DNA of 62,979 nt, counting the filler, from Octopus bimaculoides (lineage: Eukaryota), in NCBI RefSeq assembly GCF_001194135.2. It is 3 parts of 3 records of this genome, joined end to end, with 100 filler letters (N's around TTAATTAATTAA, not from the genome) between each part and the next. Parts side by side here need not be neighbours in the genome. Positions count along the whole stretch, not along the records: positions 1 to 30,254 come from NC_068983.1; 2 more parts are not named here. One strand, given 5' to 3'. Below the pieces are notes generated by a model. That model saw nothing but the letters and a program-made list of their open reading frames with translations, ran no database searches and was not told where the DNA came from. Shown in pieces: positions 1-62,979 of the stretch. Position numbers and translations under genes: made by a program. Numbering within the stretch: position 1 is the stretch's first letter; each line of letters starts with the position of its first letter.

Positions 1-565
1 AATTAATGTACATTTAAACACAAAAGAGGTGAGCCTTAACAGGTCGCCTCACACACTAGAAGAAACATTATGTATGTATGTATTTATGTTTGTATGTTTG
101 TATGTATGTATGTAAGTATGTGTATATATACATACATATTTATGCGTGCACGTATATGTGCGTGTGTGTGTGTGCGTGCGCGCGCGTGGATGTGGGTGCA
201 TTTATGCATATCATCGCTTCACGCCCATAGCATTTACACAGTCTGAACGAATTTTTCTTCTTCGCCACCCTCAAAGAATTCTCTCATTAATACTACGTGT
301 CTTTCCGGTTTCTCCTCTCCCTCTCCCGACCCTGACACCTTCCTTCTGTCCCCTCATTCCCCTCTTTCCTTTGACCTCACTCTGTACCTCATATTCCTCC
401 CGTCGATCCTGCCATTCCTGCAACTCAAATGTCTGTGTCCTTCCATCTCCCCCCTCTCTCTCTCTCTCTCCCATTTCTCATTTTTTATCCTTCAATCATT
501 ATTTTAACATGGGTAGTCTTACATAAATATATTTTTCACTCACACATTCATTCATCTATCTATAT

Positions 566-1218
566 TCTCTTTTACTCTCTTTTACTTGTTTCAGTCATTT
601 GACTGCGGCCATGCTGGAGCACCGCCTTTAGTCGAGCAAATCGAACCCAGGACTTATTCTTTGGATGCCTAGTACTTATTCTATCGGTCTTTTTTGCCGA
701 ACCACTAAGTTACGGGGACCTAAACACACCACCATCGGTTGTCAAACGATGTTGGGCGGGGGGGAACAGACACAAACAAATACACACACATACACACACA
801 CACACACACATATATATNNNNNNNNNNNNNNNNNNNNNNNNNNNNNNNNNNNNNNNNNNNNNNNNNNNNNNNNNNNNNNNNNNNNNNNNNNNNNNNNNNN
901 NNNNNNNNNNNNNNNNNNNNNNNNNNNNNNNNNNNNNNNNNNNNNNNNNNNNNNNNNNNNNNNNNNNNNNNNNNNNNNNNNNNNNNNNNNNNNNNNNNNN
1001 NNNNNNNNNNNNNNNNNNNATATATATATATATAAACATATATACATATATACGACGGGCTTCTTTCAGTTTCCGTCTACCAAATCTACTCACAAGGCTT
1101 TGGTCGGCCCGAAGCTATAGTAGAAGACACTTGTCCAAGGTGCCACGCAGCAGGATTGAACCTGGAACCATGTGGTTGGTAAGCAAGCTACTTACCACAC
1201 AGCCAATTCTGCGCCTAT
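566..1218 (-). mobile_element. SINE family A copy (tRNA-derived head, internal CA/TA microsatellite, CTTTTA-repeat tail on + strand)
   Basis: The minus strand reads ATAGGCGCAG..TGGCTGTGTGG (A box) ..GGTTCAATCC (B box) then CCTTGGACAAGTGTCTTCTACTATAGC; the same sequence recurs more than 10 times in the window; an N gap lies inside the internal microsatellite. Confidence 0.9.
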
Positions 1219-1755
1219 ATTTATTTATATATCTATTTATTTATTTTATTTCATGGCATGGTGCAGTTCAATTATATTTTCTTGTGATTTATAACCTTTT
1301 AAGCCAATCCAGATTACATTTCTTATCAGTATCTACATAATATTCATTATAGCATTACATACGGCTATCATCTACAAGTGGAGGCATTAGTAGATTTGTC
1401 GACTACAGAATAAGATAGATGAGTTACCACCAATGCATCGCAGTTGATAGCCACCGTGACACATAGCCATCTCAGATTTACATGATAACTGATCAGTTCT
1501 GAGTAAATAGTCTGTTACTCTGTTTTTATCTGCATCTATGTCCCATGTGTATTTATATAGGCATCCGTGAAGCTGTGTGTACGCGTGTGGTCGGATCTGT
1601 GCGTATTATTGCATTTTGCATATATACATGTAAGTATTTTATACGCACGAATAAGTCATTGATATATATATATGTGTGTGTGTGTGTATATATATATATA
1701 TGTGTGTGTATGTATATATATATATATGATTATATATATGAGTGTGTGTATGTAC

Positions 1756-1807
<52 letters not shown>

Positions 1808-2614
1808 GCATATATTAACGTATATGCATATGGTTACGCATATTTGTGCGTCTGAATCATAATTATGCTGCTTGTATGTGTATACATGAACATATGAATA
1901 TATACACACGCCGTCGTTTATTAATACGTCTACTTCAAAATGATGAATTACGCGGTTGTATTTTTGCTCAAGCATAAATACATACACACATACACACACA
2001 AATACATACACACATACACACACAAATACATGCATACACACACATACATATATAAAGATACANNNNNNNNNNNNNNNNNNNNNNNNNNNNNNNNNNNNNN
2101 NNNNNNNNNNNNNNNNNNNNNNNNNNNNNNNNNNNNNNNNNNNNNNNNNNNNNNNNNNNNNNNNNNNNNNNNNNNNNNNNNNNNNNNNNNNNNNNNNNNN
2201 NNNNNNNNNNNNNNNNNNNNNNNNNNNNNNNNNNNNNNNNNNNNNNNNNNNNNNNNNNNNNNNNNNNNNNNNNNNNNNNNNNNNNNNNNNNNNNNNNNNN
2301 NNNNNNNNNNNNNNNNNNNNNNNNNNNNNNNNNNNNNNNNNNNNNNNNNNNNNNNNNNNNNNNNNNNNNNNNNNNNNNNNNNNNNNNNNNNNNNNNNNNN
2401 NNNNNNNNNNNNNNNNNNNNNNNNNNNNNNNNNNNNNNNNNNNNNNNNNNNNNNNNNNNNNNNNNNNNNNNNNNNNNNNNNNNNNNNNNNNNNNNNNNNN
2501 NNNNNNNNNNNNNNNNNNNNNNNNNNNNNNNNNNNNNNNNNNNATATATAGTATAAATTTTTGGTATGCACAAAAGCAGTTCAAACCGTACTAGGAAGCA
2601 AAAATCGAATTATA

Positions 2615-2830
2615 TTCTTTTCTACTCTAGGCACAAGGCCCGAAATTTTGGTGTCGGGGCCCATTCGGTTAGATTGACTCCAGTACGCAACTGGTACTTA
2701 ATTTATCGACACCGAAAGGATGAAAGGCAAAATTGACCTCGGTGGAATTTGAACTCAGAATGTAAATACAGACGAAATACCACTAAGCATTTCGCCCGGT
2801 GTGCTAACATTTCTATTAGCTCGCCGCCTT
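2615..2830 (-). mobile_element. SINE family B copy
   Basis: Reverse complement of head GGCGGCGAGCT..GTTAGCAC..GAGTTCAAATTCC (B box), body TTTCATCCTTTCGG..TCGATAAATTAAGTACC and tail CCTTGTGCCTAGAGTAGAAAAGAA; many copies in the window. Confidence 0.9.
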
Positions 2831-3181
2831 AATGATCGTAAGCAGTTCGGTGACTTGAAGACCTGATAGGCGTATCCCGTGACATAATACGCTTATGATT
2901 AATAAATTGCTTTGCTACTGAAACATATGACACAAAATGAGCTGCTATTGCCCATTCTCTTAATATCTGTACACATTTGCCTCATGCTACACGTAACTTT
3001 TGCAACTTCGAGGGAGGAGTGAAATAATTATCTTTCCAAAATTCTTTCAAATTGCAATATTATTAATTGATTACTTAACTATTCAATTTGTTAATTTTCC
3101 CATGGAGTATCTTACTAATCAATCAAATGCTGGAAGCTAGAGACATATTGACTACGATCGATGTTCCTCTAACCACCTTAT

Positions 3182-3476
3182 ACATCATGTGATCATGTGA
3201 TCGATCAGACTATCAGATACTGTTATACATCGCTGGTTACAGTGAGCTTCGTTTTAGCTTTGGAATGATGCCATCGCGCTGGCTAGGTGAGCAGGCCAAC
3301 ATCCCCCCCCCTCGATCGGAAAGCTACTCTGCCGCAGGATTAACCATTTACACCTAAGTGGACGGGCGCAACGTGAGATGAAGTGTTTTGCTCAAGAACA
3401 CAACGCCGTCTGGAAATGGTAACGTAGAGCTATCAATTGGGACTGCAATACTTTAACCTCTTGGCCATGCGCCTTC
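3182..3476 (-). mobile_element. SINE family C copy (diverged)
   Basis: Minus strand GAAGGCGCATGGCCAAGAGGTTAAAG head and GTTGTGTTCTTGAGCAAAACACTTCATCTCACGTTG body, resembling 22581-22680 and 44861-45200. Confidence 0.7.
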
Positions 3477-3840
3477 AACACCTTACGTGTGTGTGTGTGT
3501 GTGTTTGCGCGCGCGAGTGCGCGTGTGTCATTGTTCAGTTTATTTCAAGATTTCTTGCCAATAGAGAAAGAGTCAGTTTCTAACCTAGATCCAAGGCTTC
3601 TTCATTGGATTTTCAACATCAACAACAGGATATTATTGCTTGTTTGTATGTATGTATGTATGTATGTATGTATGTATGCATGTATGTATGTATGTATGTA
3701 TGTATGCATATTTGCAGATTTGTATGTTTTCTTTTATATATGTTTTCCCATGCATATAGCTACATATCTAGACATGCTCATATATTTTTTAAAGGATAAA
3801 CTTCTGGAAAGTTCTAGATTTTTACAGTCCCAGTGATGGA

Positions 3841-3954
3841 TTGGATCTGTAGTCTTCGAATAAGTTTTCTCCTTTTTGGTTTTGAGAAGCCTAATTTCTC
3901 AAGATAGGTATTTAGGCAGTGTGTTAAATATCCCAGGGCCCCAATAATTAGAGG
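3841..3954. repeat. Dispersed repeat, copy 1 of 2
   Basis: GTAGTCTTCGAAT..GGTTTTGAGAAGCCTAATTTCTCAAGA..GTATTTAGGCAGTGTGTTA.ATATCCCAGGGCCC also occurs at 55903-56016. Confidence 0.8.
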
Positions 3955-3994
3955 CTATGTATGTATGTATGTATGTATGTATATATGTATATAT

Positions 3995-4543
3995 AAGAAC
4001 GGTATAATGACTACTATGAAGTCACTTGGAATGGATCCAGAAGATATAGAAACCCTTGCTTCGGATCCAGTTGGATGGCGAACAAAGGTGTAAAGTGGAA
4101 TAAAAGCATTTGAAGAGGCCAGGATAATGAAAGTAAGACTCAAAAGAGTTCTAAGGAACAATGTAACGATCGAGAAGGTGAATGACCTTTTTGTGTGCAC
4201 AGTCTGTGACAGACCATGCCTGTCTTTGGCTGGCCTCAAATCTCATCTGCGAACGCACGGAAAACGAACTTCCAACAACTATTCTGACGATATGTATGTG
4301 CACAACTTTGAATGCAGTGTATGCCAGAAGGTTTGCAAATCCAACGGAGGCCTCAAAAGACATGTTAAGATCCACAAATAGCAGAACTTATTTGCAGGTA
4401 TTGGTGGTCCAAATCAGAGGTGCAATCTATGTGGATGCCTTTTCAGAACATTGTCTGGTTTAAAAAGCCACATCAGACGCCATGATGGTGCTAAGTTGTT
4501 GGTACAGGAGGTGGTCAAACACTGTATAAGGAGTAGACAGCCA

Positions 4544-4546
<3 letters not shown>
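3995..4546 (+). pseudogene. 5'-truncated RTE-type LINE ORF C-terminus carrying three C2H2 zinc fingers, with two in-frame stops
   Basis: One frame reads KNGIMTTMKSLGMDPEDIETLASDPVGWRTKV*SGIKAFEEARIMKVRLKR, matching the RTE RT tail pattern (ETLA.DR..WR..V..G...FE..R). It then gives CTVC-X12-HLRTH (4196-4258), CSVC-X12-HVKIH (4313-4375), a TAG at 4379, and CNLC-X12-HIRRH (4421-4483). Flanked by (TATG)n/(TA)n on the left and (TA)n on the right. Confidence 0.8.
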
Positions 4547-4585
<39 letters not shown>

Positions 4586-4762
4586 TGAGAGACACAAAGG
4601 GAGAGAGAAAGAGATGCATATGAACAGAAGAATATACCCTAGGTTATCTAAACGGTATATTTAAATCATTCACGGTAGACAATATCTCAACCGTTAACCA
4701 GCGCTAAGTTTTGCATCCAAATGAATTAATAAAGCACGAAATGAATTTCAAATGCACTACAG

Positions 4763-4801
4763 GGAGAAAATATGCAATACATACTATGACGTGCCAGCGA
4801 G
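4763..4801 (+). CDS. Candidate internal or first exon of an unidentified gene
   Basis: Consensus donor GAG|GTAAGT at 4802; weak acceptor CACTACAG; open frames EKICNTYYDVPA or RKYAIHTMTCQR, both of which stay open when spliced to 14889. Confidence 0.25.
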
Positions 4802-5390
4802 GTAAGTTTTGGAATATAACCTTATAGTGTATTTTATGACAATTCATTTCGACAGCCATACTTGCATTAAAAATTTTTACTCGTTTAATCATAGTGTGTC
4901 AGTTGACACGCACAAAAGGGCAGAATAGTTTGATATCAATGACAAGCAATTACTGTCTTGGAGAAGTAGAGAATAATACCATCAGAGTATTTTACTAAAC
5001 TACCCTATGGTAAATGGTAATCTAAATAAGATATTTAGTCATTAATAGTGTACAATGAATCAATATATACCTTGTATCTTGATTTCATGCAGAGTATACT
5101 ATTGTGTCATTGTATTTTTGTCTGTGTATATATATGTGTATATGTATATACTCATTTTCTATGTATACATCGCCTATGAGTATATATAATGTATATATTT
5201 ACATACATATAATATCTGTATGCATACATATATTCACAAATGTTTATAAACATATAGTATATATTGAACATACATGTATTTTGTGTATATATATTTATAT
5301 GCATGTATATGCGCGTATTATGAAAGAATATATTCATATTTATATATTTATATTATATTTTTTATGTGTATGTGTGTGTGTGTATATATA

Positions 5391-5435
<45 letters not shown>

Positions 5436-7745
5436 NNNNNNNNNNNNNNNNNNNNNNNNNNNNNNNNNNNNNNNNNNNNNNNNNNNNNNNNNTCTGGGAC
5501 AAAATAATCTCATTAGTTGACCATATAGTCGTATTCAAATAAATGGCTGGCTTAATTGTGTTTTTACCGGTTTCAGAACAGAAGAAATTATAACAAAGAG
5601 GAAAGAGAGATTAAGAGAATTAGCAAATATGTAAATATGCGAATATATAAATATGCAAACTGACAATAAATAAAGATTTTATTTGATAATAAAAAGATAG
5701 GGGGATGCGTATAAATAAGCGAGCATAATATGTATTGAATATACGAAAGTATAGAGAAATAAAGGAGATATAACAAAATGAACAAAATTTAAAGAAATAT
5801 ATCGAGCATAAAAGGAAGAAAATAGGATTTTAAATGTTTTTTAAGATACGAGATGAAAAATCCACGTGTTTAAGTTAATCTAAACTGCACAAAAGATAAA
5901 TCTAAGCAAACGAAGATTGCGTCAAAAAATGGCAGCGAAGGAGGAAAATAGAAATTGTGAAAAAAACAAAACAAAAAGCAGTCTTCTGCATTAGGACTAT
6001 TTAACAAGCTTATCTATGGTCCTATTGTGATTAGAATAAAAGGAATATTATTTCTATTCTTTTATGGAATAATAGTGTGTCTGTAATAAAACGGTTTAGT
6101 AGTATAAGCGATATGCAACAGCGTAAATTTACTCGGTTCGATATTATTGATTTCTATCTTTTGATATAACTAAACCGCTGCTTCTCAAAGCTTTAGTCTT
6201 CACCAACATCAGCGTTACCAATCAGCGAATCTGATACGAAAATAATTATGCATGCAAGAAAATCACTTTATGTTCTTAAATATTCATCCTGGGCCATAAC
6301 AAAAACAGAGTGAAATTGTTTGATGATCCAAAAATAGTATGCAGTGGCGCAAATTTGTACGAAATTATCAGAGTTTATATCTTAGAGTGATTGCACATAA
6401 AAATGTCTCATCTAATGAGATGTTTACAGAAATTACGGCTTCTCACACTTGCAAATATGAGCATTCATGATTTCATTTACTGGGTCTGTAGAAATAATTT
6501 CCCTCGGAGACCGGTGAAACTGCTGCTTTTCAACATGCCGCTTAAATTGCTATTAGTTCGTACCTGCAGCAAAAGTCGTGAGCAGGGTTAGAATTCTAGA
6601 AAAGAGCTGTTGTTAGGTAGAGAGAGATGTTGTAATATTTAGCGTGGGACTTAGTGGAGTTGAACGCAGCATGGATGATGAGCAGACGATACACGTGTGT
6701 GTCGGAAGTGACTGACGAGAAATAACACAAACCAGCCTGCTCCAGAAATATAGTGGCCGTTAAGTTATCTCTACAAAAAGTATAAAGAGGAGACAGTACG
6801 CCTTTTTACCAAAGACTTGATAGTGTCTATGATGAGTAATTTTATTTCACTTAATTTAATAGTCTCTCTCTGGATGCGGTCTAAACTCCGCAATAACCGC
6901 ATTTTCATATAAAATTCAAAATACTAATTCTTGCAATGTCAAAAAGCGTATGGGTAAACCGAGAAATATTTCTGGTATAACACAGCCTTTATTTTAAATG
7001 CAGAACAACACATTTCCGAAGTATTTCAAATTTAATTTCGGTCCATTTTCTGACGAATCCCAAAGGCCATGATATTTTTAGTTGAAGCATTTAATTAAGC
7101 ATTTCATTTCAAAATAGTTCTACAAAACCAACAATTTTGTCTGTTTCTCAGCATAGAATTGCATTGATTTACATAATTATCATCTCCATGGCAAATGCCT
7201 TTTGAAAGTATTTATTTATTGCACTAAGGTACGTCTAGACAATAACACTACATTTAAGTCTTACACTGGATTAACCAAAAAACAGTTTCAAGTCACGATT
7301 TTAACGTCATATCTATTCTTTCAAATATTCAGACAAAGGACACTCAACGTTTAAAATTAGATTAATTTCAAACAAATTGCTCCGTATACACAAGGATTCT
7401 TCCGTTTTAACTTACGTTGAAAGCTGCGTTTCAGGGAGGTTTTTTTCTATTCATTTCAAGACTCACAGGTGTTATGCAAAAGACCCTTCTACATACCTTG
7501 TAATTATCTATTCCAAAGAGGTGGATATGTGATATCTTCCTCGAATTTACGGAACTTTCGAAGCCATTCTTGGCCACCATTTTAGTTTCCTTATATAGAA
7601 AATCTCAAATATTTCACATAGTGTCCCCTAGATAATACTTACAGTGGTTACGAGTTCAAATTTTAAATTGAGGAACAAGGAAAAAGCTGCATGGAATACA
7701 CATAATTAACAGTTTGTTTTTTTTTGCTTACTCATTACAATGATC

Positions 7746-8117
7746 ATAGGAGTGGCTGTGTGGTAAGTAACTTGCTTACCAACCACATGGTTCCGGGTTC
7801 AGTCCCACTGCGTGGCACCACGGGCAAGTGTCTTCTACTATAGCTTCGGGCCGACCAAAGCCTTGTGAGTGAATTTGGTAGACGGAAACTGAAAGAAGCC
7901 TGTCGTATAGATATATATGTATGTATATGTTTGTGTGTCTGTGTTTGTCCTCCCAACATCGCTTGACAACCGATGTTGGTGTGTTTACGTCGCCATAACT
8001 TAATGGTTCGGCAAGAGAGATCGATAGAATAAGGCTTACAAAGAATGAGTCCTGGGGTCGATTTGCTCGACTAAAAGTGGTGCTTCAGCATGGCCGCAGT
8101 CAAATGACTGAAACAAA
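7746..8117 (+). mobile_element. SINE family A copy
   Basis: AGGAGTGGCTGTGTGGTAAG..GGTTCAGTCCC head through the CAGCATGGCCGCAGTCAAATGACTGAAACA tail. Confidence 0.9.
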
Positions 8118-8794
8118 ATTTTTAAAAATAATATAAAATAAAAAAAAAGCTTACAAGTAATCATGTAACGCCATTTCATTCTTATTCGAAAGCATCAGTA
8201 TGACATAACCAAAAGTAAATAACTTAAACTAAATTAAACATTACACAAAGTGCAGCATTTCTCATACATGAAAAATAATCATAGTTCGGAAGACATTCAT
8301 GGAATATGTTTTCCTTTTTCCTTCTTTTTCTTCAATATTAGTAGTTCAACATTTATTTCCTTTAAAGCGTTAGATTATCTTAGCTACAAACACGCACACG
8401 CACACGAACGCGCTTTCACACATAATCAATCCCACACGCATAAGCACACATGCGCGTTTTCTTTCTCATTGCGTTTTAAATATTTTCCACCCCTTTTCCT
8501 TGCCATTCTTCTATTGTGTTTTATTCTTTCATTCTTTTAATTCCATGCTTCCTTTCTTCTGTAGCATTTGCTTTATCCATTCATTTACACTCCTATATTC
8601 ATACTTAGCTTTCAGCTCGCTCATTCATATGCAACGAATGTAACTTTTACGTATTTTTTTAATATTTATGTTTAATAAAAAATATTATATAGATTCATAT
8701 TTCATAATCGTCCAAAGTGGGAAGAACGGAAAAGAAAACTCTGAATAACTGAGGTGGTTTGTGACTTTTCATACTTCAGTAAGATATAACATTA

Positions 8795-9020
8795 CTCTTT
8801 TACTCTTTTCCTCTTTTACTTGTTTCAGTCATTTGACTGTGGCCATGCTGGAGCACAGCCTTTTGTCGAGCAAATCGACCCCAGGACTTATTCTTTGTAA
8901 GCCTAGTACTTATTCCATCGGACAATCTTTTGCCGAACCGCTAAGTTACGGGGACGTAAACACACCAGCATCGGTTGTCAAGCGATGTTGGGGAGACAAA
9001 CACAGATACACAAACATATT

Positions 9021-9054
<34 letters not shown>

Positions 9055-10032
9055 GACACGATTGTGTGTATATGTGTGTGTGTGATGTTTTGTATGTGTG
9101 TGTATATATGTATATATATGTATATATGTATATATATGTATATATGTATATATATGTATATATGCATATATGTGTGTATGTATGTATATATGTGTGTATG
9201 GTGGTTTGTATGTGTATNNNNNNNNNNNNNNNNNNNNNNNNNNNNNNNNNNNNNNNNNNNNNNNNNNNNNNNNNNNNNNNNNNNNNNNNNNNNNNNNNNN
9301 NNNNNNNNNNNNNNNNNNNNNNNNNNNNNNNNNNNNNNNNNNNNNNNNNNNNNNNNNNNNNNNNNNNNNNNNNNNNNNNNNNNNNNNNNNNNNNNNNNNN
9401 NNNNNNNNNNNNNNNNNNNNNNNNNNNNNNNNNNNNNNNNNNNNNNNNNNNNNNNNNNNNNNNNNNNNNNNNNNNNNNNNNNNNNNNNNNNNNNNNNNNN
9501 NNNNNNNNNNNNNNNNNNNNNNNNNNNNNNNNNNNNNNNNNNNNNNNNNNNNNNNNNNNNNNNNNNNNNNNNNNNNNNNNNNNNNNNNNNNNNNNNNNNN
9601 NNNNNNNNNNNNNNNNNNNNNNNNNNNNNNNNNNNNNNNNNNNNNNNNNNNNNNNNNNNNNNNNNNNNNNNNNNNNNNNNNNNNNNNNNNNNNNNNNNNN
9701 NNNNNNNNNNNNNNNNNNNNNNNNNNNNNNNNNNNNNNNNNNNNNNNNNNNNNNNNNNNNNNNNNNNNNNNNNNNNNNNNNNNNNNNNNNNNNNNNNNNN
9801 NNNNNNNNNNNNNNNNNNNNNNNNNNNNNNNNNNNNNNNNNNNNNNNNNNCATATATACATATATACGATGTGCTTCTTTCAGTTTTCGTCTACCAAATC
9901 CACTCACAAGGCTTTGGTCGGCCCGAGGCTATAGTAGAAGACACTTGCCCAAGGTGCCACGCAGTGGGACTGAACACGGAACCATGTGATTCGTAAGCAA
10001 GCTACTTACCACACAGCCGCTCCTACGCCTAT
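8795..10032 (-). mobile_element. SINE family A copy with expanded internal microsatellite and gap
   Basis: Tail half at 8795-9010, head half at 9865-10032, microsatellite and N gap between them. Confidence 0.88.
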
Positions 10033-10466
10033 TCAACGTATTAAATGTCTAGTTCACATTTCATTGTGTGAAGGTGAGCACGCGCACGTGCGTGTGTGTA
10101 TGGTGTGTGTGGTGTGTACACATATATACCGCTTATCTTTTACTTGTTTCAGTCATTAAGTTTCGGCCTTGCTTGTCCGCCACTTTGAAGAATTTTAGTT
10201 AAACAAATCAAGCCCAGTACTTATAGTTTTTTTTAAACCTGGTACTTGTTCTATCGGTCTCTCCTGTTGAACCGTTCAGTTACAAACTCGTAAACACAGC
10301 AACATACGTTATCATATTGGTGGCGGGGGAAATCAAAGCCACAAACTTATTATAGTCTAGAATATGTATACACACACATATATAGATATATAGTTACATA
10401 TCCTTGGATCTTACATTTATATATGCATATTATAGTAAACGTATATATATCACCATGATTGATCGC

Positions 10467-10636
10467 TAACCACAACACACATTCTTTTCTCTCCTTGTTC
10501 CTTTCTGCGTTCCTTTTTGTGGAAGAGCGTAGGCTCGAAACGTTAAAGACTTTTCAATTCCCGAGCTTTATACTAACACATCTATTTGTTTCCTACACCA
10601 CCTGTCTTCGTCTGTTGTTGTTTTTTTTGCGAATTC
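10467..10636 (+). mobile_element. Penelope-like terminal repeat fragment with hammerhead-like GAAGA-GC..GC-TC-GAAAC motif
   Basis: GGAAGAGCGTAGGCTCGAAACGTT motif; the 3' part ACACCACCTGTCTTCGTCTGTTGTT recurs at 31890-31935; both are followed by (TA)n. Confidence 0.5.
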
Positions 10637-10640
10637 TCCC

Positions 10641-10717
<77 letters not shown>

Positions 10718-10768
10718 TTATTTATTCATGTAAGTATATGTGTGTATGTATGTATGTATTATGTATGA

Positions 10769-10801
<33 letters not shown>

Positions 10802-11000
10802 CGCATGTATGCATGCATGTCTGTATGGAAACATGTTTGAATAAGGCCAACAAATATTTTTAATATTCTAATATATGAATTTTGTTGCTTAGGAAAATGT
10901 GCTTTATCTTTAGGATAACACACACACACACGCATATGCATACATGTGTGTGTTTGTATGTGTGCGTATATATATAAATATACACATATATATATATATG

Positions 11001-11038
<38 letters not shown>

Positions 11039-11939
11039 GACACTAACAGGCAAAACAAATAGTGTAGCATTTTATGCGGATTTATATTGTTATTGTTTTG
11101 TTGGTTTGTTTGTTTGTTTTTTATAATTTGCTTCTATGCTTTACCTTTCGTGTAAAATGAGAAACCTGCAAAATTTGTATTTAGATAACAAAATATATTT
11201 TCTTCTATTTTAAAAGCTATTAACCATACCTATAAATTTATAATGCTTTTAAGGTGGAGTAATGGTTTTCTTTTGAGGTTTCGCACAGCTATATAAATGA
11301 GTTGTTTTAATTGATAGAGTTTACGAGTCTATGGAGTTGAATGAATAGAAATATTTCGCGGCAAATATAGTTCGCTATATATATAAAGCCTACAGCAAAA
11401 TATAATTCTGTAACAGAACAAACAAAATGTCGTTATATGTCATCCTTTAATATCGCTTTCGTACTTTTTACTCATTGGGAACACCCATTCTATCCATACA
11501 ACGAAACGAGAGAACCTGTACACGGTAATCAACATGCTAGAAATAGCAGCCAATTTTTAAGACAAAGTAATCCAATATTCTGATTGTTTTAACTCATTGA
11601 TCGCCATGGGCTCCATTTTGGGGATCTGCTAAAGACAGTCTCACTGCCGGTTGTTCGTTGTATTTAAAGTGAATTGCTTATGTACATTGCATTTGCAATA
11701 TTTAGTAATAGTTTATCATTATTAGCTCTGGTTAAGTACCAGTTGCGCACTGCGGTCGATCTCATCGCCAGCCAAAAAAAAAAAAATCAGGCTTTGTGCC
11801 TAGAGTAGAATATATTATTATGTCTGATTGATTCTATAGGACATTTTATGACATAAATCGCAATTTTTGAACTACAAAAATACTGACTGTTTTGAAAACG
11901 TTTTTTTTTTTTTTTTTCATTGGCATTTCTCATCTATAA

Positions 11940-12135
11940 CCTTTTCTACTCTAGGTACATGGCCCGAAATTTTGGGGGAGGAGGACAGTCCATAAGATCG
12001 ACTCCAGTAAGTAATTAGTATTTAATTTATCGACCCCAAAAGGGAAAGTCGACCTCGGCGGAATATTGAACTCAAATGAAACACCGCTAACCATTTCAAC
12101 CGGCGTGCTAACGTTTCTGCCAACTCATCGCCTTA
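11940..12135 (-). mobile_element. SINE family B copy
   Basis: TTTTCTACTCTAGG.AC..GGCCCGAAATTTT..GTCGACCTCGGCGGAAT..CGGCGTGCTAACG on the + strand is the reverse complement of family B. Confidence 0.85.
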
Positions 12136-12290
12136 TTCCAATGTGTATCATTCATTGATATTTCTTACACATTTGCATCTGATACTATAGTTTCAAAAAG
12201 AATAAAATGTTTATTATTGCAATTGAATAGAAAAGGATAAATATGCTTTTTTTCAGCGATCCCCATTTGGGACTTTTCGAACGATCATAT

Positions 12291-12675
12291 AGGCGCAGGA
12301 GTGACTGTGTGGTAAGTAGCTTGCTTACCAACCACATGGTTCCATGTTCAATCCCCCTGCGTGGCACTTTGAGCAAGTGTTTTCTACTATAGTCTCGAGC
12401 CGACCAAAGCCTTGTGAGTGGAATTGGTAGACGGAAACTGAAAGAAGCCCGTCGTGTATGTATCTGTGTGTGTTTGTACCCTCCCAACATCGTTTGACAA
12501 TTGATGTTGGTGCATTTACGTCCACGTAACTTATCGGTTCGGCAAAAGAGAATCCGATAGAATAAGTACTAGGATTACAAAGAATAACTCCTGGGGGCGA
12601 TTTGCTCAACTAAAGGCGGTGCTCCAGCATGGTCGCAGTCAATTGACCGAAACAAATAAAAGAGTAAAAAAGAGT
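12291..12675 (+). mobile_element. SINE family A copy
   Basis: AGGCGCAGGAGTGACTGTGTGGTAAG head to GACCGAAACAAATAAAAGAGTAAAA tail. Confidence 0.9.
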
Positions 12676-12928
12676 GGAAGAGAATAATTTCCAAAGTAAT
12701 TTACACATGAAGAAAATTTAAACACTATATTATTTTAAGTCCTAAGACACACGGCAAAGCCAAAAAATATAAGAAAATTTAGCACTGAATGGGTTAATGT
12801 CTCTGTGTAGATCAGTGGTTGTTCAAGCATCTTGTTTCCTATGGACTCCTTTGATTACTATTTTATTCTACTGGACCTCCATAGCCGTTTCTGTTTAAAA
12901 AAATCCTATTAATACTATTAGGAATTGT

Positions 12929-13535
12929 AAGGCGGCGTGTTGACAGAATCGTTAGCACGCTGTGCGAAATGCTTAGCGGTATTTCGTCTGCTGTTACGTT
13001 TGCCTTTCATCCTTTCGGGGTCGATAAATTAAGTACCAATTATGCACTGGGGTCGATATAATCGACTTAGTCCCTTTGTCTGTCCTTTTTTGTCCCCTTT
13101 ATGTTTAGCTCCTTGTAGGAAATAAATAAATATGAATCGTTAGCATGCCGGGCGAAATGCTTAGCGGTATTTCGTCTGCTGTTACGTTCTGAGTTCAAAT
13201 TCCGCCGAGGTCGACTTTGCTTTTCATCCTTTCGTGGTCAATAAATTAAGTACCAGTTACTCACTAGGGTCGATGCAATCGACTTTATCCCTTTGTCTGT
13301 CCTTGTTTGTCCTCTCTATGTTTAGCCACTTGTGGGCAATAAAGAAATATGAATCGTTACCACGCCGGGCGAAATGCTTGGCGGCATATCGTCTGACTGC
13401 AAATTTAGGGTTCAAATTCTGCCGAGGTCGACTTTGTTTTTCGACCCCAGTAGAACACTGGGGTCGATATAATTGACTAGCACCCTCCCCCGAAATTCCG
13501 GGCCTTGTGCCAAAGTTTGAAGCCAATATTATTAA
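12929..13535 (+). mobile_element. Head-to-tail trimer of SINE family B
   Basis: Three bodies; the second and third start at GAATCGTTA directly after an AAATAT tail (13128-13140, 13345-13358). Confidence 0.88.
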
Positions 13536-14274
13536 GAATTGTATTAATAAATAGTTTAAATGTTTTCTGCATCGTAGAAGTACAACCAGTTTAATGCACA
13601 TAGATTTTAACAACAAAATCTTATATAGACCGCCCCACACCAAGGTCCATATGGAACATGGTTGATATCACTGTTCTACACAGTAATCAACGTACAAGAA
13701 ATAGCAGCAAAATTTGGAGATAAATTAGTCCTATATATTGATCATCTTGATTCCTCTGTGTAGATTGACATATCTCAATGTATGACACCTTTCTCATTCC
13801 TTGGCCCTTTTCCCAGTGGATGTGGAATATTTTATTGTCTTCTGGTACTGATATTTCGTTTAGGAGATGCACTCATTTCTGCTTTTCCTTTTGTAGAATA
13901 CCAGCCGATTTTCTTGATTTCTCTGTGTAAATTGCTATGTGCCAAGGTTTGGTCCCGTTTCTATTTTTCGGGTCCCTTGTCTTGTGTATATTTATATCAC
14001 CTCTCTTCAAGTGGTGTATCATTATGTTAGTCTAACATCAAGTGTATGAACGTAAAACTATCATACGTGCAACAAAGACTGAGAAACAATAAACAACGTG
14101 ATGAATTATTTCTTCCGAAACTCCACATATCCTGCAATTACTTGAAGCTTTCTCCTTCATTATATACAAAATTTCTTAGTCTATTCGCATCCTATTTAAT
14201 ATTTAAGTATCGGCCATACACAGGCTTTTCTAACCAACGCTTTAACATGTAAGTCTACTTTTGTATACTTTTTA

Positions 14275-14345
14275 GTTTGTTTTTTTCACATTTCTCTTGT
14301 TTTTTTCACATTTCTCTTGTTTTTTTCACATTTCTCTTGTTTTTT
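14275..14345. repeat. About 22-bp tandem repeat x3 (TTTTTTTCACATTTCTCTTGT)
   Basis: Read directly from the sequence. Confidence 0.85.
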
Positions 14346-14499
14346 TCCTTTCTTCTCTCAACTTTCTGTCATTTCAACCTCTGTTTTGTATTTGTTTACT
14401 TCCTTGAAGACAAAAAGATTTTGTTCTTGTTTCGTAACATTTTTCTATCTTCTTTATATTAGCATTTTTTTTTTGTCCGAGAATCGATATTTTATAACA

Positions 14500-14690
14500 G
14501 CTTTCTATGGCCTCCATTTCTGTGTCTTCGTTGTAGATATAATCATTATACCTCAGATTTTAGCTGCCATGTTCTAAATGCAGTCATTATTTTTCTTGTT
14601 TTCAATGTAATTTTGTAAGCTCGTTTATCACCCAATTGGGAATTTCATAGCTGTAACTTATAACTGGAACATCTACAGTAGCGATGCCTA
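14500..14690 (-). mobile_element. R4/Dong-type LINE RT (thumb region) fragment
   Basis: The minus strand translates VPVISYSYEIPNWVINELTKLH*KTRKIMTAFRTWQLKSEV**LYLQR; it shares TTCTAAATGCAGTCATTATTTTCTTGTTTTC with the 26290-26520 fragment. Confidence 0.65.
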
Positions 14691-14888
14691 TCAGCCTATT
14701 TGCTGTAATTATCCCTGTTTTAAGTATAATCTAATGCATCTATAATATTTTCCCTAATCGTTTCCGTTACTTATGCATTAAGTTTATTGATCCCAACGTA
14801 TCAGTAAATCTGAGTTTTTGCAATTCTCTGTTTCCTATTTCTTTCACGAGCATATTAATATTATTAATTAATGTTTCTCTCTTTACAG

Positions 14889-14970
14889 TGATCCTAGTCA
14901 GCACTATAATAGTAGTTACAATAAGATCATTTTCGCATGGTACAACTCCCCGGAAACAGTTGGTCTATAT
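14889..14970 (+). CDS. Candidate 82-nt internal exon of an unidentified gene
   Basis: Strong acceptor GTTTCTCTCTTTACAG| and consensus donor |GTAAGT in non-repetitive DNA; two open frames, DPSQHYNSSYNKIIFAWYNSPETVGLY and ILVSTIIVVTIRSFSHGTTPRKQLVY. Confidence 0.45.
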
Positions 14971-15214
14971 GTAAGTAATTTATTTCTCTATCAATATCTA
15001 TATTAAAAAAAAAATAACAGAAGACACATTCCATTAATGTCTTCTAAACTATAATTATTTTCCTTCTATGAGAAATGTCTGGCTTCGTAAAATCTTTAAT
15101 TCAGTTTAATTTATTTACCTTGGGTCATGTCATGCTGACGATTTTAAATAAAGACGAACCAATTGTCAAATAGTGGATGAGGCGTGACAAACACAAACAC
15201 AAAAGACACACGCT

Positions 15215-15680
15215 CGTAGATACCTTGAACAAGTTTCTTCTACTATACCGTCGGACCAGCTTTCTGAGTGGGTTAGGTTGACGGAAATTGAAGGAATCCC
15301 GTTGTATATGTGTATACATATATAACTATATGTGTGCTTCTTTGTGTCTGTGTTTGTTCCTCCACCACCGCTTAACGACAGGTGTTGGTGTCTTTACCTC
15401 CCCGTAACTTAGCGGTTCGGCAAAAGAGAACGACAGAATAAATACTAGTAAGTACTGGGGGGTCGATTCATTCGACTAAAATTCTTCAAGGCGGTGCCCC
15501 AGCATTGCCGCAGTCTAATGACTTAAACAACGACGGTCTACCAAATTCATTCAGATTGACTTGGTTGGTTTGGAACTATAGCAAAAAAAAAAAAAAGATA
15601 CTTACCCAACTTGTTGCACGGTAGGACTGAACCCGAAACCGCGTGGTTGCAAAGCGAACTCCTTCACCACAGAGCCACGC
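15215..15680. mobile_element. SINE A headless + copy followed by an inverted SINE A head half
   Basis: 15215-15530 matches the family A body and tail on +; 15533-15680 matches the family A head on -. Confidence 0.75.
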
Positions 15681-15911
15681 CTGTAACTGCTCCATTATTT
15701 CACTGAAAACATTCTTGAGTCTGAAAAGCGGGACATATATTGACACTGTATTAGAGTTTACTGTATCTTTAGTTTTGTGTATGAAGATGATTCTCTTTTT
15801 AAGATACCAGTCACTATCTTCCCCGACTACGCCAGTATCATATTAAAACACATCTGCTAGCAATTTGTGTTCCTCTGAATTGTTTTACTAGATACTTAGG
15901 ATCTTTTCATA

Positions 15912-16277
15912 TTCTTTTACTCTTTTATTCTTTCATTCTTTTACTTGTTTCAGTCATTTGGCAGCGGTCATGCTGGAGCATCGCCTTTAGTCGAGCAAAT
16001 CGACCCCAGGACTTGTTCGGTGTAAGCCTAGTTGTCGGGCGATGTTGAGAGGATAAACACCGACACACAAACACATACACACACACACACACATGCATAT
16101 ACGTATATACGGCGGGCTTCTTTCAGTTTCCGTCATCCAATTCCACTCACAACGCTCTGGTCGGCCCGAGGCTATAGTAGAAGACACTTGCCTAAGTTAC
16201 CACGCAGTAGGACTGAACCCGGAACTAGGTGGTTAGTAAGCCAGCTATTTATCACACAGCCACTCCTGCGCCTATAT
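15912..16277 (-). mobile_element. SINE family A copy
   Basis: TCTTTTACTTGTTTCAGTCATTTG..CACAGCCACTCCTGCGCCTAT on the + strand. Confidence 0.9.
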
Positions 16278-16902
16278 ACTTAAGTTTTTCCCTACTTAAT
16301 GTTTTTTTGTTTGTTTTTTTTTGCATTTTGACAACTCCTTGTGTCATTATGACCTCCTACGACTATCCACATGTTGCTTTATGTCCGTTATTTTGAAAAA
16401 TTTTGTCCGTAATAATTTCTTCCCAGTTCATACTTCTAACCAGAATTCGTCTATCTCTCTTGTTATTACAGCTTTCTAACCTATTTAATTTTGACCTAGT
16501 TCTTGCTTAAATCATTTTGGGTAATTGTTTTACTTCGTTTTACTCAAAGAATTGTTTTCGCTGTGCATGGCGATGAATTCTTTGCAATTTACCAAGAATC
16601 TCTTATTTCAAACATTCTTTGATCTTGCGAATGTTTTTCCAATTATGTTTTATTTCTGCTGTACTTATCACTCTATTTTTCTTCGGTTTTATCGCATTAA
16701 TGACTTGAAAGGACACGGTATTTCGTTATGCAACCATAATACACTACAAAGTATATTAAACGTTTTATAAGTCAATACCATGTTCTACTGTGTTAGCAGT
16801 GCTATTACGTCACTTTCTAAGGTTTTCTCTACAGATTTTTTAATAGAACTTTGAGCCAGTACTGATTTTTGTTCGGACGTTTCGTATCCGAAGCGCCAGA
16901 TC

Positions 16903-16958
<56 letters not shown>
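16903..16958. repeat. (GAT)n microsatellite running into a gap
   Basis: Read directly from the sequence. Confidence 0.95.
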
Positions 16959-17211
16959 NNNNNNNNNNNNNNNNNNNNNNNNNNNNNNNNNNNNNNNNNN
17001 NNNNNNNNNNNNNNNNNNNNNNNNNNNNNNNNNNNNNNNNNNNNNNNNNNNNNNNNNNNNNNNNNNNNNNNNNNNNNNNNNNNNNNNNNNNNNNNNNNNN
17101 NNNNNNNNNNNNNNNNNNNNNNNNNNNNNNNNNNNNNNNNNNNNNNNNNNNNNNNNNNNNNNNNNNNNNNNNNNNNNNNNNNNNNNNNNNNNNNNNNNNN
17201 NNNNNNNNNNN

Positions 17212-17281
<70 letters not shown>

Positions 17282-17340
17282 CGTATATATATGTGTGTGT
17301 ATATATATGTGTGTGTATATATATGTGTGTATGTGCGTAC

Positions 17341-17382
<42 letters not shown>

Positions 17383-18101
17383 GTGTGTACGTGTAGGGTA
17401 TTAATGCGTTTGTTTTTGCGTGTGTTTGCTGCCACACTCAACACTTGATACCCTGTGTTGGTTTGTTTATGTACGCGTAACTTAACAGTTTGGGGAAAAG
17501 AAACCGATAAAGTAAATACTCGGGTTTAAAAAACAAGCATTTGGTGCTATTTCATAAGCTAAAGCCCTTCGAGACTGTGCCCCAACATGGCCGTTGACCA
17601 ATGACTGACACAAGAAAAAGAACAAAAGAAAGAAATTGTATCTCTGAACAGACATATTTACAATGTATAACTCTCTAATATTGTTGCAGAATTGTGCTAC
17701 CATAGTTTGTATTCCTATTATTCGTTTCTTTCAGTCATTAATCATTAATTATATATTTTCCTTGAATACAAGTTTCCGACATATTTCTCTTGTAGTGGAG
17801 ACTTGATAAACTAGTCTCCTTCAGTAGAACTAAAATACTAATATTATACATAGGATGGAAACAAACTTTACATGAACCAATAAGGAAGTTACTATGTTGT
17901 CGCTTGACCAACAAGAAATAGTAGATAAACGTCCCTCAAATCACATCAAAACATCTTTAAAATAAAAGCACTAGTACAGATTAGATGTGTAATGCCCGAG
18001 AGAAAGTCAGTATATTCAGGGATGCAATATCTTGAGTATATGTCTGTTCAGTCGTAGTTTATCTAATATCAGCAAAATTGTATTATCAGATCTTCCCACA
18101 G

Positions 18102-18802
18102 CCTAAGGCGACGAGCTGGCAGTATTGTTAACACGCCGGGCGAAATGCTTAGCGGTATTTNNNNNNNNNNTGTTAACACGCCGGGCGAAATGCTTAGCGG
18201 TATTTCGTCTGCCGTTACGTTCTGAGTTCAAATTCCGCCGAGGTTGACTTTGCCTTTCATCCCTTCGGGATCGATAGATTAAGTACCAGTTACGCACTGG
18301 GGTAGATGTAATCGACTTAATCCATTTGTCTGTCATTGTTAGTCCCTTCTACGTTTAGCCCCTTGAGGGCAATAAAGAAATATGAATTTTCAGCACGTCA
18401 GGCGAAATGCTTAGCGGTATTTCGTCTGTCTTTATGTTCCGAGTTCAAATTCCGCCGAGGTCGACTTTACTTTTTATCCTTTCGGGGTCGATAAATTAAG
18501 TACCAGTTGCGTATTGAGGTCGATTTAATCGACTGGCACCCTCCCATAAAATTGCGTGCCTTGTGCCTAGAGTAAAAAGGAGTATAAAGGCGGCGAGCTA
18601 GCAGAATCGTTAGCACACCGGGCGAAATGCTTAGCGGTATTTCGTCTGTCTTTACGTTCTGAGTTCAAATTCCGCCAAGGTCAACTTTGCTTTTCATCCT
18701 TTCGGGGTCAATAAATTAAGTACCAGTTGTGTACTGGATCGATCTAATTGACTGGTCCCCTCTCCCAAAATTTCGGGCCTTGTTCCTAGAGTAGAAAAAA
18801 AA
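18102..18802 (+). mobile_element. Young SINE B cluster (3 bodies) flanked by the 13-bp direct repeat AGATCTTCCCACA
   Basis: Bodies start at about 18107, 18389 and 18588; the direct repeat is at 18088-18100 and 18803-18815. Confidence 0.85.
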
Positions 18803-18829
18803 AGATCTTCCCACACCCTCCAACTCTTA

Positions 18830-19725
18830 GACGATGAGCTGGAAAAACCTTAGCGTGCCGGACAAAATGATTAGTGGTATTTCGTTCGTTCTGACATTTT
18901 GAGTTCAAATTCCGACCAGGCCGACTTTACGTTTCATCCTTTCAGGGTCGATAAAAATATTTACCAGTTAAAAACTGGGGACGATGTAATCGATATTAAC
19001 CTTCCCTCAAAAACTGCTGCCCCTATGCCAAAATGTGAAACCAGCATTCGATCTCCCGAAGAAGACGGGTTGGCCGAACCGTTAGCACGCTGGGAAAAAT
19101 GCTTAGTGGCATTTCGCCCGTCTTCATGTTCTGAGTTCAAATTCCACCGGGGTCAACTTTACCTTTCATCCTTTCGGGGTGGATGAAATAAGTACCAGTT
19201 GAGCAATGGCGTTGATTTACATCGACTGGTCCCTCTCTCCCCCAAATTTCAGGCTTTGTGCCTATAGTAGAAAGGATTATTAGATCTCGCAAAGACGGTG
19301 AGCTGGCTGAACCGTTAACACGCCGGACAAAATGCCACTCAGCATTTTGTCCGTCTTTTTATGTTCTGAGGTCAAATTTCGCAGGGGTCAAGTTTACCTT
19401 TCATCCTTTCGGGATCGATAAATTAGGTGTCATTCGAGTACTGGGATCAATGTGATTGACCAACCCTCCTCCCACCCAAATTCCAGGCCTTGTGCCTATA
19501 GTTGAAAGAAATTTTAGACCTTCCAAAATGGTGACAATCTGGCAGAATCGTTAGCATACCGGACAAAATGCTTAGCAGAATTTCATCCGATTTTGCTTTC
19601 TGAGTTCAAATTCTGCCTAGGTCACTTTTGCCTTTCGTCCTTTCGGGATCGATAAAATAAGTACCAGTTGGACTCTGGGGCCGATGTAATCGATTTCCCC
19701 TTCCCTCAAATACTGCTGGCTTTGA
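18830..19725 (+). repeat. Tandem array of four diverged SINE B units, period about 230-234 bp
   Basis: Heads at about 18830, 19064, 19294 and 19528, each preceded by a GATCT(C/T)CC-like linker. Confidence 0.8.
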
Positions 19726-19795
19726 CGTAGCGACAGACGAAATACCGCTAAGCATTTATCCCGGCGTGCTAACGATTCTGCCACCTCGCCGCCTT
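19726..19795 (-). mobile_element. SINE B head half, inverted
   Basis: CAGACGAAATACCGCTAAGCATT..CGGCGTGCTAACGATTCTGCCACCTCGCCGCC. Confidence 0.85.
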
Positions 19796-20065
19796 TTTAT
19801 TCTACTTGTATTATTACAATCGTTGCTGCTGATTGGCTCAATTTTTTAAAGTTCACTTCACAACCATGTACTCGTGCTTCGTACTTTTTTGTTGTACATA
19901 TTTCATGAGGTCCTGTGCCCACATATGCACATATATACGTATAGATATCTGTACATATACGTATGTATATATGCATATATATATATATTATTCATATTAT
20001 ATCGCGCGCGCGCACACACACACACACACACATACACACACACGCACACACACACACCTATATAT

Positions 20066-20522
20066 ATAGGCGCAGGCGCGGCTGTGTGGCAAGAAGCTTG
20101 CTTCCCAACCACATGATTTCAGGTTCCTTCCCAGTACTTGGCACCTTGGGCAAGTGTCTCCTGTTGTAGCCTCGAGCCGATCAGATCCTTGTGAGGGGAT
20201 TTGGTAGAAAGAAACTGAAAGAAACCCGTCGTGTATATGTGTGTGTATATATATGTATCTATGTGTGCCTGTTTGCATGTGTGTGTTGTGTGTGTGCGCG
20301 CGCGCGTCTGTGTCTGTCTTTAGCGACCACCACCGCTTGACAAATGGTGGTGGTGAGTTTACCTCCTGTAACTTAGAGGTTCGGCAAAAGGACCCAATAG
20401 TATTAATACTAAGCTTCAAAAAATAATAAGTCCTAGAGTTGATTTGTTCGACTAAAACCCCTTCAAGGCGGTGCCCCAGCATGGCCGCAGTCAAATGACT
20501 GAAACAAGTAAAAGAATAAAAT
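20066..20522 (+). mobile_element. SINE family A copy
   Basis: AGGCGCAGGCGCGGCTGTGTGG head to GACTGAAACAAGTAAAAGAATAAA tail. Confidence 0.9.
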
Positions 20523-20564
20523 ATGCCTACATATATATATATATATATATATATNNNNNNNNNN

Positions 20565-20663
<99 letters not shown>

Positions 20664-21169
20664 GTGTGCGTGTATTATGTATATTGATGTATATGGTAGA
20701 TGTATATATTATATAATGTGTCTTTATTTTCATCGATGTTATTATGTACACGGCGACAGCTTTACGTGTATGTAGACAGAATTCTGACTTTAGAATATAA
20801 ATATTGCAAAAAAGAGTTATATAATATATTAACTCAACATGTCTCCACCTTCAAGAAGATTGGTAAATATTGGGGATTATTATTTTAGTTCTGCTTCGTA
20901 AAGTCATATTGTTTATGAAATCAACACAAGAATAAAATCAATATGATCAAATATTGTATTTTATCATTGCTACTGCTGTTGTTCTTGACGTTGTTGTTGT
21001 TGCTGCTGTTGTTGGTCTTCTTCTGCTTCTTCTGATTATTATTATTATTATTGTTTTTTGTTGTTTGTTTTACTTTTAACAAAAGCTATATTGTTCTTAT
21101 CATCTTTTTTTATCACGTTTACATTTGAGTCAAGTACTTCGTAATTCATACAATATCTATTGATGTAAT

Positions 21170-21339
21170 TTAATCCACGCTTTTCATTTTATAAAATATG
21201 TGATGTCGTTGTATAGATTGATATTTCATGTTAGCTGGTGAAACATAAGATGGCAGCATAGCACTGCTTTCGAAGAAATAACTCGGATGTGTGCCATTAG
21301 TCTTGGAGCAGTGACTTAATCGTCTTCTCAATAGTTTAC
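21170..21339 (-). CDS. Candidate terminal exon of an unidentified gene
   Basis: Acceptor TATTTTCAG|G, then an open frame KLLRRRLSHCSKTNGTHPSYFFESSAMLPSYVSPANMKYQSIQRHHIFYKMKSVD*; no family recognised. Confidence 0.2.
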
Positions 21340-22337
21340 CTGAAAATACTACGCCAAACAGATATCTTATGAAATCAATATCTCAGATGGTCGCTGAACA
21401 GCTTCTATTTCAATAGAGTTAGTTTATTTAGCTTAATTCATGAAGTCGGAGAAGATAACCATTGTCAAAATCTGCATCTCTGATACTGGAAAGTCTAATA
21501 TTTTCTGACAAATCGTTTAAGATTTGCAATAACCTAAATTAGAGGGCATTTTCCAAAAATATACAGTGTTATTTTATAGTATGAGGAAGCTATTTTCAGA
21601 CTTGTCTTAAACAAACAGGTTTGGGAATAGGATTTTAATTATGGATTCACTTGTGCTCTAGTATTAATAGAGATGAATTTTGTAAAACGGAATACTTAGA
21701 TACATTTGGGGCAAAGTGTTTACCTTTTCATTTGAAATCCATAGGTGAATGAACAATGGGTCGTATGTTAGGCAGACAGATGGGATCTATTCACTGCAGA
21801 TAGTTGTATGTTTTGGTAATCAACTATTTCTCGTAGCAATGAGTAACATGTCAGTCTTTTCCAAAGAAGTTCTGAAATAAAGCAAAGAAAATACATTTAA
21901 ACACTGATCATATAAACAAACTCATAGGTTGTGGAATCATTACAGAAAATCATTACAGATAGTCAATTGGTTGTGTCATAAGAGCTTTAGATTGAATGCC
22001 TCAAACATTTCATCCAAATCTCTACACCCTGAGTTTGAAACATACCGAAGTCAACTTTACCATCATTCTTTCATTGCCGATGAAAATAAATATCGATCTA
22101 GGGTGATGGATAGGTGGAGCAGTAGTAGATTGGATTTGTTTGCTATATGCTATTTCGCTCAGCCCTTTGATATTTTTAGATCAAATCCTGTTGTCGGTTG
22201 TTTAAGTGGTTGGCTTATATCCGACGTCTGCCCTTATGCCACCACCTGGCACTTACGTGACTTTAGCAGAATCCACTCTGTTGAAAGCAGACACACCATG
22301 TTTCCGGTTCAAAGATACTTTCTTCTTTCCCACTCAC

Positions 22338-22386
22338 CGATCTCGGAGGCCTTGGGAAGGATCGTTGACTCTGCCTTTCCTCCTAA
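22338..22386 (-). CDS. Candidate 49-nt internal exon of an unidentified gene
   Basis: Acceptor TATGTTTTTCAG| and donor G|GTGAGT on the minus strand; open frames LGGKAESTILPKASEI or RRKGRVNDPSQGLRD. Confidence 0.3.
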
Positions 22387-22580
22387 CTGAAAAACATAAT
22401 TCCAATGCGACTTAACATCAAAGTTCCATCACCTGCACTTAGGAACCAAACCGTCTTCAAATTACACAATTAAGTTGTTCTCCAAGTATTTAAGGAACAT
22501 ACAGTTCTAAGGGAAGTACAGGTTTAAGACACATGCTGATTCAGTCTTACTTTATTATTATCTCTGTATATTTATTGGGC

Positions 22581-22680
22581 GTGGAGACGCGTGGCTTAGT
22601 GGTTAGGGTGTCAGCATCACGATCGTAAGATTGTGGTTTCGATTCCTGGATCGAGCGACGTGTTATGTTCTTGAGTACAG
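22581..22680 (+). mobile_element. SINE family C head (tRNA-like), 3'-truncated
   Basis: A box TGGCTTAGTGG (22592-22602), B box GGTTTCGATTCC (22635-22646), then GTGTTATGTTCTTGAG. Confidence 0.8.
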
Positions 22681-23760
22681 GACATTGCAAACAAAACGTA
22701 GACGAGAAAACACACAAGCCACATAGAGAACATTCTTCTTCATCAGCTACCCCCGTTTTAACACCGGCGTTTCGAAGAGCTGGGCAGGACGCATCGTTAA
22801 AACGGCTCTTCCCATGGACCGCAAATTAAATTTGTATACACAAATTAAATCTTGCCATGGAGGAATGTAGTGGCGGACAAAAAACAAGACAGGAAAACAA
22901 ACATAAAAGGCTTTACGGCCAGACGAGAAAAATTATGTGTGTATGAACGCTGTGAGGCACGAACTTGAAAGTAGGGACGAAGTAGTTCGCGTGTTTGCTC
23001 GGCGATAGCCAAGGAAGAAAAGGAGNNNNNNNNNNNNNNNNNNNNNNNNNNNNNNNNNNNNNNNNNNNNNNNNNNNNNNNNNNNNNNNNNNNNNNNNNNN
23101 NNNNNNNNNNNNNNNNNNNNNNNNNNNNNNNNNNNNNNNNNNNNNNNNNNNNNNNNNNNNNNNNNNNNNNNNNNNNNNNNNNNNNNNNNNNNNNNNNNNN
23201 NNNNNNNNNNNNNNNNNNNNNNNNNNNNNNNNNNNNNNNNNNNNNNNNNNNNNNNNNNNNNNNNNNNNNNNNNNNNNNNNNNNNNNNNNNNNNNNNNNNN
23301 NNNNNNNNNNNNNNNNNNNNNNNNNNNNNNNNNNNNNNNNNNNNNNNNNNNNNNNNNNNNNNNNNNNNNNNNNNNNNNNNNNNNNNNNNNNNNNNNNNNN
23401 NNNNNNNNNNNNNNNNNNNNNNNNNNNNNNNNNNNNNNNNNNNNNNNNNNNNNNNNNNNNNNNNNNNNNNNNNNNNNNNNNNNNNNNNNNNNNNNNNNNN
23501 NNNNNNNNNNNNNNNNNNNNNNNNNNNNNNNNNNNNNNNNNNNNNNNNNNNNNNNNNNNNNNNNNNNNNNNNNNNNNNNNNNNNNNNNNNATGGAGGAAT
23601 GTAGTGGGGGACAAAAAAACAAGACAGGAAAACAAGCAGAAAAGGCTTTACGGCCAGTCGAGAAAAATTATGTGTGTATGAACGCTGTGAGGCACGAACT
23701 TGAAAGTAGGGACGAAGTAGTTCGCGTGTTTGCTCGGCGATAGCCAAGGAAGAAAAGGAG
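22681..23760 (-). mobile_element. Penelope-like terminal-repeat region; 170-bp block repeated on both sides of a gap
   Basis: The minus strand carries GCTCTTCGAAACG and CTGATGAAG motifs of the kind seen in PLE termini; 22856-23025 is repeated with a few substitutions at 23591-23760. Confidence 0.45.
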
Positions 23761-24511
23761 TATGTATTGCAAGTCAGTTAAATTTTACCAGCATGCGATG
23801 CATTATTTGACTACACTATATTCTTTTTGCATTTTGAATCTCAGCAGATATTTATGTTGCAGCTTCAAATTATTTGTAATATAACTAAACTGTCGGTAGA
23901 ATATAGCTCCTCTGCTTAAACTTCTTTTAATGGCAGCAATTCAAAATTAGCTCTTTCTTTGAATTCAGCAAATTGACTAGAAACATCAAAATAAACTACT
24001 TGTTTCTGTTGCATAAACAACATACATGACCCAGATTTTCTAGAATACGATTTGCTGAATTCTGAAACTGACCAACCTGCATTTTTCCCTATGCTGTAAC
24101 TAGTAGTTAAGTGTTCATCAAATTAATATAACAAAAGACTGAAATCTATTTGCAAACTGCTTTTTGTAGTACGGTGGATTGTTGGACAAATTATCATATG
24201 GTACTAAGTCCAGTTGTTCAAATTTCGCCCTTCTTGGACCGATCAAATATGATGCCAATCATGGGTTGGCGTCGATGTAATCGACAAAGACAGCCTCTCT
24301 AACATTAGTGCGTTTGTGCTTAGACTAATTAAGGCGGATGGACTGGCAGAATCGTTAGAGTGTCCGAAAATATACTGTTTAGCATTTGTTCTCGCTCCTT
24401 ATGCTCTGGGTTCAAATTCAGAGGAAGTTCAAGTCATCCCTACCGGGTCGATAAATCAAATACCCCTTCTTGCACTGATGTGGATGTAATAAACTAATCC
24501 TTACCCTCGGC

Positions 24512-24586
24512 AGAACGTAGCAGCAAACAAAGTACCGCTAAGCATTTCGCCTGGTGTGCTAACGATTCTGCTAGCTCACCGCCTTA
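24512..24586 (-). mobile_element. SINE B head half, inverted against an older + copy (about 24330-24510)
   Basis: ACCGCTAAGCATTTCGCCTGGTGTGCTAACGATTCTGCTAGCTCACCGCCTT. Confidence 0.8.
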
Positions 24587-24588
24587 AT

Positions 24589-24672
24589 GAGAAGAAGAAG
24601 AAGAAGAAGAAGAAGAAGAAGAAGAAGAAGAAGAAGAAGAAGAAGAAGAAGAAGAAGAAGAAGAAGAAGAAG
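24589..24672. repeat. (GAA)n microsatellite
   Basis: Read directly from the sequence. Confidence 0.95.
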
Positions 24673-25170
24673 AGTATATTGAAAGACTTCTGACAAAAAT
24701 CATGCTTCCTCATGAAGCATGATTGTCCCAATCGACATAAATGTACCTGTCAAGACCTACCAAAAACTGAGCAAGTATAATGATCTTGAAACAGAAATGA
24801 GCAAAATGTGGAACCTGAAGACGAAAATAATACCTGTTGTAATAGGTTCCCGAGGAATGATAGCAAAAGGAGCTGATTGCTACCAAGCTCAGATACTAAG
24901 ACACCCCAAAATGGCAGATTTTTCAAAAGATTGTGCTCATGGGAACTGCCCATATCTTACGTAAAATACTGTCTATGTGATCTCAAATTTTAAAACAAAC
25001 TCATAATTTTCTTATGGTTTCTTAAACATTCTCTAGAACAATACGATGTACAAAACCAAAAATATGGCACCCTAGGCATAACACCAACTTGAACTTCTAA
25101 CTTGTTGTCTCTTGAGATCTCTGGGTGAGACTTAGAGCCAACTTGTACAATTACAAAGCAAAAGTCAAAC

Positions 25171-25173
<3 letters not shown>
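24673..25173 (+). mobile_element. R4/Dong-type LINE 3' end: restriction-like endonuclease C-terminus plus 3' UTR, ending in (TAA)n
   Basis: KSCFL..MIVPIDINVPVKTYQKLSKYNDLETEMSKMWNLKTKIIPVVIGSRGM..(frameshift)QKIVLMGTAHILRKILSM* with the stop at 24978-24980; (TAA)n at 25174-25200. Confidence 0.8.
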
Positions 25174-25200
<27 letters not shown>

Positions 25201-25201
<1 letters not shown>

Positions 25202-25410
25202 GGCTTCAAATTTTTCCACAAGGGCAGCAATTTTGGGGTAGGCAAGGAGTCGATTACATCGACCCCCAATGTTTAATTGGTACTTATTTTATCGACCCCG
25301 AAAGGATGAAAGACAATGTCGACACCAGCGGCATTTGAACACAGAACGTAAAGATGGACGAAATGTTGCTAAGTATTTTGTTCGGCGTGCTAATGACACT
25401 GCCAGCTCTG
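25201..25410 (-). mobile_element. SINE B copy whose (TTA)n tail is the 25174-25200 repeat
   Basis: GTCGATTACATCGACCCC..GAAAGGATGAAAG..GTGCTAATGACACTGCCAGCTC on +; the minus-strand tail TTTGAAGCCA runs into (TTA)n. Confidence 0.8.
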
Positions 25411-25544
25411 TCAATAAATAATAATAATATTTCTATAATAATATTTAATTTCTCTGTTTTCTCTCTGTCTTCCCCTTTTTTCTCTCTCTCTCTCTCTCTC
25501 TTTCTGCCCCCTTTTCTCTATTGCATGACTTTGTAAATGAACAA

Positions 25545-25990
25545 TCTCGTGTGTTTATTTTAATGTCCCACCAATGTATACAGTGAGTTTCTCTGCTCTT
25601 GGGGACGTAAACAAACCGACAGCGGTTATCAAGTGGTGGTGGGTGACAAATACAAACACTAAGACACATATATACGCACACGCATGTGTGTGCATGTATG
25701 TATACGACAGGCCAAGTTACGGGGATGTAAACGAACCGACAGCTGTCATCAAGAGGGGTAGGTGACAGACACACACACTAAGACACATACATACGCACAC
25801 GCATGTGTGTGCATGTACGTATACGACGGGCTTCCACACAATTTCCGTCAACCAAATTTATTTAGAAGACTTTAGTCAACTTCATGCTTTAGTTGGCCAT
25901 TTTTTCCATGTGACGAGCAGTGGGACTGAAGCCAAAACCACATGACTACAAAGCAAGCTTCTTAACCACATAGTCATGCTTGATCCTGCG
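25545..25990 (-). mobile_element. Old SINE A copy with an internal tandem duplication of about 120 bp
   Basis: GGGGA(C/T)GTAAAC.AACCGACAGC..ACTAAGACACATA..CGCATGTGTGTGCATGTA occurs at about 25601 and 25721. Confidence 0.75.
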
Positions 25991-26289
25991 TAGAAACTTT
26001 TCATACCATTGCTCAAATATGGTATTCTGAAGTAAGAGAGTTTTATCTTCGTTTTAACTATTTCACAATTTCTGCAGTTAATTTTTCTTTCACCTTACGA
26101 CTGTCGTCATTTCTGTCTCTATTTTGTGTTTATTGGCTTCCTTCAAGTCAGACAGCAGTTTGCTTTTGTTTTGTTCATGTTTTGTAACTATTTATGTTAG
26201 TTTTCCATTATTTTTTACTAAATATTTTTATATTCCTAGAATCAATATTTTATATTATAATTTTCTTGTTGCCAGCGGTGCTTAGCTTC

Positions 26290-26520
26290 CTGTATTCGTG
26301 ATAAATATAATCTTTCTATATCTGATTCTAGGTGGTGTATTCTAAATGCAGTCATTATTTTCTTGTTTTCTAAGTAATCTTGCTAGTTCATTTAGCGTCC
26401 AAATGAGAATATTATAACTGTAGTTTATTACAGGAACAACTAGTGTATTTATGCATATTGCCTTATTTTTAGTATTCAAGTCTGTTTCAGTAATTATACT
26501 AAAACAAAGAAAGTCGTCTC
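26290..26520 (-). mobile_element. R4/Dong-type LINE RT (thumb region) fragment
   Basis: ITETDLNTKNKAICINTLVVPVINYSYNILIWTLNELARL..(frameshift)MTAFRIHHLESDIERLYLSRIQE, typical of R4-clade RTs. Confidence 0.75.
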
Positions 26521-27878
26521 TTAACTGTTTGTGGAGTATGTAACTTTTACTAAATGAAAGCAAACAATTACCAAAGCCTAGAAAATTCGTACAAATGCCA
26601 ATTTTAATACTTTTTTTTCTCAAAATATGATTTTCCAGTTTCTTCTATAATTGAAGGGTTCAGCTTCATGATTCAGTCACGGGGGTAATGTCTATTCACT
26701 ACAACAAAGTTATCAAGTACTGCGAGGTAACGTTTTGGTAAGGTCCCAGTGTATACTTATTCTGGAAATGCAAAAGTTGGCTAAATATTTGCAACTTTCT
26801 ACCGATATATCAAGAAAAAGACTTTTCTCTAAGTTATAAGATTAATCCAGCGTCGAAAAGATTATGTTGACTTTAGCATGGGTGTTGTTGAAGAAATAGA
26901 AAGCTGAATGAGAGGAGTTTTGACTTACGTCAACTGGACCAAGTATAAACTTAGTATAATGTGACTATAATATTCTTTTCTAATATTTCATTCGTTTGTC
27001 TAGTTCACAATCTAGATCATTAATTTCAAGGTATTTATCATGTATGGTTGTTATAACTTCTTATTTCTGCTCTTTTATATAGTATGTTATTAATGTTTTT
27101 CATCAATATTCTTCTCTCCAAACATAAGTGCATGCAGCGATGCGTTACTTTCAACCAACAGATCACATATTACACCTGCCAACCACTCGAAATACAAAGA
27201 CTGCGAAGGCGCACACATCAGAGGATAGAAAGCATCAGCCATTACAGAAAGGCCTCCAACGCTCGAAGAGAATTTAGACAGAGACGGAAAGAACTATAGC
27301 AGATGAGCAACACGGAAGAAAGCCTAAGCTTTAGATTGTCTTCAAGGTTACCAGTTTACCATAGCGAATTTTCTTTATTCTAATCCCATAATAATTCATC
27401 TATCAAATCTGCGTGCTCTCGTTACCGACGTCTAAAATTATTTATCTTTTGCAATATGCAAACCTAGGCCGTCACTACCCAGAAGATTGTTGTCTTCCTA
27501 TTGCATTTGTATCCCGAGCCAGTCTTATTCAGCATGTTAGTTTAAAATGTTAGCGCCTGCTGAGAAAAAAAATTAGATTAGAGAGGCAAAGTTCGCTTAA
27601 AAGTATTTCTCTTCTAACGGAAATGAAGTTAAATTTCAAAAGAACCATTTTTTTTTTCTTTTTCACTCTTTACTTTTTATTCATAAAATGTTTAATTTAT
27701 TTAATTATTAGTGCTACCTTATTTATAGCGAATGCTTCTGAGATCTATGTTTGAGGAACACTATCAAATACTTTCGATTTGTATTAAATAATTACAGGTC
27801 CATAAAGATTGGTAAAGATCAACAATATAAGCTCTTCGAGAGGTTTTCTGTATTTTTACAAAATATTCCTTCAGTCTG

Positions 27879-28270
27879 TGTTAGTATTGCAATTGCCTTC
27901 TGGAAGGCCTGCCGAAAGGTTCCTGATGCGCATGCGCAGAAAACTAGCAGCAGCAGAATTCTCTTGTATCTCAGACTCGAGATGCAGCCGCTGAACTATG
28001 CAGACGTGTCCTCAGCAGCTCTCTGTTCGCCTCTGCTGCTGATCGGTGTTTGACCAGTTCGGTATTTGACCAGCACGGTATTTGACCAGCTCTGTGTAGC
28101 TGGAGTTCTGTTAAGAATGCCTTCACAAAGTATGATTAACTCCGACTTTGCTGTTTCCACACCAGGCCTGGCTACTGATTGTCCCAAGGTGTAAATTTTG
28201 TACGTACAAAATAAAAGGATTGTTTTTTATGTTCGGGTGTTTTCTTGTTCCGATACTTTTCCTTCTAACA
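27879..28270 (+). mobile_element. Solo-LTR-like unit (TGTTAG...CTAACA)
   Basis: 6-bp terminal inverted repeat; three 16-bp-period CGGT(A/G)TTTGACCAG repeats (28044-28089); AATAAA about 55 nt before the end. No TSD found. Confidence 0.5.
27927..27938. promoter_or_regulatory. Perfect NRF1/Ewg-type palindrome TGCGCATGCGCA
   Basis: Exact match to the YGCGCAYGCGCR consensus; function untested. Confidence 0.35.
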
Positions 28271-29130
28271 TTTATATAAGGGAACGTGTTGCACCCTTCC
28301 GGTGCCAACCAATTTACCTCCTACAAAGGCTTTTTCGACAGGTGTTTTTAAAAGAGGGTATATTATTTCAGCTTTGAAGGTTTGTTGATTTTTAAAGTCA
28401 TTGAGATTATGTTGTTTTACCTCCAGTATGCTAGTGAAGAAGGCCAACAACTGATGAAGGTTCTTTTATGTTACTTGTCTTGTTTTCCGTTTCTTTCTCT
28501 CGTTTTTTGGTTACCCGACGTTATTTTTGTATATCATGTTTGTTTACGTTTTTGTGAAGTACTGTACTGATATATGCATAGCTATATACATATATACGTA
28601 TGTATGTACATATGTGTGTCTATATATGCATATAGATATTATATATATATATATATATATATNNNNNNNNNNNNNNNNNNNNNNNNNNNNNNNNNNNNNN
28701 NNNNNNNNNNNNNNNNNNNNNNNNNNNNNNNNNNNNNNNNNNNNNNNNNNNNNNNNNNNNNNNNNNNNNNNNNNNNNNNNNNNNNNNNNNNNNNNNNNNN
28801 NNNNNNNNNNNNNNNNNNNNNNNNNNNNNNNNNNNNNNNNNNNNNNNNNNNNNNNNNNNNNNNNNNNNNNNNNNNNNNNNNNNNNNNNNNNNNNNNNNNN
28901 NNNNNNNNNNNNNNNNNNNNNNNNNNNNNNNNNNNNNNNNNNNNNNNNNNNNNNNNNNNNNNNNNNNNNNNNNNNNNNNNNNNNNNNNNNNNNNNNNNNN
29001 NNNNNNNNNNNNNNNNNNNNNNNNNNNNNNNNNNNNNNNNNNNNNNNNNNNNNNNNNNNNNNNNNNNNNNNNNNNNNNNNNNNNNNNNNNNNNNNNNNNN
29101 NNNNNNNNNNNNNNNNNNNNNNNNNNNNNN

Positions 29131-29180
<50 letters not shown>

Positions 29181-29406
29181 GTGTGCGTGTGTGGGGTAGA
29201 TATGTGTTATGTATGAGTATGTACATGCACATATATGATAGTATGTATATGTGTATGCACATATACATGTTTGTGTGAGTGTGTACTTATGTAGACGTTA
29301 TGAACGCAGGAGGTTTTATCTCTATGTATTGTGAGAATATGGTTGAGTGTATTTTTATCCTATTAGAGTAACTATCTCTTTTATTCAACGGTTTTCCATA
29401 GCGTCT

Positions 29407-29484
29407 GTTATCATTAATAGCCGACGAGAATGCATCGTAGCTCTTCGCTCCAGCATTCGAAACTCCGAGTAGTATAATGACAAC
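29407..29484 (+). ncRNA. Type I hammerhead ribozyme relic (probably Penelope-derived)
   Basis: Stem I 29407-29420/29472-29484; core CCGACGA (CUGANGA with U4>C); stem II GAATGC/GCATTC; GAAA; palindromic stem III ACTC-C-GAGT; GUA cleavage triplet. Confidence 0.55.
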
Positions 29485-29979
29485 TTACAGATTGTCCTAT
29501 ATTTTATATATATGTGTATATATTAGCTAAAAGTTTATTTTATTCTGGCACTAGTTCTAAATATATAAACGAATCACTTAATGGCACCACCAAAATATTC
29601 CATAGTACCTACAAGCGTGTATCCCGCATATGTTTCGCATTAACAAACTTAATGCAATGTCAAACTGACAACGGATACAGAAAAGAAGACTTTGAAAATA
29701 CAACTATATATATATACACAGGATAAATCACGTGTGGGTGGGTGTGTGGGCATATCTGTTTGTATCTAAGCTTGTGTGTGTACATGTTTGTGGATGTAGT
29801 GCTTGTGTGTTAATGTGTATATACGTATGTGTCTGAGGGCTTCTGTGTATATGTGTATATGAGCTTATGCATGCGTGTGAGTATTTGGGAGGGGAGTGTA
29901 TGTTTGCATGTGCATGTGTGTGTGTGTGCATCTGCATGGGTGCGACTGGTTATGTGTATCTGTATATGCATATATACAT

Positions 29980-30254
29980 TCTTTTATTCTTTTATTTGTT
30001 TCAGTCATTTGACTGCGTCCATGCTGGAGCACCACCTTTAGTGGAGCAAATCGATCCCAGAAATTATTCTTTGTAAGCCTAGTAATTATTATATCGGTCT
30101 CTTTTGCCAAACCGCTAGCTTACAGGGATGCAAACACACCAGCATCTGTAGTCAAGCGATGTTGCCGAGGACAAACACAGACACACAAACATACACACAA
30201 ACACATACACACACATACATAAATATATGTACTGTACATATATATATATATATA
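29980..30254 (-). mobile_element. SINE A tail half ending at a scaffold join
   Basis: TCTTTTATTCTTTTATTTGTTTCAGTCATTTGACTGCG..GGACAAACACAGACACAC. Confidence 0.85.
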
Positions 30255-30354
30255 NNNNNNNNNNNNNNNNNNNNNNNNNNNNNNNNNNNNNNNNNNNNTT
30301 AATTAATTAANNNNNNNNNNNNNNNNNNNNNNNNNNNNNNNNNNNNNNNNNNNN
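30255..30354. other. Assembly spacer 44N-TTAATTAATTAA-44N
   Basis: Exactly 100 bp; an identical construct lies at 53354-53453. Confidence 0.9.
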
Positions 30355-30411
<57 letters not shown>

Positions 30412-30653
30412 ACACACACGCACTCACATATATATATATATATAGATAGATACATAGATAGATAGATAAATACATACATACAGGCATACATGCATAGACT
30501 GATAGATAGAGTGATAGATAGACTGAAAGATACATAGACTAATGTCTATATATAGATGTATATCTCTTAAGAGTAGTCTAATGGAGTTCATAACAAGCAT
30601 TGTTATTCCTATGTCATCTCTTGTATGTGCCTACCTATGTATATACACATGAA

Positions 30654-30698
<45 letters not shown>

Positions 30699-30779
30699 AT
30701 GTGTGTGTGTGTGTGTGTCTGTCTGTCTGTGTATATATATTCATACATATATATATGTATATATGTACATATAAGTATA

Positions 30780-30841
<62 letters not shown>

Positions 30842-31937
30842 TGTACATTTCAGGTTAAATAAAGTACCAGTCAAATAAAGCAATGGAGTTGATGGTATTG
30901 ATAAGACCCCTTTTCCAAAATTGTGTCCTTTTGTCTGATTCAGAAACAGATCTGCTCAGTTAGGGCTCAGATTAGGCTAAACAACTACAACTTCGGAGTT
31001 ACTGATTATCAACAGAAAGAGTTTGCAGTTTGGAAAATAATTATTCAAGCAATCAAATTATCTCACTGTTAACACAAGGCCAGCAATTTTGAGGGGCGGG
31101 AAAATCAATGATATTGACCGTCGCCCTCTCTCTTTCTTTCTCTCTCTCTCTTTCTATCCCCCCCCACCACACACACATATTGCTTGTATTTGACTGGTGC
31201 TTCATTTTATGAAGCCTGAAAAGATGGCTAACAAAGACTTTTAAAAAATTTGAATGCAGAACATAATGAGTCAGTAGAAATGCCAGTAAACACTTTATCT
31301 GAAGTATTATTCTGCCAGCTGACCACTTTAACAATAAATTCTTTCTATTATAGACACAAGTCCTGAAATTCAAATGTATTCGCGAGTGGAAGGTCCCTCT
31401 GTTGTTGTCACAATACCTCTCTACGAGGTCGAAACTCTGAGAGAAAAACTGCGACACTGACAATATTCGATGATGTAGACTAGTCCTTCTTTTCGAGTTT
31501 ATGCTGTCCATGTTCTGAGAGTGAGATTGAATTTGTGCAAATCCTTTCCCCACTATAAGTAATTACCAAGCACAGATATCGCTTAAAAAAGAAAGTGAGA
31601 CGTATCACAAAAATGGCGGGTCGTAGCCTTTGCATGTGTGGGACTTTCGATCAGACGATGGCAATACTCGAACACGACTTTGCAGCCATCATATGTATAT
31701 GTATATATGTATATATATATATATANNNNNNNNNNNNNNNNNNNNNNNNNNNNNNNNNNNNNNNNNNNNNNNNNNNNNNNNNNNNNNNNNNNNNNNNNNN
31801 NNNNNNNNNNNNNNNNNNNNNNNNNNNNNNNNNNNNNNNNNNNNNATGCCTATGTATGTATATATATATATATATATATACATCCTTTTGTTGTTTACAC
31901 CACCTGTCCTCGTCTGTTGTTTTTTTCGTAAATTATT

Positions 31938-31981
<44 letters not shown>

Positions 31982-33896
31982 GCACACGCAAACATACACA
32001 CACAAATATATACATACATACCTATATATATGTGTGTGTGTGAGTGTGTGTGTGTTTGAGTTTGATGTGTGTGCGCGCGTGTATAATTTCATGTATTTGT
32101 TTTGCATGATTTCTAATGTAAAATCGTATGTTGAAACAGAAGTGACATTTCGGGACGGTCATTTATTTTTGCCAAATAAATACACGCACTCTATATTCAT
32201 TCTTCACTTCGAATTTATTATTGTTCTTATTTTATATCTTTTGTAAGGAAATCTTTCATCACATAGCGTGTGACCACTTCAGCGACTCTCCATCCTATGT
32301 CTATCCTCCTATTCTGTTTAGTGTTTTCTCAGATGATTGAAATAATCCTCAAAACACAATCAACTATTCACAGCATTTGTTAATTTAAATCAAGAATTGG
32401 TGGTAATAACAAGAATTATTCTCCCACATCTTTATTGAGTTAAATAATCTGTTACTGTAAATTGATACTTACTACATTACACCGTCATCCTCAGATGTAA
32501 CTTCTATTATTTTATCCTCTATTGAGTCCAGAGAAAGAGAAAAATGTTGACCATTTAATAGCTCCATGGATACTAAAGCCCATGATATTTCCAAGAACGT
32601 CTAAGTTTCGTGGGCGAATGAAATAACTTATACTCTAATTGAATATCCTAACTGACAGATTTCGACAGAATATTCTGCAAAATATAATAAATTTCTTTCC
32701 AGGTACTGTTTTGAAAACCAAACGATAAACGCGCAGTTTATATAAATTGCCAGAATTGCAACTTATTGTACAGATGTACATTGTATAAAATATGTAGATG
32801 GCCTAAGGAATTACGTAAATTCCCATTATACGCATGTAGTTATAATATGTGTCTATCTGACGGAGCAGAACTGGAATCAAACGCCATGCCCACCCGATTA
32901 ATATCACAATTAAACAAAAAGCTACATAAACAAATACGCCTCTCACCTCACAAATAGAAAGTGTTATACAGTGGGCAATTCCTTTCTATTTCTACCTTTT
33001 TAAGCAACCCTGTTGAAGCTTCCATGTTTATTTTATAAGCCTGAGTGTACTATCTTGTACCAGTGTACCATATTTCATCTTCTTGTAGGCATTGGTTGAA
33101 ATATGAACAGCAGTCTCTGGTTAGATTATTTAAATGAAGAAAATGTAACGATGACATTCAGGGATGTATTAATGGTCATAATGCTCTTAAAATCTTAATG
33201 AGCATCTCATAATGACGCCTTCTGGTATATGTGTTAGTCTTTAATTATAGTCTATTAACACATATAACGATCCAAACGAGGCTTTGGGCCTGTAATCAAT
33301 CTTCTATCAGGTCATTTCTGAGTACCACTTCTAAAAGAAGATTGGATGGACGAGCGGGGATGTCTTGAATAGAGATCTTTAAATAACAAATAACCCGCGA
33401 TTACCAATTAGAAATCTTCACTTGTGGTTTGCAGTGAATCTCCGAGTACTGTTTGAGAGATTTCCAGTTTGTTTAATATATTATATATTAATATGTGTAC
33501 ATATGTGCATATGAGAATAATAGCCTTAAATTGGAATTTTTAGGTTGAGGCCACAAGTGGAAAAACATGCACTAAATTTCCATTTCATAAATCAACAAAC
33601 GTTATTTCTAATGAAGTAAATCTCGGAAACAAATCTGATAAAAGTTTTGTAAGATCCATATACAAGATCTCTAGATTTTATCAGCGGGGTCTCTTTGGTC
33701 ATCTTCTTCAACTGGAGTGGGCGTTAAGCGAATGACTAACAAAAATTATCAATCTATCATTTTGTTCTTTTTCAGATTCGAATCTGTTGGAATCAGGATC
33801 TGTTATCATCTTACATCATTACTCATTCGTTTCAATTTAGTTTCTCTTCCATAATTCGGTTCTGCGCAAGTATATATACACACACATACATACATG

Positions 33897-33930
<34 letters not shown>

Positions 33931-34263
33931 TATATATATGCAGATATATATATATATATATATANNNNNNNNNNNNNNNNNNNNNNNNNNNNNNNNNNNN
34001 NNNNNNNNNNNNNNNNNNNNNNNNNNNNNNNNNNNNNNNNNNNNNNNNNNNNNNNNNNNNNNNNNNNNNNNNNNNNNNNNNNNNNNNNNNNNNNNNNNNN
34101 NNNNNNNNNNNNNNNNNNNNNNNNNNNNNNNNNNNNNNNNNNNNNNNNNNNNNNNNNNNNNNNNNNNNNNNNNNNNNNNNNNNNNNNNNNNNNNNNNNNN
34201 NNNNNNNNNNNNNNNNNNNNNNNNNNNNNNNNNNNNNNNNNNNNNNNNNNNNNNNNNNNNNNN

Positions 34264-34392
34264 ATTTTCCGTCAACGAAATTCACTCACAAGGCGTTGGT
34301 CGGTGCGAGGTTATAGTAGAAGACACTTGCCCAATGTGACATGCATTGGCAGTGAACTCGGAACGAAGTGGTTCGAAAGCAAGCTTCTTACG
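34264..34392 (-). mobile_element. SINE A head half after a gap
   Basis: CACTCACAAGGCGTTGGTCGG..TATAGTAGAAGACACTTGCCCAA. Confidence 0.8.
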
Positions 34393-34432
34393 TATATGTA
34401 TATATTTGTGTGTGCATGTGTGTGTGTGTGTG

Positions 34433-34506
34433 TGTCTGGCTGTCTAGCTGTCTGGCTATCTAGCTGTCTGGCTGTCTAGCTGTCTGGCTGTCTAGCTGTC
34501 TGGCTG
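34433..34506. repeat. 16-bp minisatellite (CTGGCTGTCTAGCTGT)n
   Basis: Read directly from the sequence. Confidence 0.85.
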
Positions 34507-36119
34507 TATGGCTCTATGCGAAATCATAGCTATATTTAGAGTTTAAAACCCTGAATGAGAACTTGATTATTTAGAATGGTTATAGAATCGCTATGACGGG
34601 GAGCCCTTAAAGCCCTTAGCACGCCGGACCAAATACTTAGAGGCATTTCCTCCGACTTCTGGCTTCACCTACTGTGTTCAAGTCCCACTGCATTTGGCTT
34701 TGCTTGTCATCCCTCCGAGTTCGATATATGAGTCACGGTCGAGCACTAGAGCCGATGTAAATAACCTATTCCTTCCTTTAAAACTTTAGGCCTTGTGCCT
34801 TAAGCAGAAACGATTATCTAGAGTAGTTCATCGCAGAATCCACGTGACTGGATGGTTTTCATCTGTTGTCTCTCAAACATCATTTGTATAATGCAGGCGA
34901 TTATATCAAATTAGTTTTGCCTTTGATATCTGCCAATTTATTAATGTGCAGTGTACAATACTCGAATATATATTCACGAAACATAAACATGAGCTTCTGA
35001 TCCGAGATACTTATCACGACCACCATTTACAACTTCATATAATGGATTATATAAGAATTATGTAAAATAAACGTTCCGCGTACAATCTCTATTTTACGTG
35101 TATAATTAAGTTAGGAAATATATAATTCGATTCTATTAATGACTCTCGGTGTCTAAAGGGCGGTTTCGATATTATTCTGAAATATTAGCTGTTGGAATGG
35201 CAAATCATTTTATTCGTGCAAAATGCAGCTGATATCAAGTCTGTAATACAATTTTCAATTGAAATAAATTGTATTTATGCAACACTTCGCATGAAATACT
35301 GCCGAGAGAAATTATATTTATTGTTTCCTAGAGTATGCATATAATATGCTATAACTAACATCTTACAGAACAGTAAGGCGATTACACTACATTAATTTTC
35401 ACTCTAGTCACCCAGCAATGCACGCGGCCAGTACAAAGTTCTTTCTGCAAAAAGATTAAATGAAACCAATTAGCCTATGATTAATATGGAGTAGATGAAT
35501 GTGCGTTTTAGATTTTTACTGGAGGCATGAGCACATTACAACAAGAGAAAAATACTTTGTATGATCCTATTCACTGAATAATTAATATTATTTAACTTTC
35601 AAAATGAAATCAAACATTTGGTTAGATCGTGTTAGAAACTTGTAGATGATTTGTTTCAAAAATTGAAAAAAAAATATTTGTTTTAACGTTAATTCTATTC
35701 ATAACGTATTGGAGCAGCGCCGTATTTGTTTCACAATGTAATTCCATTGAACGATGAGAATAATTATCACTTAAATGTCTCTCTTTACCATCAACTTACT
35801 CATACATTTGAAACATGGTAATTTCATAGTTTTAAAATATATAACACAAACGGTAATTAAAATATCTTCGGCTGATTTATTTTCCAGCCATGATATTAAT
35901 ACTGCGCAAATTCTCGATTAAACCATATTTTCCGTATTTAGTTTCAAACATACCTATTTAGAAGAAAGATTAATGGATTTTCGATTAAATAATAGCCATT
36001 AAATAACGCAAACGTTGGAAGATCAGTAGTATCAAGTTCGAAATTATAATACCAAAGAAGATAGATAGACTAAGCAATTCATTACATGACAATAATACGT
36101 TTCCACGCGCACACACACA

Positions 36120-36157
<38 letters not shown>

Positions 36158-36170
36158 CACACACACACAC

Positions 36171-36218
<48 letters not shown>

Positions 36219-36265
36219 TTATGTGTGTATGTATATTTATATATATATTTTATGCATATATATGC

Positions 36266-36305
<40 letters not shown>

Positions 36306-36559
36306 GCATATATGCATATGTGGGTTTGGTGCATTTTGATCATTGTATACCAAGGAAATATATCATTACAAAGCGCTAATTTATTACGTACTATAGAGAG
36401 CGCAATAAACTTTGCATATTTTGATGAGCGTATTTTCTTAAACCTCGAAAGATAAACAGTTTACTAATGTATATAGTTTACTACGGTGGAATGTATCCAA
36501 GACTGCAAATAACACTCAATCACTTATGTAATTTACTTTACAGAAATTATCCTAATTAG

Positions 36560-37110
36560 ATGGATTTTTTCGGAAGGTTTAATTGATACAAAAATCTGTT
36601 TGCATTGGGCAACATATTGGCGGAGGTATGGGAAATAAAGGCAACAGGTTGCTTAGATGGTATTGGTTGCTTAGTGATTTTAGAAAAACAGGTAAGTTAT
36701 TGAATGGTGATAAGACGACACGTGTGAATTATTGAGATTTGTCAGGAGGGTGTTTTTCTTACAAACTGAGTGAGAAAGTCATAGCACATCTATCCGAAAA
36801 TGATGTCAATTCTCGAAAGAAAGAAACACCTTGGTTCTTGGTTCTTGCTTCACATACAACCAAGAAAAGTTTTTTGATGCGAACATATATAAAAGCTTCC
36901 TATGAACTCTATGTTGATTTCTTGAATGCTTTTGGTGAAGTAAAATGTCGAGACCTGTGGTATAGATTACAAATGATTGGATAGGCTTAAAAGGGCACGC
37001 GAACAATAACAACAGTTGAGGTAGCAGACAAAATCTCTAAATCAATTGATGTTACTGTAGGTGTGAGGCAGTGTTGTGTGCTAGTACCACCGTTCTTCAC
37101 ATTTTATATC
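36560..37110 (+). mobile_element. Decayed RTE-type LINE reverse transcriptase fragment
   Basis: NGDKTTRVNY*DLS (like KGD..CNNYRGIS), YVDFLNAFGEVKCRDLWYRLQMIG (like VDLEKAFDSV..LW), and VEVADKISKSIDVTVGVRQCCVLVPPFFTFYI (like GVRQGCVLSPLLF). Confidence 0.75.
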
Positions 37111-37257
37111 ATTTTCAGGATCACTCATGCTTCACGCTAAACATTTCCCCAAATACAGTACTGATTCTGCGAGCACATCAACTTAATTGGAGCAATGTTA
37201 CCATGCGGAGAGTTCAGTCGGATGTATAAGTAATAACCACGGTCCACGTTACAACAG

Positions 37258-37270
37258 TGGCGTCGAGGAT
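37258..37270 (+). other. Primer-binding site of the Gypsy element, tRNA-Ser(GCT)-like
   Basis: TGGCGTCGAGGAT directly after an LTR-like end (..ACAACA, 37256); one mismatch to the complement of the ATCCTCGTCGCCA tRNA end. Confidence 0.6.

Positions 37271-62979: not shown

What the first reader, a model, noticed from the sequence alone, without database searches (positions are those of the whole stretch)
3995..4546. RTE-type LINE end encoding three tandem C2H2 zinc fingers
Seen: one frame joins an RTE-like RT tail to three perfect C-X2-C-X12-H-X3-H fingers; the third lies past a TAG and is missed by the ORF track. All three share a GLKxH helix with Gly at position +3, and the linkers are 15-18 aa rather than TGEKP. 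Established: some RTE-type LINEs end in a single C2H2 finger, and coleoid cephalopods have expanded C2H2 gene families. Inference: the finger was multiplied inside the retroelement, so this LINE may spread multi-finger cassettes and could feed host ZNF genes. Gly at +3 suggests RNA or non-specific binding rather than base reading.
Basis: partly seen in the sequence, partly recalled or inferred. Interest (0 to 1): 0.8.

Follow-up and report, generated by a model that had tools for sequence, protein, structure and literature searches.

The report
Dead RTE LINE tail, three fingers
This is the broken, 5'-truncated tail end of an RTE-type jumping gene in an octopus genome, and its three zinc fingers are the normal, ancient ending of that whole element lineage in many animals, not an octopus invention or a source of host genes.

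Summary
One frame of window 3995-4546 reads a reverse-transcriptase tail, a basic helix and three perfect C-X2-C-X12-H-X3-H fingers. The linkers are 18 and 15 aa, and Gly-Leu sits at helix positions +3/+4.

The piece is a dead, 552-bp, 5'-truncated 3' end of an RTE-clade LINE. It keeps the element's own 3' hairpin and (TA)n tail.

Full-length relatives are single ORFs of 1030-1180 aa with AP endonuclease, RT and C2H2 fingers. Of the 120 relatives found with the RT-plus-tail query, 53 end in exactly these three fingers; others have one, two or four. Each finger resembles the same-position finger of other elements (53-58% identity) more than its own neighbours (37-43%). The array is therefore old and conserved, not multiplied in octopus.

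An exhaustive search found no host poly-finger protein built from these fingers.

An octopus RTE carrying a C2H2 domain is already published (RTE-2_OV).

The likely function is RNA or single-strand binding that replaces the missing ORF1. This is inferred by analogy with L1Tc C2 and is untested.

Interest is low to moderate.

The parts
3956..3994 (.). (TATG)n followed by TA-rich simple sequence abutting the 5' truncation point. This is flank, not element.
   Evidence: Sequence read. Similarity to the O. vulgaris copy L001 begins at window 3994.
3995..4090 (+). Remnant of the RT C-terminal tail (KNGIMTTMKSLGMDPEDIETLASDPVGWRTKV). The element is 5'-truncated here.
   Evidence: Aligns with the ...RFKD...DRxxWRxxV tail of full-length APE+RT proteins. 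L001 continues upstream into an RVT domain.
4091..4093 (+). In-frame TAA, an inactivating mutation.
   Evidence: The O. vulgaris copy has Trp here; other relatives have Arg, His or Lys.
4094..4195 (+). Conserved helix and basic stretch (SGIKAFEEARIMKVRLKRVLR...) plus the spacer before finger 1.
   Evidence: FE..R....LKRA.RK is conserved across 34 tails: R18 invariant, E7/R10/K17/R21/K22 at 90% or more. AlphaFold2 helix 2-21 has pLDDT about 92.
4196..4258 (+). C2H2 finger 1 (CTVCDRPCLSLAGLKSHLRTH).
4259..4312 (+). 18-aa linker with the conserved NY motif.
4313..4375 (+). C2H2 finger 2 (CSVCQKVCKSNGGLKRHVKIH), carrying the family-wide signature C..C.KvCKSagGLKRH.
   Evidence: C74/C77/C81/G86/L87/H90 are invariant in 34 tails.
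4379..4381 (+). In-frame TAG, an inactivating mutation at a position that is Asp, Asn, Glu or Gly in relatives.
4421..4483 (+). C2H2 finger 3 (CNLCGCLFRTLSGLKSHIRRH).
   Evidence: Nearly identical in pattern to finger 3 of P0005 (CSLCGFVSRTLAGLKSHIRAH).
4507..4547 (+). 3'-terminal hairpin (GGTGGT...GCCACC) followed by CAT, the conserved 3' end of the element. The reading frame stays open through it.
   Evidence: MFE -11.3 kcal/mol, z -2.2. The same GGTC-hairpin-GAC-A(R)CCAYCAT end occurs in relatives L003, L007, L008, L011 and L012.
4546..4584 (+). (AT)n simple-repeat tail, the 3' end of the insertion.
   Evidence: Relatives end in (AT)n or (ATGT)n directly after the same motif. This is an RTE hallmark (PMC2887409).

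Best explanation
Window 3995-4584 is a dead, 5'-truncated copy (about 590 bp) of an RTE-clade non-LTR retrotransposon in an octopod genome. It was made when target-primed reverse transcription started at the element's 3' end and stopped early, so only the last ~180 codons, the 3' hairpin and the (TA)n tail were inserted. It has since picked up two stop codons.

The intact element encodes one ORF of about 1100-1180 aa: AP endonuclease, then reverse transcriptase, then a basic helix, then three widely spaced C2H2 fingers. There is no ORF1. That three-finger ending is inherited and is shared by many relatives in other animals.

Inferred mechanism (not shown): in the active element the basic helix and the three flexible, non-TGEKP fingers bind single-stranded nucleic acid. 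The ligand would be the element's own RNA, possibly its conserved 3' hairpin and simple-repeat end, and/or the nicked target strand. This would supply the RNA-binding and chaperone function that ORF1p provides in other LINEs, as the two C2H2 motifs of L1Tc C2 do. I put this functional part at about 0.5. The copy in the window does nothing.
For: Identity:
- The O. vulgaris homologue P0001 (E 8.5e-38) sits at the end of a decayed RVT-bearing LINE copy.
- A query made of that RT plus the window tail finds 1857 proteins. The top full-length ones are 1030-1180 aa with PF03372 + PF00078 + zf-C2H2 at 97% query coverage.
- They lie on contigs of about 4-5 kb as the only large ORF.
- 53 homologues carry exactly three fingers at +46, +85 and +122 aa from the DRxxWR motif, with positional orthology.

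Clade:
- RT domains of the octopus copy and of the 1-, 2-, 3- and 4-finger relatives score 114-168 bits against RTE(-BovB-type)-labelled references.
- They score 92-119 bits against RTE-X and 41-83 bits against Nimb, L1-Tx1, L2, CR1, Proto2 and Hero (labels from PMC10294476).

3' end:
- The 3' UTRs are very short and end in a hairpin plus CAYCAT plus (AT)n or (ATGT)n, both in relatives and in the window.
- This matches published RTE hallmarks (PMC2887409).
- It also matches the published octopus RTE-2_OV: 1109 aa, EN+RT+C2H2, with the ORF ending at a microsatellite (PMC9115989).

Function:
- There is no ORF1 in relatives.
- A conserved basic helix precedes the fingers.
- AlphaFold2 gives three confident independent fingers joined by low-confidence linkers, pTM 0.39.
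- The C2H2 motifs of L1Tc C2, flanked by basic stretches, bind ssRNA preferentially and act as a nucleic acid chaperone (PMC2805920).
Against: - The RTE assignment rests on a 15-sequence labelled panel and BLASTP scores, not a full phylogeny. Ingi/Vingi, Jockey, R1 and RTETP references were not in the panel.
- Identity to RTE-labelled references is only 30-37%, so this is a deep branch.
- Most relatives come from unnamed aquatic metagenome contigs, so the host range is inferred only from octopus, cestodes and one fish-like contig.
- No target-site duplication could be defined, because both junctions lie in TA-rich simple sequence.
- The functional model is analogy only.
- The same 3' hairpin occurs in 1-, 2- and 3-finger elements, so finger number does not track it.
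- Foldseek finds only generic DNA-bound C2H2 arrays, none at E <= 0.001.
Confidence: 0.85

Rival explanations
1. The fingers were multiplied recently inside the octopus element. The LINE then spreads multi-finger cassettes that seed host C2H2 genes.
For: 1-, 2-, 3- and 4-finger versions exist in the clade, so finger number has changed by internal duplication at some time. Short three-finger ORF fragments are scattered in genomes.
Against: Same-position fingers of elements only 42-53% identical overall are more alike (53-58%) than different fingers of one element (37-43%), so the array predates their divergence. Among the best 150 of 4608 hits in 1.84 billion representatives, the poly-ZNF proteins have 7-aa linkers, TGEKP, almost no Gly-Leu at +3/+4 and few Cys at the Phe position. 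All signature-bearing hits are 120-285-aa LINE-tail fragments. The window copy has two stops.
Confidence: 0.04
2. It is an exon or pseudogene of an ordinary host C2H2 zinc-finger gene that only happens to lie next to LINE debris.
For: Pfam sees only zf-C2H2 families in the fragment. Cephalopods have many ZNF genes.
Against: The fingers are contiguous, in frame and collinear with the RT tail. The same arrangement is found in hundreds of APE+RT proteins. The piece ends with the element's own hairpin and simple-repeat tail. No gene with this product is on record.
Confidence: 0.02
3. It is the same element, but the fingers read double-stranded target DNA and steer insertion into TA- or ATGT-type microsatellites, instead of binding RNA.
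For: The window copy is flanked 5' by (TATG)n and TA-rich sequence and ends in (TA)n. Relatives end in (AT)n or (ATGT)n. The N-terminal C2H2 fingers of R2 bind target DNA (my own knowledge). The Foldseek neighbours are DNA-bound arrays.
Against: The 15-18-aa linkers and Gly at +3 are unlike base-reading arrays. RTE insertion sites are reported as not sequence-specific, with the repeats generated by the element itself (PMC2887409). Tails differ between close relatives while the fingers stay conserved.
Confidence: 0.15
4. The element belongs to another APE-type LINE clade with C-terminal C2H2 motifs (for example Ingi/Vingi), not to RTE.
For: L1Tc (Ingi clade) carries C2H2 motifs at its C-terminus (PMC2805920). 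The panel had no Ingi/Vingi reference. A bivalve RTE-BovB consensus has no C-terminal fingers.
Against: All nine queries hit the three RTE-labelled RT domains best, by 20-60 bits over RTE-X and by about 50 bits or more over the I-group member (Nimb), L1, L2 and CR1. No RNase H was detected. The element has the short simple-repeat 3' UTR and single ORF typical of RTE. The published octopus element with the same architecture falls in RTE by phylogeny (PMC9115989).
Confidence: 0.06

Closest known systems
RTE-2_OV, the RTE-clade LINE of Octopus vulgaris (Petrosino et al. 2022, PMC9115989)
   Same: Octopus host. Single ORF of about 1100 aa with endonuclease, RT and a C2H2 zinc-finger domain. The ORF runs up to a microsatellite that makes up the 3' UTR. 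Placed in RTE by phylogeny.
   Different: Its sequence is not public (stated in PMC13282606), so identity could not be tested. The paper reports 'a C2H2 zinc finger', not three fingers and not their conservation. The window holds only a decayed 3' fragment.
Classical RTE / BovB-type elements (C. elegans RTE-1, lepidopteran RTEs in PMC2887409, bivalve S.grandis_45 RTE-BovB in PMC10294476)
   Same: Single ORF with APE + RT, no ORF1 and no RNase H. Very short 3' UTR made of simple repeats. Frequent 3'-only truncated copies. The RT domain is the best match.
   Different: Their ORF (about 990 aa in the lepidopteran elements) ends with the RT tail. The bivalve RTE-BovB consensus has no C-terminal finger and instead carries an internal Cys-rich insert. 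The present lineage adds a basic helix plus 1-4 C2H2 fingers.
C2-L1Tc, the C-terminal C2H2 region of the Trypanosoma cruzi LINE L1Tc (PMC2805920)
   Same: C2H2 motifs at the C-terminal end of a LINE protein, flanked by basic stretches. Shown to prefer single-stranded RNA and to act as a nucleic acid chaperone. This is the best functional model for the tail.
   Different: Different clade (Ingi, with RNase H). Two fingers, not three. No detectable sequence relationship was tested here. The function is transferred by analogy only.
Host tandem C2H2 arrays (KRAB-ZNF / CTCF type)
   Same: The same beta-beta-alpha zinc-finger fold and Pfam family.
   Different: Host arrays have 7-aa TGEKP linkers and variable residues at -1, +2, +3 and +6. 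Here the linkers are 15-18 aa, Gly-Leu is fixed at +3/+4, Cys usually replaces the core Phe, and the array is attached to an RT.

Membership tests
RTE-clade non-LTR retrotransposon | Single ORF encoding AP (EEP) endonuclease + RT, with no ORF1 and no RNase H | tested here: met
   Met in full-length relatives: PF03372/PF14529 + PF00078, and the only large ORF on 4-5 kb contigs. The window copy itself is 5'-truncated, so only its last ~180 codons can be seen.
RTE-clade non-LTR retrotransposon | RT domain groups with RTE references | tested here: met
   BLASTP against 15 RT domains labelled in PMC10294476: RTE(-BovB type) 114-168 bits, RTE-X 92-119, all other clades 41-83, for the octopus copy and eight relatives. 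This is a nearest-reference test, not a phylogeny, and Ingi/Vingi were absent from the panel.
RTE-clade non-LTR retrotransposon | Extremely short 3' UTR ending in simple-sequence repeats | tested here: met
   In the window the frame runs into (AT)n at 4546-4584. Relatives have 20-80 nt UTRs followed by (AT)n or (ATGT)n. The criterion is from PMC2887409.
RTE-clade non-LTR retrotransposon | Target-site duplication flanking the insertion | tested here: inconclusive
   Both junctions lie in TA-rich simple sequence (TATATATA | element | (AT)n), so a duplication cannot be told apart from the tail.
RTE-2_OV (published octopus element) | Sequence identity to the published element | not testable with these tools
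   The sequence is not released (PMC13282606) and was not found in the held supplements. Architecture and the microsatellite at the ORF end agree.
C2H2 zinc finger (Pfam PF00096) | C-X2-4-C-X12-H-X3-5-H spacing and a score above the gathering threshold | tested here: met
   Three exact C-X2-C-X12-H-X3-H units; 45.9 bits against 25.2.
C2H2 zinc finger (Pfam PF00096) | Beta-beta-alpha fold | tested here: met
   AlphaFold2 with 34 tails: each finger has two strands plus a helix, pLDDT above 90. This is a prediction only.
Tandem base-reading C2H2 array (host ZNF type) | Fingers joined by conserved ~7-aa TGEKP-type linkers | tested here: not met
   Linkers are 18 and 15 aa with low pLDDT. Host poly-ZNF hits have a median linker of 7.
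Functional host gene | Open reading frame | tested here: not met
   There are two in-frame stops (4091, 4379) and no start context. No gene with the 84-aa ORF product is on record.
LINE C-terminal C2H2 nucleic-acid chaperone (L1Tc C2 type) | C2H2 motifs at the protein's C-terminus flanked by basic stretches | tested here: met
   The basic helix ...RIMKVRLKRVLR... precedes finger 1, and LKRA.RK is conserved in the family.
LINE C-terminal C2H2 nucleic-acid chaperone (L1Tc C2 type) | Preferential ssRNA binding and chaperone activity | not testable with these tools
   This needs biochemistry. It is known only for L1Tc (PMC2805920).

The most novel reading that the evidence does not exclude
The basic helix plus three spaced Gly-Leu-type C2H2 fingers could be the ORF1 substitute of a pan-metazoan RTE sublineage. 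In this reading it specifically recognises the clade-wide conserved 3' end (GGTC-hairpin-GAC-A(R)CCAYCAT plus simple repeat). It would then be the template-recognition module of a 'stringent' LINE, with finger number (1, 2, 3, 4 or more) evolving by internal duplication to tune that recognition.
Probability: 0.2. Interest if true: 0.5.

Novelty: new member of a known kind. Interest (0 to 1): 0.25.

Why it matters
For the window itself it matters little. This is one more decayed RTE 3' fragment in a repeat-rich octopus region, useful mainly for repeat annotation and as a warning that such fragments produce spurious small 'zinc-finger' ORFs and 'hypothetical proteins'.

The wider point is that a large RTE sublineage, found in octopus, cestodes and many unnamed aquatic animals, ends in a conserved helix plus three C2H2 fingers and shares a conserved 3' hairpin. 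I did not find this spelled out in the papers I could search. It gives a concrete, testable candidate for how ORF1-less RTE elements bind their RNA.

It also bears on claims about an active RTE in the octopus brain, because it identifies which protein module to mutate.

Tried and rejected
- Other copies in the window: blastn and tblastn of the fragment against the 30-kb window found none.
- Searching the 5.8-billion-protein set with the fragment alone gave only 3 hits because of the word prefilter. A chimeric query (O. vulgaris RT plus window tail) was needed.
- The 84-aa window ORF is not on record as a gene.
- Organism names for the relatives: cluster members carry none.
- The RTE-2_OV sequence is not in the held supplements.
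- The exhaustive phmmer search with the tail was dominated by host poly-ZNF proteins that score by summing many weak finger matches. It was useful only after sorting hits by finger signature.
- RNAalifold on MAFFT-aligned 3' ends recovered only the 3-bp GUC/GAC stem, because the inner stems differ in length. Single-sequence folds were used instead. The two one-finger elements' hairpins are not better than shuffles (z -0.2 and -0.6).
- A link between finger number and the 3' hairpin was rejected: 1-, 2- and 3-finger elements share the motif.
- Foldseek against the PDB returned only generic C2H2 arrays, none at E <= 0.001.
- tRNA and Rfam scans of the window found nothing.
- Several literature searches for a described multi-finger RTE tail found only Petrosino 2022.
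- I did not build a full-length consensus of the element; it was not needed for the verdict.

Full report
**1. What is in the sequence**

Window 3995-4546 (+), read in one frame, gives the features below.

| Feature | Residues or coordinates |
|---|---|
| RT-tail peptide | KNGIMTTMKSLGMDPEDIETLASDPVGWRTKV |
| In-frame TAA | 4091-4093 |
| Helix and basic stretch | SGIKAFEEARIMKVRLKRVLR... |
| Finger 1 | CTVCDRPCLSLAGLKSHLRTH, 4196-4258 |
| Linker | 18 aa |
| Finger 2 | CSVCQKVCKSNGGLKRHVKIH, 4313-4375 |
| In-frame TAG | 4379-4381 |
| Linker (including the stop) | 15 aa |
| Finger 3 | CNLCGCLFRTLSGLKSHIRRH, 4421-4483 |

- After finger 3, about 20 further codons run into an (AT)n tract at 4546-4584.
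- All three fingers have exact C-X2-C-X12-H-X3-H spacing, with Gly at helix position +3 and Leu at +4.
- Pfam zf-C2H2 matches three stretches (E 5.4e-12, 45.9 bits against a cut-off of 25.2).
- The fragment starts directly after a (TATG)n and TA-rich tract.
- It occurs only once in the 30-kb window.

**2. It is the 3' end of a LINE**

- The closest database protein is an O. vulgaris 'hypothetical protein', P0001 (E 8.5e-38, 73% identity).
- At its locus (L001, chromosome OX597817.1) the same frame continues upstream, through frameshifts and stops, into a recognisable reverse transcriptase with the YADD motif.
- Nucleotide similarity between the window and L001 is 84% and begins at window 3994. 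The window copy is therefore truncated at its 5' end there.
- A second hit, P0002, comes from an unrelated eukaryotic contig that also carries a Tc1-like transposase. It has an RVT_1 ORF, the same tail and two finger-like units.

**3. The three-finger ending is the family norm**

- A query made of the O. vulgaris RT plus the window tail found 1857 proteins.
- The best full-length ones are 1030-1180 aa, carry PF03372/PF14529 (AP endonuclease), PF00078 (RT) and zf-C2H2, and cover 97% of the query, through finger 3.
- Of the 120 homologues listed from that search, 53 have exactly three C2H2 units at about +46, +85 and +122 residues after the DRxxWR motif.
- Others have two units or one. Two cestode proteins (Sparganum, Spirometra) have four.
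- One-finger members stop right after finger 1.

Each finger position has its own signature:

| Finger | Signature |
|---|---|
| F1 | C..C.R.cLSKAG..SH |
| F2 | C..C.KvCKSagGLKRHm.vHk |
| F3 | C.iC...CkSlAGLKSHLRAH |

- Between elements, same-position fingers are 53.5%, 53% and 58.5% identical.
- Different positions are 35-44% identical between elements and 37-43% identical within one element.
- The array therefore predates the divergence of elements that are now only 42-53% identical overall. It is not a recent or octopus-specific multiplication.
- The window's TAG lies where relatives have Asp, Asn, Glu or Gly, and the TAA lies where the O. vulgaris copy has Trp. Both are decay mutations.

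**4. Clade**

The relatives sit as the only large ORF on contigs of about 4-5 kb, with no ORF1.

I took RT domains labelled in Martelossi et al. 2023 (PMC10294476, Data S2 and Table S7, plus the consensus LINE_S.grandis_45#LINE/RTE-BovB). I then ran BLASTP with the octopus RT and eight relatives carrying 1, 2, 3 or 4 fingers.

| Reference group | Bit score |
|---|---|
| RTE (BovB type) | 114-168 |
| RTE-X | 92-119 |
| Nimb, L1-Tx1, L2, CR1, Proto2, Hero | 41-83 |

- Together with the 3' end described below, this supports RTE membership.
- The test is not a full phylogeny, and no Ingi/Vingi references were in the panel.
- The bivalve RTE-BovB consensus has no C-terminal finger and instead has an internal Cys-rich insert. 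C2H2 tails therefore mark a sublineage, not all of RTE.

**5. The 3' end**

- In full-length relatives the stop codon is followed by only 20-80 nt.
- These end in GGTC-hairpin-GAC-A(R)CCAYCAT and then (AT)n or (ATGT)n.
- The window has the same ending: GGTGGTC...GACAGCCACCAT(AT)n at 4507-4584.
- The inner stems differ completely in sequence between elements but still pair: ACUCG/CGAGU, UCUUCU/AGAAGA, CAUCUG/CAGAUG.
- Single-sequence folds give z -1.8 to -3.1 for five ends with the tool's dinucleotide-preserving shuffles. With mononucleotide shuffles the range for the three-finger and two-finger ends reaches -4.1.
- The two one-finger ends are not significant.
- Short 3' UTRs made of simple repeats are the published hallmark of RTE elements, which also leave many 3'-only fragments (PMC2887409).
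- The published octopus element RTE-2_OV is 1109 aa with EN, RT and a C2H2 zinc finger 'relatively rare in RTE elements'. [quoted passage not shown] Its sequence is not public (PMC13282606).

**6. Does the cassette feed host ZNF genes?**

- I ran phmmer with the 136-aa tail against 1.84 billion representatives. It gave 4608 hits at E <= 0.001.
- The best 150 fall into two classes.
  - **Long poly-ZNF proteins.** These have 10-100 fingers, a median linker of 7 aa and TGEKP. They almost never have Gly-Leu at +3/+4. They score by summing many weak matches.
  - **Short proteins of 120-285 aa.** These have three fingers (sometimes two or four), the Gly-Leu and extra-Cys signature, and 14-24-aa linkers. 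They begin inside the RT tail, so they are LINE fragments like the one in the window.
- No host-type protein built from these fingers was seen.
- The idea is not excluded, but it has no support.

**7. Likely function of the tail in the active element (inferred)**

- AlphaFold2 with 34 tails gives a confident N-terminal helix and three confident beta-beta-alpha fingers. They are joined by low-confidence linkers, with pTM 0.39, so the picture is of independent modules on a string.
- Foldseek finds only generic C2H2 arrays.
- The element has no ORF1.
- A conserved basic stretch (LKRA.RK) precedes the fingers.
- Gly-Leu is fixed where base-reading fingers vary.
- The nearest tested case is L1Tc C2. 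Its two C2H2 motifs, flanked by basic stretches at the end of a LINE protein, bind ssRNA preferentially and act as a nucleic acid chaperone (PMC2805920).
- I therefore favour RNA or single-strand binding and chaperoning that replaces ORF1p, at about 0.5.
- Specific recognition of the conserved 3' hairpin is a more interesting subset of that model, at about 0.2.
- dsDNA targeting of microsatellites is the main functional rival, at about 0.15.

**8. Verdict**

The RTE tail and the third finger's membership of the ORF are right. The claim of novel multiplication and the host-gene-seeding idea are not supported.
- The object is a dead fragment of a known kind of element, and an octopus RTE with a C2H2 domain is already published.
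- The incremental points are the conserved three-finger architecture with positional orthology, and the clade-wide 3' hairpin.

Noticed in passing
window 4507-4584; L003 4180-4215, L006/L007/L008 just after the stop codon, L011, L012, L013: A conserved 3' terminus is shared by 1-, 2- and 3-finger RTE relatives that are only about 45-50% identical in protein. It reads GGTC-hairpin-GAC-A(R)CCAYCAT followed by (AT)n, (ATGT)n, (CAA)n or (CAT)n. The inner stems differ in sequence but stay paired. It looks like a 'stringent-type' template-recognition end.
   Followed up: partly
window 4208, 4325 (Cys at the fourth residue after the second zinc Cys); alignment A2: The canonical hydrophobic Phe/Tyr of the finger core is replaced by a third Cys (C-X2-C-X3-C). 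This Cys is invariant in finger 2 across 34 tails and common in fingers 1 and 3. In the window's finger 3 it has reverted to Phe. The meaning is unknown; it could be a spare zinc ligand or simply a core residue.
   Followed up: no
window 561-754 + 1040-1220; 8795-8988 + 9854-10034; 15920-16277; 29971-30164: A dispersed element of about 380 bp, SINE-like, has an internal (CA)n(TA)n microsatellite. In two copies the microsatellite coincides with assembly gaps (N runs at 818-1019 and 9218-9850). Inverted copies lie at 7748-7948, 12287-12478 and 20056-20284.
   Followed up: no
window 12947-13462 and 18168-19724: Tandem arrays of units of about 217-235 bp, 70-93% alike. They are partly related (82%, inverted) to the SINE-like sequence at 2610-2813, so this may be a SINE-derived satellite.
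   Followed up: no
L001 10454 onwards (O. vulgaris OX597817.1): Similarity between the O. vulgaris copy of the LINE and the window stops inside finger 2. What follows translates to a peptide resembling the one read from the SINE-like repeat at window 2566-2736. The rest of that LINE copy is not within the next 10 kb.
   Followed up: partly
PMC10294476 supplementary LINE library, LINE_S.grandis_45#LINE/RTE-BovB: This bivalve RTE-BovB consensus has no C-terminal C2H2. It carries a Cys-rich, PHD-like insert (YPCAVCRGGVGSNSIQCSECRLWVHKKCSN...CPRCCG) between the RT palm and the tail. RTE lineages therefore seem to have acquired zinc modules at different places.
   Followed up: no
P0011, P0357 (database hits): Animal LINE proteins of this family are deposited as 'MAG: ... 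[Nitrosomonadaceae bacterium]' and '[Anaerolineales bacterium]'. This is eukaryotic contamination binned into bacterial metagenome-assembled genomes.
   Followed up: no
P0331, P0279-P0285, P0322-P0327 (cluster members): Identical full-length 1055-1186-aa ORFs recur on many separate metagenome contigs (one of them on 22). The three-finger elements therefore look intact and multi-copy, hence probably active, in unnamed aquatic animals.
   Followed up: no
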